Shown here: positions 1 to 64,000 of the stretch, one piece after another | Layout of the letters: each line of letters opens with the position of its first letter | How positions within the stretch are numbered: position 1 is the first letter of the stretch | Source of the DNA: an uncultured Bacilli bacterium | GTDB lineage: Bacteria > Bacillota_I > Bacilli_A > RFN20 > CAG-288 | NCBI GenBank assembly: GCA_944332485.1 | Contig: CALVKB010000001.1 | Span: forward strand, 22,924 to 86,923 | DNA length: 64,000 nt | Reading direction: 5' to 3' | Translations under genes and position numbers: made by a program | Notes under the pieces: model-generated | What the model was told of the DNA's origin: nothing | Seen by the model: the letters and a program-made list of their open reading frames with translations, nothing else | Database searches by the model: none

Positions 1-159
1 AGCGGTTCTTGGTATTCCTATGGAAATACTAAAATCGGACAAGGTACAGTTCAAATGTACAAATATTTGGAACAAAATCCAAATATCTTTGCAGAAATTG
101 AGAGTAAAGTTTTGGAAAATTTAAAAAACAACATTCCATTAGAGAAAAAAATCAAATAA
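1..159 (+). CDS. recA: RecA, C-terminal fragment (5' end outside window)
   Basis: Frame 1 reads SGSWYSYGNTKIGQGTVQMYKYLEQNPNIFAEIESKVLENLKNN...KIK then TAA at 157-159. This matches the RecA C-terminal 'GSWYSY...GQG' region. Too short for the ORF track. Confidence 0.65.
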   Translation, partial: SGSWYSYGNTKIGQGTVQMYKYLEQNPNIFAEIESKVLENLKNNIPLEKKIK

Positions 160-347
160 TTTTCTTATTTTTTAGTAATAAATAGTATGTTATATAAAAT
201 TTTTATATAATTATTTTTGGATGTAAGTTCTCTTACAGCCGACTTATCTTATAAAATTAATTTGAATTAAATATACATACAATTATTTATAAAGTTATAT
301 TTTATTTTTATCGCTGTAAGACTTTCCTCCAGAAAGGAAATTTTAAA

Positions 348-1940
348 ATGTTTTTAGTAGATACAATGGATTTTACTCTTGCAATATCATTGCTAGTGGT
401 TTTACCTATATTAGCTTTGTTATTAGGAGGCTTAATTGTATTTTTAATCTACCATTTTTCACCAAAATTAAAAGACAAAAAAGCCAAAAAAGAAATTGAA
501 ATCATGATGAGAAACGCTGAGATAAAAGCAGAACAAATTCAGAAAAATGCCAAGATCGATGCTAAAGTTTATCAACAGGAAGCTAGACAACAAGCCGATC
601 AGGAGATCAAAGAACGTAAAGCTGGAGTTATCGAACAAGAGAAGAAGTTAGAAGCTCGTGAAGCTCAAATTAACAAACGTGATGAGATTTTAACTCAGAA
701 AGAGAATATCTTAGAGGAGAAAAAATCCTATTACGAACAGAAAGCTAAACATATGGAAGTCAAAGAAACTGAATTGCAACAGAAGATTGATTCCATAATT
801 GTTGAACTTGAAAAAGTTGCTAAACTTACTCAAAAACAGGCTCATGATGAAATTATCAGAAGAGTCGAGGAAAAAACAACCAAAGAGATCGCTTTATATG
901 TCCAACAAAAAGAGGATGAAGCCGAATTGCAACTTGAAACTCGTGCCAAAGAATTACTGGGTTTAGCAATCGATAAATATGCTCAAGATGTTGTTACCGA
1001 AAGAACAACCAACACCATCGATATTCCATCTGATGAGATGAAAGGTCGTATCATCGGACGTGAAGGAAGAAACATCAAATCATTGGAAGCTTTGTTGGGT
1101 GTTGACATTTTAATCGATGATACACCAAACGCAATTTCCATCTCTTCTTTCAATCCAGTTAGAAGAGAGATTGCTCGTCAAACTTTGGATATGCTTATCA
1201 AGGATGGTAGAATTCAACCTGGTAGAATTGAAGAAATTTACAAGAAAATCATCTCAGAATTTAATTCAACCTTGAGAAAAATCGGTGAACAAACCTGCCA
1301 AAAACTCGGTATTGTTCGTATAAATAAAGAGATGTACGATTACATAGGAAGATTGAAATACAGAACTTCATATGGTCAAAACGCTTTGGATCATTCAATC
1401 CAAGTTGCTTATTTATGTGGCATTATGGCAGCTGAATTAGGTTTGGATGTCAACTTAGCAAAACGTGCTGGATTGTTGCACGATATCGGTAAAGCTGCCG
1501 ATTTCGAAATGGAAGGTTCTCACGTTGAAGTTGGTGCAAGAATTTGTAAAAAGTACAACGAACCAGATGTTGTTATAAATGGTATTGAATCTCACCACGG
1601 TGATAAACCTATGAAGTATTTGATCTCGAACATCGTTCAAGCTGCTGATACTTTATCAGCCGCTCGTCCAGGTGCTAGAAGTGAAACTTTGGAAAACTAC
1701 ATTCAGAGAATAGAGAAGATCGAAGATATATGTAAAAGTTTTGAAGGTGTCAGTAATTGCTATGCTATGCAATCCGGTCGTGAAGTTAGAGTGAGTGTCA
1801 TCCCTGAGAGAGTCAGTGATGAACAAACTGTCATTTTAGCTCAACAGATCAAAACAAAATTGGAACAAGAAGCAACATATCCAGGCCAAATTAAAGTTAA
1901 CGTAATAAGAGAGTGGCGTGCCACTGAAATAGCCAAATAA
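348..1940 (+). CDS. rny: Ribonuclease Y
   Basis: N-terminal TM helix, long coiled-coil, KH motif GRIIGREGRNIKSLE, HD domain (LLHDIGKA ... ESHHGD). 530 aa is typical of RNase Y. Confidence 0.95.
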   Translation: MFLVDTMDFTLAISLLVVLPILALLLGGLIVFLIYHFSPKLKDKKAKKEIEIMMRNAEIKAEQIQKNAKIDAKVYQQEARQQADQEIKERKAGVIEQEKKLEAREAQINKRDEILTQKENILEEKKSYYEQKAKHMEVKETELQQKIDSIIVELEKVAKLTQKQAHDEIIRRVEEKTTKEIALYVQQKEDEAELQLETRAKELLGLAIDKYAQDVVTERTTNTIDIPSDEMKGRIIGREGRNIKSLEALLGVDILIDDTPNAISISSFNPVRREIARQTLDMLIKDGRIQPGRIEEIYKKIISEFNSTLRKIGEQTCQKLGIVRINKEMYDYIGRLKYRTSYGQNALDHSIQVAYLCGIMAAELGLDVNLAKRAGLLHDIGKAADFEMEGSHVEVGARICKKYNEPDVVINGIESHHGDKPMKYLISNIVQAADTLSAARPGARSETLENYIQRIEKIEDICKSFEGVSNCYAMQSGREVRVSVIPERVSDEQTVILAQQIKTKLEQEATYPGQIKVNVIREWRATEIAK

Positions 1941-2734
1941 TGTATTTGAATTTATTATTTATAGGTGATATTTTCGGAAAGATTGGAAGAAATTGTGTTG
2001 AAAAAATACTTCCTTCTATAAAAAAGGAGTACAACATAAATTTCATCATTGCCAATTCCGAAAATTCCACCCATGGTAATGGTTGCTCTTACTCAAATTA
2101 CAAAACTTTCATGACACTCGGATTAAATTGTTTAACTTCCGGTAATCATTTTCTCGGTCATAAAGATGTCTATGAGCACCCTGAGTTATTCGATAATCAA
2201 TTACGTCCTTTGAACTTTCCAAAAAATTACCCACTTGTTGGAAGTAAAGTTTACAATTTCAACAACTACAAAATACGTATAACAAATATGATAGGTAACA
2301 CCTTCATGCAACCATGCATGGATAATCCTTTTGAAACTTTCAATGAATTTCTAACAACTGTTAAAAATACTCATGATTTTCATTTGGTGGATTATCATGC
2401 GGAAGCAACTGGTGAAAAAAGAGCCTTCGCTGAGATGTTTTCAAACGATGTTGATGCGATAATAGGTACTCATACTCATGTTCAAACAAACGATGATGCA
2501 ATTTTGAACAACAGAACATTTTTCATAACAGATGTCGGCTATACAGGAGCGGTTGATTCTATTTTAGGTGCTGACAAAAAAGCGATGATCTTAAGGTCAG
2601 CTTACAATATGCGTTCGAAGATATCTCACCCTGAAACTGGATTATGTAATTTCTGTGCAGTTTATTTACAATACGACTTTGATAAAAATGCAATTACTAA
2701 ATTTGAAAAAATATCCAGAAAAATTGAAGTGTAG
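1940..2734 (+). CDS. ymdB: YmdB-family metallophosphoesterase (2',3'-cyclic-nucleotide phosphodiesterase)
   Basis: GDIFGKIGR N-terminal motif, GNHF, and GTHTHV metallophosphatase motifs. Lies immediately after rny, as in B. subtilis. Confidence 0.85.
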   Translation: MYLNLLFIGDIFGKIGRNCVEKILPSIKKEYNINFIIANSENSTHGNGCSYSNYKTFMTLGLNCLTSGNHFLGHKDVYEHPELFDNQLRPLNFPKNYPLVGSKVYNFNNYKIRITNMIGNTFMQPCMDNPFETFNEFLTTVKNTHDFHLVDYHAEATGEKRAFAEMFSNDVDAIIGTHTHVQTNDDAILNNRTFFITDVGYTGAVDSILGADKKAMILRSAYNMRSKISHPETGLCNFCAVYLQYDFDKNAITKFEKISRKIEV

Positions 2735-2743
2735 TTAAATTGA

Positions 2744-2784
2744 GGATGAGTTAAATTTCAAAAATTAAACTCATCCTTTTAATT
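2744..2784 (+). terminator. Rho-independent terminator after ymdB
   Basis: Stem ggatgagtt / aactcatcc followed by a T-run. Confidence 0.55.
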
Positions 2785-2880
2785 TGTATTTATTTTTATA
2801 TTAACAACATATAAACGCTCAAAAATTGAATATCAAGATTATTTTTGATATTATTTTTAGCAGATAAGTGAGGAGTTACA

Positions 2881-3153
2881 ATGGAAATTTTAAAAGTTGC
2901 TAAAGAGACTAATATAAATAAACTTGCTGGTTCTATCGCCAATAATCTTAGAAACGATGGTGAAGTTGCAATCTGTATGATCGGTGCACAATCCATCAAT
3001 CAAACGATCAAAGGCTGCATCATCGCAAGAAGATACTTGAAAGAGGAAAATAAGGACTTGTACATTCAGCCTGATTTCTTCGACACAACTTCCACCGCTG
3101 AAAATCGTGTCACTGGTATCCAATTCACCATCAAAGTTGTTAATCTCGCATAA
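2881..3153 (+). CDS. spoVS: SpoVS-family protein
   Basis: MEILKVA...NKLAGSIANNLR...IGAQSINQTIKGCIIARRYL aligns closely with B. subtilis SpoVS (MEILKVSAKS..VAGALAGVLR..IGAGALNQAVKAVAIARGF). Confidence 0.85.
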   Translation: MEILKVAKETNINKLAGSIANNLRNDGEVAICMIGAQSINQTIKGCIIARRYLKEENKDLYIQPDFFDTTSTAENRVTGIQFTIKVVNLA

Positions 3154-3157
3154 TTAA

Positions 3158-4621
3158 ATGAGCAAAAATAAAAAAAATAAGCCCATCATCATTGAAGAGC
3201 CTAATTTTAACAAGGCTAAATTTAGAAGCACCTCAAATCTGGATTTTATAGATGCAGATTTGAGTGTTCCAAACAATTTGAAACAATGGGCAAACAACAA
3301 AAAATACTTGATTAAAACATTCGGATGTCAAGGCAATGTTCGAGATACTGAATATCTGAAAGGATACTTCAATATTTTGAACATGTCTGAAACCGATGAT
3401 TTTTCAAATGCAGATATCATATTATTCAACACTTGTGCTATCAGAGAAAATGCCGAAAATAAACTTTTCGCTGAACTAGGTAATCTTAGAAAATACTATG
3501 AGAAGAATAAAAATCTCATCATCGGTGTCTGTGGTTGTGTTATGCAAGAGGAAAATCCATATAGCTTATTAAGGCAAAGTTTTCCTTTTGTCAAACTTGT
3601 ATTTGGAACATTCAATATCAATCATATATTCAACCTTTTATCGAAAGTTATTGAAAGCAATACAAGGGTTGTTGAAGTTTTTTCAAAGCAAGGTGAAATC
3701 ATTGAAAATATGCCAACAGTCCGTAACGATAAGTATAAAGCGTTCGTAAACATAATGTACGGCTGTGATAAATTCTGCAGTTATTGCATCGTCCCTTTCA
3801 CAAGAGGTCAACAACGTTCAAGAAAACTAACTGATATTCTCAAAGAAGTCAATCAGTTGATTGAAAATGGTTATAAGGAAGTTACTTTAGTTGGTCAAAA
3901 TGTCAATTCCTACGGTTTAGATTTAACACAATCAGATAAAACTAGTTTCTACGAACTATTGGAAAAAGTTGCTCAAACTAAGATTGAAAGAATAAGATTC
4001 ACAACAAGTCATCCTTTTGATTTCAACGAGAAAGTTTTCGAGATTATGGCTAAATATAAAAATATAATGCCAGCTTTGCATCTTCCTTTACAATCAGGCT
4101 CTGATTCTGTTTTGAAAGCGATGAATAGAAAATATGATGTCGAACGTTATAAACAACTGGTAGCTTTGTTAAGAAAACACATACCTGATGTTTGTTTAAC
4201 AACTGACATCATTGTTGGTTTTCCAACTGAGACGCTCGAAGACTTCAACAAAACTATCGAACTTTGCAAAGAGATCCGCTTCGATGCTGCTTACACATTT
4301 ATCTTCTCGCCAAGAGAAGGAACAGTCGCTGCTAAAATGACAAACATCACTCCTAAAGATGAAATATCAAGAAGATTTTTAATTTTAAAAGATACTATAG
4401 ATAAAATTACCGAAGAGAAAGGTCATGAATATGTGAATAAAACTGTCAATGTTCTTTTCGACAGTATCAGTAAGAAAAACGAAAATATGATCTCCGGTTA
4501 TGACGAGCATAACAAATTAATCCATGTTAAATATCAAGATAATTTGATTGGTACTATAAGAAAAGTTAAAATTAAAGAGTCACATACATTTTCATTTATA
4601 GGAGAAGTTTTGGATGAGTAA
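3158..4621 (+). CDS. miaB: tRNA-2-methylthio-N6-dimethylallyladenosine synthase (radical SAM methylthiotransferase)
   Basis: UPF0004 N-domain (FGCQGNVRDTEY), radical-SAM CDKFCSYCIVP, C-terminal TRAM domain. N-terminal extension as in B. subtilis YmcB. Confidence 0.9.
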   Translation: MSKNKKNKPIIIEEPNFNKAKFRSTSNLDFIDADLSVPNNLKQWANNKKYLIKTFGCQGNVRDTEYLKGYFNILNMSETDDFSNADIILFNTCAIRENAENKLFAELGNLRKYYEKNKNLIIGVCGCVMQEENPYSLLRQSFPFVKLVFGTFNINHIFNLLSKVIESNTRVVEVFSKQGEIIENMPTVRNDKYKAFVNIMYGCDKFCSYCIVPFTRGQQRSRKLTDILKEVNQLIENGYKEVTLVGQNVNSYGLDLTQSDKTSFYELLEKVAQTKIERIRFTTSHPFDFNEKVFEIMAKYKNIMPALHLPLQSGSDSVLKAMNRKYDVERYKQLVALLRKHIPDVCLTTDIIVGFPTETLEDFNKTIELCKEIRFDAAYTFIFSPREGTVAAKMTNITPKDEISRRFLILKDTIDKITEEKGHEYVNKTVNVLFDSISKKNENMISGYDEHNKLIHVKYQDNLIGTIRKVKIKESHTFSFIGEVLDE

Positions 4622-4952
4622 AATTGATTACGACAAACTTATCAATGAGGATATCGATAATATCATCGATATAATAAATCATGATAAATATGTTCAAACA
4701 TTTCTTAGATTGAAACATTTTATTATCAACGATCCAAAATTGTTATCTTTAGAAAGTAGCGTTGCTGAATACAAATTTAAAGCTAAAAAATCATCTGGTG
4801 AAGAGAAGATAAAATATCTTCAACTAGCCAACAAAGCCTATGAACAATATATAAATTCTCCTGCCATGACAAATTATGATTATTATCTCAATCTAATGGA
4901 GAAAAAAATTGAAATTGTCTCATCAATTTTTCCACAGAAGAACGAAGATTAA
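4614..4952 (+). CDS. YmcA/RicA-like (YheA/YmcA family) protein
   Basis: About 110 aa helical protein in the position occupied by ymcA (ricA) in B. subtilis. Overlaps the miaB stop by 8 nt. Family assignment from position and composition only. Confidence 0.45.
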   Translation: MSKIDYDKLINEDIDNIIDIINHDKYVQTFLRLKHFIINDPKLLSLESSVAEYKFKAKKSSGEEKIKYLQLANKAYEQYINSPAMTNYDYYLNLMEKKIEIVSSIFPQKNED

Positions 4953-4954
4953 AT

Positions 4955-4978
4955 AAACCGCTCAGGCGGTTTTTTAAT
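4955..4978 (+). terminator. Rho-independent terminator
   Basis: aaccgctcaggcggtt followed by ttttt. Confidence 0.6.
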
Positions 4979-5029
4979 TTGTGAATATAATATAATTAAT
5001 TAAGTTATTTATAGGATCTAGTATGTAGT

Positions 5030-7621
5030 ATGGCGAATAAAAAAGAACAGAAAGAAAAGACAACTTTCACCCCGATGATTCAACAATATTTGAAAATCAA
5101 AGAACAAAATAAAGATGTTCTTATATTTTTCAGATTGGGTGATTTTTACGAGTTATTTTTCGAAGATGCCGAGATAGCTTCAAAGGAATTGCAATTATTT
5201 TTAACGAGTAAATCAGCTGGAAACAATCAAAAAATCAGAATGTGCGGAGTCCCGCATCACGCTTATAAATCTTACGTTCAAAAATTGTTGGATAACGGTC
5301 ATAAAGTTGCCATTGTTGAACAATTAGAAGATCCTAAACTCGCTCAGAACAAATTAGTTCAAAGGGATGTTGTTCAAATTATAACTCCTGGTGCTAACAT
5401 GGACTTAAAAACAAATGAAAATAACTATATAGCTTCGATAGAACTTGATAATAGCATATGTTCAATAGCTTTTTGTGATATGTCAACAGGTGAACTTATA
5501 GCAACTAATGTCATAAATGAAAACAGTGAAATTCTCTCAGCATTACTTGATAAAGATGTCAAAGAAGTGGTTTTTTCAAGTTTTGTCAATGCAAATTTGG
5601 TCAGTTTTATAAAACAAAATCGTGCCAATATTTTAATCTCGGAATGCAACGATGTTGAAACAAGTCTTGAGATGGAACCATTATTTGAATATTTGAAAGA
5701 TCCACGACAGATAAAAGCGATAACCCGTTTGATCAATTACTTGCGTTTCACACAAAAACGTGAAATTTCATACTTTAAAAAGGTCATTAGTAAACAATCA
5801 AACAAGGTTCTTAAAATCGATTATCAAGCTAAAAATAACCTCGAATTGATAAGATCCCTCGATAACAAAAAAGTCTATGGCACTTTGTATTGGTTTTTAA
5901 ACAAAACCAAAACACCGATGGGTAGCCGTTACCTTAAACGTATAATCGATGAACCAAGTGCTGATATAGATGAGATCAATCAACGTTTGGATGTAGTTAC
6001 ATATTTTATCGATAATTTCATCGATCGTGAGGATTTAGTATCTTTTTTAAGTGAAGTTTATGATTTGGATCGCTTAATCGCTCGTATCGGTTACAATTCA
6101 ACAAATGGACATGATATGCTCCAATTGAAAAAATCACTGATTACTATTCCAAAAATTAAAAATGTTTTACAAAAATGTCCTTTGAAACTTGTTCAAGATA
6201 TCACTAACAGAATTTCAAATTTCGATTATTTAGTTGAAAAGCTTGAAAAAGCCATTGTTGAAGAACCTCCTATTACAATCACTGAAGGTGGTATTTTCAA
6301 AAAAGGATATGACTCAGAACTTGATGAATTGATCGATATCAACACATCTTTGAAGCAATGGATTTCTCAGTTGGAATTGAAAGAAAGAGAAAGAACCAAC
6401 ATCAAAACCTTGAAAGTCGGTTATACAAAAATATTCGGTTACTACATCGAAATATCAACTGGTGCTTTGAAAGATGTCAAAGATGAGTTTGGTTATGAAA
6501 GAAAACAAACTTTGACAACCGGTGAAAGATTCGTCACAAAAGAATTGAAGGAGAACGAAGAGAAAATTTTACATGCTTCTGAACTTAGAAAAGATAGAGA
6601 GTACAAGTTGTTCTGTGAACTTAGGGATGAATTTAAAACCTACACACATCAAATTCAGGATTTATCAGATTGTTTAAGTTACCTTGATGTTCTTTTAAGT
6701 TTTGCATCAGTATCATCTGATAACAACTTTGTCAGACCTATTTTCAACGATGAAAATTTAGTCGATGTTAAACAATCAAGACACGTTGTCATGGAACAAT
6801 GCAACAAAGATAAAAAATTTGTTCCGAATGATTTTTACATGGATAACAACACCGATGTTTTACTTATCACCGGTCCTAATATGGGTGGTAAATCAACATA
6901 TATGAGGCAACTTGCTTTAAATGTTGTGATGGCACAGATCGGTACATACGTCTCCGCAGAATATTACAATTGTCCAATTTTTGATCAGATTTTCACAAGA
7001 ATCGGAGCTTCAGATGATATTATCAAAGGTCAATCAACATTCATGATGGAGATGGAAGAGGTCAATCACGCTTTGAAACAATCGACAAGTCACTCCCTTA
7101 TATTATTCGATGAGATCGGTCGTGGAACTGCAACATATGATGGTATGGCACTTGCCCAAGCTATTTTGGAATACTTAGTCACAAAAGTTCATGCTAAAAC
7201 TTTATTTTCAACTCACTACCATGAATTAACAAATTTAGTAAGTGAAATTAAGCAAATAAAAAATATTCATGTTGGCGTCAAAGAGGAAGATGGTAACATC
7301 ACTTTTTTATACAAAGTTTTAGATGGACCGATGGATAAATCCTATGGTATCAATGTCGCAAGTTTAGCAAATATGCCGAAATCACTTTTGGATAGAGCGA
7401 AAATTATATTGAAAACATTCGAATCAATTTCCAACAAAGATATTGATTTTATCAAAAAATCGATGGCTGATTTTGAGAAACAACAAAAACAAGAAATTGA
7501 AGCATCAAACGATAAACTTAAAGCAACTTTAAATAAAATTAAAAAGATTGACCCTGTCAATTTAACACCATTAGAAGCTTTAAATTTCGTATTTGAATTG
7601 AAGAAAGATATAGGTGATTAA
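5030..7621 (+). CDS. mutS: DNA mismatch repair protein MutS
   Basis: Walker A GPNMGGKSTYMRQ, STF/MMEM motifs; 863 aa. Confidence 0.95.
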   Translation: MANKKEQKEKTTFTPMIQQYLKIKEQNKDVLIFFRLGDFYELFFEDAEIASKELQLFLTSKSAGNNQKIRMCGVPHHAYKSYVQKLLDNGHKVAIVEQLEDPKLAQNKLVQRDVVQIITPGANMDLKTNENNYIASIELDNSICSIAFCDMSTGELIATNVINENSEILSALLDKDVKEVVFSSFVNANLVSFIKQNRANILISECNDVETSLEMEPLFEYLKDPRQIKAITRLINYLRFTQKREISYFKKVISKQSNKVLKIDYQAKNNLELIRSLDNKKVYGTLYWFLNKTKTPMGSRYLKRIIDEPSADIDEINQRLDVVTYFIDNFIDREDLVSFLSEVYDLDRLIARIGYNSTNGHDMLQLKKSLITIPKIKNVLQKCPLKLVQDITNRISNFDYLVEKLEKAIVEEPPITITEGGIFKKGYDSELDELIDINTSLKQWISQLELKERERTNIKTLKVGYTKIFGYYIEISTGALKDVKDEFGYERKQTLTTGERFVTKELKENEEKILHASELRKDREYKLFCELRDEFKTYTHQIQDLSDCLSYLDVLLSFASVSSDNNFVRPIFNDENLVDVKQSRHVVMEQCNKDKKFVPNDFYMDNNTDVLLITGPNMGGKSTYMRQLALNVVMAQIGTYVSAEYYNCPIFDQIFTRIGASDDIIKGQSTFMMEMEEVNHALKQSTSHSLILFDEIGRGTATYDGMALAQAILEYLVTKVHAKTLFSTHYHELTNLVSEIKQIKNIHVGVKEEDGNITFLYKVLDGPMDKSYGINVASLANMPKSLLDRAKIILKTFESISNKDIDFIKKSMADFEKQQKQEIEASNDKLKATLNKIKKIDPVNLTPLEALNFVFELKKDIGD

Positions 7622-7622
7622 T

Positions 7623-9476
7623 ATGAGCAAAGTTTATTTGATGCCGATGGAACTTGCTAACAAAATCGCCGCTGGAGAGGTTGTTGAGCGTCCAAGTTCA
7701 GTCATAAAAGAACTTGTTGAAAATTCCATCGATGCCGAAGCAACAGAGATAACAGTTTCTATAATCGATGGTGGAAGAACCATGATAAAAGTTATCGATA
7801 ATGGTTGTGGAATGTCAAAAGAAGATGCTGTTTTATCATTCTCTCGCCATGCTTCAAGCAAAATTAGAAATACTTATGATTTGGATAGTTTGAAAACCTT
7901 AGGCTTCAGAGGTGAAGCTATCCCATCCATAGCTTCTGTTTCAAATTTCACAATGGAAACCTCAGATGGAGTAACCGGCACAAAAATTGTCAAAACACCT
8001 GATGCTGATTTGATAGTTTCAAACGGAACTCTTAGAAAAGGAACAACTATCACAATAGAAAAACTTTTTTACAATGTTCCAGCTAGATTGAAATTTTTAA
8101 AATCCGATAAATTTGAAAAGATGAAATGCGTTGAAATTATGGAAAATATCGCTCTTGGTTTTCCAAACATTCAATTTATCGTTAAAGCAGATGAAAAAGT
8201 AGTTTTCAAAACTTCTGGAAGAAACAATTTACTCGAAGCTATTTTTCAAGTGAGAGGAAGTTCAATCGCTAAGAATTTATACAAAATTCACCATAAAGAG
8301 AATGGTTTAGAGATAGATGGATATATAAGTAAACCGGAGACAAATTTTTCATCAAGATTTGAGATGCACACCTATATAAATTCGAGAGTTATCTACAATT
8401 ACAAATTAAATAGATGCATCGAAGAAGTCTACAAAGATTATTTAGCTCCCAATAGATATCCTTACACCTGTATAAATTTCAAAATTGACCCATATTTAGT
8501 TGATGTCAATGTTCACCCTTCAAAAAAGGAAGTTAAAATTTCAAATGAAGAACATATAATATCCGTTTTAAAAAAAATCATCAAAGAGAAATTACTCAGT
8601 GAAAAGCCAACATACAACATCAATTTCAGACAAAAAGATGAACCATCACAACAGGAGAAACTTATCAACGAAGAGGAACTTGTTGAATTATTAAATAAAT
8701 CGAATTTCTCATCATTCGCTTTTGAAGAAAAAACAAAAGTTGAAACAAATGAAACAACTGACTCAAATGATCTTCCTTTTGATTTGTTTGAAACAAAAGT
8801 AGAAAACAAGGATAAAATCGAACCCAATATACCAAGTTTTGAAGATAAGCACTTAATTTTGAATGATTCACAAGCGAAAACATCCAACTCACTACTTTCA
8901 CTTAATTTAACTCCATTAGGTCAAATTTCAAACACATATATAGTTTTCGATTCAGAAAAAGGTCTTGTTTTGATGGATCAACATGCCGCAGCAGAAAGAA
9001 TCAATTTTGAAAAGTACAACTCTCTTTTCAAAAATCCAATTTACTCAGCCACTCCTTTGATTCCTATACTGATCGATGTATCACCAAATTTAATGCTCAA
9101 TTTTGATGACGAACACAAAAATAATTTAAAAAACATCGGTGTTATTTGTGAAGAATTTGGACAAAATACAATAAAAGTTTCTGAAATACCGACATTTTTG
9201 TTGAATAAAGAGGAGTACATATCAGATATCATCACTTTGTGCTTGCAGGACAAAAATATCTCTTATACGGACTTGATCAAAGATACTATCGCATCTATAG
9301 CCTGCAAAGCTTCGATAAAAGCCAACAGAAAATTGACATTTGATGAAATCCAATACTTAGTTGCAAAGCTTAGAAAATGTGAAAATCCTGCCAATTGCCC
9401 ACATGGACGTCCGACTGTGATACTTTTAACTTTACAAGAGATTGAAAAGTTATTCAAAAGAACAGGAGGCTTCTAA
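7623..9476 (+). CDS. mutL: DNA mismatch repair protein MutL
   Basis: GHKL ATPase motifs ELVENSIDA, DNGCGM. C-terminal endonuclease-type domain with a CPHGRP motif. ATG at 7623 is preceded by AGGTGA. The ORF track's 7614 would be a GTG start overlapping mutS. Confidence 0.93.
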   Translation: MSKVYLMPMELANKIAAGEVVERPSSVIKELVENSIDAEATEITVSIIDGGRTMIKVIDNGCGMSKEDAVLSFSRHASSKIRNTYDLDSLKTLGFRGEAIPSIASVSNFTMETSDGVTGTKIVKTPDADLIVSNGTLRKGTTITIEKLFYNVPARLKFLKSDKFEKMKCVEIMENIALGFPNIQFIVKADEKVVFKTSGRNNLLEAIFQVRGSSIAKNLYKIHHKENGLEIDGYISKPETNFSSRFEMHTYINSRVIYNYKLNRCIEEVYKDYLAPNRYPYTCINFKIDPYLVDVNVHPSKKEVKISNEEHIISVLKKIIKEKLLSEKPTYNINFRQKDEPSQQEKLINEEELVELLNKSNFSSFAFEEKTKVETNETTDSNDLPFDLFETKVENKDKIEPNIPSFEDKHLILNDSQAKTSNSLLSLNLTPLGQISNTYIVFDSEKGLVLMDQHAAAERINFEKYNSLFKNPIYSATPLIPILIDVSPNLMLNFDDEHKNNLKNIGVICEEFGQNTIKVSEIPTFLLNKEEYISDIITLCLQDKNISYTDLIKDTIASIACKASIKANRKLTFDEIQYLVAKLRKCENPANCPHGRPTVILLTLQEIEKLFKRTGGF

Positions 9477-9478
9477 TA

Positions 9479-11056
9479 ATGATTTATGTGATATTAGGCC
9501 AAACTGCTTCAGGGAAAACTTCTTTAGCTTTGAAACTTGCTAGAGAATTCAATTTGCCATTGATAAATTGTGATGCTTTTCAGTGTTACAAGCAGATGAA
9601 TATCGGAACTGCCAAACCAAAAAAAGAAGAACTTGAAAATGTTGAACATTATTTTATCAATAACGTTGATATAACCGATGCCATCAATGTTAAAAAATTT
9701 CAAGAACAAGGTAGACAACTTATAGATAAACTTACAAAAGAAAATAAAGACATCATCATTTCAGGTGGTACAAGTTTATATATTAGAGCTCTGTTATTCA
9801 ATTATGAATTCCCTGATATTGATAACAAAATATACGATGAATTATCTTTATACCCGTTAGATGAACTTTTAAAAATTTTGGAAGAACTCGATATTGAAAC
9901 ATACAATAACATCGACAAAAACAATAAAAGAAGAGTCGTAACAGCTGTCGCTTTGGCAAAAAATAATTTTTCAAGAGATGATCTTGTGAAAAAATTCAAC
10001 AATAAACCTTTATATCCTTGTTTGTTTTTCAATATTGATGTTGATAAAGAGGATATCAATGAAAAAATTGACTTAAGAGTTGAGACGATGTTTGTTGAAA
10101 ACTTAGTAAATGAAATTGAATATTTGATACAAAATTACGACTACAACAAACTCAACGCTTTTAAAGCCATCGGCTACAAAGAGTTCTTAAATTATATCAA
10201 TGAAGATAAAACAATCGATAAAAGTAAACTTGAACAAATCAAACAAGATATCAAAACACACACTCATCAATATGCTAAAAGACAAAGAACTTTTATAAAA
10301 ACTCAATTTTCCAATGTGAAAAATTTATCACCAGAAATGATATATTCTCGTATTATGATCGATCAAAGTATCAAACAAAGAACTAAATTGATGCTTGATC
10401 AAAAAATATTGAGCCAAATAGAAAATATGCATTTTTTAGTCTGTGGTCTTGGAGGTGTTGGTAGTTTGATACCTGAATATTTAGTAAGATTAGGTGCAAA
10501 AAACATCGATATTTTGGATTTTGACAAAGTTGATTTAACTAATCTAAACCGACAGATAAGTTACAATCTTGATGATGTTGGAAAAGATAAAATAGATGTT
10601 ATAAGTGAAAAACTTGCAAAGATAAATCCTTCAGTTAATATAACTTCACTGAAGATGAAATTAGATAAGTTTAATATGATAGACAAACAGTATGATTTTA
10701 TCTTCGATTGTATTGATTCAATTGAGGGAAAAGCATATTTAACTAAATATTCAATCGATAATAACATCCCAATTATTATAAGTGGCGGTGCTGGTAAAAA
10801 AATAGATTCCACCAAGACAAAAATTGAAAAGATAACAAAATCAAATGACGTTTTGATAAAAAAATATCTTGAATATTTAAAACCTATATTAACAAAAGAT
10901 GATCATCTAAATTCAATATATTGTGTTTGTTCGAATGATACAAATATCAAAACAAAAAATAAAACAATATCTTCAATCCCAACTGTCCCTAACAGTTTCG
11001 GTTTGGCCATGATATCATTTTTACTAAAGAGAATTGTAGGAGGTTTTAATATATGA
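9479..11056 (+). CDS. miaA: Fusion: tRNA dimethylallyltransferase MiaA (N) + TcdA/CsdL-type tRNA threonylcarbamoyladenosine dehydratase (ThiF/E1 fold, C)
   Basis: N-terminus has P-loop GQTASGKTSLA and YAKRQRTF (MiaA). From about residue 300: LVCGLGGVGS...DFDKVDLTNLNRQ...SGGAGKKIDSTK...CVCSND, matching E. coli TcdA (VVGIGGVGS..DMDDVCVTNTNRQ..TGGAGGQIDPT..CVFSTE). Confidence 0.8.
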   Translation: MIYVILGQTASGKTSLALKLAREFNLPLINCDAFQCYKQMNIGTAKPKKEELENVEHYFINNVDITDAINVKKFQEQGRQLIDKLTKENKDIIISGGTSLYIRALLFNYEFPDIDNKIYDELSLYPLDELLKILEELDIETYNNIDKNNKRRVVTAVALAKNNFSRDDLVKKFNNKPLYPCLFFNIDVDKEDINEKIDLRVETMFVENLVNEIEYLIQNYDYNKLNAFKAIGYKEFLNYINEDKTIDKSKLEQIKQDIKTHTHQYAKRQRTFIKTQFSNVKNLSPEMIYSRIMIDQSIKQRTKLMLDQKILSQIENMHFLVCGLGGVGSLIPEYLVRLGAKNIDILDFDKVDLTNLNRQISYNLDDVGKDKIDVISEKLAKINPSVNITSLKMKLDKFNMIDKQYDFIFDCIDSIEGKAYLTKYSIDNNIPIIISGGAGKKIDSTKTKIEKITKSNDVLIKKYLEYLKPILTKDDHLNSIYCVCSNDTNIKTKNKTISSIPTVPNSFGLAMISFLLKRIVGGFNI

Positions 11057-12624
11057 ATATCAAAAGAAAACTTATAAAGGATTTTAATGTTAAAAAAGAA
11101 AGTTTGATCAACTACTACAATGATGAAATTTACAAAATCAATTATAAAATGTACGACGAACTACCTTATAAAGGTAAGCTTATTTTAGTCACAGCCATGA
11201 CACCTACAATCTACGGTGAAGGAAAAACAACCGTTTCTATAGGTTTAGCTGATGCGATGAACTACATAAAAAAGAATGTTCTTTTATCACTTCGTGAACC
11301 TTCTTTAGGTCCGGTATTTGGAACAAAAGGTGGAGCAGCTGGCGGTGGCAAATGCTTACTGATACCTGAGGATAAAATCAATACTAGATTCACTGGCGAT
11401 TTTGATAACGTTGCAACAGTTAACAATTTGATCTCCTCTGTTATCGATAATGAGATGTACTTCAACTCAAGCTTAAATATATCTTCAGAGAGAATAGTTT
11501 TCCATCGTTGCATGGATGTTTGTGATAGATTTTTAAAAGATCTCACTTTCCATATGGATAGGAAAAAATCACCGAATATTGAATACAAATCAAGTTTTGT
11601 CATTACTGCCGCAAGTGAAATAATGGCTATATTTACGCTAAGTCAAGATGAAAACGACTTTAAATCTCGCTTAGAAGATGTTACTGTTGCATTCTCAACT
11701 GACAACAGAAGAATAACCGTTAAAGATTTGAATATAACCAACGCTTTGATGAGTTTGATGAAAGAAACTTTATACCCGAATGTTGTCAAAACAAAATGCA
11801 ACACACTCTCATTAGTTCACGCTGGTCCTTTTGCAAATATCGCCACTGGAACATCAAGTGCAATATCTTTGAAACTCGCATTGAAACTTAGTGATTATGT
11901 TATAACTGAATGTGGATTTGGAGCTGATCTCGGTTTTGAAAAATACATCGATATCGTGTCTCGTAACAATAAGATATATCCTGATTTGACAATACTTGTT
12001 GCAACCATCAAAGCCATCAAATATCACGGCGATGGAAACTTGGAATTAGGTTTTGAAAATGTTAAGAAGAATGTTGAACTAATAAGAAAAACTAACATCG
12101 AACCTATCATTGCCATAAATAAATTCAACGATGATTCTTCTGAAGATATTAAACTCGTACAAAAATTATGTGAAAAGAACAATATCGAATATTCATTTGT
12201 CACATCCTACAAAGATGGTAATAAAGGTGCTGTTGATTTAGCAAATAAAGTTGTAGAAAAATTGCAAAATAAAAAAGAAAACGACATCAAGTTTTTCTAC
12301 AACTTTGAAGATACAATTGAGAATAAAATTTTTGCAATTGCTAAAAATGTCTATGGCTGTAAAGATGTAGAATACAGCCAAAAAGCCTTGGATGATATAA
12401 AAGTTATAAATGAAAATGGTTTGAGTAACTTTGCAATTTGTATGGCTAAAACACCAAACAGTTTCACCGATGATAAGAATGTGAAAAACAGAGGTGACAA
12501 TTCAACACTTCATATACAAAAAATTGAATTTAATTCAGGTTCAAGACTTCTAATTCCATATACTGGTGAGATGATTTTGATGCCCGGTTTATCAAAAGAT
12601 CCATTGATCAAACATTTTAAATAA
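11053..12624 (+). CDS. fhs: Formate--tetrahydrofolate ligase
   Basis: TPTIYGEGKTTVSIGL and REPSLGPVFGTKGGAAGGG are signature Fhs motifs. Confidence 0.95.
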   Translation: MNIKRKLIKDFNVKKESLINYYNDEIYKINYKMYDELPYKGKLILVTAMTPTIYGEGKTTVSIGLADAMNYIKKNVLLSLREPSLGPVFGTKGGAAGGGKCLLIPEDKINTRFTGDFDNVATVNNLISSVIDNEMYFNSSLNISSERIVFHRCMDVCDRFLKDLTFHMDRKKSPNIEYKSSFVITAASEIMAIFTLSQDENDFKSRLEDVTVAFSTDNRRITVKDLNITNALMSLMKETLYPNVVKTKCNTLSLVHAGPFANIATGTSSAISLKLALKLSDYVITECGFGADLGFEKYIDIVSRNNKIYPDLTILVATIKAIKYHGDGNLELGFENVKKNVELIRKTNIEPIIAINKFNDDSSEDIKLVQKLCEKNNIEYSFVTSYKDGNKGAVDLANKVVEKLQNKKENDIKFFYNFEDTIENKIFAIAKNVYGCKDVEYSQKALDDIKVINENGLSNFAICMAKTPNSFTDDKNVKNRGDNSTLHIQKIEFNSGSRLLIPYTGEMILMPGLSKDPLIKHFK

Positions 12625-12667
12625 TTTAACTTTAATTTAAACAAAACAATAATATAAAATAATAGTA

Positions 12668-13504
12668 ATGATTCAGTTATTAGGTAAAGATTTAAGAAAA
12701 AAAGATATCGCAGAATTGAAAGACAAGGCTAGCAAAAATGTTAACCTAACTTTTTATTTGGTTTATGACCCATCGTTCAACGAATCCTGTTCATACGTAA
12801 ATTCAATTATTAAAACACTCGATAAAGTGGGTTGGCAACATGTCACTTACAAACTTACAAAATCATACAGAGATTATGGTGCTTTAAATAAGATTCGCTC
12901 CATAAAAGATTCGATGGTCATTTTAGCAAGACCAGTTCTTTTTGATGAAGAAACTTTGATCTCTTTGATCGATTATAGAAGTGATCCAGATATGTTGACT
13001 GATTTCAACAAAGGAAAACTTTACTCTGGCAATTTGAACTATCTTCCAGCAACAGCCATGTCTGTTAGAAGGCTTGTTGAATATTACAACATCGATTGTA
13101 AAGGAAAGAAAGTTTTGGTTATCGGAAGAAGCATCTCAGTTGGTTTACCTATATTCATGTATTTTCAAAGAAAGAATGCAACATGTACATTAGCTCATTC
13201 CAAAACCGAGAAGATTGATTTGAATAAAGCTATCATCGAGTCAGATATAATTGTTTTGGCAACCGGTAAACAAGGTTTGATCGATAGAAAATTTTTGAAC
13301 AATAAACAGATAATAATAGATTGTGGTTATCATTCAAATGGCACTGGTGATTTAGGGTTTGTTCCAAATGATAATGAACTTTATGCTTACACTCCAGTCC
13401 CAGGAGGCGTTGGACCACTAACTATTACAAGTTTGTTGAAAAATGCCTTGTTATTACATACTCTTTACAAAAATTCAAAAGAGAAAGAATTGAACAATTT
13501 TTAA
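12668..13504 (+). CDS. folD: Bifunctional methylenetetrahydrofolate dehydrogenase/cyclohydrolase
   Basis: VLVIGRSISVGLP...CTLAHSKT...PVPGGVGPLTI; conserved FolD motifs. Confidence 0.9.
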   Translation: MIQLLGKDLRKKDIAELKDKASKNVNLTFYLVYDPSFNESCSYVNSIIKTLDKVGWQHVTYKLTKSYRDYGALNKIRSIKDSMVILARPVLFDEETLISLIDYRSDPDMLTDFNKGKLYSGNLNYLPATAMSVRRLVEYYNIDCKGKKVLVIGRSISVGLPIFMYFQRKNATCTLAHSKTEKIDLNKAIIESDIIVLATGKQGLIDRKFLNNKQIIIDCGYHSNGTGDLGFVPNDNELYAYTPVPGGVGPLTITSLLKNALLLHTLYKNSKEKELNNF

Positions 13505-13549
13505 TTAAGCAACCGTCGATACTTATATAAAGTAAGGAGGTTGCTTTTT

Positions 13550-15460
13550 TTGATATCTGTAAACAATTTAAGTTTCTCCTACTACGATGATAAAAATAAA
13601 GATAAATATATCCTTGAAAATGTAAATTTAAGTATCAAAGAGAATGGTTTATATTTCATCATGGGTAAATCTGGATGTGGTAAGTCAACCCTTCTCAATC
13701 TTTTATCCGGCTTTTTAAAACCTATTACTGGTTCTATCTTTATAGAAAACAACACAAACATAGGTTTATTTTTTCAGGATTACAAATTATTTGATTTTTT
13801 AAATGTTGAGCAAAATATCTCATTCCCGTTAATTTTGAAAGGAATTTCAAAGAAGAAAACAAACAAAATAACAAATTCTTTATTGAAAAAATTCAACTTA
13901 TCGCATCTTAAAAAGAAGAGTGTTGGAAAACTTTCTGGTGGTGAGAAAGCAAGAGTTGCTTTACTAAGGATGATAAATTGTGAAACTGACATCTATTTGA
14001 TAGATGAAGCCACTGGTGAATTAGATACTCAAAATGGTGAATTCATTATGAGAACAATAAAAGAACTGAGTAAAGATAAAATAATAATCTTTGTCACACA
14101 TAACAAACAATTAGCCTATAAATACGGTGACCATATTTTCACTGTGGAAAATAAAACACTCAAAGGTGAGATTAATGCAATAACATTTACAAGAAAAACA
14201 GAAGTTATAAAGAAAAGAAAGCATAAAATCATAAACTTTTTTCAATCGATATTCTTCAATTTATGCATGATAAAAAATCGTTTGATTAGAATAATATTCT
14301 CATCTTTTTTTGTTGGCCTTTCTTTTGCTATTTTATCTATAACATTGTTTCTTAAGTTATCTTCTAATGATTTTTCTAAAAATATCTATAACAATTTTCC
14401 AAATAGCAACATTGCAACAATATATAAAACAGAAACTAAAAATTTAACTAATCAAGTGACAATTGAAGAAACTAACACACTATCAGAAAATGAGAAAAAC
14501 GAAATAAAAAATAAATATAATGATGTTCATTTTTATGAGGATTTAACTATCTTTCTACCAAAACAAATAACAGTCTTGTACAAAGACGAATATGTCAATA
14601 TAAACTTGCTCCCAATTATTAGTAAACAAGACGATTTAAGATTTGTAAAAGCTAACAAGTTGTTTTATAAAACTTTCAATGATGATATCAAACTTGTTAA
14701 AGCAGAATTTTCCAAAAAATTTGTGTATTTGGAAGAGGAATATATATTTAACTTCAATTACACATTTGAAGTTGATGGTTATTTTGATGATATCCCTTTA
14801 TTAAATATACCGACCATTTATTACAACTACAACTTGATGAAAAATTATCTATACAATCAAAATATAGATGATGATTCGAATATAAAAATTCAAGATGTTT
14901 TGAATGACTATAATTTCAAAAAGAATTACATAAATCAGGAATTGATCATCTCAGAAAATTTATATATGATAAAAAATGAGAATATAAATGACAATATAAC
15001 AATAAATTCATATCCATTTACAATCGCAGAATCGTTCGATGATTTAATAAATTCTATAACAAGTTTGATTTCGATATTTTTAATTGTAGTTTTAATCATC
15101 ACATTCTTTTTAGAATACATCAGTATATTTTTCCTATATGAGGAGAACAAAAATTATTATGCAATTGTTCTAGCATATGATAGTAACGAAAAAAGTTATA
15201 AAAGAATCCTATTAAATTTAGTTTATATATTCTTCGGTATATCAACTGTTTTTTATTCATCTTTGTTTTTGATATTCAACAAAATATTAAATTCAATCCT
15301 TTTTAAAATAGATTTATCAAATTTCATTTTTTTCAAATTTGATGTGTTGATTTTTTCAATTTGCACAGTTTTAATTTTCATTTTTTCCATGATTGCCAGC
15401 TATTTCTCATATAAGAAAATCAACAAATCTGAATTGTTATTATCATTGAGAAAGGAGTGA
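13550..15460 (+). CDS. Fused ABC transporter ATPase + FtsX/MacB-type permease
   Basis: Walker A GKSGCGKST, signature LSGGEKARV, Walker B IYLIDEAT; then TM1, a roughly 230-aa extracytoplasmic domain and three C-terminal TMs. AAGGAGG at 13534-13540 sits best before the in-frame TTG at 13550. The ORF-track start at 13541 directly abuts the SD. Confidence 0.75.
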   Translation: MISVNNLSFSYYDDKNKDKYILENVNLSIKENGLYFIMGKSGCGKSTLLNLLSGFLKPITGSIFIENNTNIGLFFQDYKLFDFLNVEQNISFPLILKGISKKKTNKITNSLLKKFNLSHLKKKSVGKLSGGEKARVALLRMINCETDIYLIDEATGELDTQNGEFIMRTIKELSKDKIIIFVTHNKQLAYKYGDHIFTVENKTLKGEINAITFTRKTEVIKKRKHKIINFFQSIFFNLCMIKNRLIRIIFSSFFVGLSFAILSITLFLKLSSNDFSKNIYNNFPNSNIATIYKTETKNLTNQVTIEETNTLSENEKNEIKNKYNDVHFYEDLTIFLPKQITVLYKDEYVNINLLPIISKQDDLRFVKANKLFYKTFNDDIKLVKAEFSKKFVYLEEEYIFNFNYTFEVDGYFDDIPLLNIPTIYYNYNLMKNYLYNQNIDDDSNIKIQDVLNDYNFKKNYINQELIISENLYMIKNENINDNITINSYPFTIAESFDDLINSITSLISIFLIVVLIITFFLEYISIFFLYEENKNYYAIVLAYDSNEKSYKRILLNLVYIFFGISTVFYSSLFLIFNKILNSILFKIDLSNFIFFKFDVLIFSICTVLIFIFSMIASYFSYKKINKSELLLSLRKE

Positions 15461-15461
15461 T

Positions 15462-18245
15462 ATGTTAGAAGCTAAGAATTTGTATAAAATGTATAAAAAT
15501 CAAGATAAATATGCAATAAACAACTTTAATTTTACTTTTGAAAATTGTGGTTTATATTACATTATTGGAGAATCCGGTAGTGGCAAATCAACCCTTTTGA
15601 AAATTCTCGGAGGTATGGATAATGAATATAGAGGATCAGTATTTTTCAATAAGAAAAATTTGAAAAATTTATCTTTTGACGAGCTCACAAATTACCGTTT
15701 TGAATATGTTGGTTTCTCTTTTCAAGATAGCTACATATCCAATAAGGAAACTGTATATGAAGACTTATGCAAAGTATTAGCAATAACAACATATGAAGAT
15801 AGCGAAAAGAATAATCTTATCAATGATGCATTGAAAAAAGTTAATCTTCTTGAGAAGAAGAATGAGATTGGAAATAATCTATCTGGCGGTGAGAGAAAAA
15901 GAGTTTCTTTAGCAAAAGCTATTGTTAAAAATCCAAGTGTCTTATTCGTTGATGAACCAACTGGAAATTTAGACGATAAAACATCTATGTTAATAATAAA
16001 TCTACTTAAAGAGTTATCTAAAAACACATTAGTTATTGTAATTACACATGATGAAAGTTTGATAAAAAATCAAAAATATCTAAGAATTTCAAACGGATGT
16101 TTAGTTGAAACAAATATCAAAAATAAAATTTCAACTTTTGATAATGTTGTTTCTAAATTAAAAAGAAAAAAATTGAGTTTTACTAAAACTTTTAAAATGA
16201 TCATAAGTTCTATAAAATCATCTATAAAACTAATTTTCTTCTCAATCGTCTCACTGAATATTTCTTTGACAATATTCGCATTTATTTTCATTCTGACAAA
16301 TGGAGTTAAAGTTGGTTTGATGAACTCGATTGGAAGTTTGATTGACACATCAAGTATAGTTATGCAACAAAAAACTATAACAGCAAATAAAATTGATGAA
16401 CCATTGAATGAAGAGAACATAAAATTTGTTAAAAGTCACTTAGCGAATGAACTAATTGACCAACAGACAATCTATAAAACTGATGTGGACAGATTGTTCA
16501 ACTATAATTCAAAATTTTATCTCAAATCAAAACAAAAAAAATACGAATTAAAAAGATTAAATTTGAACTGTTTTTCAAATTATCACTTAATTTCAGAATT
16601 TAATAATTCACAGTTTCTTCCTACTTTATCTGATTATACTTTGACATATGATGAAGTAGGTCTTGGTATCACGATGAATGAATTAGCAGCGATTATGACT
16701 TTATACAAATTGGATAGCATCAACGAATTTGAACAATTCATACAAGATGAAAAAATCTATTTAAATATGGAAATAATAAATCAAGATTGGTCATATCGAT
16801 TTGTTGATTATGCCCCTAGAATTAAATTTGTAATGATTTCTGATACTCCTATGATCATCCATTCTTTATATAACTACAACGAACAATTCTATGAATCAAA
16901 AGATGGTCTACAACTAATTGGAAAATTAAAAGCTGAAGAATCTGATAAACCATGGACGTTGATAAAAGAATATGGTGTGAAAGTTAAAAAGGAAAATGCT
17001 ATAGATTTTTTTATTCACTTCAAACAAGAAAAAGAACTTGATAAATACGATATTGTAATAAACAATTTTGATACAACAACAGAAGTTTTTTCTTTGAAAA
17101 TAATTTATAAATATTATGATAATATTAATATCTCATTTTTAGAAAACTTAGTAGAAGAACAAAACAACATTGATTATTTTGATCTTTCAAACAACGTCTA
17201 CAGTTACATTGATAATGGACTGAATGCTGGCTTTAAGAAAAATATCTTCATCTCTTCAGATTTATCTAAACTTAATAATATTGAAGATGATTACAGTAAA
17301 ACAGAATACAACTTCAATGAGCAAACAAATTTAAATATAGTTGTTTCCAAAAATGTCATCAAAGGAAATTTGAATTCTTCTTTTGATAGTGAGACTTTAT
17401 ATTTTAAAAATATCAAATCAATACAATCTTTCACAAAATTAAAATCAGATGAAATAATCGTCTCATCAAAATTATATAGAACACTTTTCAACGAGGAATT
17501 TAAAGATGTTCCAAAGAAAATTAATGTCATGTTTTTAGCAAATGTTGAATACGATGAAAACAACAAAATTTACAAAAACACATTTACAAAATTCGATTTA
17601 AAAATTGTAGATGTCGTGAATGATGAGAAAACTCAATCTATATATCAAGATGCTATGTTTTGTTCAGCCATCGGATTTTTATATGGTAAATCAAATACAG
17701 AAGATTTATTATTTTCAAATGTCACTTTCAAAATAAAAGAAAAAGCTAAAATTAAAGAAACAATGAATGAATTGAGAGAAAAATATAGTGAATATTACTT
17801 TGACATACCTTTAGTTAAGATGAAAGAGGAAATTGACAAAACAATCGACAATATATGTTACTTCTTACTTGTTTTTTCGGTTATTTGTGTGGTCATCTCT
17901 TTTGCATTACTTTATCTGTCATTTTTCTTGATTATCAAAAAAGAAGATAAAAAAATAAAAGAATTGACGATCCTTGGTTACAGGAAAAAGGAAATTTTCA
18001 AATATTACTCTATATACCTTTTCTTTGTTTGTTTAATAACTGTGATCTTTTCCACCATAACAACTACAATAGCAAATTTTATTGTTATTAAAGAGATAAA
18101 AAACATGTTCAACACAACAATACCGACAACATACATTTCATATTTGGTGATTTTTGTTTTGATAATTTTCATTTATTTATTGTGCTGTTTATTCATAAAA
18201 ATCAGGCTTGAAAGGAAAAAATTAGAAAAAATCATGCTAAATTAA
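15462..18245 (+). CDS. Fused ABC transporter ATPase + FtsX/MacB-type permease with large (about 500 aa) extracytoplasmic domain
   Basis: GESGSGKST, LSGGERKRV, LFVDEPT; C-terminal FtsX-like TM bundle. The start overlaps the upstream stop (GTGATATG), suggesting translational coupling. Confidence 0.8.
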   Translation: MLEAKNLYKMYKNQDKYAINNFNFTFENCGLYYIIGESGSGKSTLLKILGGMDNEYRGSVFFNKKNLKNLSFDELTNYRFEYVGFSFQDSYISNKETVYEDLCKVLAITTYEDSEKNNLINDALKKVNLLEKKNEIGNNLSGGERKRVSLAKAIVKNPSVLFVDEPTGNLDDKTSMLIINLLKELSKNTLVIVITHDESLIKNQKYLRISNGCLVETNIKNKISTFDNVVSKLKRKKLSFTKTFKMIISSIKSSIKLIFFSIVSLNISLTIFAFIFILTNGVKVGLMNSIGSLIDTSSIVMQQKTITANKIDEPLNEENIKFVKSHLANELIDQQTIYKTDVDRLFNYNSKFYLKSKQKKYELKRLNLNCFSNYHLISEFNNSQFLPTLSDYTLTYDEVGLGITMNELAAIMTLYKLDSINEFEQFIQDEKIYLNMEIINQDWSYRFVDYAPRIKFVMISDTPMIIHSLYNYNEQFYESKDGLQLIGKLKAEESDKPWTLIKEYGVKVKKENAIDFFIHFKQEKELDKYDIVINNFDTTTEVFSLKIIYKYYDNINISFLENLVEEQNNIDYFDLSNNVYSYIDNGLNAGFKKNIFISSDLSKLNNIEDDYSKTEYNFNEQTNLNIVVSKNVIKGNLNSSFDSETLYFKNIKSIQSFTKLKSDEIIVSSKLYRTLFNEEFKDVPKKINVMFLANVEYDENNKIYKNTFTKFDLKIVDVVNDEKTQSIYQDAMFCSAIGFLYGKSNTEDLLFSNVTFKIKEKAKIKETMNELREKYSEYYFDIPLVKMKEEIDKTIDNICYFLLVFSVICVVISFALLYLSFFLIIKKEDKKIKELTILGYRKKEIFKYYSIYLFFVCLITVIFSTITTTIANFIVIKEIKNMFNTTIPTTYISYLVIFVLIIFIYLLCCLFIKIRLERKKLEKIMLN

Positions 18246-18305
18246 GGGAAAGTATTAATAAATATTTAAGATATTTATATAATATAAAAGTTTTGGAGGT
18301 CTTTT

Positions 18306-18509
18306 ATGAAAGGACGCGTGAAAGTTTTTAAAAAACAAAATGGATTTGGTTTTATCCATGCCGAAGATGGTTTGGATTATTTTTTCCATTATTCTGATAT
18401 ACAAAAAGAAGGTTATAAAACTTGTAATGAAGAAGACATGGTCGAGTTTGAACCTACCAGCACTGAAAAAGGTCTTAAGGCTAGCAAAATAACAATTTTG
18501 GAAGATTGA
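18306..18509 (+). CDS. Cold-shock protein (CspA family)
   Basis: RGKVKVFKKQNGFGFI cold-shock domain RNP motifs; 67 aa. Confidence 0.9.
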   Translation: MKGRVKVFKKQNGFGFIHAEDGLDYFFHYSDIQKEGYKTCNEEDMVEFEPTSTEKGLKASKITILED

Positions 18510-18513
18510 TAAT

Positions 18514-19623
18514 ATGGGACTTAAAGCAGGTATTGTTGGTTTACCCAATGTCGGCAAATCAACTTTGTTCAACGCCATCACCAAAAGTCACGCTTTGATG
18601 GAAAATTATCCATTTGCAACAATAGAACCTAACACTGGTGTTGTGATGTTGAACGACAAAAGATTTGATCGTTTATGTGAAATTTTCAAACCAAAAAGCA
18701 AAGTCAAAGCAACTTTTGAATTCACAGATATCGCAGGTTTAGTAAAAGGAGCTTCCAACGGTCAAGGTCTTGGTAACAAATTTTTAGATCATATAAGACA
18801 AGTTGATGCCATCATTCATGTTGTTCGTTGTTTCAAAAACGATGATATCATCCATGTTGAAAATTCAATAGATGCCATAAGAGATATCGAAGTTATAAAC
18901 ATGGAATTGATAATGGCGGACTATGATGTTTGTAAGAAAAGATACGATAAAGTTTTTCCAAAAGCAAAATCCAGCAAAGATAAAGATTCATTGTTTGAAA
19001 TTCAAGTTTTAGAAAAAGTTATTAAATTGCTTGAAGAAGGCAACATGCTTAAGGATTGTAACTTAGCCTATGATGAACTAAAAGTACTTTCAATTTTGAA
19101 TTTATTAACACTAAAACCCACTATTTATGTTGGGAATGTTTCTGAGAAAGAATATTCAAATCCATCGATAAGTGAGGAATTTTTAAAAGTTTCAGATTAT
19201 GCAAAAAAACACGATTCAGAATGTATCCCTATTTGTGCACAAACTGAGTGTGAACTTGCTTCCTTATCGGATGAGGAGAAAAAAGACTTTTTAAGCATGC
19301 TCAATATCACTATGTCTGGTTTGGATCAGATAACTTTAAGTGCTTATCACCTTTTAAATTTAAAAACATTTTTCACAACTGGAGCTGATGAAGTTAGAGC
19401 TTGGACTTTCAAAAATGGTATGACTGCACCAAACTGTGCTGGAATAATTCATTCAGACTTAGAAAAAGGCTTCATCAAAGCTGAAGTATACAAATATGAA
19501 GATATCGACAAATTCGGTAGCGAAGCTGAACTTAAAAGTCATGGTAAAATAGAAACTGTCGGAAAGGATTACTTGGTACAAGATGGCGATTGTCTTTATA
19601 TCAGGTTCAATGTTACAAAATGA
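18514..19623 (+). CDS. ychF: Ribosome-binding ATPase YchF
   Basis: GIVGLPNVGKSTLFNA and a TGS-like C-terminus ...YLVQDGDCLYIRFNV; ends with TGA. Confidence 0.95.
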   Translation: MGLKAGIVGLPNVGKSTLFNAITKSHALMENYPFATIEPNTGVVMLNDKRFDRLCEIFKPKSKVKATFEFTDIAGLVKGASNGQGLGNKFLDHIRQVDAIIHVVRCFKNDDIIHVENSIDAIRDIEVINMELIMADYDVCKKRYDKVFPKAKSSKDKDSLFEIQVLEKVIKLLEEGNMLKDCNLAYDELKVLSILNLLTLKPTIYVGNVSEKEYSNPSISEEFLKVSDYAKKHDSECIPICAQTECELASLSDEEKKDFLSMLNITMSGLDQITLSAYHLLNLKTFFTTGADEVRAWTFKNGMTAPNCAGIIHSDLEKGFIKAEVYKYEDIDKFGSEAELKSHGKIETVGKDYLVQDGDCLYIRFNVTK

Positions 19624-20111
19624 TCGATTATAAAATTGGATTCAGCACTGATATTCACCGTTTTAAAAATGAAGGTGATTATATTTTGCTAGGTGGTGTG
19701 AAAATTAAAACCGATAATCTTTCAATTGTCGCTCATTCCGATGGTGATTGTTTACTCCACGCTTTAGCAGAGAGTATTCTATCAAGTCTTGGAATGGAAG
19801 ATCTTGGCACTTACTTTGATGATCGTGATGATAAATATCTTAACTACGATTCAAAGAAGATTCTAAAATTCAGCTTGGATGAACTTCATAAAAGAAATTG
19901 GAAAATAAGAAATGTCTGTATCAATATAACACTGCAACAACCTCGTTTGTCAGAGTATAAAAAGCTTATCAAAGAAAACTTATGCCAACTTCTTAACTTG
20001 AGTAGTGAAGATATTTCCGTCCATGCTGGAACAAATGAAAAATTGGATGATATTGGCAAAGGATTAGCCATAAAAGTGGATTCCACAATCTTAATTTACA
20101 AGGAGGTTTGA
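19620..20111 (+). CDS. ispF: 2-C-methyl-D-erythritol 2,4-cyclodiphosphate synthase
   Basis: IGFSTDIHRF...LGGV...AHSDGDCLLHAL...GDIG-like motifs. ATG at 19620 overlaps the ychF stop (ATGA). The track ORF starts earlier, at 19590. Confidence 0.88.
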   Translation: MIDYKIGFSTDIHRFKNEGDYILLGGVKIKTDNLSIVAHSDGDCLLHALAESILSSLGMEDLGTYFDDRDDKYLNYDSKKILKFSLDELHKRNWKIRNVCINITLQQPRLSEYKKLIKENLCQLLNLSSEDISVHAGTNEKLDDIGKGLAIKVDSTILIYKEV

Positions 20112-20112
20112 G

Positions 20113-21747
20113 ATGCAAGTAAACGATAAAATCAAAAGTAAGATAGTTGAAATTTTAAAATCAATTGATGAAAGTTTCGATGAATCAACTGTTTTATTAA
20201 CTTCGAATAAGGATAATTCTCACGGTGATCTTTCCACAAATGTCGCTTTGAGAAACGCTAAAAAATTCAATATGCAACCTTTACAATTAGCAAATTTGAT
20301 AAAGGACAAATTCTTTTGTGAAGAAGTTACCAATGTTGAAGTTGCTGGTGTTGGATTTATCAATTTTTATTTAAAATCTGATACTTTAGGTTCAATTATC
20401 GACGAAATCATCAAAGCTGATGAAAATTACGGTCAAAGTCTCAAAAATAAAGATAACAAGGTCAATTTGGAGTACGTAAGTGCCAATCCGACAGGTTACC
20501 TCCATTTAGGTCATGCTAGAGGAGCTGCTTTGGGTGATGCTATGAGCCGTATTTTGAAGAAAGCTGGTTATGAAGTACTTCGCGAATACTATATAAATGA
20601 TGCCGGAAATCAAGTAAATATGCTTGGTAAATCATTGATGGTCAGATATCAACAAGCTTTAAATTTGAAAAATAGAATGCCATCGAAAGGCTATCACGGT
20701 GAGGAAATTAAGCTAGTTGCAAAATCACTTGTTGAACAATACGGTGATAAATATGCTAAAAAGACAAAACAAAATTTGAAGTTTTTCATCGACAACGGAA
20801 TTAAATTTCTCTTGAATCAGATTCTTGTTGATCTTAAACAATTCAGAGTTGAATTTGATAATTTTGTCTCAGAACAATGGATAAGAAATTCCAACAGAAT
20901 TGAATTATGTCTTGAAAGATTGAAACCTTACATATATATTCAAGATGGTGCTACTTTCTTAAATACCACCAAAGATAAGGATGATAAAGATAGAGTAATC
21001 GTAAAATCCAATGGTTCTTACTCCTATTTCATGCCTGATATCGCATATCATGATTACAAATTTGAAAGAGGATTTGATAAGATTATTACTTTGCTTGGCG
21101 CTGATCATCATGGTTATATCACCAGATTAAAATCTGCTATGACTTCCCTAGGTCATGATGCAACAAAACTCAACATTCCTTTGATTCAAATGGTGAGATT
21201 GTTCAAAAATGGCAAAGAATTCAAAATGAGTAAAAGAACTGGAAACGCCATATCGATGAAAGAACTTATCAATATGGTTGGAATTGATGCTGCTAGATAT
21301 TTCTTTGTATCACGTTCGGCTTCGCAACATCTTGATTTCGATTTGGATTTAGCAATGACTATCGGAAATACAAATCCTGTTTATTATGCTCAATACACTC
21401 ATGCTAGACTTTGTTCAATATTAAACAAAGCCAAAGACAAAAATATTTCAGAGTACGATACAAAAGCAGACTTACTGAATAGTGAATCAGAAAAGTCATT
21501 GATAAAAAGTTTATATGATTTTCCAAAAGTGGTTCAAGATGCTGCAAAAACATTAGAACCATATAAAATTTGCAATTATATTCAGGAAGTTTGTACACTT
21601 GTCAACGTTTTCTATCAGAAAAACAAAGTCGTTGATGAGGAAAATTTAACACTTTCAAAACAACGTTTAGCCTTAGTTTCTGCCACAGAAATTGTTTTGA
21701 AAAATGCATTCAATTTGATAGCGATTGATGCACCAGAAAAAATGTAA
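20113..21747 (+). CDS. argS: Arginine--tRNA ligase
   Basis: HIGH-type SANPTGYLHLGHARG; KMSKS-type FKMSKRTG. Confidence 0.95.
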   Translation: MQVNDKIKSKIVEILKSIDESFDESTVLLTSNKDNSHGDLSTNVALRNAKKFNMQPLQLANLIKDKFFCEEVTNVEVAGVGFINFYLKSDTLGSIIDEIIKADENYGQSLKNKDNKVNLEYVSANPTGYLHLGHARGAALGDAMSRILKKAGYEVLREYYINDAGNQVNMLGKSLMVRYQQALNLKNRMPSKGYHGEEIKLVAKSLVEQYGDKYAKKTKQNLKFFIDNGIKFLLNQILVDLKQFRVEFDNFVSEQWIRNSNRIELCLERLKPYIYIQDGATFLNTTKDKDDKDRVIVKSNGSYSYFMPDIAYHDYKFERGFDKIITLLGADHHGYITRLKSAMTSLGHDATKLNIPLIQMVRLFKNGKEFKMSKRTGNAISMKELINMVGIDAARYFFVSRSASQHLDFDLDLAMTIGNTNPVYYAQYTHARLCSILNKAKDKNISEYDTKADLLNSESEKSLIKSLYDFPKVVQDAAKTLEPYKICNYIQEVCTLVNVFYQKNKVVDEENLTLSKQRLALVSATEIVLKNAFNLIAIDAPEKM

Positions 21748-21804
21748 ATAGATAAAAGTATATATAATTATTTTGATATAATATTAGATGTTTGGAGGCA
21801 ATAT

Positions 21805-22206
21805 ATGAATAATCAAATTTCAATGATTGATGCTGCTTATTCTATCGTTAAAGAATCTAAAAAGCCAATCACTCTTGACGCTTTACTTAAAAGTGTGCAA
21901 AAAAAATTGGAACTTACAGATGAGGAGTTGATTCAGCGTCGTTCTAAATTCTACACAAATTTATCATTAGATTCACGCTTTGTCAATTTAGGTCATCATG
22001 GATGGGATTTATCCATTCGTCATGACTTTGCAACTGTTCATGAGGAAGTCAAAGACCTTGATGCTGAAGGCGAGACAAACATTCTCGATTTGGTTGATGA
22101 GGAAGAATTGGATGAAAGCGAACAAGATGAAGAAAATGAAAATTCAAATGATAGCTTAACAGAACAAGATGATGATTTATTCATTCCAAGTGAAGAAGGA
22201 GAGTAA
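21805..22206 (+). CDS. rpoE: DNA-directed RNA polymerase subunit delta
   Basis: N-terminal HARE-HTH-like domain ([21 protein letters not shown]) and a long acidic D/E-rich C-terminal tail, as in B. subtilis RpoE. Confidence 0.85.
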
Positions 22207-22208
22207 TT

Positions 22209-23075
22209 ATGGCCTTAGAAAATATGACAAAAATGCTCAACAAAGCATTTAAAGAACATTATGCTGTTGGTCAATTTAACATCAACAACGTTGAATGGAC
22301 AAAAGCAATCTTAGAACAATGTCAAGAGACAGAAACACCTGTTATATTAGGTTGTACCGAAGGTGCTGCTAAATACATGGGCGGATGGAATACTGTTGTC
22401 GGCTTAGTCAAAGGTTTGATCAAAGATTTGAATATCACAATTCCTGTCGCATTACATGTCGATCACGGTAGCTCATTTGAAGTTTGTAAAGCTGCAATCG
22501 ATGCAGGTTTCACTTCAGTTATGATCGATGCTAGCCACTTCCCATTGGAAGAAAATATAAGAATTGTCAAAGAGGTTGTTGACTATGCTCATCCAAAGGG
22601 TGTCTCAGTTGAAGCTGAGCTTGGAAGAGTTGCAGGTCAAGAAGATGGTGCTGTCGCAGCTGAATCAATGTACGCAGTTCCAGAAGAGTGCATCGATTTA
22701 GTTACAAAAACAAAAGTCGATTTCTTAGCTCCTGCTTTAGGTTCAGTTCATGGTCCATACCATGGTCAACCAAAACTCGGTTTTAAAGAGATGGAAGAAA
22801 TTGCAAATCTTGTCAAAATTCCATTAGTTTTACATGGTGGTTCCGGCATTCCTGATGATCAAATTCAAAGAGCTATCAGCTGTGGAACAAGCAAGATCAA
22901 TATCAACACCGATTGCCAAATTGCATGGACAAAGATCGTTCGTGAAACATTGAACAAAGATAGTGAAGTTTATGATCCACGTAAAGTCATCGGTCCAGGT
23001 ACAAAAGGTATCAAACAAGTTGTTTTAAATAGAATCACAGTCTTTGGTTCTAAAGGAAAAGCAGCAACTAAGTAA
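22209..23075 (+). CDS. fba: Fructose-bisphosphate aldolase, class II
   Basis: [15 protein letters not shown]; 288 aa. Confidence 0.93.
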
Positions 23076-23104
23076 AATTTGAAATGTATATATAAAAAAG
23101 GAGC

Positions 23105-23130
23105 CTAGGGCTCCTTTATTTAAAATGGAG
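23105..23130 (+). terminator. Rho-independent terminator after fba
   Basis: aaggagcc tag ggctcctt followed by tattt. Confidence 0.6.
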
Positions 23131-23137
23131 GAAATTT

Positions 23138-24103
23138 ATGATTGATATTACAAAAGTTTTCAACAAAGTGAAACAATATGAAAGTATCATCGTCACCGGA
23201 CACGTCATTCCTGATGGTGATTGCTATGGAAGTGTGATGGGTTTAGCAACAACTTTAAAAGAGCATTTTCCAAATAAAGAGATAATTCCTGTCATCTCTG
23301 ATTTCAAAATTAAATTTGACAACAATCTTGTTCAAAGTGTTAAACCAGGTGTACTTAGTGATGAAAAAATAAAACAAAGTCTAGTATTTGTTTTGGATTT
23401 AGCAAACACCAACCGTTTGGATGAAAAAAGAGCAGTTGATGGAGCATGTATTATAAAAATTGACCACCATACATTTGAAAGAGTTTATGGTGAAATTGAT
23501 TATGTGGATTCATCAAGTTCATCCTGCTGTCAAATTATCGCTGAGATGCTTATTAAAAAGTTCAAAAAATTATCAGTCGAAGCAGCAACTTATCTTATGT
23601 TAGGTATGATAACTGATACTGGAAGATTTTTATATTCACGTGATGCACAGTGCTTCAATACAGCTGGTGAACTTGTAAAATTCGGAGCTAAACTTAACGA
23701 TATCTACAACAGACTTTATACACAAGATTTGGAAAGTTTCCGTTTCAAGAGCTTTGTATATTCCAATTTTAAAGCAGAAAACAAAGTTGCTTATATTGTT
23801 TTTAGAAAAGAAGATATACATAAATTGGGTGTTGATTTCAATTACGCCGCTGCTAATGTAAATTTGATTGCCCAAATTGAAAATTACCCAATTTGGATAA
23901 GCTTTGCTGAAAGTGATGAAGGAACTGTCCGTGTTGAAATTCGTTCAACTCGTGATTACAACATCAATCCTCTTGCTGTTATGTTCAACGGTGGTGGCCA
24001 TCATCAAGCAAGTGGCTGCAGACTTGACAATATCGAAAATTACATAAAAGTTGTGAAAGAAGCACAAAACTGTGAGAGGTTTTTAGAACATGAAACTGAA
24101 TGA
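23138..24103 (+). CDS. nrnA: DHH-DHHA1 phosphoesterase, NrnA-type (nanoRNase / pAp phosphatase)
   Basis: DHH motifs TGHVIPDGDCYGS, KIDHHT; DHHA1 GGGHHQASG. Confidence 0.85.
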   Translation: MIDITKVFNKVKQYESIIVTGHVIPDGDCYGSVMGLATTLKEHFPNKEIIPVISDFKIKFDNNLVQSVKPGVLSDEKIKQSLVFVLDLANTNRLDEKRAVDGACIIKIDHHTFERVYGEIDYVDSSSSSCCQIIAEMLIKKFKKLSVEAATYLMLGMITDTGRFLYSRDAQCFNTAGELVKFGAKLNDIYNRLYTQDLESFRFKSFVYSNFKAENKVAYIVFRKEDIHKLGVDFNYAAANVNLIAQIENYPIWISFAESDEGTVRVEIRSTRDYNINPLAVMFNGGGHHQASGCRLDNIENYIKVVKEAQNCERFLEHETE

Positions 24104-24935
24104 TTTTATAAACCTTCATAAAAATGAAAAATACTTTGATATTTTCGAAAATCTTCTTAATATCGGCTTAGAAGCCAAAAATATCGTTTTGAATTATTAC
24201 AAAAACGGATTTGATGTTTCAATCAAACAGGATGATTCTCCTGTTACACAAGCTGATTTAGCAAGCAACAAATACATAACAACTAAACTTAAAACTCTCT
24301 ATGAAGATTTTGCAATATTATCCGAGGAGGATATCGATTCCAAAACCCGCTTGACAAACGACAATTTATTCATCGTTGATCCGATAGATGGTACAAGTGA
24401 TTTTATCAATCATGATGATGAATTTGCCATAAATCTTGCTTATGCTTATAAAAGAAAAGTCGAAGTTGGTGTCATAGTTGTTCCTGCTATAAATAAATTG
24501 TACTTCTCTTACTGTGATAATTTCTCATACGAATATGATCAAACAAATGACGAAGTAACTCAAATTAAGGTTTCAAATAAAACAACTAATTTGATAATGC
24601 TCCGTTCAAGAATGCACGCTGTAAAGTCAAAATTGGTCGATTATTTGGAAAAAGATATTTCAAAAACCATACCTTGTGGTTCTTCCTACAAAGGATGCTT
24701 AATAAGCAAAGGTGAGGCTGATTTTTACTTCACAACAAGCCCAAACACTAAAGAGTGGGATGTTGCTCCAATAGATATTATCGTCAGAAATGCCGGTGGT
24801 TTGTTCTTGGATGGTGAAACTTTGAAACCATTTATCTACAATAGGGAAAATCCATACAATTTGAAAGGCTTTTTCTGTTTAAACAGCACTGATCTTCTCA
24901 ATAAAATAAGACAATTCAAAGAGTTGAATAAATAA
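24090..24935 (+). CDS. Inositol monophosphatase / CysQ-family 3'(2'),5'-bisphosphate nucleotidase
   Basis: LSEED...FIVDPIDGTSDF (IMPase metal-binding motif). Overlaps the nrnA 3' end by 14 nt. Confidence 0.8.
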   Translation: MKLNDFINLHKNEKYFDIFENLLNIGLEAKNIVLNYYKNGFDVSIKQDDSPVTQADLASNKYITTKLKTLYEDFAILSEEDIDSKTRLTNDNLFIVDPIDGTSDFINHDDEFAINLAYAYKRKVEVGVIVVPAINKLYFSYCDNFSYEYDQTNDEVTQIKVSNKTTNLIMLRSRMHAVKSKLVDYLEKDISKTIPCGSSYKGCLISKGEADFYFTTSPNTKEWDVAPIDIIVRNAGGLFLDGETLKPFIYNRENPYNLKGFFCLNSTDLLNKIRQFKELNK

Positions 24936-24945
24936 AATTATTTAA

Positions 24946-24988
24946 AAATAAAAGAGGAATAATAAACTATTTATTTTCCTCTTTTTTT
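24946..24988. terminator. Bidirectional terminator between convergent genes
   Basis: aagaggaa ... ttcctctt inverted repeat flanked by A/T runs. Confidence 0.5.
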
Positions 24989-26445
24989 AATGGCTCAACT
25001 TCTTCCAATGGAACGATATTTTGTTCAATCTCTTTACTTTTAATAAGATTTTTCTTCTTCCAAACATCCGATTGCAATCTGAAGTAAAAAATCAAAGCTC
25101 TCAGACATTCATCTATAGTATTAGCGATAAATACTCCTATAACTCCCAATTTACAGACAGTTCCAAAAATATATGTTCCACCAACTGCAATTGCCCAACA
25201 GGAGATAATTGCAGTGATAACAGGTACAAATATATCTCCACTTGATTGAAGTCCTTTAACTAAAACTATATTGCTCGCTCGCCCTTGTTCCAAAAGGATA
25301 TTGAAACTTAATATTATCAAAACGATGTTGATGATGTACATCTGAGTATTAGCAATTGGAATTTCCGGGCTTACTTCTATTGTTGTTTTCAATAAATATG
25401 AAAATAATGGGTATGCTATTGCCAGTATGACAACTGACATGAAAAATGATATAACCGATGCCATCAAGCGAGTATCTTTAATAAGTTTTTTCGCTTCTTC
25501 CTTTTTATTATTTACAATCAAAGCGCCCTCTTGCACTTGCATAGCTTGAGATATAGCAGAGGCAAAAATATATACGAATGTACAAACATTAGATATGTAC
25601 ATCTTGATATTACCTTGAACATCCGGATATAAAAACTGATTGATGATGACCATACTGATGGTTTGTGCAAAATTATATGAGAAGGTTTCACCAGCAGAAG
25701 GAACACCGATCATGATAAGTTTTTTAAAGGTTTGAAATGAGAAGTGTTTGAAAGTTTTAATAATAGATAAACTTACTCCAACATATTTGATATACATTAT
25801 CACAATGACGATCAAACAAACCAACTTTGAAATCGTTGAAGAAAGTGCTACACCGATAATTCCTGTATCTGTTGATGGATCTTTTTTAGCAATCAAGTAA
25901 ATAGCGATAGCATTACCAGCAACATTTAAAACATTCATGATGATTGAAACGTAAGTTGATTGCATCATCTTTTTATTAGCACGCAAGAAGCTTCCGAAAG
26001 TTGAGATCAAGGCTTGAATAACAACCCAGCTTCCAGTAAATTGCATATATAAAACTGCTTTATGACGTATTATTTCTTTTTCTACTTTCAATAAACTTAT
26101 AAATTGCTCTGCGAAAAAAAACAAGAATATTGAAAATGCAGAAGATACTACTAAATTAAAATAAAATGCAATTCTATAAACTTTCTCTGCGTTCTGTTTA
26201 TCATTTTTTCCATTATATTGAGTGATCAAAATTATCGATGCAGTTGTTAAAACTTGGAATGTGACATTGACTAAAACAACAATTGTATTAACCTGTCCAA
26301 TAGCGTTGACTCCATTTTGATCGTAGGAAAGTTGAAATTGGTCGACAAAACCGATGATTATTCCCAAAATTAATTCTAAAAATATCGGTAAAGTTAACTT
26401 TAAAAGCTCTTTGTTGCTTTTGAAGACAGAGAAGATTTTTGTCAT
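24967..26445 (-). CDS. MATE/MOP-superfamily efflux transporter
   Basis: 12 predicted TMs; N-terminus LTLPIFLELILGIIIGFVDQ is typical of MATE. Confidence 0.75.
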   Translation of the reverse strand: MTKIFSVFKSNKELLKLTLPIFLELILGIIIGFVDQFQLSYDQNGVNAIGQVNTIVVLVNVTFQVLTTASIILITQYNGKNDKQNAEKVYRIAFYFNLVVSSAFSIFLFFFAEQFISLLKVEKEIIRHKAVLYMQFTGSWVVIQALISTFGSFLRANKKMMQSTYVSIIMNVLNVAGNAIAIYLIAKKDPSTDTGIIGVALSSTISKLVCLIVIVIMYIKYVGVSLSIIKTFKHFSFQTFKKLIMIGVPSAGETFSYNFAQTISMVIINQFLYPDVQGNIKMYISNVCTFVYIFASAISQAMQVQEGALIVNNKKEEAKKLIKDTRLMASVISFFMSVVILAIAYPLFSYLLKTTIEVSPEIPIANTQMYIINIVLIILSFNILLEQGRASNIVLVKGLQSSGDIFVPVITAIISCWAIAVGGTYIFGTVCKLGVIGVFIANTIDECLRALIFYFRLQSDVWKKKNLIKSKEIEQNIVPLEEVEPLKKEENK

Positions 26446-26448
26446 AAA

Positions 26449-26736
26449 CTAATCCTTAGTTTGATTATCAGTTAAATTGAGACTTTTATTAGTTGAAACA
26501 AGTTCAACACCGGAGATACCTGGAACTTCATCCATCAAAACAACCTCAATACCATCTTTAAAATCGAAAGATGCTAAAGAACAACCATCGCAGGCACCGA
26601 TAGCTTTAATGTAAACAATACCTGTTCTCTCATCGAAATGATCCAATTCAATATCTCCACCATCTCTGTGGAAAAAAGGTCTCATCTTGTCAAGAACTTG
26701 TTCAATTTGATTAATGATGTTGTCAGATTGTTCCAT
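26449..26736 (-). CDS. NifU-like (Nfu) Fe-S cluster scaffold domain protein
   Basis: IRPFFHRDGGDIEL...GACDGC motif. Confidence 0.8.
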   Translation of the reverse strand: MEQSDNIINQIEQVLDKMRPFFHRDGGDIELDHFDERTGIVYIKAIGACDGCSLASFDFKDGIEVVLMDEVPGISGVELVSTNKSLNLTDNQTKD

Positions 26737-26802
26737 AAATTACCTCATCACACAAGTAAAAATTATACAACTAATATTTTAGTATTTACAATAATTTTCA
26801 TA

Positions 26803-26832
26803 CGAAAAAAGCCACCTTTCGGTGACTTGTTT
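26803..26832. terminator. Bidirectional hairpin terminator
   Basis: aagccacc tttc ggtgactt with T-runs on both sides; downstream of minus gene 26852-27322. Confidence 0.5.
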
Positions 26833-26851
26833 TTTATAGATTCTGTTTTGC

Positions 26852-27322
26852 TTATTTTCTGCAAAGTTCCAACTCGATAAATGCAAATAAAGCACCAAGA
26901 ACTGGAATAAATTGTAAGTATGTGTATAACTGCATATCTTTGATGTCAAAAATAAAGTAAACACATGTAAGAACAACCAAACCTGCAAAAGCTGCAACAT
27001 TAATACCGTTGATTAAACGGAATTTGCTGAATATTGTAGCCAATAAACTTGAAACAACTGGGAAGCAAAGAACACCTAATAAGATGTATTCTCTGATGCC
27101 TAAACTTTCAAATATTTCTTTAAATTGCTTAATCGGCTCACTGAGACTCTTTCCTAAAATTAAGTTGATTAAATACAAATTACTATCTTTTTCTTGAGGT
27201 ACCAACAAAGCAACAATAACAAAACCGACAGCACAAAGCAAAGTTATTAAACCAATGTACCAAGGAGATCTACTTGTTTTTGGTTCCTTTAATTCTCTTT
27301 TTGAATGCATTTCCATAATCAT
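26852..27322 (-). CDS. Hypothetical membrane protein (4 TM)
   Basis: Hydrophobic segments; no recognisable motifs. Confidence 0.45.
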   Translation of the reverse strand: MIMEMHSKRELKEPKTSRSPWYIGLITLLCAVGFVIVALLVPQEKDSNLYLINLILGKSLSEPIKQFKEIFESLGIREYILLGVLCFPVVSSLLATIFSKFRLINGINVAAFAGLVVLTCVYFIFDIKDMQLYTYLQFIPVLGALFAFIELELCRK

Positions 27323-27451
27323 ATTCTCCCTTCAGTATTATTGTAGCAAAATTTAAATTGTATTCTTTAATTATTTTAAAAAATTAGTTTTTTTACAACA
27401 ATAAAACAATAAAAAAAGCCTTGATTATTCAAGACTGCCATAAACAAGATA

Positions 27452-27536
27452 TGCCCGGGGCGGGAATCGAACCCGCATGGATGTTTAGTCCGCAGGATTT
27501 TAAGTCCTGTGCGTCTACCAATTTCGCCACCTGGGC
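27452..27536 (-). tRNA. tRNA-Leu (anticodon UAA), no encoded CCA
   Basis: Reverse complement folds as a cloverleaf with a long variable arm, T-arm GCGGGTTCGATTCCCGC and anticodon loop CUUAAAA. Confidence 0.8.
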
Positions 27537-27540
27537 AAAA

Positions 27541-27613
27541 TGACTCGCGGCAGGTTCGAACTGCCGACCCCTTGATTAAAAGTCAAGTGCTCTTCCGACT
27601 GAGCTAGCGAGCC
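27541..27613 (-). tRNA. tRNA-Lys (anticodon UUU)
   Basis: Reverse complement GGCTCGCTAGCTCAGTCGGAAGAGCACTTGACTTTTAATCAAG...GGCAGTTCGAACCTGCCGCGAGTCA; anticodon loop CUUUUAA. Confidence 0.85.
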
Positions 27614-27622
27614 ATGTATAAT

Positions 27623-27697
27623 TGGCTGGGGTACCTGGATTCGAACCAGGGCATAATAGAGTCAAAGTCTACTGCCTTACCGCTTGGCTATACCCCA
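27623..27697 (-). tRNA. tRNA-Gln (anticodon UUG), CCA encoded
   Basis: Reverse complement TGGGGTATAGCCAAGCGGTAAGGCAGTAGACTTTGACTCTAT...CCAGGTACCCCAGCCA. U1-A72 pair as in Bacillus tRNA-Gln. Confidence 0.85.
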
Positions 27698-27703
27698 ATT
27701 GGA

Positions 27704-27787
27704 TGGTGGGCGAGAGTGGATTCGAACCACTGAACCCGAAGGAACAGATTTACAGTCTGCCGCGTTTAGCCTCTTCGCTACTCACCC
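27704..27787 (-). tRNA. tRNA-Tyr (anticodon GUA), CCA encoded
   Basis: Reverse complement GGGTGAGTAGCGAAGAGGCTAAACGCGGCAGACTGTAAATCTGTT + long variable arm + GTTCGAATCCACTCTCGCCCACCA. Confidence 0.85.
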
Positions 27788-27823
27788 AGTTTTATCCAAG
27801 TAATTTAGTCGCGTGTTTTACTA

Positions 27824-27899
27824 TGGTGGATGTTGAGAGGCTCGAACTCCCGACCCCCACCTTGTAAGGGTGATGCTCTCCCAGCTGAGCTAAACATCC
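27824..27899 (-). tRNA. tRNA-Val (anticodon UAC), CCA encoded
   Basis: Reverse complement GGATGTTTAGCTCAGCTGGGAGAGCATCACCCTTACAAGGTGGGGGTCGGGAGTTCGAGCCTCTCAACATCCACCA. Confidence 0.88.
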
Positions 27900-27916
27900 A
27901 AAACAACGCTCTTAAA

Positions 27917-27945
27917 ATGATATAAAAATTTAAGAAACTTGTCAA
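27917..27945 (-). promoter_or_regulatory. Sigma-A-type promoter of the tRNA operon
   Basis: On the minus strand: TTGACA (27945-27940), 17-nt spacer, TATCAT (27922-27917), about 17 nt upstream of the tRNA-Val 5' end. Confidence 0.6.
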
Positions 27946-28022
27946 TAAAATTTTCATTTATTTTTAATGCGTTTTAGCACACATTTTATAGTATGTCAAA
28001 ACGCATTAAAACACACAATTTT

Positions 28023-29315
28023 TTATCTTTTTTCAGGCTTCCCGAGAAGTTTGAACATGTTCTTCTTATATATTTCAACTCCCGGTTGATCAAAAGGATT
28101 AATTTCCAACATGTAAGCACTAAAAGCACAGGCTCTCATGAAAAAGTAGAATAAATTTCCGATTGATTTACTAGATAAATCTTCTATTTCCAAAATATTA
28201 GCAGGAACTCCACCTTCTGTGTGAGCTTTCAAAGTACCCAAATATGCTTGATCATTGACATATGATAAATTTTTGCCAGCTAAATAATTGAGACCATCCA
28301 AATCTTCTTTTTCTTTTAATATAGTTAAATCAAGTTTGACATTCTTAGGTTTGATGATAGTTTCAAATAAAACATGACTGCCTTCTTGAATAAATTGTCC
28401 CATAGAATGTAAATCTGTTGTAAAAACACAGCTGGTTGGGAAAAGTGCTTTTCCTTGTTTTCCTTCAGATTCACCGAAAAGTTGTTTCAACCATTCATTG
28501 ATCATATTCATATGAGGTTCATATGAGATGAACATCTCACTGGTATACTTCATTTGAGTATGTAATAAAAATCTTGTTAAACCATATTTGTAAGCTGGGT
28601 TCTTCTCTAAATCCAAACAAGAATATTCCTTCTCACCTTCGACAAAACCATCGATGAACTCTTCAATATCGATATTAGCACATGCCATCGGGAATAATCC
28701 GACAGGAGTTAAAACAGAATATCTTCCTCCAACATCATCAGGGATGACATATGTATGGTAGCTTTCAGCATCTGCTTCAGTTTTCAAAGCACCTTTTTGT
28801 TTATCAGTTGTGGCAATTATCAATTCATTAGCTTTTTGTTTACCAACTTGTTTTATCAAAAGATCCTTGCACAATCTAAAAGCGATTGCTGGTTCTGTGG
28901 TTGTACCACTTTTTGAAATGACATTGATAGCGAACTTTTTATCTTTCAAATAGTTCAAAACTTGGGCAGTATATGTACTTGAAAGAGTATTTCCTAAATA
29001 TAGAACTTCAAATTTGTCTTGAGAATACAATCCGTTGATAGCTTCAATAGCAGCACGGGCTCCTAAATAAGAACCACCGATACCGATAACTACAAGAACA
29101 TCAACTTCCTCTCTTATACGTTTAGCTGTTTTTTTAATATCTTCCAGGGTAGTTCTTTCATTTTTTAAATTGGATGCATAATCCAACCAACCTAAAAAAT
29201 CATTACCTAATCCATCTTTATTCTTGATAGTATTCAAAACTTTCTCTGAAAGTTTCTTAACTTTACTTTCATCAATTTTATTAAAAGCTTCACCTACTTG
29301 TTTGTAATTAACCAT
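28023..29315 (-). CDS. pgi: Glucose-6-phosphate isomerase
   Basis: SIS domains IGIGGSYLGARAA; short Firmicutes-type PGI, 430 aa. Confidence 0.93.
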   Translation of the reverse strand: MVNYKQVGEAFNKIDESKVKKLSEKVLNTIKNKDGLGNDFLGWLDYASNLKNERTTLEDIKKTAKRIREEVDVLVVIGIGGSYLGARAAIEAINGLYSQDKFEVLYLGNTLSSTYTAQVLNYLKDKKFAINVISKSGTTTEPAIAFRLCKDLLIKQVGKQKANELIIATTDKQKGALKTEADAESYHTYVIPDDVGGRYSVLTPVGLFPMACANIDIEEFIDGFVEGEKEYSCLDLEKNPAYKYGLTRFLLHTQMKYTSEMFISYEPHMNMINEWLKQLFGESEGKQGKALFPTSCVFTTDLHSMGQFIQEGSHVLFETIIKPKNVKLDLTILKEKEDLDGLNYLAGKNLSYVNDQAYLGTLKAHTEGGVPANILEIEDLSSKSIGNLFYFFMRACAFSAYMLEINPFDQPGVEIYKKNMFKLLGKPEKR

Positions 29316-29338
29316 ATTAGTCTCCTTGTCCGTGTTTA

Positions 29339-30043
29339 TTATAAAACTTTTTTTATTCCTTTTATGTAATCATTGAAGAAATCAACATCCTCTTTATATG
29401 TGATTTTACTTAGATGTAAACCACCGTATAAAACAGGATATTTATGTGTGATTTTGTATGCTAATTGCATCTCATCAGTGTTGTTTAAATCTGATATATT
29501 TTTATAAATTTCCTTTAAAAGAGATAATTTGAACGCCTGTGGAGTCAAAATTCTAAGTAAATCATCTCTTGTAACAACTTCATAATATTCATTTTTATTC
29601 TTCATCAAAGTATCGCAGACATTTGAAGCATATGTCACCGCTTGTTCAGTTTTAAGAACATTCAAAATGTTGATAAAATCTGTATCTTTAACGAAACATC
29701 TACAAACATCATGAATAACGACATTACAATCAGTATATTCCAAGTTTGTAGCTTCAGAAATCGCGTTTTTCACACTCTCTGAACGGGTATTACCACCAAC
29801 TATCAGATCGATGTTTTTAAAATTCAATTTAAACTCACTTAAAATATCTTTGACAATGTTGTAGTCATCTTTGGATATAATCAAAAAAATTCTTTCAAAG
29901 CACTTGGCTTGCAACGCACTTTTCAAAGGAAAAACAAACAATGGTGTATTAGTTTGCGTATCGCGATAAAATTGCTTTTTTACTTCATTATTAAACCTTT
30001 GTGAACTTCCTGCTAATAATAAAAATAATATATTATGTCCCAT
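29339..30043 (-). CDS. ispD: 2-C-methyl-D-erythritol 4-phosphate cytidylyltransferase-like (IspD/TarI family)
   Basis: N-terminal LLAGSSQRF...KQF nucleotidyltransferase motif; ispF is elsewhere in the window. IspD versus ribitol-5-P cytidylyltransferase cannot be separated by eye. Confidence 0.6.
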   Translation of the reverse strand: MGHNILFLLLAGSSQRFNNEVKKQFYRDTQTNTPLFVFPLKSALQAKCFERIFLIISKDDYNIVKDILSEFKLNFKNIDLIVGGNTRSESVKNAISEATNLEYTDCNVVIHDVCRCFVKDTDFINILNVLKTEQAVTYASNVCDTLMKNKNEYYEVVTRDDLLRILTPQAFKLSLLKEIYKNISDLNNTDEMQLAYKITHKYPVLYGGLHLSKITYKEDVDFFNDYIKGIKKVL

Positions 30044-30125
30044 ATAAAGAAGTTTAGCATAAAAAATGAGTAATTTAAAATTTGCTTTTAAATTTTGTTT
30101 ATAATTTTACTCGTGAGGTTTGATT

Positions 30126-30647
30126 ATGTTTTTAATGAGTACTTTAACATTACAAATATTAGCGATAGTAGGTATAATTCTCGGTTTGATTCTGTTGACT
30201 TTTTTATATATTTTAACCATGTATTTGATCGCCAAAAAACAGAATATAACTGTTGAAAAAATATATCAACAAACTCGTCCATTTCAAGCAGAAAGATTGG
30301 AATTGATAAAAAATGGTTTCGATATATTGGACGAGAAAAATTACTCAACAAATGAATCTTTGCGTGAATTATATTTGGAAATAGATGAATTATACAAGTT
30401 GGATGTGAAATCAAAACGTGGTTATGTCAAACAGAGCATGGATATTTTGTTCATCTATCTTATTAAAGTTTTTAAGGAAGATTTAAAATCCGATGAAGAA
30501 TTTATTAAAAAACTTGAAGAGACTAATGAAATTTCAAGAACATATTTCGACAAATACAACAAAAAAGCCATGATGTTCAACTCTTTTAAATCTATGATTT
30601 TGGTTAAACCATTTTTGAAAAAATTAGAAAAAAAAGAGATTCTATAA
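30126..30647 (+). CDS. Hypothetical membrane-anchored protein
   Basis: One N-terminal TM, then a charged helical domain. GAGG RBS 7 nt before the ATG at 30126; the track ORF starts at TTG 30120. Confidence 0.45.
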   Translation: MFLMSTLTLQILAIVGIILGLILLTFLYILTMYLIAKKQNITVEKIYQQTRPFQAERLELIKNGFDILDEKNYSTNESLRELYLEIDELYKLDVKSKRGYVKQSMDILFIYLIKVFKEDLKSDEEFIKKLEETNEISRTYFDKYNKKAMMFNSFKSMILVKPFLKKLEKKEIL

Positions 30648-30714
30648 AAATTAATGTTTTATAAATAATAATAATTAAATTATTAAATATAATATAAGAG
30701 ATGGAGGTTTAAAC

Positions 30715-32328
30715 ATGAATAAAAAACCAGTAGTTTTAATAATAATGGATGGTTATGGTTTAAGAACCGAATTAAAAGGAAACGGTATTAACCAAGCACA
30801 TAAAAAATTCTTACATAACTTCTTTAAAACCCATCCTTTCACAACTTTGGAAGCTTCCGGTGAAGCTGTTGGTCTCCCTGAAGGTCAAATGGGAAACTCC
30901 GAAGTTGGTCATATGAATATGGGTGCAGGAAGAGTTGTTTATCAATCATTAACTTTGATCAACAAATGCATAAAAGATGGTTCATTTTTCAAAAATGAAT
31001 ACTATTTAAGAGCTATCGACAATGTTAGAAACACAAACAAAACATTGCACATTATGGGACTTTGCTCAGATGGTGGAGTTCACTCTCATATAGATCACAT
31101 CATCGCGATGTTAAGAATGTGCAAAGAGAACGAACTTACCAAAGAGCAAGTGGCATTGCACTTATTTATGGATGGTAGAGATGTCTCACCAACTTCCGGT
31201 AAGAGCTTTGTTGAAAAAATCCAAAACGCAATAGATGAGATTGGTGTTGGAGTCATCTGTTCTATCCACGGTAGATACTATGCGATGGACAGAGATAAAA
31301 ATATGGATAGAATCGATTTATCATACAAAGTTTTAACAGAGCGTAAAGGTAATAGCTTCTCTGATCCATTGAAATACTTCGATGAACAATATGATTTTCT
31401 CGAAAAAAGTGGAAAAGAACGTTCAGATGAATTCATCGTACCTGGATATAACGAGAACTACAATATCACTATCAAAGATGGTGACTCTGTGATCTTCATG
31501 AATTTCCGTCCAGACAGAGCTATTCAAATTTCAACATTGATAACAAATCCACATTTTTATGAAAATCCACCAATTAAGAATCAAGAGACAAAAGAGTTAG
31601 CATATAAAAGTTACACACCGAATGTTGTTTTACATGACATCACATATGTTTGTACAATGAAATATGCCGATTCAGTCAAAGGTGATATCGCATTCACCTT
31701 AGGTTCATTGGATAATTTGTTAGGTGAGATTGTTGCTAACAACAATCTGACACAATTGAGAATCGCCGAAACTGAAAAATACGCTCACGTCACTTTCTTC
31801 TTTGATGGCACAAAAAATTACGATGGCGTTGAACGTCCAGAATTGAAGAATTGCCGTAGATGTTTGATCAATTCCCCTAAAGTTGCAACCTACGATTTAA
31901 AACCTGAGATGTCCGCTTATGAAGTTAAAGATAAACTTCTTGAAGAGTTGAAAAAAGATGATTTAGATTTGGTCATATGTAACTTTGCAAACTGCGACAT
32001 GGTCGGTCATACAGCCGTGATGAGTGCTGTTATCAAAGCTGTTGAAGCCGTCGATGATTGCGTTGGACAAGTTATAAATTACGTCGATTCAATAGGTGGT
32101 ACTGTTTTGGTTTTAGCAGACCATGGTAATGCTGAAGAATGCATCGATGAAAATAACCAACCTATGACAAAACATACTACAAATTTAGTGCCATTCTGTA
32201 CAAACAACTTAAATTTGAAGTTCAGAGATGGTGGAGCATTATGTGATGTTGCTCCAACAATTTTGGAGTTGCTCAATATTGAACAACCAGAAGAGATGAC
32301 AGGTAAAAGCTTGCTTATTAATAAATAA
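30715..32328 (+). CDS. gpmI: 2,3-bisphosphoglycerate-independent phosphoglycerate mutase
   Basis: IIMDGYG, SEVGHMNMGAGR, ADHGNAE motifs. Confidence 0.95.
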   Translation: MNKKPVVLIIMDGYGLRTELKGNGINQAHKKFLHNFFKTHPFTTLEASGEAVGLPEGQMGNSEVGHMNMGAGRVVYQSLTLINKCIKDGSFFKNEYYLRAIDNVRNTNKTLHIMGLCSDGGVHSHIDHIIAMLRMCKENELTKEQVALHLFMDGRDVSPTSGKSFVEKIQNAIDEIGVGVICSIHGRYYAMDRDKNMDRIDLSYKVLTERKGNSFSDPLKYFDEQYDFLEKSGKERSDEFIVPGYNENYNITIKDGDSVIFMNFRPDRAIQISTLITNPHFYENPPIKNQETKELAYKSYTPNVVLHDITYVCTMKYADSVKGDIAFTLGSLDNLLGEIVANNNLTQLRIAETEKYAHVTFFFDGTKNYDGVERPELKNCRRCLINSPKVATYDLKPEMSAYEVKDKLLEELKKDDLDLVICNFANCDMVGHTAVMSAVIKAVEAVDDCVGQVINYVDSIGGTVLVLADHGNAEECIDENNQPMTKHTTNLVPFCTNNLNLKFRDGGALCDVAPTILELLNIEQPEEMTGKSLLINK

Positions 32329-32345
32329 TTTGAAAGGAGAATTTT

Positions 32346-32984
32346 ATGGAATTATTTGTGGATACCGCTATTGTCGAAGAGATTAAAAAAGCTAAAGAAT
32401 TAGGTATTGTAAAGGGAGTGACAACAAACCCAAGTTTGATTGCAAAATCTGGAAGAAGTGTCAAAGATGTCATCAATGAGATAACAACACTCATCGATGG
32501 TCCAATTTCAGCTGAGGTTGATGAATCAGATGCCGAAACCATGATCAAACAAGGTATTGAATATTCAAAGATGCACAAGAATATCGTTATCAAACTTCCT
32601 TTGACTCAAGATGGAATCAAAGCCTGTAAAGCTTTAACTGAGCAAAACATCAAAACAAATGTCACCTTAGTTTTCTCACCAGCTCAAGCCTTGCTTGCAA
32701 TGGAAGCTGGTGCAACATATGTCTCACCATTTTTAGGTAGAATGGATGATGCAGGTTTCGATGCCAAAAAACTCATCCGTGATATCTGTGAAGTTAGAGA
32801 CTATTATGGTTACTCAACACAAACTATCGCAGCAAGTATTAGAAATGTCGAACATATGAATATCGCTATGTTAGCAGGATCTGATATTGCAACAGTTCCT
32901 TTGAAGATAATCGAAAAGATGTATGAACATCCTTTGACAACCCAAGGTTTGAAGATCTTCGCTGCCGATTCAAAGAAGAAATAA
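32346..32984 (+). CDS. Fructose-6-phosphate aldolase / transaldolase (TalC/FsaA family)
   Basis: MELFVDTA...GVTTNPSL and the Schiff-base lysine region VIKLP; 212 aa. Confidence 0.88.
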   Translation: MELFVDTAIVEEIKKAKELGIVKGVTTNPSLIAKSGRSVKDVINEITTLIDGPISAEVDESDAETMIKQGIEYSKMHKNIVIKLPLTQDGIKACKALTEQNIKTNVTLVFSPAQALLAMEAGATYVSPFLGRMDDAGFDAKKLIRDICEVRDYYGYSTQTIAASIRNVEHMNIAMLAGSDIATVPLKIIEKMYEHPLTTQGLKIFAADSKKK

Positions 32985-33016
32985 TAAAACAATAACAAAT
33001 TAATTTATCTATCTAA

Positions 33017-33058
33017 AAAAGGTATTTTCTAGGCAAAGCCAGAAAATACCTTTTTATT
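33017..33058. terminator. Bidirectional terminator
   Basis: ggtattttct aggcaaagcc agaaaatacc with flanking A/T runs. Confidence 0.55.
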
Positions 33059-33096
33059 TTATATACAATTAAACTAAATTAGTTTAAATATTAACT

Positions 33097-35955
33097 TTAA
33101 ATAATCTTATATGATAATGGTTCAACTTCAGTTGGAACACCATTAACAGTAGGAGTGATTGTCTTATCTGAAAAGTTCATCAAAACATAGTAAGTCTTGT
33201 TTGTTGAAGGATCTTTTGTTGAGAAGCAAATAGACTTCAAATACTCCTCTTTGGTCAAGCCTAAAGAATTCATAGCAGTATTCGAACTATCAACGAAGAA
33301 ATCCATATTCGCATACATCTCATCGAAACTTGAATAACTAGGAAGATTGGAACGAAGTTGTAATTGATCAAATATTTTCATCTGTGAGTAATTTTCTGCT
33401 AATAAACTCCAGTCGATAGCATTAACTTCAACTCCAGTGTTGTATGAATTATGGACAAATGTTCTTTCAACATCGTTGATGATAGATTTGGTCGAATTAG
33501 AAATGACTGTTTGGTCACTCATAAAACGTTCGTTATCTGTTATCTCTTTGCTACGGAAGAACTCCTGTCCTGCTTGGATGAATGAAATACCATTTGTGAA
33601 CATGGTCAAAGCGTTCGATATCTCAGAAAGCTTCTTAGCGATACTCTCATCTTTAGCAGTTATCAAATATTTATCGTAAACTGTCAAATTATCATGACAT
33701 TCGACATAATTAACACTTGCTAACATATTACTTGTTGAATATGGAGTATAAACTTTATTTCCTAATAAGAAGTTTCTGCTTGGATTGCTATTTGTAATTC
33801 CAAAGATGATTTTGTCACGAAGATCGATGAAATTAGAAACTGAAACAGCATCTGTCATATCAAATCCTTCATAGGAATATTGAGCAAAACCTTTATCTTC
33901 TGCGTTGAAAACATTTCCTTTCACGGCATCTCTGAAAGCATCATTGAAAGCTCCAACATAGGAATTTGGATCACTTATTCTACTAAGATTTCCCTGAGTT
34001 GCCATTATGTAATTTTGCTCAGGAAGTTGATCTTCATTACCTTTATAATCGAACATCTCCCAACCTTCACCATAGATCAAAGCGTTAGGATTGATCTGAT
34101 GAACTTTTGAACTCACCATCTCCATGGTATCCAAATCGATAAGTCCCATCAAATCAAAACGGAAACCTTGAACACCGTAGTGAGAAACATAATGACATGT
34201 TGAATCAGCTATGTATCTTGCAAACATACTTCTTGTTGCATTCATATCACTACCAGCTCCAGAACCGTTTGATGTTCTAAAGTAATAATCAGGAACTATG
34301 TTATCGAAATTGGAATTAGTCTTGGATGGAATATGATTATAAACAACATCCATAGTGACACCTAAGCCATCGCTGTTGTAGGTTGTAACAACCTCTTTAA
34401 ATTCATCGATTCTTGCTAATGGATCCTCTTTATTATATGCGTAGCTTCCTTCCAATGAATTATAGTTGTAAGGATCATAACCCCAGTTGTAACCACCATT
34501 ACTAGTAGCGTTCATATATTCATCGCTTGTGTCTGTTTCATCAACAGATTTGAAATCATAAACAGGCATCAATTGAACGTGGGTTAAACCTTTTTCTTTC
34601 AATTCAAGTAAGTAGTTATAACCTATTGACTGTTTTTCAGAATTTTCTTTGTTGTAAAAAGCTGTTTTATCAATCAAAGCTTTGAATGTACCTTTATATT
34701 GTGGATTTTCAGTTTCAAAAGTATCTGATGAGCTGAAATCCTTAACGTGCATCTCATAAATTGTTGGTTTTGCTGAACTTATACTATTGGAAGTTTCAAC
34801 TTGTTGAGTAGTTAAAGCATGCTTTGTAAAGTCAACAACAACGCCATCAGTGGCATTCAATGTTACAGAATATGCATAAGGATCAACGATATTTGTTTTT
34901 GTTTCCCCATAGTTGGTGACTGAATAATGGTATAAACTACCATCATAAGCATCAGTTGTAACTTCATAGCATCCTTTGTTGACAGTAGATTTAGTCATTT
35001 GCAATTCTCTGTAGGTCTGTTCTGTTGGATTCTTGATGTACAATTTTACATCAGTTGCAATTGGTGCCCATAATCTGAAAGTTACTTCATTCAAATTTTC
35101 TGTAAAAATCGCGCCCAACTTAACGTCATCAGTTGGAGTATACATGTCTTCAAAAGTTTGAGATGAATAAAACTTCTGCATCGATAATGGAAGAATCAAC
35201 TCTTCGTTATTCTCATCTGTGTAAATTACTTCATATTTCTTCGTGATGTCCAAATAGTCAGTAGGTAAGATTGTTGTGGTGCTGAACTCATCGACAATCT
35301 TTTCAATTTCAACATTTGTTTTTGAAGTGACTTCTCTTATTTGTAAATCATCTTTAGTCAATTTCAAACTGGTGTCATTTTTATAAACTCTAACACCTTT
35401 ATTTGTTTGATTATTGCTGGTATATCCGTAATTTGCACCGTATAATTTGATACTTTGTATATCTTCTGGTGAGTAATAAACTTCGCCATCAACATAATAA
35501 ATATCACCATTGAACAATGTTGTATCCAAAATAAGATCATTAGTTTGAGTACCACCATCGCTTGTTCTTAAAATAAAACCTCTTGTTGGAGTGACAAAAT
35601 CCTCTCTTGAGATTGACTTAATAACACTTTCTGTGCTTCCGCCCCAGTCACTATACAAAGTATATTCAGTATCAAAAGAAAAACCAATTTTTGAGAAGGT
35701 TATATCGCAATCAGCTACTGTGACATCCTCTTCAATTGCCATATTTTTGAAAAGAACGCTCGAATTATCAACCTCATCATCCCAAGTCCAAATTGCGTCA
35801 AATACACTGTTATCTTTGGTGTAATAGTAAATGTTAACATCATAACCATCACTTGGTGTTGGAGTGCTACTGGTTGTTTGTTCTCCTTTAGAGCAGCTAG
35901 TCAACATTGTAGTTGCTAATAAAGGGAACATAAGTAATTTTGTAATTTTCTTCAT
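33097..35955 (-). CDS. pulA: Pullulanase (type I, GH13_14) lipoprotein, secreted or surface
   Basis: Signal peptide with lipobox LTSC. YNWGYDP, GFRFDLMG (region II), YGEGWEM (region III), YVECHDN (region IV). Confidence 0.9.
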   Translation of the reverse strand: MKKITKLLMFPLLATTMLTSCSKGEQTTSSTPTPSDGYDVNIYYYTKDNSVFDAIWTWDDEVDNSSVLFKNMAIEEDVTVADCDITFSKIGFSFDTEYTLYSDWGGSTESVIKSISREDFVTPTRGFILRTSDGGTQTNDLILDTTLFNGDIYYVDGEVYYSPEDIQSIKLYGANYGYTSNNQTNKGVRVYKNDTSLKLTKDDLQIREVTSKTNVEIEKIVDEFSTTTILPTDYLDITKKYEVIYTDENNEELILPLSMQKFYSSQTFEDMYTPTDDVKLGAIFTENLNEVTFRLWAPIATDVKLYIKNPTEQTYRELQMTKSTVNKGCYEVTTDAYDGSLYHYSVTNYGETKTNIVDPYAYSVTLNATDGVVVDFTKHALTTQQVETSNSISSAKPTIYEMHVKDFSSSDTFETENPQYKGTFKALIDKTAFYNKENSEKQSIGYNYLLELKEKGLTHVQLMPVYDFKSVDETDTSDEYMNATSNGGYNWGYDPYNYNSLEGSYAYNKEDPLARIDEFKEVVTTYNSDGLGVTMDVVYNHIPSKTNSNFDNIVPDYYFRTSNGSGAGSDMNATRSMFARYIADSTCHYVSHYGVQGFRFDLMGLIDLDTMEMVSSKVHQINPNALIYGEGWEMFDYKGNEDQLPEQNYIMATQGNLSRISDPNSYVGAFNDAFRDAVKGNVFNAEDKGFAQYSYEGFDMTDAVSVSNFIDLRDKIIFGITNSNPSRNFLLGNKVYTPYSTSNMLASVNYVECHDNLTVYDKYLITAKDESIAKKLSEISNALTMFTNGISFIQAGQEFFRSKEITDNERFMSDQTVISNSTKSIINDVERTFVHNSYNTGVEVNAIDWSLLAENYSQMKIFDQLQLRSNLPSYSSFDEMYANMDFFVDSSNTAMNSLGLTKEEYLKSICFSTKDPSTNKTYYVLMNFSDKTITPTVNGVPTEVEPLSYKII

Positions 35956-36028
35956 AAAAATCTCCTTATGTATTAAGTATACATAACAATTGTTATGAAA
36001 GCATTTTCATTTAATTATTTAGTAATTT

Positions 36029-36997
36029 TTAAAATTTAGCCGATTTACAAAAACTTGAAAATTCTACATATTTTGATTTTTCAATATCATGAAAAATTTT
36101 CATTTTTTCCTTGTTGGGGTAAACGTTGTAATAACATATGTAAAGTTTTGCCCATAAATACCAAAAATAATCAAATAAAGCTTTCAAATAAGGGTATATT
36201 TCATTTATGAAAATATCATAATGCTTTGAAGCTTCTATTTGTAAAATTTCATTTAAAAAGGAAGTTATGAATAGTTTGTTATTTTTTAAAAGATTCACAT
36301 CGTTAAGTTTGTTTTCATAATAGAAAGTTTGTTCTGATAAGTAACTTACTAAGCTGTAAATTAATTCGGTATGATACAAAAAATCGTAGTCAATTAAGAA
36401 AACTTTATTTTTTGGTGTCACTAAAATATTGGATTCAATCAAATCAAGATGGGTTAAACCTTGAGTGAAAAATTGAGGATATTTTATTTTTAATTCACTT
36501 ATTTTGTTTATAAGTAGGCTTAATATTTCATCTTGACTTATATTAAGAATGCTATGATATTCATCAATTTCTTTGAATAAGTCAAAATAAAAAACAGTTC
36601 CATCATATTTTGATAAATACTTCAAATTGTCTATTATCTTTACTAGAGTATTATCAAAATTATCATTTAATTGTGATATTTTTCTTGAATTAACATTTTT
36701 TGTAATTAAACAAAAGTTTCTTTTAAATTTCTCGTATTTTATGATTATATTTTCATATTTATTCAAGTATTTAATAAGTTCAGCATTCAAAGGTTGACGA
36801 TGCAATTTGTCTAAAAATTTAATATCGAAAATTTCTTTGTTATCGATAAGTCCAACTTTATAAATTAAGTCTTTTTTAGTATCTAAAAATGAAGTGTTGC
36901 TTATGCCATCACCGAAGTATTCAAAAGATTCGCACTTAGAAATTTCACAATTACACAATTTACTTAAGTCAGAAAATAAAGCTTTTTCACCTTTCAT
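36029..36997 (-). CDS. Phosphotransferase-family kinase (APH/choline-kinase fold), substrate unknown
   Basis: Brenner-type catalytic motif LTHLDLIESNILV and IDYDF (DFG-like metal-binding) motif. Confidence 0.5.
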   Translation of the reverse strand: MKGEKALFSDLSKLCNCEISKCESFEYFGDGISNTSFLDTKKDLIYKVGLIDNKEIFDIKFLDKLHRQPLNAELIKYLNKYENIIIKYEKFKRNFCLITKNVNSRKISQLNDNFDNTLVKIIDNLKYLSKYDGTVFYFDLFKEIDEYHSILNISQDEILSLLINKISELKIKYPQFFTQGLTHLDLIESNILVTPKNKVFLIDYDFLYHTELIYSLVSYLSEQTFYYENKLNDVNLLKNNKLFITSFLNEILQIEASKHYDIFINEIYPYLKALFDYFWYLWAKLYICYYNVYPNKEKMKIFHDIEKSKYVEFSSFCKSAKF

Positions 36998-37078
36998 TTT
37001 TAAAACTCCATTTACAGTTACTTATTTTAATTTTTTTAATGTAATAAGTAATATAATTATTTAGTAAGGAGATTAAAA

Positions 37079-37657
37079 ATGTCAAAGAAAATTTTAGTTG
37101 AGACAAGTGCAAGACACGTTCATGTTACAAAAGATACATTGAAAAAATTATTCGGTGAAAATGCTACTCTTGAAGTTAAAAAGTATTTAAGTCAACCAGG
37201 ACAATTTGCTTCAAATAGCAAAGTTGATATTGTCGGTCCTAAAAACACTATCAAGAATGTTTCAATATTAGGTCCAGAAAGAAGTGCTGATCAAGTTGAG
37301 ATGAGTTTAACCGATTGTAGAACTCTTGGAATCGATGCTCCAATAAGAGAATCCGGTGATATCAAAGATTCAGCAAAATGCAAAATTGTCGGCCCATGTG
37401 GTGAAGTTGAATTAAACGAAGGTTTGATCGTTGCAAAAAGACACATCCATATGACTGAGGATGATGCCAAACAATTCAAAGTTAAAAATGGCGACATCGT
37501 CAAAGTCGAAATTCAATCTCCACGTGAGAGAAGTGCCATTTTAAATGATGTTGTAGTCAGAGTTTCAAATTCATATGCTCTTGCTATGCACATCGATACT
37601 GATGAATCAAATTCCTTAGGCTTACAAGGTAACGCCGAAGGCACAATTGTCAAATAA
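37079..37657 (+). CDS. pduL: PduL-type phosphate acyl(propanoyl/acetyl)transferase
   Basis: Two PduL repeats with SARHVHV and AKRHIHM motifs; 192 aa. Confidence 0.85.
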   Translation: MSKKILVETSARHVHVTKDTLKKLFGENATLEVKKYLSQPGQFASNSKVDIVGPKNTIKNVSILGPERSADQVEMSLTDCRTLGIDAPIRESGDIKDSAKCKIVGPCGEVELNEGLIVAKRHIHMTEDDAKQFKVKNGDIVKVEIQSPRERSAILNDVVVRVSNSYALAMHIDTDESNSLGLQGNAEGTIVK

Positions 37658-37667
37658 ATAAGAACGT

Positions 37668-40052
37668 TTATTGTATTTTTTCAAATATTGAAGATAAGGG
37701 AGTTACAACAAATTCTCTATCTTCAATTTTTAATTTAAGTGATTTATTTGAAAAATTGAAACTTGATAAATATTCATTATTATCATCTTTCAAAATGTAG
37801 TTTACAGAATTTAAATAATCCTGTTTTGACAATCCAAATCTACCTTTTTTATCAAAACTCACATTCTCTTTCATCATCTTTATGTTAGGATAAACTGGCA
37901 TTTCGTTTTTTCTGTATGATAAGTATTTTTTGAATTGCTCAACGTACTCTTTGTATTTTGTGACATTATCCCAGTTGATAGCGTTGAGAATAACACCTGA
38001 TGCATATGAATTATGACAAAACACTCTTTTTGTTTCATCGATATTCAAAATGTATGATTGCGATAATGTAAATTCATCCTCAAGATATCTATTTTTCTCA
38101 TTTTCAGGTAAAGCAGTTACTTCCTTAGTTCTGAAAAATTCCTGACCGATTTGGTAAAAACTTATACCATTTGACAATAAAACTAAATTTGTACATAAGC
38201 TTGCAATCTTTCTTGCAATATTCTCATCATGTAAAGTTATGACAAGTTTATCAAACAAAGGGAGATTATCATGACATTCAACATAATTAACGGAGTTGAA
38301 GATATTATGTTCAGAATATGGTATGTAATTTTTGCATGAGATAAGTTCTTTTTTATTTGGATTACTATTCATAATTCCAAATACAATATCATCATGCATC
38401 TGTTTGATTAACTTAACTTCTTTTTTATAGTAACCTTTATAAACTTTCTGACAATATCCATCAACTTTACAATCGAAAACATGGCCTTTCATACCATCAC
38501 GGAATGTGTCGTTGAAAGCTCCAACACAACTATTTGTTGAATCCAAAAAATGCAAATTTTTCTGAATTGCCATCAAATAATCGTTACTTTCATCAAGCTG
38601 ATGAATATTTCCATTCGCATCAAACATATCCCAAGCTTCACCATAAATCAATGAATTTTTATTGATCTTATGAACTTTATCAGATAATTCTCTCATCGCT
38701 TGTAAATCAAGCAATCCCATCAAATCAAAACGGAATCCGGACATTCCGTAATTTTCAGTGAACATACAGCATGAATCGATGATGTATTTTTTGAACATCT
38801 TTCTTGTTGTATTCATATCCGCTCCAGCTTTTGAGGTACTTGATAAACGGAAGTAATAATCAGGTGCGAGCATCTCAAATTTGGAATCCAACTGACTTGG
38901 AACATGGTTGAAAACAACATCCATGATCACACCGACATTTATACTTGCGTATTCTTTTATTACACTTATCATCTCTTTTATTCTGCACAAAGGATCATTT
39001 GGGTTGGAACTGTAATGTGCTTCCAAACAATTGTAATTTAAAGGACCATAACCCCAATTGTAATTGTTGTGGGAAGTTTTCAAGATAAAATCCTTATCAA
39101 AATTATTCTCATGAGCACTTAAAAATTGATAAAAAGGCAATATTTGAATATGTGTCAAACCTTTTTCGCTCAATTCTTTCATGTAATCAAAACCGACTTT
39201 ATCACCATAGGAATTTTTGACATTTTTTTCAATTAATCCAAGATATTTTCCTTTAACTTCAGTATTCTTAGTTATGAAAGTATCAGACATTGAGAAGTCT
39301 TTAACATGAATTTCACAAACGACAGGTTTTGTTGTATAAAAGGATTTAATGTGTTCGAGTGTTTTATTATCTATTTTATGTTTATTCCAATCGATGAAAA
39401 CACCTAATGTTCCATTTTCCAAACACGAGTAACAGTAAGGATCAACCACATTTTCATATGTGATTCCAAAATTTGTTACAGTGAATGTGTATATGCTTAA
39501 ATCTTTAACTTCATTCAAAACAACTTCATAACAACCGTTATTTTGATAATTCATCTTATATTGCTTGAATTCATCATTTATATCGGTTTTCAAATTAAGT
39601 TTTACTTCAGTTGCAAAAGGTGCAAAAACTCTGAAATAGGTCTTGTTATTTTCATTGAAACTTCCAAGTTTATAATCCATATCAGGGGTGTATAAACTGT
39701 TAAATTCTTCAGAGGAATAATATTTATCAAAATATAATCTAGAGCGATATTTTTGATTTCCTGACTCGATTTCAAGAGTGTAAATTTTTCTAATATCCAA
39801 TTTGAAATCGATCAAAACTTCATAATATTCTTTGTGTTTTTTAATGTAATTAAGTTCCTTCACTTCAGAGGTTGAACATAGATGAATCTTATCGATATTC
39901 TTCAAATTTAGCTTAGTGTAAATTCTAATTGAGTTACAATCAACCTCAGAATGTTTGTAACCAAAAACACAATAAAAATCACTTTTTTCACGTTTTATTT
40001 GCACGTTTTTAACTTCATCCTGAATAACAGTTTCGACCTCTTTAAATTCCAT
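37668..40052 (-). CDS. Pullulanase paralogue (type I, GH13), no signal peptide, probably cytoplasmic
   Basis: YNWGYGP, GFRFDLMG, YGEAWDMF, YVECHDN. Preferred start MEFKEV at 40052 after AAGGTGG; the ORF track extends to 40106. Confidence 0.85.
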   Translation of the reverse strand: MEFKEVETVIQDEVKNVQIKREKSDFYCVFGYKHSEVDCNSIRIYTKLNLKNIDKIHLCSTSEVKELNYIKKHKEYYEVLIDFKLDIRKIYTLEIESGNQKYRSRLYFDKYYSSEEFNSLYTPDMDYKLGSFNENNKTYFRVFAPFATEVKLNLKTDINDEFKQYKMNYQNNGCYEVVLNEVKDLSIYTFTVTNFGITYENVVDPYCYSCLENGTLGVFIDWNKHKIDNKTLEHIKSFYTTKPVVCEIHVKDFSMSDTFITKNTEVKGKYLGLIEKNVKNSYGDKVGFDYMKELSEKGLTHIQILPFYQFLSAHENNFDKDFILKTSHNNYNWGYGPLNYNCLEAHYSSNPNDPLCRIKEMISVIKEYASINVGVIMDVVFNHVPSQLDSKFEMLAPDYYFRLSSTSKAGADMNTTRKMFKKYIIDSCCMFTENYGMSGFRFDLMGLLDLQAMRELSDKVHKINKNSLIYGEAWDMFDANGNIHQLDESNDYLMAIQKNLHFLDSTNSCVGAFNDTFRDGMKGHVFDCKVDGYCQKVYKGYYKKEVKLIKQMHDDIVFGIMNSNPNKKELISCKNYIPYSEHNIFNSVNYVECHDNLPLFDKLVITLHDENIARKIASLCTNLVLLSNGISFYQIGQEFFRTKEVTALPENEKNRYLEDEFTLSQSYILNIDETKRVFCHNSYASGVILNAINWDNVTKYKEYVEQFKKYLSYRKNEMPVYPNIKMMKENVSFDKKGRFGLSKQDYLNSVNYILKDDNNEYLSSFNFSNKSLKLKIEDREFVVTPLSSIFEKIQ

Positions 40053-40337
40053 AATTTCAACCACCTTTATAATACAATGATAAATATATATTTTTATTTT
40101 ATTCAATTCAATATTTTTATTTTTGAAATATTAATAAATTGTTAATTTGCTTTGTAATAGGTATCATAATTGAAAAAGCAATTTATTTACACTATATAAA
40201 AGTTGCTTTATAATTTTTACTCTATTCTTTATGTTATACAAAAACAACAAAAAACGTAAAAAATTTCTTCATAAATTAAAGTTGAAAATAATATTATTTT
40301 TATTTATATTTTATATGGTTATAAGGGAGTTTTAAGT

Positions 40338-41834
40338 ATGCCAAAATTTCATTTTTTAGCAACAGATGGTATGACTAAAATCGACGGTCATAAATATCCG
40401 CATTGTGACACTCCGATAATCAAATACGATCCTGATAAGGTCTACATTCAAGCAGTAGATAACAAAGGTCTTCCTCTTAGTGAGATGGTCAAAGTTAATG
40501 ATACTGTTTGTGTTGGTACAGTGTTAGGAATACGTAACGATTTCAATTTACCCGTTTACTCTTCAGTGAGTGGTAAAGTTGTCGCAATCGAAAAGAAAAC
40601 CTCCACAACAGTCGGAAGGTTAGTCGATCATTTTGTCATCGAGAATGACAAAAAATACACAAAAGTAAACTTGCCAAAACTTACTTCCAGAACTAAGGAA
40701 GCAGTGGTAGATTTACTCAAGAAAGGAAGCATCGTCGGTTTAGGTGGTGCCGGTTTCCCAACGTTCATCAAATACAATGTGAAACCTGGAACTGTCATTG
40801 ACACAATCTTAGTCAATGCGGTTGAATGTGAACCATATTTAACAACCGATTATGTGGAAGGTGCTAGAAGTGTCAACGATATGTTCTACGCTTTACCAAT
40901 TTTGATGGAAATCGTAGAAGCAAAACAAGCTATCATCGCTTGTAAAGAGAATAAAAAACACCTTATTGATGCAATCAAGAACGCTATCAATGAGCACAAG
41001 GAAGTCAATGCAAAATTGGTTTTAGTTAAAGACCGTTACCCGATGGGTTTTGAAAGAACACTCATCCGTGAAGTCTTAAAAAGAGAATATGAAGTTCTTC
41101 CAAGTGAATGCCACGTTATCGAAAACAACATTCAGACACTGGAAGCTGCTGGAAGACTTTTCAGAGATGGTGAAGTTATCACCAGACGTGTTATCACCAT
41201 CGCTGGTGAAGCTGTCGCAACACCAAACAACTATGATGTTCCAGTTGGAACCATGTTAAATGACATAGTTGTTAATAACGGTGGTTACAGCTGTGAGGAA
41301 GTCAAGGTTATCAATGGTGGTCCGATGTGTGGTAAAGCTGTCTTGACAACCGAAATACCAGTTTTACTTCAAACCGGTGGTTTCACAATCTTACATAGAT
41401 ATGACATCAAAGCTGAACCATGTTGGAAATGTGGTGCTTGCGTTGATCACTGTCCTATGGGATTACAGCCAGTGCAAATTCAGATGGCTATCAATAGAGG
41501 AGATGTCGAGCGTTGCCACGATCTCCAAGTTGAAAAATGTGTTGAATGTGGATTATGTTCATTTGTCTGTCCAAGTCATATCGATGTTTCCGCAAATGTC
41601 AGCAAAGCTAAATTGATGGCAAGGTTGAAATTCAAACCTGGTGTCAAATCACAAAAAGAAGAACAACGTGAGAAGATAAAAGCTTCACTTCAAAAATTCA
41701 AAGATCTCTTCAAAAAGAAAACTCCAGAGGAGAAAAAACTTATTGAAGAGAAGAAAAAAGAAGCAAAAGAAGCAAAACTTAGATCAAAACAACAAAAGCA
41801 AGAAGTTAAACAAACAGAAAAGGAGGGTAACTAA
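40338..41834 (+). CDS. rnfC: Rnf electron-transport complex subunit C
   Basis: GLGGAGFPT NADH/FMN site; two 4Fe-4S motifs CWKCGACVDHCP and CVECGLCSFVCP; Lys/Glu-rich C-terminal tail. Confidence 0.93.
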   Translation: MPKFHFLATDGMTKIDGHKYPHCDTPIIKYDPDKVYIQAVDNKGLPLSEMVKVNDTVCVGTVLGIRNDFNLPVYSSVSGKVVAIEKKTSTTVGRLVDHFVIENDKKYTKVNLPKLTSRTKEAVVDLLKKGSIVGLGGAGFPTFIKYNVKPGTVIDTILVNAVECEPYLTTDYVEGARSVNDMFYALPILMEIVEAKQAIIACKENKKHLIDAIKNAINEHKEVNAKLVLVKDRYPMGFERTLIREVLKREYEVLPSECHVIENNIQTLEAAGRLFRDGEVITRRVITIAGEAVATPNNYDVPVGTMLNDIVVNNGGYSCEEVKVINGGPMCGKAVLTTEIPVLLQTGGFTILHRYDIKAEPCWKCGACVDHCPMGLQPVQIQMAINRGDVERCHDLQVEKCVECGLCSFVCPSHIDVSANVSKAKLMARLKFKPGVKSQKEEQREKIKASLQKFKDLFKKKTPEEKKLIEEKKKEAKEAKLRSKQQKQEVKQTEKEGN

Positions 41835-41836
41835 CT

Positions 41837-43702
41837 ATGGTCAAAACTGCAATTCAAAATTCACCCCATCTCAGAGGTAAAAACTCGACCTTCAAGATGA
41901 TGATGGAATTTTTGATCGTCGTTAGCATTCTTTGGGTTTGTTCAATTATCTACTATTTTGTAGGTGATTTTGCAAATTATTACAGTGTCCAATACGGTCT
42001 TAAAGCCATCGGAATGGGTGTAAGCTGTGTTTTATTCGCATTTATAACCGATGCTATTTTCTATCTTCCTATCTTTTGGAAAGATGAGAAACGTCTCAAA
42101 CTTGCCAAAGGTGAAACAAGAGTTAAAAGTTACTTTAAGAAGTTGATTTTCAACTATTCTTACGTAACAGGTTTGTTGATTGCATTATTATTCCCAATCG
42201 GTACTCCTGTTTATGTATTATTTGTCTGTACTTTCATCTCCGTTTTCATCTTCAAAAATCTCTTCGGAGGTTTTGGAGCCAACATCTTCAATCCAGCTAT
42301 CATAGGAAGAGTTATCGGACAGATAGCATTTGCTGGCCAATTGAAAACATATCTTGGTGAAAATGCACCTACCTCTGAATTTTTAAACAGCGGTGCTTCC
42401 TTGACAAGCCAATTTGCTGGTACATCAAATTCAATCGGATATGGATTTAGCCAAATTTCAACTTTGAATCTTTTCATAGGAAATTATGTTGGAACCTTAG
42501 GTGAAACATTCGCTATTGTCATAATCATTCTCGCTGTTTATTTGATGGTTAGAAAAATCATCGACTGGAGAGTTGTACTTTCATTTGTTGTCACTTTCTA
42601 TTTGACATATTTCTTGATCAATCTCTGTTCTGGTAAAGGTGTGAATTCATTTGAGAATGCCTTTAGACAATTATGTGTCGGCGGTGCTTTGTTCGGTGCA
42701 GTATTTTGTTTAACAGACCCTGTTACAAGCCCAGTCAACAGAACCGGTAAGATAATCTTTGCAACAGGTAGTGCTTTGATTACTATCGTTATTAGAATTT
42801 TCGCATCTGCTCCTGAAGGAATGGCTTATTCAATCCTTGTTATGAATATGCTCGTCCCGATGATCGATTACTTCACAAGTGAAAGAACAAATAAACACAT
42901 GTGGAAAAAATACACCGCAATCTCAATCATCCCTGCTGCAAGTATCATATTAGGTTGTTCCTATGGTGGTGTTAATTATGTAGCTCCTGTCAAACCAGTT
43001 ACTCCTACAGGTGACGTGGTTTTATCAAAAATTAAAGTTTCAAATAACTATGCTGATTATGGCCATTATGAATTGAATGTCACTGTTGGTACAGATTTCA
43101 AGGTTTACCAAATTGAGATACTTACTCATTCATACACACTTGAAGATTCGTGGATTCAAGGTGGAAGTCATAGTCATGTGATGGAAACTGATTTTACAGA
43201 ATTTGTCAACACATATATTCCAACAGCTTCTAAAGCTATAAGTTTTGCAACTTACGATAATTGTTCATTAAGTGATATTAATAATATTCAAAGTAATTCA
43301 ACTGAAGCAACATATGGATTAGTTTTAGCTGTTCAAAAAGCTATCAATGAATACAAAGCTGAATATACAAAGATCACTGTCGATCATAAAGGTACACAGT
43401 ATTTCGATTCTTTCAGTGGAAATGTTTATATCAATGATGACAAAGTATATTACACTGAGATTACAGATGCTTCCATTGAAATGGATTGCACAATCGATGA
43501 ATTTTTAAATGGTGGCTCTCACACAACTGATACAAGTGTCGATTCAACTGAATTTTCAGAACGTTATATCAACCGTGGTGATGGTATTCCTTTCTCCGTT
43601 TTTGAAGGAACAAAAGTGACTGTAGCTGGTGCTACAATTACTTCCAGTGGATATATTGATTTTGTCAATGAAGCTATCCAACAATATAAAGCGAGCAAAT
43701 AG
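41837..43702 (+). CDS. rnfD: Rnf subunit D fused to about 260-aa C-terminal extension (extra TM + two repeat modules, the last with an FMN-binding-type VAGATITS motif)
   Basis: NqrB/RnfD core (about 350 aa, ends ...VMNMLVPMIDYFT), then an extra TM (AISIIPAASIILGCSYGG) and a soluble domain. That domain is paralogous to the C-terminus of the next gene (NVYINDDKVYYTEI...LNGGSHTT...VAGATITSSGYIDF). Confidence 0.85.
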   Translation: MVKTAIQNSPHLRGKNSTFKMMMEFLIVVSILWVCSIIYYFVGDFANYYSVQYGLKAIGMGVSCVLFAFITDAIFYLPIFWKDEKRLKLAKGETRVKSYFKKLIFNYSYVTGLLIALLFPIGTPVYVLFVCTFISVFIFKNLFGGFGANIFNPAIIGRVIGQIAFAGQLKTYLGENAPTSEFLNSGASLTSQFAGTSNSIGYGFSQISTLNLFIGNYVGTLGETFAIVIIILAVYLMVRKIIDWRVVLSFVVTFYLTYFLINLCSGKGVNSFENAFRQLCVGGALFGAVFCLTDPVTSPVNRTGKIIFATGSALITIVIRIFASAPEGMAYSILVMNMLVPMIDYFTSERTNKHMWKKYTAISIIPAASIILGCSYGGVNYVAPVKPVTPTGDVVLSKIKVSNNYADYGHYELNVTVGTDFKVYQIEILTHSYTLEDSWIQGGSHSHVMETDFTEFVNTYIPTASKAISFATYDNCSLSDINNIQSNSTEATYGLVLAVQKAINEYKAEYTKITVDHKGTQYFDSFSGNVYINDDKVYYTEITDASIEMDCTIDEFLNGGSHTTDTSVDSTEFSERYINRGDGIPFSVFEGTKVTVAGATITSSGYIDFVNEAIQQYKASK

Positions 43703-43713
43703 GAGGTTAATTT

Positions 43714-44820
43714 ATGTCAGAAGAATTGAAAGATAAAGTTAACAAAGAGGTTACTACCTCCCAAAATGAAGCTTCAAAAGACACTTCAAAAGAAAACAAA
43801 AAACAGAAAAAAGTGAAAAAAGCAAAAACAAAGAAACCTTTGAGCAATTTCATCTTATTCCCGATTGTTTTAGGTTCTGTATGTTTGATCTCGGCTGGTG
43901 CTATAGCTGGTATCAATTATTTAACTGAGCCAATCATCGCACGTAATGCTGAGAAAAAGTATCTCAAATCCTGTTACAAATTATTAGGTAACGAAAACAT
44001 CGACAAAACTCAAGGTACTGATGGTCTTAGTAAAGCTGATGTTCCAACAAGTGCCAGCTACATTTTGCAAGCTTACAAAGTCTTTGTCACCAGTGAATTT
44101 GCTTCAGCACATTCTGAATACTCCGATTTTTATTACTATGTCTTACAAACTCCATCCGGTTACAAAGGCAGTGTTACATTAGCTTGTATCATCGCTGGTA
44201 CATACGGAGAAGATGGCGTTTTGTATGATATGATGGCTATCGATACAACAAGTGAAGATGCACTTGGTGCCGGTCAACTTCAAAATGTGACTGTTAAACC
44301 TGGCTACACAGGTGAAGATGGTGATAATCTTTTAGATTCAGGTTACATCACCAGTGGTGCCACAGCAAAAGTCACTTTCAACGCTGTCGATACAGCTATC
44401 AAACAAGCTATCCAAGTGTTTGAAGGTAAGATTATCCCAACTATCGGTTATCAAAAAACTGAAGATGGTTATGAAATTTACTATAACGAACATAGTATTG
44501 AAAATATGACATACTCCAGTTTTACCGGATATGTCTACATCAAGGATGAGAAAGTCTACAATGTTGAAATTTTAAGTTCAACAAACACAATTGGTGCAAA
44601 AGATAACGCCTGGCTCAATGGTGGATCCTACAGTTATTACGAAGATATGTTAGATTTCACATCATTCTCCAACAAATATGTCAATGCAACTGATGGTGTG
44701 AGCTTCGATGTATTTTCAAGTGATCCAGTTTATGTTGCTGGAGCTACCCAAGCTACCGAAGGCTATGTTGAATTTATCAGAAGTACAATAGAATTGTACA
44801 ATGAACATCATAATAAATAA
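43714..44820 (+). CDS. rnfG: Rnf subunit G with additional C-terminal FMN-binding-like module (two SGAT-type motifs)
   Basis: K-rich N-tail, TM, RnfG/NqrC-like FMN_bind region with ITSGATAKVT. A second module YVYIKDEKVYNVEI...LNGGSYSY...VAGATQATEGYVEF follows. 368 aa, whereas RnfG is usually about 200. Confidence 0.8.
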   Translation: MSEELKDKVNKEVTTSQNEASKDTSKENKKQKKVKKAKTKKPLSNFILFPIVLGSVCLISAGAIAGINYLTEPIIARNAEKKYLKSCYKLLGNENIDKTQGTDGLSKADVPTSASYILQAYKVFVTSEFASAHSEYSDFYYYVLQTPSGYKGSVTLACIIAGTYGEDGVLYDMMAIDTTSEDALGAGQLQNVTVKPGYTGEDGDNLLDSGYITSGATAKVTFNAVDTAIKQAIQVFEGKIIPTIGYQKTEDGYEIYYNEHSIENMTYSSFTGYVYIKDEKVYNVEILSSTNTIGAKDNAWLNGGSYSYYEDMLDFTSFSNKYVNATDGVSFDVFSSDPVYVAGATQATEGYVEFIRSTIELYNEHHNK

Positions 44821-44831
44821 GGAGGTCGGAT

Positions 44832-45644
44832 ATGTCAGAAAATAAAATTAATACTGCTGATGTTGAAAAAAGTTCAGAAGTAGTGAACTCTGCTGAATCA
44901 ACTCAAAAAAGTGCAGTTAGTACCAAAGTTACTGATAAACCTAAAAAAGTGAAGAAACCGAATGAATTATTGAAAGTATTCACAAACGGAATCATCAAAG
45001 ATAATGCCTTGTTAGTGATGCTTCTTGGTTTATGTCCTTTATTCCCTTCAACAACCTCAATAAACAACGCTATTGGTATGTCAGTTGCTGTTTTGTTCGT
45101 TCTTTTCTTCTCGAACATCATCATCAGTTCAATACGTAAAATCGTACCAAGCAACATCCGTGTTCCTGTGTACATCGTTGTTATCGCAACATTGGTTACA
45201 ATCGTCGAATTGTTGATGAAAGCATTCACTGAGACATTGTATGAACAACTCTCAGTTTTCATATCTTTGATCGTTGTTAACTGTATCATCTTAGGAAGAG
45301 CCGAAGCCTTTGCAAGCAAAAACTCCGTTGGCAAATCAGCTTTGGATGCTTTAGGTATCTCAATTGGTTTTGCGATGGTTTTGCTTATTGTCGCCTTCTT
45401 CCGTGAAGTCATCGGTACAGGTGGAATAACATTTGTCAATCCATTCACCGGCGATACCTTATTCACATTCTTGCCACTTGCTGATTTTGCTGTTCCAGTA
45501 TTCGTTCAAAGTTTCGGTGGATTTGTCACATTCGGTTTAGTTTTGGGTGTCTTCACAACCATCACCATGTGGAACAACGACCGCAAGATGAAGAAAGAAC
45601 AAAAAGAAAAATTAGCTTTGCAACAAGCTAAAGGAGGTAAATAA
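44832..45644 (+). CDS. rnfE: Rnf subunit E
   Basis: NqrD/RnfE family LGLCPLFPSTTSINNAIGMS with six TMs. About 45-aa K/S/T-rich N-terminal extension. Confidence 0.9.
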   Translation: MSENKINTADVEKSSEVVNSAESTQKSAVSTKVTDKPKKVKKPNELLKVFTNGIIKDNALLVMLLGLCPLFPSTTSINNAIGMSVAVLFVLFFSNIIISSIRKIVPSNIRVPVYIVVIATLVTIVELLMKAFTETLYEQLSVFISLIVVNCIILGRAEAFASKNSVGKSALDALGISIGFAMVLLIVAFFREVIGTGGITFVNPFTGDTLFTFLPLADFAVPVFVQSFGGFVTFGLVLGVFTTITMWNNDRKMKKEQKEKLALQQAKGGK

Positions 45645-45646
45645 AA

Positions 45647-46252
45647 ATGGTATTTTTAACTACATTCATATCTTCCTTATTAGTTAACAACGTCATACTA
45701 AGTGGAACAAAAGGCCTTTGCTCCTACATCGGACTTTCCAAAGATAAAAAAGCAACTTTAGGTATGTCGATCGCTTTGATCGTCGTTTGTGTTTTATCAG
45801 GTTTGATCTCCTGGGGCTTAGCCGCTTTATTGACACTTATCAACGCAACTTATTTATCAACAATCGTCAGCATCCTTGTCATCGCATCATTTGTTCAACT
45901 TCTTGAGATTTTCATCAAGAAATTCCTCCCAAGTTTGTATAAATCATTGGGTATTTACTTGCCATTGATTACAACAAACTGTGTTGTTATGGGTTTGGCT
46001 ATTTCAATTTTCTCAACATACGCAAAATATATCGATGGTACTCTTAGCTCCCTTGATAGTGCTTTGACCATCCTTGGTATGATCTTAGCTTATCCATTAG
46101 GTTACTTCATGGTTATCTATGTCTTTGCTTTCATTCAAGAGAGAATTCAAAACAACAACGAAACTCCACGTGGTTTCAAAGGTGCTGCTATCGCTTTTAT
46201 CGCAACAGCTGCTATGTGTTTAGCAATTTACGGCTTCACCGGACTTGTTTAA
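45647..46252 (+). CDS. rnfA: Rnf subunit A
   Basis: NqrE/RnfA family; six TMs; 201 aa. Confidence 0.9.
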   Translation: MVFLTTFISSLLVNNVILSGTKGLCSYIGLSKDKKATLGMSIALIVVCVLSGLISWGLAALLTLINATYLSTIVSILVIASFVQLLEIFIKKFLPSLYKSLGIYLPLITTNCVVMGLAISIFSTYAKYIDGTLSSLDSALTILGMILAYPLGYFMVIYVFAFIQERIQNNNETPRGFKGAAIAFIATAAMCLAIYGFTGLV

Positions 46253-46267
46253 TAGAGGTTTGTTAAT

Positions 46268-46588
46268 TTGCTTTATAACTCAAATTTAAACTACCTTTGG
46301 ATGGTTTTGATAGTTTTGGGGGCTGTTGGTATATTTGTAAGTTTGTATCTTATAAATAAAAAAACTAAGCCTCCAAAAGACTGTCCGAAGAACATCGTCG
46401 GTTGCCAAGGTTGCATGCTTAACTGCAATAGAAGAGAAGAGGATTTCAATGTCAGTGATTATTTAAATCCTGATTTGACGAAAGTCAGATACGTGAAAAT
46501 TGAGAAAGTTAAAAAACTTAAAAAAGAGCAGTATATGCAAGAATCAGATAAACTGATGCGTGAAATTTTAAGTCAATATAAAAAGTAA
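46268..46588 (+). CDS. Small membrane protein with CPKNIVGCQGCMLNC cysteine cluster (TTG start after AGAGG, or ATG at 46301)
   Basis: One TM then C-x6-C-x2-C-x3-C. Sits between rnfA and rnfB, where no canonical Rnf gene is expected. Confidence 0.4.
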   Translation: MLYNSNLNYLWMVLIVLGAVGIFVSLYLINKKTKPPKDCPKNIVGCQGCMLNCNRREEDFNVSDYLNPDLTKVRYVKIEKVKKLKKEQYMQESDKLMREILSQYKK

Positions 46589-46599
46589 AGGAGAATTAT

Positions 46600-46929
46600 A
46601 TGTTACCAGTTTGGGCACAGATTGTTTTAGCAATTGTTGTAGTTGTTTTATTAGGTGTTCTTTTCAGTATATTGATCGCTGTTTTTTCAAAATACTTCGC
46701 TGTTAAAGAGGACCCTCGCAAAGAGAAAGTTATGTCTTTAATTCCAGGTGTTAACTGCGGTGCTTGCGGTCATCCTGGTTGTTCTGGCTTAGTTGATGCA
46801 TTGATCAGCGGCAAAGAAACACACGTCAAACAATGTAAAGTCATCAAAGATGACAAAGCTAATGAGATCAAAAACTACCTTAATGAAACTCCCGGACCTG
46901 ATGGTCAAACTTTGAAGGTAGATTTGTAA
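46600..46929 (+). CDS. rnfB: Rnf subunit B, minimal form (N-terminal membrane anchor + single Cys-cluster domain; no ferredoxin-type domains)
   Basis: FAVKEDPRKEKVMSLIPGVNCGACGHPGCSGLVDA...C aligns with the E. coli RsxB N-terminus ([35 protein letters not shown]). Stops after 109 aa with no CxxCxxCxxxCP dicluster region. Confidence 0.8.
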   Translation: MLPVWAQIVLAIVVVVLLGVLFSILIAVFSKYFAVKEDPRKEKVMSLIPGVNCGACGHPGCSGLVDALISGKETHVKQCKVIKDDKANEIKNYLNETPGPDGQTLKVDL

Positions 46930-46948
46930 TAAACATTTATATATCGAT

Positions 46949-47419
46949 ATGAAATTAAATTCCAAAGCAAAAAAAAGATACAACTTCAATTTTCAAGATG
47001 TCATCTTTATTTTGCTTGGAATTTTTTTAGTTATAAGTTTGTTGTTGTACACATTGTTCGGTATCAATAGAAACGTCAACGAGAACTCTTTTGTTGTTAT
47101 AACTTACGCTGGTACCGAAATTTACAACAGACCTATAACTGAAGAGAAGGACCCATTGGTCATAACAAAACAGATGGGAATAACAGGAGATCCCGAAAAC
47201 AATATACTTTCAATAGGTCGTGAGTTTGATTTTGTCGGACCAACTGTTGAAGTGAGAATCGTCGATATGACAATTCAGGTTGTTCAAGAGGATTCACCAC
47301 ATAAAATCTGCTCTAACCAAGGAGTTGTGAAATACGCCAATACCCCCATCATCTGCGAACCAAATTATATACAAGTTGTCATCGTTGATTACTCAAGTGA
47401 CAAACCGGACAATATGTAA
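46949..47419 (+). CDS. Membrane-anchored NusG_II-domain-like protein
   Basis: N-terminal TM. C-terminal SPHKICSNQGVV...PIICEPNYIQVVIV resembles the CP(D/H)KICV..G.I...IVCLPN.V.I signature of NusG domain-II proteins that accompany flavin transferases. Confidence 0.5.
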   Translation: MKLNSKAKKRYNFNFQDVIFILLGIFLVISLLLYTLFGINRNVNENSFVVITYAGTEIYNRPITEEKDPLVITKQMGITGDPENNILSIGREFDFVGPTVEVRIVDMTIQVVQEDSPHKICSNQGVVKYANTPIICEPNYIQVVIVDYSSDKPDNM

Positions 47420-47421
47420 CT

Positions 47422-47943
47422 ATGAACATAGAAAGAATCGTCAGAATAAGCTTATTTGTAGCTTTATCAACAGTTATACACTTTTTTGAATCGATGATTG
47501 TTATTCCAATTCCAATACCTGGATTCAAGTTGGGATTAGCGAATATTGTCGGTGTTTTTGTACTATTTTATTATGGTTATAAAGATTATGTCGGAGTTAC
47601 TTTTTTTAGAGTTTTGTTAGTTGCTATTTTGTTCAGTGGTTTTGGAACTGGATTTTTATTAAGTTTTGCTGGTAATTTATTCGCAGTATTAATAACAACT
47701 TTGATCTACTTTTTAACACGAAGTAGCATATTCAGTGCTTCTGTTTTAGGAGCTATATTCCACTCCATTGGTCAAGTGTTGATGTACATGCTTATCTCAC
47801 AAAGTGTTTATATAATCACATATTTACCATATTTAGCTATTTTAAGTATGCTAAGTGGTTTCTTACTAGCTTTGATATGCCGTATGGTATTAATAAGAAT
47901 GCCAGAATACAAAGACACAAGTAAGATAAGAAGAAAAAGATAA
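47422..47943 (+). CDS. Gx-transporter family membrane protein ('heptaprenyl diphosphate synthase component I'-like)
   Basis: Five or six TMs with glycine-rich GFGTGFLLSFAGN. Usually partnered with NusG_II and FMN-binding or ApbE genes. Confidence 0.65.
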   Translation: MNIERIVRISLFVALSTVIHFFESMIVIPIPIPGFKLGLANIVGVFVLFYYGYKDYVGVTFFRVLLVAILFSGFGTGFLLSFAGNLFAVLITTLIYFLTRSSIFSASVLGAIFHSIGQVLMYMLISQSVYIITYLPYLAILSMLSGFLLALICRMVLIRMPEYKDTSKIRRKR

Positions 47944-48015
47944 AAAAGTGTTCTTTTTTTCTTTTATATAAATAAGTTCTTTAATATAATTAATGTTTGT
48001 TTATGGAGGTTTAGT

Positions 48016-48282
48016 ATGATTGTTAAATATACTTATAAACCAGTTGGAGTTTGCTCACAACAGATGGATTTTGAAATAGATGACCAAACAAATAAAATCG
48101 TCAGTTTGAAAGTTACTCGTGGATGCAACGGTAACTTAAAAGGTATCAGCAAACTTGTTGAGAATAGAAGTGTTGAGGAAGTTATAAGTTTACTTGAGAA
48201 TATCGAATGTGGAACAAAACACACCAGTTGCCCAGATCAGATCGCTCAAGGTTTAAAACAATTTTTAGCTATTAAAAATTAA
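48016..48282 (+). CDS. TSCPD-domain protein
   Basis: 88 aa with the literal TSCPDQ motif plus GVCSQQ and RGCNGN cysteine motifs. Confidence 0.7.
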   Translation: MIVKYTYKPVGVCSQQMDFEIDDQTNKIVSLKVTRGCNGNLKGISKLVENRSVEEVISLLENIECGTKHTSCPDQIAQGLKQFLAIKN

Positions 48283-48321
48283 TTGAATATCTTGAATCAT
48301 GAATACGAAAGGGGATATCAA

Positions 48322-49491
48322 ATGAAAAATAAAATATTGTTCACTTCAGAGAGTGTCTCAGAAGGACACCCTGATAAAGTGTGTGACCAAATAGCCGATG
48401 CTATTTTGGATGAATGCTTAAAACAGGATAAAAAATCCAGAGTTGCCTGTGAAGTTTTAGCAACTAATAACAAAATCGTTTTAGCTGGTGAGATAACTTC
48501 TAAAGCGAAGATAAACATAAATAAGATTGTAAAAGATGTCGTCAAAGATATCGGTTACACCAAGAAAGAATATGGTTTCACATACAAAAATGTGAAAATT
48601 ATCAATATGATCAAAAAACAATCCTTGGATATCGCTATGGGTGTTGATCAAAGTGATGATGTTCTAGGTGCTGGTGACCAAGGTATCATGTTCGGTTATG
48701 CCACAAATGAAGACAAGACTTCCTATATGCCTCTTCCTTTGATAATGGCACATAGAATAGTACAATTGGCAACATCTTTAAGAAAGAAAGGTATTCTTAA
48801 ATATGCCCGTCCTGATATGAAATCACAAGTGACAATCGATTACACCTCTAAGGATAATTTGAAAGTCGATACTATCATCTTCTCCTGTCAGCATGATGAG
48901 AATATCGATTTTGAACAATTCAAAAAAGAACTTAAAACAAAAGTTATCGATGTCGTTTTGAAAGAATACAACTTCGATAAATGTGAGAATATTTTGATAA
49001 ATCCTACAGGACGTTTCGTCATCGGTGGACCAGTCGGTGATACTGGATTAACTGGTAGAAAATTGATAGTTGATACTTACGGTGGTTTTGTCAATCATGG
49101 TGGTGGTGCATTTTCTGGCAAGGATCCTTCAAAAGTCGATAGAAGTGCTTCCTATATGGCACGCTATGTTTGTAAAAATCTCGTCGCTAGTGGAATGTGC
49201 GATAAATGTATGATTCAATTATCATACGCCATCGGTTATCCAAAGCCTATCAGTATCTATTTAGATACTTACAATACAGAGAAAGTTGATAGAAACATCT
49301 TATTAAGCTGTATTAAAGATTTATTTGATTTCACACCGAAAGGTATAATCGATACTCTCAGATTATTGGATGATAATATAAGATATCGTGAATTGACCAA
49401 TTACGGTCATTTTGGAAAGAACAATTTCAGTTTTGAACAATTAGACATGGTTGATAAAATAAAAGAGTACGTTAAGAAAGCAAGTAAATAA
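48322..49491 (+). CDS. metK: S-adenosylmethionine synthase
   Basis: FTSESVSEGHPDK, GDQG, GGGAFSGKD motifs. AAAGGGGA RBS before the ATG at 48322; the track ORF begins at 48283. Confidence 0.95.
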   Translation: MKNKILFTSESVSEGHPDKVCDQIADAILDECLKQDKKSRVACEVLATNNKIVLAGEITSKAKININKIVKDVVKDIGYTKKEYGFTYKNVKIINMIKKQSLDIAMGVDQSDDVLGAGDQGIMFGYATNEDKTSYMPLPLIMAHRIVQLATSLRKKGILKYARPDMKSQVTIDYTSKDNLKVDTIIFSCQHDENIDFEQFKKELKTKVIDVVLKEYNFDKCENILINPTGRFVIGGPVGDTGLTGRKLIVDTYGGFVNHGGGAFSGKDPSKVDRSASYMARYVCKNLVASGMCDKCMIQLSYAIGYPKPISIYLDTYNTEKVDRNILLSCIKDLFDFTPKGIIDTLRLLDDNIRYRELTNYGHFGKNNFSFEQLDMVDKIKEYVKKASK

Positions 49492-49492
49492 A

Positions 49493-50992
49493 ATGGAAGA
49501 TTTTGATAATAGGCAATCTTTGACGCCTATATTCACCGCTATAAAAAAATATGTTGAATCAAATCCTGCTCCTTTTGATGTTCCCGGTCACAAGATGGGA
49601 AAATTCAAAACAGAATTAGCAACATATTGTTCGGACATGCTTTATAAACTTGATATAAATGCCCCTATCGGGTTGGATAATTTATATCATGCCACAGGAG
49701 TTATCAAGCAAGCAGAGGAATTGTGTGCTGAAGTTTTTCATGCTGATGAATGCATCTTCTCTGTCAACGGAACAACCGGTGGAATTTTAAGTATGATTGT
49801 TGGATTACTTTCACAAAACGATAAAATAATTCTCCCTCGTAACGTTCATAAATCTGTTATCAATGCTTTGATACTTTCTGGAGCTGTTCCAGTTTTTGTT
49901 ATTCCAGATTACGATTTGGAAAATGGTATTGCTAATGGCGTTCCATTTGAAAATTACAAATTAGCCATAGATTCAAACCCGGATGCTAAAGCTGTGTTTG
50001 TTATAAATCCAACGTACTTTGGAGTTTGCTCAGATTTAAGAAAGATCGTTGAATATGCTCATTCAAAAGATATGATAGTAATATGTGATGAAGCCCATGG
50101 TTCACACTTTTACTTCAACAAAGAACTACCAGTGAGTGCTATGGATGCTAATGCAGATATATCATCGCTAAGTATGCATAAAACAGCTGGTTCACTTACC
50201 CAATCAAGTTTGATCTTGATAAAAGGTGATAGAGTTGATGTTTCAAAAGTAAAAAAAGCCTTCTCAATGTTCTCATCAACTTCACCAAATCACCTTTTAT
50301 TAGCTTCAATTGATGTTGCTAGAAAAAAACTTTATTTTGAAGGTGAAAAATTATTAGATGATACATTAGCTTTGGCAAAATACGCCAGAACGAAACTCAA
50401 TCAAATCAAAGGTATAAAAGTTTTTGATAAACACTACTGTCATAAAGATGGAAGATTCGACTTTGATTTAACTAAACTTGTTATAAAGGTTACAAATCTT
50501 GGATTATCCGGATTTGAAGTTTACAGGATGGTTCGTGAAGAATTCAACATCCAATTGGAATTAGCAGAAGTCGGTTTGGTTTTATGTATTTTGACAATCG
50601 GATCAACAAAAGATGATGTCGATAGATTGATCGAAGCTTTCAAAGTTCTCTCCGATCGATATTACGCTATTAGAAAAACAAAGATCATTCCAAAATTCAA
50701 GTTCCGTTATCCAAAACGTGTTTGTACACCATTTCAAGCTTTCAACGCTCCTAAAAAGCTCATCGTTTTGGAAGAGAGCGTTGGTGAGATATGCGGTGAA
50801 TCACTTATGATCTATCCCCCAGGTATTCCATTAGCCATACCTGGTGAAGTTATCACACTACAAGCGGTGCAGTTGATAGAATATTATTTAAAACAAGGTG
50901 GAGTACTTCTTTCTGACTCCCCTGAAGGATATGTTAAAGTTATCGATAAAAACAAATGGTATTTAGGAAGTGAGGTAAATTATGACTACTAA
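49493..50992 (+). CDS. speA: Orn/Lys/Arg decarboxylase family PLP enzyme (SpeA-like arginine decarboxylase)
   Basis: PLP-lysine region SMHKTAGS; about 500 aa like B. subtilis SpeA; agmatinase gene immediately downstream. Confidence 0.8.
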   Translation: MEDFDNRQSLTPIFTAIKKYVESNPAPFDVPGHKMGKFKTELATYCSDMLYKLDINAPIGLDNLYHATGVIKQAEELCAEVFHADECIFSVNGTTGGILSMIVGLLSQNDKIILPRNVHKSVINALILSGAVPVFVIPDYDLENGIANGVPFENYKLAIDSNPDAKAVFVINPTYFGVCSDLRKIVEYAHSKDMIVICDEAHGSHFYFNKELPVSAMDANADISSLSMHKTAGSLTQSSLILIKGDRVDVSKVKKAFSMFSSTSPNHLLLASIDVARKKLYFEGEKLLDDTLALAKYARTKLNQIKGIKVFDKHYCHKDGRFDFDLTKLVIKVTNLGLSGFEVYRMVREEFNIQLELAEVGLVLCILTIGSTKDDVDRLIEAFKVLSDRYYAIRKTKIIPKFKFRYPKRVCTPFQAFNAPKKLIVLEESVGEICGESLMIYPPGIPLAIPGEVITLQAVQLIEYYLKQGGVLLSDSPEGYVKVIDKNKWYLGSEVNYDY

Positions 50993-51866
50993 TAAATTTG
51001 AAAGAAATCTCAATGTATTTCAATCATGTGAAAGTGAATATAAAGATGCTGATGTTGTTATATTCTCTTCACCGATGGATGCGACATGTTCATTCCGTCC
51101 GGGAACAAGATTCGCTGGTAATCAAATAAGATTGGAATCTTTCGGTATGGAATGGTATTCCCCTTATTTTGATATGGATTTGAAAGATTATAAAACCTGT
51201 GATATCGGTGATATCGACATGCCTCAAGGTGATGTTGAAAAAGATCTTGATTGCATTTCAAATGTGACAAAAGAGATATTGAAAGATAACAAAATTCCTG
51301 TCATGATTGGTGGTGAACACTTAACAACTTTAGGTGTTATAAGAGAGATTGTTAAAAAGTATAAAGATGTAAATATCATACATTTTGATGCCCATACTGA
51401 TTTGAGAACCGAGTTCATGGGAAGAGAATTAAGTCATGCGACAGTTTTAAGAAAATGCTATGATCTTCTCAATCACAAAAATGCTAATTTATATCAATTC
51501 GGAATCCGTTCCGGAGATAAAACTGAATTTGAGTGGGCTAAAACTCACATTCATCAAAGAAAATTCGACACATATGGTTTACAAGAAGTTGTCGAGAAAC
51601 TCAAAGATAAACCTGTATATATAACAATTGATCTTGATGTTCTAGATCCAAGTGTCTTTCCAGGTACTGGTACTCCAGAAGCTGGAGGCATCACATATAA
51701 AGAACTCCAACAAGCTATTTTAGATATGTCCAAATTGAACAATATCGTCGGTTGTGATATGGTTGAATTATCTCCAGATTACGATCCAAGCAAAGTTTCA
51801 ACCCAAGTTGCTTCAAAAGTCCTCAGAGAACTTTTATTGCTTGTTCACAAAACATTAAATAAATAA
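50982..51866 (+). CDS. speB: Agmatinase (arginase/ureohydrolase family)
   Basis: Mn-binding motifs GGEH, HFDAHTDL, DLDVLDP. Confidence 0.88.
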   Translation: MTTNKFERNLNVFQSCESEYKDADVVIFSSPMDATCSFRPGTRFAGNQIRLESFGMEWYSPYFDMDLKDYKTCDIGDIDMPQGDVEKDLDCISNVTKEILKDNKIPVMIGGEHLTTLGVIREIVKKYKDVNIIHFDAHTDLRTEFMGRELSHATVLRKCYDLLNHKNANLYQFGIRSGDKTEFEWAKTHIHQRKFDTYGLQEVVEKLKDKPVYITIDLDVLDPSVFPGTGTPEAGGITYKELQQAILDMSKLNNIVGCDMVELSPDYDPSKVSTQVASKVLRELLLLVHKTLNK

Positions 51867-52005
51867 AAGTACTTTTTAAAATTTCATAGTTATATATCTA
51901 TTTTCAATGGATTTTTACATATTTTTAGAATGCTCATTTTATATGTAATTTTAAATGTAATATCCGAAAATAATTTATAATAAAGATAGAAAGGAAGTAC
52001 CAAAT

Positions 52006-52542
52006 ATGAAAATAAATATCGTCGGTAAAAATGTAACAATTACAGAGGCAATGCATCGTCAAATTGAAAAGAAAATGGAGCGTATTTCCAACTTATTCGA
52101 TTCAACTGATTCTCTTGTCGCAACTGTTTTAGTATCAACATGCAAGAACGAGCAGATTGTTGAAATTTCTGTCAACACAGGCGTTATCAACCTCAGAGTT
52201 AAAGTCAAAACAGAGGATATGTACTCCTCACTTGATTTAGCTATTGACAGACTCGAAGGTCAAATGAGAAAAGTTAAAACTCAGATGACTAACAAAAAGA
52301 AACATGGCGCATTAGGTAAACACATAAGATTCGAAAATATCGCTGATTATGAAGATGATTTACCAGTCATAGTCAAAAAGAAAAACTTCACCTTAGTTCC
52401 GATGGATCAAGATGAAGCAATGACAAGAATGGAAGCTTTGAATCACTCATTCTTCATATATCTTGATTCAACAAGTGGTTTAGTCAATGTTCTTTACAGA
52501 AGGGATGATGGAACCTACGGTTTGATTGAAGTCAAAGAATAA
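52006..52542 (+). CDS. hpf: Ribosome hibernation promoting factor (long HPF)
   Basis: N-terminal RaiA/YfiA domain MKINIVGKNVTITEAM; C-terminal dimerisation domain. Confidence 0.9.
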   Translation: MKINIVGKNVTITEAMHRQIEKKMERISNLFDSTDSLVATVLVSTCKNEQIVEISVNTGVINLRVKVKTEDMYSSLDLAIDRLEGQMRKVKTQMTNKKKHGALGKHIRFENIADYEDDLPVIVKKKNFTLVPMDQDEAMTRMEALNHSFFIYLDSTSGLVNVLYRRDDGTYGLIEVKE

Positions 52543-52555
52543 AACCAAAAATTAA

Positions 52556-53068
52556 TTATTTACACAACAATCCTGGCAACTTGCCAGGATTTTTATTTGC
52601 AATAGATGGATTTTTCAAATTTGAAAGTAACTTAGTTAAATCATCTTTGTTTGCAGTAAGACCGACATTAGCATTTAAGATTTTTCCTTTGTAGAAATAA
52701 GCTATGGTAGGAACCAAAAAACTTTTATAAAAATTATGAGAAGTTAAATTGCTCAAATCATCTTTTAAATTATTCAAAATATCTTTATTTTCCATTTCTA
52801 TCAATTTTGCAACATCAATAATAAGCAAAATATCATCACTTGTTTCAAAGTAAAAATTAACCAACGGAGTTATTTTCACACACAATGAACAAGTGTCATC
52901 TTTAATATACAAATAAAAATTGCTATCTTCTGTTAACATTTTATTGAAAGTATTTAAATCATTATAAATATTGGTAGAGTTCATAGCAGAACTTTCATTT
53001 AGCGTTTCACTTTGACATGAACTTAAGCATAAAATAAACATAGACACAATAATCTTTAAAAATCTCAT
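52556..53068 (-). CDS. Lipoprotein with CxxC (thioredoxin-like?) motif
   Basis: Signal peptide plus lipobox LSSC; DDTCSLC motif. Fold not established. Confidence 0.45.
   Translation of the reverse strand: MRFLKIIVSMFILCLSSCQSETLNESSAMNSTNIYNDLNTFNKMLTEDSNFYLYIKDDTCSLCVKITPLVNFYFETSDDILLIIDVAKLIEMENKDILNNLKDDLSNLTSHNFYKSFLVPTIAYFYKGKILNANVGLTANKDDLTKLLSNLKNPSIANKNPGKLPGLLCK
52570..52595. terminator. Perfect palindromic bidirectional terminator
   Basis: atcctggcaa c ttgccaggat followed by ttttt. It overlaps the last codons (PGKLPG) of the convergent minus-strand ORF. Confidence 0.7.
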
Positions 53069-53168
53069 CTTTAATAAATCCTCTCTAATATATATAAGGA
53101 TTCAGACAAATAAAAAAGCTCTTTTTTCAAGAGCTTTATTGACTAGTTATAATTTTAATTATTTTAAT

Positions 53169-54920
53169 TTAACGTGCTTTATCCAATTCTGATGGATTGA
53201 AGGTATCTAAGATTTTGACAACTTCACTTGCAACATCTTTTTGATTTGGTTTAACCATAGGATCTTTGATATTCGAAGCTTCCAACAACTCCTTGTAATC
53301 CATTGTTCCACCTAATTTTGAGAGTTTCAAATATTTTTCAAAAGTCTTCTCGGCTTTTTCACTTGTCTTCAACTCATTGTAAGACTCACATAAAAATTCC
53401 AATGAAACAATTTGAGCGATTGTGTAATCAATGTAATAAAAAGGAGAAGTTACAATGTGATGTTGACGCATCCATTGACCACCATTTTTAAGGAAAGGTG
53501 CTTTATCATAATTGATCAAAGGATTGTAGATCTTCTCAAGTTCAGCCCATTTCATCTTTCTTTGTTTATGTGTCATCTTTGGATTCTCATAAACTTCATG
53601 TTGGAAATGATCAACCAAAGTACCATATGGGATGAAAGTCAATGCACTGGCGATATGATAATATCTGTATTTATCAGCTTTATTTCCAAAGAACAACTCC
53701 ATCTTTGGATGAGCTAAAAATTCCATTGACATGGAATGCATCTCACAAACTTCATATCCTGGGCTTCTTAACATCGGCACTTCGATATCAGCGGATAAGA
53801 ATGCTTGTAAAGCATGACCAAATTCATGAGTCAAAACATCGACGTCACCACTTGTTCCGTTGAAATTTGAAAATATAAATGGTGTTTTCAAGCAAGGTAA
53901 ATATGTCTCATAACCACCACCGGCTTTACCAGGTTTCGCTTCTAAATCAACACAATTATGATCGATCAAGAAATTGAAATATTTCGAACATTCACTGTTC
54001 AGTTGTTTATAAAGTTTTCTTGCTTGATTGACAAGTTTATCTTTATCACCTTTAGGTTGTGGGTTACCTGATTTATAGAAGATCTTGTAATCATAATACT
54101 GTGTATCATCACCGTAACCTAATCTTTCTTTTTGCTGTTCCAAAATCTTGTTAGCGAGAGGCACGATATTGGTGACAACTTGCTCACGGTATTGTTTGAC
54201 ATCCTCTTCATTCCATCCGGTACGACCTAATCTGTCATAAGCCAATTGAATGAAGTTCTTATAACCTAATTTAGTGGCGATCTTTGTTCTTGTTTTTACA
54301 AGCTTATCGAAGATTTTACCAACTTCAGTATCGTGATCTTTCCACCACTTCAAAACAAGTTTGTTAGCTTTTCTTCTTTCAGAACGTGATTTGGAAGAAC
54401 AATATTTACCCATCTGTGGGAGTGATAATTTTTGACCTTTGTACTCGATCAAAGCTGATGAAATAAGTTTTGTGTATTCTGATGTTAACTTATTCTCCTC
54501 TTGAAGAAGTGGGATAACCTTTGGAGAGAATGTTTTAAGTTGAACTTGTAATTTCTTGATGAATAATTCACCGAAAGCTTCAACGATCTCCTTACGATAA
54601 GGGCTATTTAAAATAAGTTCATTGATCTTATTACCATATTCACTTATCTGAGGGATGATCTCATCGAACATATCATTCCACTTGTTGTATTTTTCATCTC
54701 TTGTATCGATTGTATGATGAACTGAGATCAAACTGTATTGAGTACTCAAAGCATCATCCAAAGCGAAAGAGTCTCTTATAGCCTGTAATGTCTCTTCAGC
54801 ACTTTTAGCTTTTTTAAATTCATCGATAACCTTCAAATAGTCATTTTTGAATTCTTCAAAATTAGGTTCAGCAACCTCGATTTTCAAAAAATCTTCAAAT
54901 TTAGTATCAAACTTCTGCAT
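53169..54920 (-). CDS. pepF: Oligoendopeptidase F (M3B family)
   Basis: HEFGHA zinc motif; 583 aa. Confidence 0.9.
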   Translation of the reverse strand: MQKFDTKFEDFLKIEVAEPNFEEFKNDYLKVIDEFKKAKSAEETLQAIRDSFALDDALSTQYSLISVHHTIDTRDEKYNKWNDMFDEIIPQISEYGNKINELILNSPYRKEIVEAFGELFIKKLQVQLKTFSPKVIPLLQEENKLTSEYTKLISSALIEYKGQKLSLPQMGKYCSSKSRSERRKANKLVLKWWKDHDTEVGKIFDKLVKTRTKIATKLGYKNFIQLAYDRLGRTGWNEEDVKQYREQVVTNIVPLANKILEQQKERLGYGDDTQYYDYKIFYKSGNPQPKGDKDKLVNQARKLYKQLNSECSKYFNFLIDHNCVDLEAKPGKAGGGYETYLPCLKTPFIFSNFNGTSGDVDVLTHEFGHALQAFLSADIEVPMLRSPGYEVCEMHSMSMEFLAHPKMELFFGNKADKYRYYHIASALTFIPYGTLVDHFQHEVYENPKMTHKQRKMKWAELEKIYNPLINYDKAPFLKNGGQWMRQHHIVTSPFYYIDYTIAQIVSLEFLCESYNELKTSEKAEKTFEKYLKLSKLGGTMDYKELLEASNIKDPMVKPNQKDVASEVVKILDTFNPSELDKAR

Positions 54921-54937
54921 AACTTTTCTCCTTTTCT

Positions 54938-56479
54938 TTACTTAAGTTTGTATATTTCTGTAAATTTTTCTTCCAAATAATCTAAATAATCATCGACTGT
55001 GAAATCACGTTTTGTGATTTGCTTGATCCATGTTTGTGCATCCAAGCAACTAGCTTTTGCAAAAACATTATCTCTCATATAATCGACGATACGTTGAATA
55101 TTGTCATTCAATATAATTTGATTGATATCAAATTCTTCAAGCATGGTGTTGTAGTACATCGCATTGTAGGCATTTCCTAAAGCGTAAGTTGGAAAATATC
55201 CAAAACCACTTGACCAGTGGACATCTTGTAAAACACCATGGGCATCATCACTGACAACTTCACCTAAGTATTCTTTGTAAAGTTTGTTCCAACGTTTGCT
55301 CAATTCATTGACAGTGATCTCTTTATTGAAAAGTGCTTTTTCAAGTTCATATCTGATTGCGATATGCAATGAATATGTCAATTCATCAGCTTCTGTTCTA
55401 ATCAAATTGCTTTTAACTTCATTAGCCGCTAAATATAAATCTTCCTCAGTGACATCTGATAATTCACTTCTGAAGATTCTCTTGAATTCAGGGTAGATCA
55501 AATGAATGAAGGCACGGGAACGACCGATTCTGTTTTCAAAGAAACGGGAGACAGATTCATCCATTGCTAAACTTCTGTAATGATCAATATGATTATCATA
55601 ATCGGAGTTTGGAATATTCTGACCGAATATTCCATGGCCACCTTCATGAATTACAGAGTAAATATTAGATAAGAAATTATCCTCAAAAATATGAGTGGTG
55701 ACACGATGATCATTCTTAGCTAAAGAATTTGTAAATGGATGCTCAGTGAAACCTAAACTACCACGATTCATGTCATAACCTATTGTCTTCAATAAATATT
55801 TTGAAAATTCAACTTGCTTATGAGCAGGGATATGACGTTTGGTAAAATCGTTACGAATAACAACCTTACTCTCTTTGACTTTCTTCAATAATGGGATGAT
55901 GCGTTGTTTTATTTTCTCAAAGAATGGATCTAACAACTCAGTACTCATATTTTTCTCATTGTTGTCCATGATCCTATTGAATACTGTAGATTCCAATGGT
56001 CTTGCTGAGAGTGTCACTTGTTTTTCACTGACTTTCAAAATTTCTCTGAGTTGATTTTTGAATAAATTGTAATCATTTGCTTTCTTAGCTTTCAACCAAC
56101 ATAAGTAACCTTCGATCAAAACTTTATCGAATTGTTGTCTTTGCTTCTTAGTGATATTCTTTTCATCTTGATAGTTCGAATACAAGTGATCTATCAAAGT
56201 TTTCTCTTCAAGTGTGAACTCCTCTTTTGAAAGTCTGTCATGAAGTTCACAGACTAAATTGATGTAATTTTTATCATTTGTCAAAGCGAACATTTGTTGA
56301 GAAAGATAAAGTTCATCCTCGTTGTTTTCATCCATCGATAACTCTGGACAGCTTGTTGATGAATCATAACTTATAACTGCCATCATATGATAGAATCTTT
56401 CAAGTTTACTTAAATACTCATTCAATTTTTCAAGTAACTCTTGTTTTGTTAAATTATTGATTTCCATAAAAAACCTCAC
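54938..56479 (-). CDS. Carboxypeptidase Taq-type metallopeptidase (M32)
   Basis: HEGGHGIF (HExxH), IRTEADELTY, DxRxT-like and HPF motifs. Confidence 0.88.
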   Translation of the reverse strand: MRFFMEINNLTKQELLEKLNEYLSKLERFYHMMAVISYDSSTSCPELSMDENNEDELYLSQQMFALTNDKNYINLVCELHDRLSKEEFTLEEKTLIDHLYSNYQDEKNITKKQRQQFDKVLIEGYLCWLKAKKANDYNLFKNQLREILKVSEKQVTLSARPLESTVFNRIMDNNEKNMSTELLDPFFEKIKQRIIPLLKKVKESKVVIRNDFTKRHIPAHKQVEFSKYLLKTIGYDMNRGSLGFTEHPFTNSLAKNDHRVTTHIFEDNFLSNIYSVIHEGGHGIFGQNIPNSDYDNHIDHYRSLAMDESVSRFFENRIGRSRAFIHLIYPEFKRIFRSELSDVTEEDLYLAANEVKSNLIRTEADELTYSLHIAIRYELEKALFNKEITVNELSKRWNKLYKEYLGEVVSDDAHGVLQDVHWSSGFGYFPTYALGNAYNAMYYNTMLEEFDINQIILNDNIQRIVDYMRDNVFAKASCLDAQTWIKQITKRDFTVDDYLDYLEEKFTEIYKLK

Positions 56480-56719
56480 AAATACAATTAAATTATATAT
56501 TTTTTAATTTAATAATAATTAATTAACTATATATCATTGTTAGAATTTTGCCATAAAATTAATTTTCATTTAAATTTGCCCAAATATAATATATTGCAAA
56601 TTGAAGTCTTTTATAGAAAAGCAACTTATTTGTATAAATAAAAAATGTAAAATTGACTTTATTATTTATCATTGTGATAATTAGATTGTACAAACTGTTT
56701 TTAAGTGAGGAAAAAGATT

Positions 56720-57265
56720 ATGAAAAAAGTTTTAGTTATCATCAGTAAAGGCTTTGAAGAAGTCGAATTATTAGGGCCTCTTGATATGTTTTCAAGAAGT
56801 AATATAAGTTATGATTTAACAACAATAGATAACACATCAGATGTTGTCAGCTCCCACAACTTCACACTTCACAATGTCAAACCATTAACTGAAAATATAG
56901 ATGTTGATATGTACGATATGTTGTTCATCCCTGGTGGTGCCCATTTTAAAACTCTCGATAACTCAACTTTAGTTAAAAATACAATTTTGAAATTCGATAA
57001 AGCTGGTAAACTCATAGGTTGTATTTGTGCTGCACCGATACTTTTAGGCCATTTAGGTTTACTTAAAAATAAAAATTACACTTGCTTCACCGCGATGAAT
57101 GAAGAGATGGGTGGTAACTACAAATATCAAGGTGTTGTAGTGGATGGAAGATATATAACAGGAAGAAGTGTTTACTACTCAACAATGTTCGGTATTGAAT
57201 TAGCAAAACACTTACTTTCCAAAACTGATTTTGAAAAATTGTGTGCTCAAATATATGTTGAATAA
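56720..57265 (+). CDS. DJ-1/PfpI family protein
   Basis: Nucleophile-elbow GCICAAPILLG. GAGGAA RBS before the ATG at 56720; the track ORF starts at 56705. Confidence 0.85.
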   Translation: MKKVLVIISKGFEEVELLGPLDMFSRSNISYDLTTIDNTSDVVSSHNFTLHNVKPLTENIDVDMYDMLFIPGGAHFKTLDNSTLVKNTILKFDKAGKLIGCICAAPILLGHLGLLKNKNYTCFTAMNEEMGGNYKYQGVVVDGRYITGRSVYYSTMFGIELAKHLLSKTDFEKLCAQIYVE

Positions 57266-57361
57266 TTAAATTAATATTTCTAAGTTAGTAAATATTTTCA
57301 AACTAGCCTCTTATTCTTATATAATTAAAACGATATATTTATGAGGTAAAAGAGGAAAAAG

Positions 57362-59554
57362 ATGAAAAGTGTTTTTGAATTGGAGTTTTTCAATAGAACT
57401 CTGAAAGTTGAAATTGGTGAAATTTCAAAACAAGCTGACGGTGCAGTATTAACCCGTTATAACGATACGGTTGTTTTATCCACAGCCTGTGCCGCTAAAG
57501 AACCAAAGGAAGGAACAGATTTCTTCCCATTAACTGTTGTATACAACGAAAAACAATATTCAATAGGTAAAATCCCTCAAGGATTTTTAAGAAGAGAAGG
57601 TCGTCCTGGCGAACACGCCACATTGACAGCTCGTTTGATCGACCGTCCAATAAGACCTATGTTTTCCGATGGTTTTAGAAATGAAGTGCAAATTATAAAC
57701 GAAGTTTTCTCAGTCGATCCTGATTGCACACCTGAGATGACTGCTATGTTCGGTTCAAGTTTAGCATTGGGCATTTCTGATATACCATTTGATGGTCCTA
57801 TCGCTGGTGTTCAAGTTGGATATGTCGATAATCAATTTGTCATCAACCCATCCGTTGAACAAAAGGAAAAATCATTGTTGAATTTATCAGTTGCCGGAAC
57901 AAAGCAAGCTATTAACATGGTTGAAGCTGGTGCTAGTGAACTTTCCGAAGAAACAATGTTAGAAGCTATCATGTTCGGTCATGAAGCTATCAAAAAATTA
58001 TGTGAATTCCAAGAGAAAATCATAAAGGAAGTTGGTAAAGCTAAACGTGATATCCCTGTTTATCAAATAGACCCAGCTTTACAAAAAGAAGTCAATCAAT
58101 TGAATGATTCAAAAAATAGATTGATAAAGGCTGTTTCAATTCACGATAAGCTTGATAGACAAAATACAATTGATGAGATTGAAAATGAAATCATCAGTAT
58201 TTACGAAGAGAGAGAATACAAGGATGAAAAGACTAAAAAAGAGATTCTTTTCATGGTCAAAGATATTCTTGAAACTGTCGTTAAAGATGAAGTTAGACGT
58301 TTAATTACTGAAGATAAAATAAGACCAGATGGTCGTAAGATCGATGAGATCAGACCTTTGGATGCCCAAGTTGATTTACTTCCAAGAGTTCACGGTTCAG
58401 CTATGTTCACAAGAGGTCAAACTCAAGTTATCTCCTCCTGTACATTAGGACCTTTATCTGATGCTCAAATTTTGGACTCTGTCACTGGTGAACAAGGCAA
58501 ACGTTTCATGCATCATTACAATTTTCCACCTTACGCAGTTGGTGAAATTGGACGTACTGGTTCTCCAGGTAGAAGAGAAATCGGTCATGGTGCTTTAGGT
58601 GAGAGAGCTTTGAGTTATGTCATCCCATCTGAGGATGAGTTCCCATTCACCATCCGTTGTGTTTCTGAAGTTGTTGAATCAAATGGTTCCTCCTCTCAAG
58701 CTAGTATCTGTGCTTCCTGCATGGCTCTTATGAGTGCTGGTGTTCCAATCAAATCTCCGGTCAGTGGAATCGCAATGGGATTGATATCTTCAGGACCATT
58801 CGATGGTAAACATCCTTACACCATCTTAACTGATATTCAAGGTATGGAAGATCACTTAGGTGATATGGATTTTAAAGTTGCTGGAACTCCTGATGGTATC
58901 ACAGCTTTGCAGATGGATATCAAGATCAAAGGTATCACAAGGGAGATTTTACAACAAGCTTTAGCTCAAGCTCACAAAGCTCGTGCTGAGATTTTGAAAG
59001 TCATGCTCAACGCAATTCCATGTCCAAGAGAAGATACATCCAAGTACGCTTTGAAGACCAAAACTATCTACATTGATCAATCTAAGATCAGAGAAGTTAT
59101 CGGTACTCAAGGTAAAGTTATCAATAAGATCATCGATGAAAATGATAATCCTAGCATCGATATAAACGATGATGGTAGAGTTATCGTTTATCACACAGAT
59201 AGAAACATCGTTGAAAGAGTTTGCCAAATCATCGAAGATATAGCTAGAATTGCTAAGGTCGGTGATGTTTACAATGGTAAAGTTGTCCGTATCGAAAGTT
59301 ACGGTTGCTTTGTCAATTTGTTCGGTAATGTCGATGGTATGTTGCATATTTCTAATATCGACTATGTCAGAGTGAACAAGGTTGAAGATTACTTCAAACT
59401 CGGTGATACAGTTAAAGTTATTGTCACCGGTATCGATGAACAAGGTAAAATTTCCCTCTCGCACAAAGAGTTCAGAGAGAAACCTGAGAACTATGTCGAA
59501 CCTAAATTCACCAATCCATTAGTCTCGAAGAAGAAAGACAACAGAAGAAAGTAA
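57362..59554 (+). CDS. pnp: Polyribonucleotide nucleotidyltransferase
   Basis: Two RNase PH domains, KH (GKVINKII) and S1 domains; 730 aa. Confidence 0.95.
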
Positions 59555-59563
59555 AATATCAAT

Positions 59564-59860
59564 ATGAGCAACAATTATTTTGAGCAGGAAGATAGTAAGG
59601 TTAAAGTTTTAAGCATCGTAGGTTTAGTTTTATCTATACTAGGAGTTTTAGGTGCTTGTATTGCATTTATCCCTATGCTTAATTTTATCTATGTTTTCTA
59701 CATTCCCTTTATCTTTGGAATAGCTTCTTTGATTGTTGCTGCTATTATCAATTCCAAACAAGGTAGACATCGTATTTCCTTGTTTGTTTTTTCCGGAGTT
59801 GTCACTTTTATCGGTTTTGTTTATATTATGATTGCAGCTATTATGCTGATGATGTTGTAG
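59564..59860 (+). CDS. Small membrane protein (3 TM), unknown function
   Basis: Hydrophobic; no motifs. Confidence 0.45.
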   Translation: MSNNYFEQEDSKVKVLSIVGLVLSILGVLGACIAFIPMLNFIYVFYIPFIFGIASLIVAAIINSKQGRHRISLFVFSGVVTFIGFVYIMIAAIMLMML

Positions 59861-59878
59861 TCAAAGGAGGAAACATAT

Positions 59879-61762
59879 ATGAAAAAACTTATTAAATCAT
59901 TGTTAGTTTTGAGTGTTTTACCTTTATCAAGTTGTGCTTCAAATATGCAAGGTTCCATCACTTTCTATTTCAATGGTGGTGTTTCAACTGATCCGACTAT
60001 AACAATGACAACTTTGAATGAAACTTTCAAAGGAACAAGCGGAGAAAAATTGGATATAACTGTCCCATCTTTAACACGTGATGGTTATTATTTTTTGGGT
60101 TGGTATGAGACATGTACATTAGATAATAACAATCTTTGTACAACTTACTCAAATAAGATTGATTTTACAACCCCTGTCATCCCATATGGTCAAGCTAGTG
60201 CCTATGCGGTATTTAAAAAGGTCGTTGATATAACTTTCAATTTCAATCAATCAAGTTTCTCCACGATGGAAGATACAACGTTTGTATTAGAAGGTTATGA
60301 GTCAAAAAGTATCGCTTCCAGCAGTATTCCAACCTCAACTGATCAAAAAGTTAAAAACTACTATTTATCTGATACTTGGTATTATGATAGAGAATGCACA
60401 CAGCCATTCAATTTTAACAATGCAGTTTTCGGTAATGAAAATATAACTTTATATGGAAAATGGATAAGCAATCCAACTTTGATTTTCTTGTCAGGTAACA
60501 ATGAAAGAAGAGGAACATTCGCTGATGGTACAGATATGTACATCACCAGCGAATACGATTTTGATACTGTTTTCGATCCGACAAACTTACCAGAATTGAC
60601 AAGAACTAGTCCAAATGGAATCCCATCGATTTTCGAAGGTTGGTTCTTAGTCAATGATGATAATGGAAATTTAGTATTTACCGACTATCAATACACCTTT
60701 GGTAATAATCCAATAGGTGAGAAGGATATTATTTTATATGCCAAATGGAAGGATAGCTTGAATGTTGAAGTGAACTATCCAGATGGCACATCTGTGACAT
60801 CCTCAATTTATGAGAATATGACATTTGAAGCTTCAAGAGAAATTACTCATGTTGATGATATTTACAAAACTATTACAAACAAAAATTTTGTCAATTTTAC
60901 CTATTCAACAATCGATAACACTATTCAAAATGAGGTTTTTTACAAACAATCTACTATCGTCAATCAAGAGATTATAATAAACGCTAACTACACCGATTAT
61001 CCAACTATAAATGTTTATTATATTGATAGTTCAAATAATTATATTAAAGTTGGAGATGAAACTTTCATTGTTCCTAACGACTCATACTTATTGAGTTTAG
61101 GAAGTTATGAACAACAAACTTTGAATGATAATGCAGTAATTGATTATTTTGTTGAAAACAATTCATCTTTACTTGAGGATTACTATATCAAAGATTTCTT
61201 AACTTACACCTTTGATAATGATAATAATATCATCAAAGATGAATATGATAAGTATGTATTAAGAAGTGTTTCCGCTGATAATAAAGTTGGTGATAACCCA
61301 AATATGGATATTTTTATCGAATTGGGAACTTATTATAAATTTAACTATGAAGAACAGATAATCAAATTAAAACAAGGTGAAATTTTAAATTACAGTGATG
61401 TTAATAATCTTGTTGACACAAATAAACAATCAAGCTCATACAAACTTGAATCAACTTTGATGAACAGTTTTATCCTTGATGCTGATCATTCCTATAATAC
61501 AAGTTTGTTTACCAATGATTATATTTGGAGTATTTCAATCCCGACTTTATTGAGTTTTAAAGTTGTTTATAATTCGACTGTTATATATGAAAACAACAAT
61601 CTTTCAGAAGGTTATTTGATGAACGAAATTTACTCTGAAATTAAAACAACTTTGAAAAATCTCGGTGTTGAAAATTATTATTTTTATGATCTAAATGTAA
61701 ATAGTGAAGTATCAGTCCCTAGCATGCTAGATAAAAGCTATAATATCGAAATTCGAGTTTAA
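59879..61762 (+). CDS. Surface lipoprotein with Listeria-Bacteroides (Flg_new-type) repeat domains
   Basis: Lipobox LSSC. Repeats with the (Y/F)xF(L/E)GW(Y/F) signature: DGYYFLGWYET, IFEGWFLVND. Confidence 0.65.
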   Translation: MKKLIKSLLVLSVLPLSSCASNMQGSITFYFNGGVSTDPTITMTTLNETFKGTSGEKLDITVPSLTRDGYYFLGWYETCTLDNNNLCTTYSNKIDFTTPVIPYGQASAYAVFKKVVDITFNFNQSSFSTMEDTTFVLEGYESKSIASSSIPTSTDQKVKNYYLSDTWYYDRECTQPFNFNNAVFGNENITLYGKWISNPTLIFLSGNNERRGTFADGTDMYITSEYDFDTVFDPTNLPELTRTSPNGIPSIFEGWFLVNDDNGNLVFTDYQYTFGNNPIGEKDIILYAKWKDSLNVEVNYPDGTSVTSSIYENMTFEASREITHVDDIYKTITNKNFVNFTYSTIDNTIQNEVFYKQSTIVNQEIIINANYTDYPTINVYYIDSSNNYIKVGDETFIVPNDSYLLSLGSYEQQTLNDNAVIDYFVENNSSLLEDYYIKDFLTYTFDNDNNIIKDEYDKYVLRSVSADNKVGDNPNMDIFIELGTYYKFNYEEQIIKLKQGEILNYSDVNNLVDTNKQSSSYKLESTLMNSFILDADHSYNTSLFTNDYIWSISIPTLLSFKVVYNSTVIYENNNLSEGYLMNEIYSEIKTTLKNLGVENYYFYDLNVNSEVSVPSMLDKSYNIEIRV

Positions 61763-61764
61763 TT

Positions 61765-63081
61765 ATGACAAAAAATGAATTAATAACCCTTTGCGAAAAA
61801 CAAAAGAACTTCTATAAAACTTTGAAGACTAAAGATATAAATTTTCGCTTGCAACAATTGAAAAAATTATACAAATTACTTTATTCTAATAAACTTAACA
61901 TTTTTAAATGTTTAAAAGAAGATTTAGGTAAAACATATAAGGAATCATACACTTCTGAGTTACTTTTGTGTCTAGAAGAGATACATTACTTTATAAAAAA
62001 TTTAAAAAAGTTATCAAAAAGAAGAAAAATTGAAAATACGATTAAAAGCAAAAATATAAAATCTTTTATCCTATATGAACCTCTTGGTTTAACATATATT
62101 ATCTCACCTTTTAATTATCCTTTACAATTGACCGTTGTTCCTTTAATAGACTCTATTGCAAGCGGTAATGTCAATTTGATCAAACTTTCTGAAAAAACTA
62201 GTAACTTTACCAAATACTTCACAAATCTTATAAATGAGAATTTCCCTGAAGAATTTTTAAAAATTATCGATATAGATTATGAAACTTCAGATTTTCTGAT
62301 TTCTAATTTTGTCGATCATGTATTTTTCACTGGTTCAACAAAAGTTGGGCACCACATAATGGAAATTGCAAGTAATTCATTATGTAAAGTTTCTTTGGAA
62401 CTTGGTGGTAAATCTCCTTGTGTAATCTTAGATGACGCTAATATCGAACAAGCATGTAAAAGAATAATATACGGAAAATATCTTAATGCTGGTCAAACCT
62501 GCATCGCAGTTGATTATTTATATGTAAGTGAAAATAAATATAAAGAAGTTCTCGCTAATTTAGAAAAATACATCAAACTTTTCTATGGTGAAAATCCATT
62601 GAAAAATGAAAATTATAATAAAATTATCGATGCATCTGCGTTTAACCGATTAAAAAGTTATTTAAAGCAAGGAAAGATATACTTTGGTGGAAAAACCGAT
62701 GATAAAACTAACAGAATAGAACCAACAATACTTTTTGATATAAAACGTGATTCAAAATTGAATGAAGATGAGATTTTCGGTCCAATTTTGCCGATTTATA
62801 TTTACAAAGACTACATAGAATTAATTAAAGAACTTGATTGTAGAATAATAGAAAAACCACTTGCTTTTTACATTTTTACAAACAACTTAAAGCAAGCAAA
62901 GGAAATTTTAAATAGATATTCCTCTGGTACTAGTGCAATAAATGATACTATAATGCAAATTGTAAATAACAATGTTCCATTCGGAGGTGTTAACTATTCT
63001 GGAATCAATTCTTATCATGGAAAATTTGGGTTTGAATGTTTCTCACATTTAAAATCTATAACATACAATTTGAAAAAATAA
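61765..63081 (+). CDS. Aldehyde dehydrogenase (short, class-3-like NAD(P)+ ALDH)
   Basis: ELGGKSP and catalytic Cys region GQTCIAVDY; 438 aa. Confidence 0.88.
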   Translation: MTKNELITLCEKQKNFYKTLKTKDINFRLQQLKKLYKLLYSNKLNIFKCLKEDLGKTYKESYTSELLLCLEEIHYFIKNLKKLSKRRKIENTIKSKNIKSFILYEPLGLTYIISPFNYPLQLTVVPLIDSIASGNVNLIKLSEKTSNFTKYFTNLINENFPEEFLKIIDIDYETSDFLISNFVDHVFFTGSTKVGHHIMEIASNSLCKVSLELGGKSPCVILDDANIEQACKRIIYGKYLNAGQTCIAVDYLYVSENKYKEVLANLEKYIKLFYGENPLKNENYNKIIDASAFNRLKSYLKQGKIYFGGKTDDKTNRIEPTILFDIKRDSKLNEDEIFGPILPIYIYKDYIELIKELDCRIIEKPLAFYIFTNNLKQAKEILNRYSSGTSAINDTIMQIVNNNVPFGGVNYSGINSYHGKFGFECFSHLKSITYNLKK

Positions 63082-63089
63082 AAAAACTG

Positions 63090-63160
63090 TTGGAATGACA
63101 AATTGTTCATTTTATTAAGAGGAACAATCCATTCACAACAGTTTTTTATTTTGTAAATAT
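63090..63160. terminator. Inverted-repeat terminator region between convergent genes
   Basis: aaaaaactgttg ... caacagtttttt inverted repeat. Confidence 0.4.
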
Positions 63161-63169
63161 CAAATTAAA

Positions 63170-64000
63170 TTAACAATCAGCATCGTAGAAGCAACTACCG
63201 CCGATAAACTCTCTCATCAATGAATTATTCGGGATGTATTTGTCTTCCAATTCCTCAAGTAACAGCAAGAACTTTTTAAGCTTTCTGACAGTTGTGTAAC
63301 AATCAGAGGTTTCTTCAACTTGATTCAAGATTGGCATAGCGTGTTTTTTCATAACATTCAATTCATAAGGTAAAAGTGAATTGAATACAAAATCAGCTCC
63401 TTCTTGAGTAGCATAAATCCATTTGAACTCACCTTTTCTGACACTTGGCCACATTCTTATAGTGTCCTCAGCAGTAGCGTTTCTTGTACGATAATCACGA
63501 ACTATTCTTCTTAATAATCTAAGATCAGTTAAAGAAATCGGGTTATGATCATCGATGTTGATCTGAGCTTGAGGAGCGATATAAATCTTGAATTTTTGAT
63601 AACGTGAGATGGAAGGAGTGAGTTTATCATTCAAAGCGTGAATACCTTCGATGATGATAGGTTGATTCTTCTCAAGTTTAATCGGAGCAGCTTTAAGGTG
63701 TTTCTTTGTTTTGAAATCAAAGATAGGTAAAGCCACTTTCTCACCTTCGATCAAAGCTAAAATATCTTTATTGAATTGCTTTGTATCCAATGCTTCGATT
63801 GTTTCTAAATCCACTTTGCCATCCTCATCAAGTGGGCATTGTTCTCTTGGCAAATAATAATCATCGATACTGACACGGATAGGATTCAAACCTTTGGACA
63901 TCAACTCTAAACGCAATCTGTTTGCAAAGGTTGTTTTACCTGAACTGGATGGACCAGCAATACAGATAAGTCTTATATCTGAATCAGCGTATTTAATCAT
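63170..64000 (-). CDS. udk: Uridine kinase / phosphoribulokinase-family nucleoside kinase (may continue beyond window edge)
   Basis: P-loop GPSSSGKTTFANRL and PRK-family core; about 60-aa C-terminal extension. An ATG lies exactly at the window boundary, so the true N-terminus is uncertain. Confidence 0.7.
   Translation of the reverse strand: MIKYADSDIRLICIAGPSSSGKTTFANRLRLELMSKGLNPIRVSIDDYYLPREQCPLDEDGKVDLETIEALDTKQFNKDILALIEGEKVALPIFDFKTKKHLKAAPIKLEKNQPIIIEGIHALNDKLTPSISRYQKFKIYIAPQAQINIDDHNPISLTDLRLLRRIVRDYRTRNATAEDTIRMWPSVRKGEFKWIYATQEGADFVFNSLLPYELNVMKKHAMPILNQVEETSDCYTTVRKLKKFLLLLEELEDKYIPNNSLMREFIGGSCFYDADC

Follow-up and report, generated by a model that had tools for sequence, protein, structure and literature searches.

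The rnf operon described here encodes an RnfB of only 109 residues. Judging from sequence and gene context, we consider it somewhat more likely than not that this protein is a working subunit of an intact Rnf complex, namely a natural one-cluster form whose polyferredoxin part was lost once, and that a soluble carrier reduces its single cluster directly. The operon lies in a 64-kb stretch of DNA (hereafter the window) with 32% G+C and TGA as a stop codon. In canonical RnfB, a membrane helix comes first, then a domain on a flexible tether that holds one [4Fe-4S] cluster, and last a C-terminal domain in which two to seven clusters take the electrons of ferredoxin (PMC12174285). When ferredoxin reduces the A. 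woodii complex, the B8 domain, with its single cluster, shifts in the direction of the RnfA/E cluster; ferredoxin docking is proposed to occur near clusters B1-B2, and the known RnfB isoforms have three to eight clusters (PMC11889175). Both papers confirm the statement in the first-pass annotation of this DNA that the ferredoxin domains are the entry site in canonical RnfB. The short RnfB is, by prediction, the membrane anchor and the counterpart of the A. woodii B8 domain, and nothing more.

The short rnfB gene and its operon

The rnf genes of the window and their neighbors are as follows:

40338-41834, plus strand: rnfC, 498 aa, with an NADH/FMN domain and two [4Fe-4S] motifs (TIGR01945, E 2e-88; Complex1_51K; RnfC_N)
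41837-43702, plus strand: rnfD, 621 aa (PF03116, E 2.8e-66), with its core extending to about residue 351 and an SGAS site at 42389-42400
43714-44820, plus strand: divergent rnfG, 368 aa, assigned by a weak TIGR01947 match (E 3.3e-4), operon position and repeat homology, with an SGAT site at 44353-44364
44832-45644, plus strand: rnfE, 270 aa (PF02508, E 2.8e-54)
45647-46252, plus strand: rnfA, 201 aa (PF02508, E 4.4e-38)
46268-46588, plus strand: X, unannotated, 106 aa from TTG 46268 after AGAGG, or 95 aa from ATG 46301
46600-46929, plus strand: short rnfB, 109 aa, assigned by Pfam, NCBIfam, profile and model evidence
46949-47419, plus strand: NusG_II-domain membrane protein, 156 aa (PF07009, E 2.7e-10)
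47422-47943, plus strand: Hpre_diP_synt_I / ECF-S-like membrane protein, 173 aa (PF07456, E 2.6e-31; PF12822, E 1.6e-6, under the cutoff)

Within the short rnfB gene, these parts were recognized:

46609-46698: membrane helix, residues 4-33 (AF2 model)
46744-46839: PF04060 predicted [4Fe-4S] domain, residues 49-80
46756, 46765, 46780 and 46834: cysteine codons
46876-46926: conserved tail YLNETPGPDGQTLKVDL, followed by the stop TAA TAA

The first-pass annotation had read the open reading frame at 46600-46929 as the N-terminus of RnfB, ending after 109 aa, and this proved to be exactly right, with PF04060 and the RnfB models matching it far beyond chance. A good ribosome-binding site, AGGAG, precedes the ATG start by 8 nt, and the gene closes with a double stop, one TAA being directly followed by another. 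The Pfam match to PF04060 ('FeS') lies above the gathering cutoff (E 1.3e-9; 38 bits vs a cutoff of 23) and includes all four cysteines, in the pattern C53-x2-C56-x4-C61-x17-C79. Twelve NCBIfam models matched the protein, the best being those for RnfB/RsxB (E 2e-13 to 2e-17), which cover it only via model positions ~3-92 of 190-293. Because only these first ~90 positions match, the whole-protein RnfB scores all fall under the curated cutoffs, as with TIGR01944 (50.3 bits, under its cutoff of 68.7). Helix 4-33 is followed by FAVKEDPR, giving the anchor and FxVxxDP linker of RnfB/RsxB, and the gene adjoins the rnf genes, with rnfC, D, G, E and A upstream. In the AlphaFold model (pLDDT 75.9) the helix is joined by a small domain of helices, and the tail is for the most part extended. 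The best fold match of the soluble domain, determined with Foldseek, was the [4Fe-4S] N-domain of CFeSP, i.e., the PF04060 fold. The C-terminal Fer4 domains of RnfB/RsxB were not found, there being neither a Fer4 match nor a CxxCxxCxxxC motif in the short RnfB ORF. The designation of the protein as an RnfB orthologue that lacks Fer4 domains is supported by both its sequence and its operon position.

The region downstream of the gene was equally free of ferredoxin signatures. As the first-pass annotation had reported, the three frames after the stop contain no Fe-S motif, and the next frame is that of the NusG_II-domain protein. A six-frame scan of the whole 64 kb identified CxxCxxCxxxC only twice, both times within RnfC (41421-41570), and no stand-alone polyferredoxin in the window. 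The acceptor of the RnfB cluster, on the other side of the transfer, is in place, as both [2Fe-2S] cysteine ligands are conserved in RnfE (GLCP and VVNCIILGR, in register with 7zc6_E) and in RnfA (GLCSY and TTNCVV, in register with 7zc6_A).

The 3' end of rnfC (41625-41831) encodes a Lys/Glu-rich, low-complexity C-terminal tail of ~70 aa, and RnfC in related short-RnfB loci is only 421-445 aa. This tail might attract acidic carriers. Downstream of operons of the window's kind (type I, described below) the NusG_II and Hpre_diP_synt_I pair was always present (synteny of related loci L001-3 and L085-91), and in relatives L085-L091 apbE stands between rnfB and this pair. No ApbE was found within the 64-kb window. 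We infer that the trio of apbE, NusG_II and Hpre_diP_synt_I may provide flavin for external flavinylation. Between the rnf operon and metK lies a gene for a TSCPD-domain protein with four cysteines (88 aa, TIGR03905 family; 48016-48282, plus strand). Rfam identified no regulatory RNA near the rnf operon, its only matches in the window being five tRNA genes at 27.4-27.9 kb (27451-27899, minus strand: Leu-TAA, Lys-TTT, Gln-TTG, Tyr-GTA and Val-TAC), and promoter and terminator scans gave counts that were not above those in shuffled sequence.

Conservation and distribution of the short form

The same 109-aa product was called on 12 contigs from independent metagenomes. In the six closest database homologues (56-99% identity, 107-116 aa) C53, C56, C61 and C79 are invariant and the C-terminal tail is conserved. 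Comparison of length with relatives, which the first-pass annotation had proposed, yielded the same short form, in that relatives at 42-79% identity are 104-118 aa long, with coinciding ends and four invariant cysteines. Among the best 80 loci from species-representative genomes, the closest five (L001-L004 and L010; 42-49% identity) encode RnfB proteins of 104-108 aa in which no ferredoxin motifs were found. In the other loci RnfB is of the ordinary kind, 258-362 aa long in almost every case and bearing between one and five CxxCxxCxxxC motifs (one is 700 aa and a few run off the contig end). An exhaustive profile search, covering 1.84 billion representatives (50% identity), identified at least 48 complete short forms of 94-118 aa that aligned end to end. 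The source organisms of the short homologues were Erysipelotrichaceae, Bacilli and Firmicutes MAGs, and the rnf synteny of the short gene was repeated in 12 related lineages. In a rough neighbor-joining tree of short and full-length RnfB (~90 N-terminal residues, unrooted splits, without support values), 48 of the 51 filtered short sequences were on one side of a single split, together with one full-length sequence. Since relatives have the short form too, it is a trait of a clade and not a one-off. Selection has maintained it throughout this clade of low-GC gut Bacilli.

These data bear directly on whether the gene could be an artefact or a product of decay, that is, a piece of a full-length rnfB left by a sequencing frameshift, an assembly error or pseudogene formation. 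Apart from the short length and the sub-cutoff TIGR01944 score nothing speaks for such an origin, and it has to account for a double stop, for downstream frames that are clean of Fe-S motifs, for an identical protein in 12 assemblies, and for a length and ends that are conserved over dozens of clusters along with the cysteines. We consider it vanishingly improbable, and frameshift and pseudogene formation are refuted by these observations. The view in the first-pass annotation that this is no frameshift remnant is thus upheld, both by the identical product on 12 contigs and by relatives that stop at the same point. That annotation had also named an outcome that would count against its reading, namely a short RnfB in relatives combined with demonstrated ferredoxin coupling; the first half was found, whereas the second was not.

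A further suggestion had been to look for a stand-alone polyferredoxin that could substitute for the missing domains. The sequence surveyed comprised the 64 kb of the window genome and ~20 kb per relative. Besides the window, in which none was detected, most related loci had no stand-alone polyferredoxin within 8-10 kb of the short rnfB; the exceptions were L004, with a ferredoxin of 60 aa at a distance of 6.5 kb, and L010, with an adjacent Fer4 flavoprotein of 934 aa. A nearby polyferredoxin as a general feature was rejected, given that these were the only two cases among the related loci. The L010 protein (10654-13458, plus strand) is encoded ~400 nt after the short rnfB and has two Fer4 motifs with Fer4_20 and Pyr_redox_2 domains (GltD/NfnB-like); it could be a redox partner in that lineage.

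A small cysteine-rich membrane protein and two operon subtypes

Between rnfA and the short rnfB lies the gene for X, which the first-pass annotation had not noted and whose cysteines are encoded as follows:

46382, 46403, 46412 and 46424: cysteine codons of X, in the arrangement KKTKPPKD-C-x6-C-x2-C-x3-C after one membrane helix

No family in Pfam or NCBIfam matched X above threshold. A profile search identified 183 homologues of 62-95 aa in which the four cysteines are invariant, spaced C-x9-C-x2-C-x4-C in most relatives and C-x6-C-x2-C-x3-C in the window, and which are called 'hypothetical' wherever they are named. X also contains a basic stretch, and based on the positive-inside rule the cysteine motif would face the cytoplasm. 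In all contexts of X that were fetched, the order was rnfA, X and a PF04060-only rnfB of 104-105 aa, then apbE, NusG_II and Hpre_diP_synt_I. In the sequence surveyed, a model built from the family found no X in 75 full-length rnfB loci and matched only between rnfA and a tail-bearing short rnfB, and in nine of nine tail-bearing lineages X overlaps or abuts both of these genes. X is a candidate for a new Rnf subunit or accessory protein.

Several known families were considered for X. As an RseC homologue it was rejected, with no Pfam match at E up to 10 and an hhalign probability of 0.3% to E. coli RseC, and likewise as a homologue of NqrM (DUF539), the Pfam NqrM family having no match in the window copy and six homologues. 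For PF12669 (FeoB_associated), the scores were sub-threshold only: against a cutoff of 27 bits, values of 15-24 bits (E 4.7e-5 to 0.03) were obtained for three of six homologues, and none for the window copy, and one database member of the X family bears a precomputed PF12669 label. Alignment of X with the short RnfB itself by hhalign gave a probability of 94% when the membrane helix was included and 44% (E 2e-4) for the soluble parts, in which the N-C-x2-C-x4-C motifs of the two proteins are in register. We regard this similarity as a motif resemblance, with homology not proven.

The short-RnfB operons were of two subtypes. In type I, which includes the window, X is present and RnfB bears a tail matching YLxx[TH]P[GN]xDGxxxxVxL. 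In type II (L004, L092 and L094/95), rnfA abuts a tail-less rnfB of 96-104 aa, and the loci bear extra FMN_bind proteins. Type II loci had no X even at E up to 10 and no NusG_II/Hpre pair, and apart from the L004 ferredoxin noted above, no gene with a ferredoxin motif was found near their short rnfB. X was thus present in 9/9 tail-bearing and 0/3 tail-less lineages, counts that are uncorrected for shared ancestry. This co-occurrence means that X and the RnfB tail may be in contact; type II, with its short RnfB and no X, indicates that the lost domain does not have to be replaced by X. Two RnfB-like proteins of another build were also observed, P0011 (182 aa) and P0081 (231 aa), in each of which a membrane anchor is joined to a tandem pair of PF04060 domains and Fer4 is absent; this is seemingly a third way to build an RnfB without a polyferredoxin.

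One role that can be proposed for X is that of an electron relay. X would bind its own Fe-S center at the cytoplasmic surface of the membrane and replace the polyferredoxin, electrons passing from the donor to X, on to the RnfB cluster and then to RnfA/E, with the RnfB tail as the contact for X. We hold this role to be possible but rather unlikely. It fits the position of X in tail-bearing lineages and its absence from full-length loci, the invariance of the four cysteines with a C-x2-C-x4-C spacing equal to that of PF04060, the hhalign match with its cysteine triad in register, and the association with the tail. A precedent is RseC of E. coli, which is anchored in the membrane, forms an oxygen-sensitive Fe-S cluster with its CX5CX2CX5C motif and interacts with RsxB and RsxD (PMC11729352), and the variants P0011 and P0081 show that RnfB-like proteins with two PF04060 domains and no Fer4 exist. 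However, the type II operons indicate that X is unneeded for the short design, the hhalign signal comes mostly from the membrane helix and a 14-column motif, the association of X with the tail is confounded by shared ancestry, and cluster binding by X is a prediction. With a similarly tentative standing, rnfCDGEA-X-B may be described as a seven-subunit Rnf subtype in which two separately anchored single-center modules, the one-cluster RnfB and X, replace the polyferredoxin, X touching the RnfB tail, possibly deriving from a duplicated 5' part of rnfB and possibly bearing an Fe-S center that is the true ferredoxin entry or relay.

Alternatively, X might be an assembly factor that supplies RnfB, or the [2Fe-2S] site of RnfA/E, with iron or a cluster, a role like that proposed for NqrM in NQR; the link of X to the short RnfB would then reflect only shared ancestry. 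NqrM is a small membrane maturation protein from the nqr operon that is needed for the membrane [2Fe-2S] center (PMC12174285); X resembles, below threshold, PF12669, a family of FeoB-associated Cys-rich membrane proteins described as iron-binding, and the maturation gene apbE shares the operon in relatives. We judge this role unlikely, considering that X has no Pfam match to the NqrM family, that canonical Rnf operons do without any X-like gene, and that a pure assembly role leaves the tracking of the RnfB tail by X unexplained.

A gene like X may also have gone unannotated in a cultured organism. The rnf genes of Peloplasma aerotolerans M4Ah (Acholeplasmataceae) are numbered MDI6452236-38, -40-41 and -43, with two numbers skipped (PMC11122141), and the gap in numbering before its rnfB would fit an unannotated X-like gene.

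Additional repeats in RnfD and RnfG

Both RnfD and RnfG of the window extend beyond their usual domains, which the first-pass annotation, as with X, had not noted:

42911-42973, plus strand: extra membrane helix of RnfD
43052-43360 and 43361-43699, plus strand: two ~100-aa repeats of RnfD
44491-44817, plus strand: extra C-terminal repeat of RnfG

The RnfD repeats are homologous to the C-terminal extension of RnfG (41% identity, E 1e-19), and these extra repeats would be located outside the cell. Against the FMN_bind family (PF04205; cutoff 22 bits), RnfD repeat 2 scored 19.8 bits (E 0.0013) and RnfG 12.3 bits, and RnfD repeat 1 had no match. Where the flavinylation motif [S/T]GA[S/T] is expected, the repeats read AGAT, AGAT and STEAT, and the AF2 model of the extra repeat of RnfD/RnfG reached a pLDDT of only 45. 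Extensions of RnfD were also present in L001, L002, L091 and L092, RnfG is 360-490 aa in L004 and L010, and L094 encodes additional proteins of FMN_bind type, one of 363 aa and one of 330 aa that has a lipoprotein-like signal.

The recurrence of such external flavin-domain expansions suggests that the job of the enzyme may have changed. On this reading, the complex would chiefly serve export, with NADH and perhaps RnfB supplying electrons for external flavin domains and outside acceptors; ferredoxin would have ceased to be its chief partner, and the domain that docks ferredoxin would therefore have been shed. Extra FMN_bind or FMN_bind-like modules do recur in the clade (in the window, two on RnfD and one on RnfG), and a second route to external acceptors via multi-flavinylated RnfG was proposed by Meheust et al. 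(PMC8238504). We nevertheless find such a change of function quite improbable. It is weakened by the several short-RnfB lineages in which RnfD and RnfG are of normal size (L003 and L085-L090); moreover, RnfA, RnfE and RnfB keep all their ligands, which would be senseless if that branch were idle, and the window repeats have FMN_bind scores that are sub-threshold only, in addition to the low pLDDT of their model.

Electron entry and its implications

As the ferredoxin-docking part is missing, this clade must feed electrons into the pump by a route not yet described. Direct reduction of the RnfB cluster by a soluble donor would be the likeliest entry route. According to the mechanism that we propose, the C-terminal polyferredoxin, the dock for ferredoxin, would have been lost once in the ancestor of a clade of low-GC gut Bacilli, after which the short form would have been kept by selection. 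A cytoplasmic low-potential carrier, either a ferredoxin or a flavodoxin, would directly reduce the single mobile cluster, and the PF04060 domain, as the counterpart of B8, would then swing onto RnfA/E and reduce the [2Fe-2S] center that is buried in the membrane. From there electrons would follow the usual U-shaped path, from RnfA/E to RnfG, RnfD and RnfC and finally to NAD+. In the subtype present in the window, the RnfB tail and X probably aid the docking or positioning of the donor, with neither being essential to the short design because the tail-less subtype has no X.

The net charge of the soluble part is -0.9 in the short RnfB versus -3.1 in the same domain of full-length proteins, and that of the lost part is +5.1. 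This small shift fits a moved docking surface or direct contact with acidic carriers, which we take as a weak hint. Conversely, one cluster on a flexible tether and with no fixed docking surface may make a poor ferredoxin acceptor, which argues against direct reduction. The wide variation in cluster number among other RnfB proteins (2 to 7 additional clusters) suggests that the C-terminal part is an adaptor and not part of the core.

The Rnf complexes that have been studied biochemically or structurally have RnfB subunits with 3-8 clusters, and current mechanisms dock ferredoxin on the distal ones. A conserved natural enzyme that has the mobile proximal cluster only would mean that the polyferredoxin part is dispensable, and an Rnf with a short RnfB would offer a minimal system for how low-potential electrons reach the membrane [2Fe-2S] center. 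There is also a practical consequence. Since the short RnfB is under the NCBIfam curated cutoffs, annotation with full-length models may miss such proteins, even if some sources do label them RnfB, and Rnf could as a result be miscounted in gut Bacilli, Erysipelotrichaceae and relatives. For specialists, the questions raised are how a one-cluster RnfB gets reduced and what X does.

Comparison with known systems

Searches of the literature for a one-cluster, short or truncated RnfB, for RnfB of Erysipelotrichaceae and for Rnf of RF39 found nothing relevant in the searchable literature. The one-cluster RnfB is outside the range described there and is present, loosely annotated, in databases. The canonical references are RnfB of A. 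woodii (9ERI chain B, 333 aa, 8 clusters), C. tetanomorphum (7ZC6 chain B, 274 aa) and A. vinelandii (8AHX chain B, 174 aa, 3 clusters). Aligned against these structures, the short-family profile spans residues 4-88 of 9ERI_B and the equivalent stretches of the two remaining chains. Like these proteins, the short RnfB has an N-terminal helix, an FxVxEDPR linker, a C-x2-C-x4-C-x17-C PF04060 domain and a gene that follows rnfA in rnfCDGEA. Unlike them, with their 2-7 extra clusters, it ends after the first cluster domain, without Fer4 and the described docking region, and it carries a clade-specific tail of 17 residues.

Resemblances to other systems are more partial. In NqrF of Na+-NQR, electrons are likewise carried to a membrane [2Fe-2S] center by a small, flexible Fe-S domain on a membrane anchor; however, NqrF is unrelated in sequence and combines a [2Fe-2S] ferredoxin domain with an input domain for FAD/NADH, and the short RnfB lacks input domains of every sort. 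For the soluble domain of the short RnfB, the closest structure was the N-domain of the CFeSP large subunit (2YCL_A; Foldseek probability 0.99 over 58 columns), which shares PF04060 but belongs to a soluble methyl-transfer protein and not to a membrane complex, and the NCBIfam match of the short RnfB to CFeSP (1.9e-5) is much weaker than those to the RnfB models. X is comparable to RseC of the E. coli Rsx (SoxR-reducing) system in being, by prediction, membrane-anchored, with a cytoplasmic four-cysteine motif and an Rnf-type complex as its neighbor. The architectures differ, in that RseC (159 aa) has two helices after its cysteine domain and X (63-106 aa) has one helix before its cysteine motif. 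With the PF12669 proteins, which are common in Firmicutes, X shares a small size, a single membrane helix and a C-terminal Cys-rich motif, but it differs from them in its genomic context, which is rnf and not feoB.
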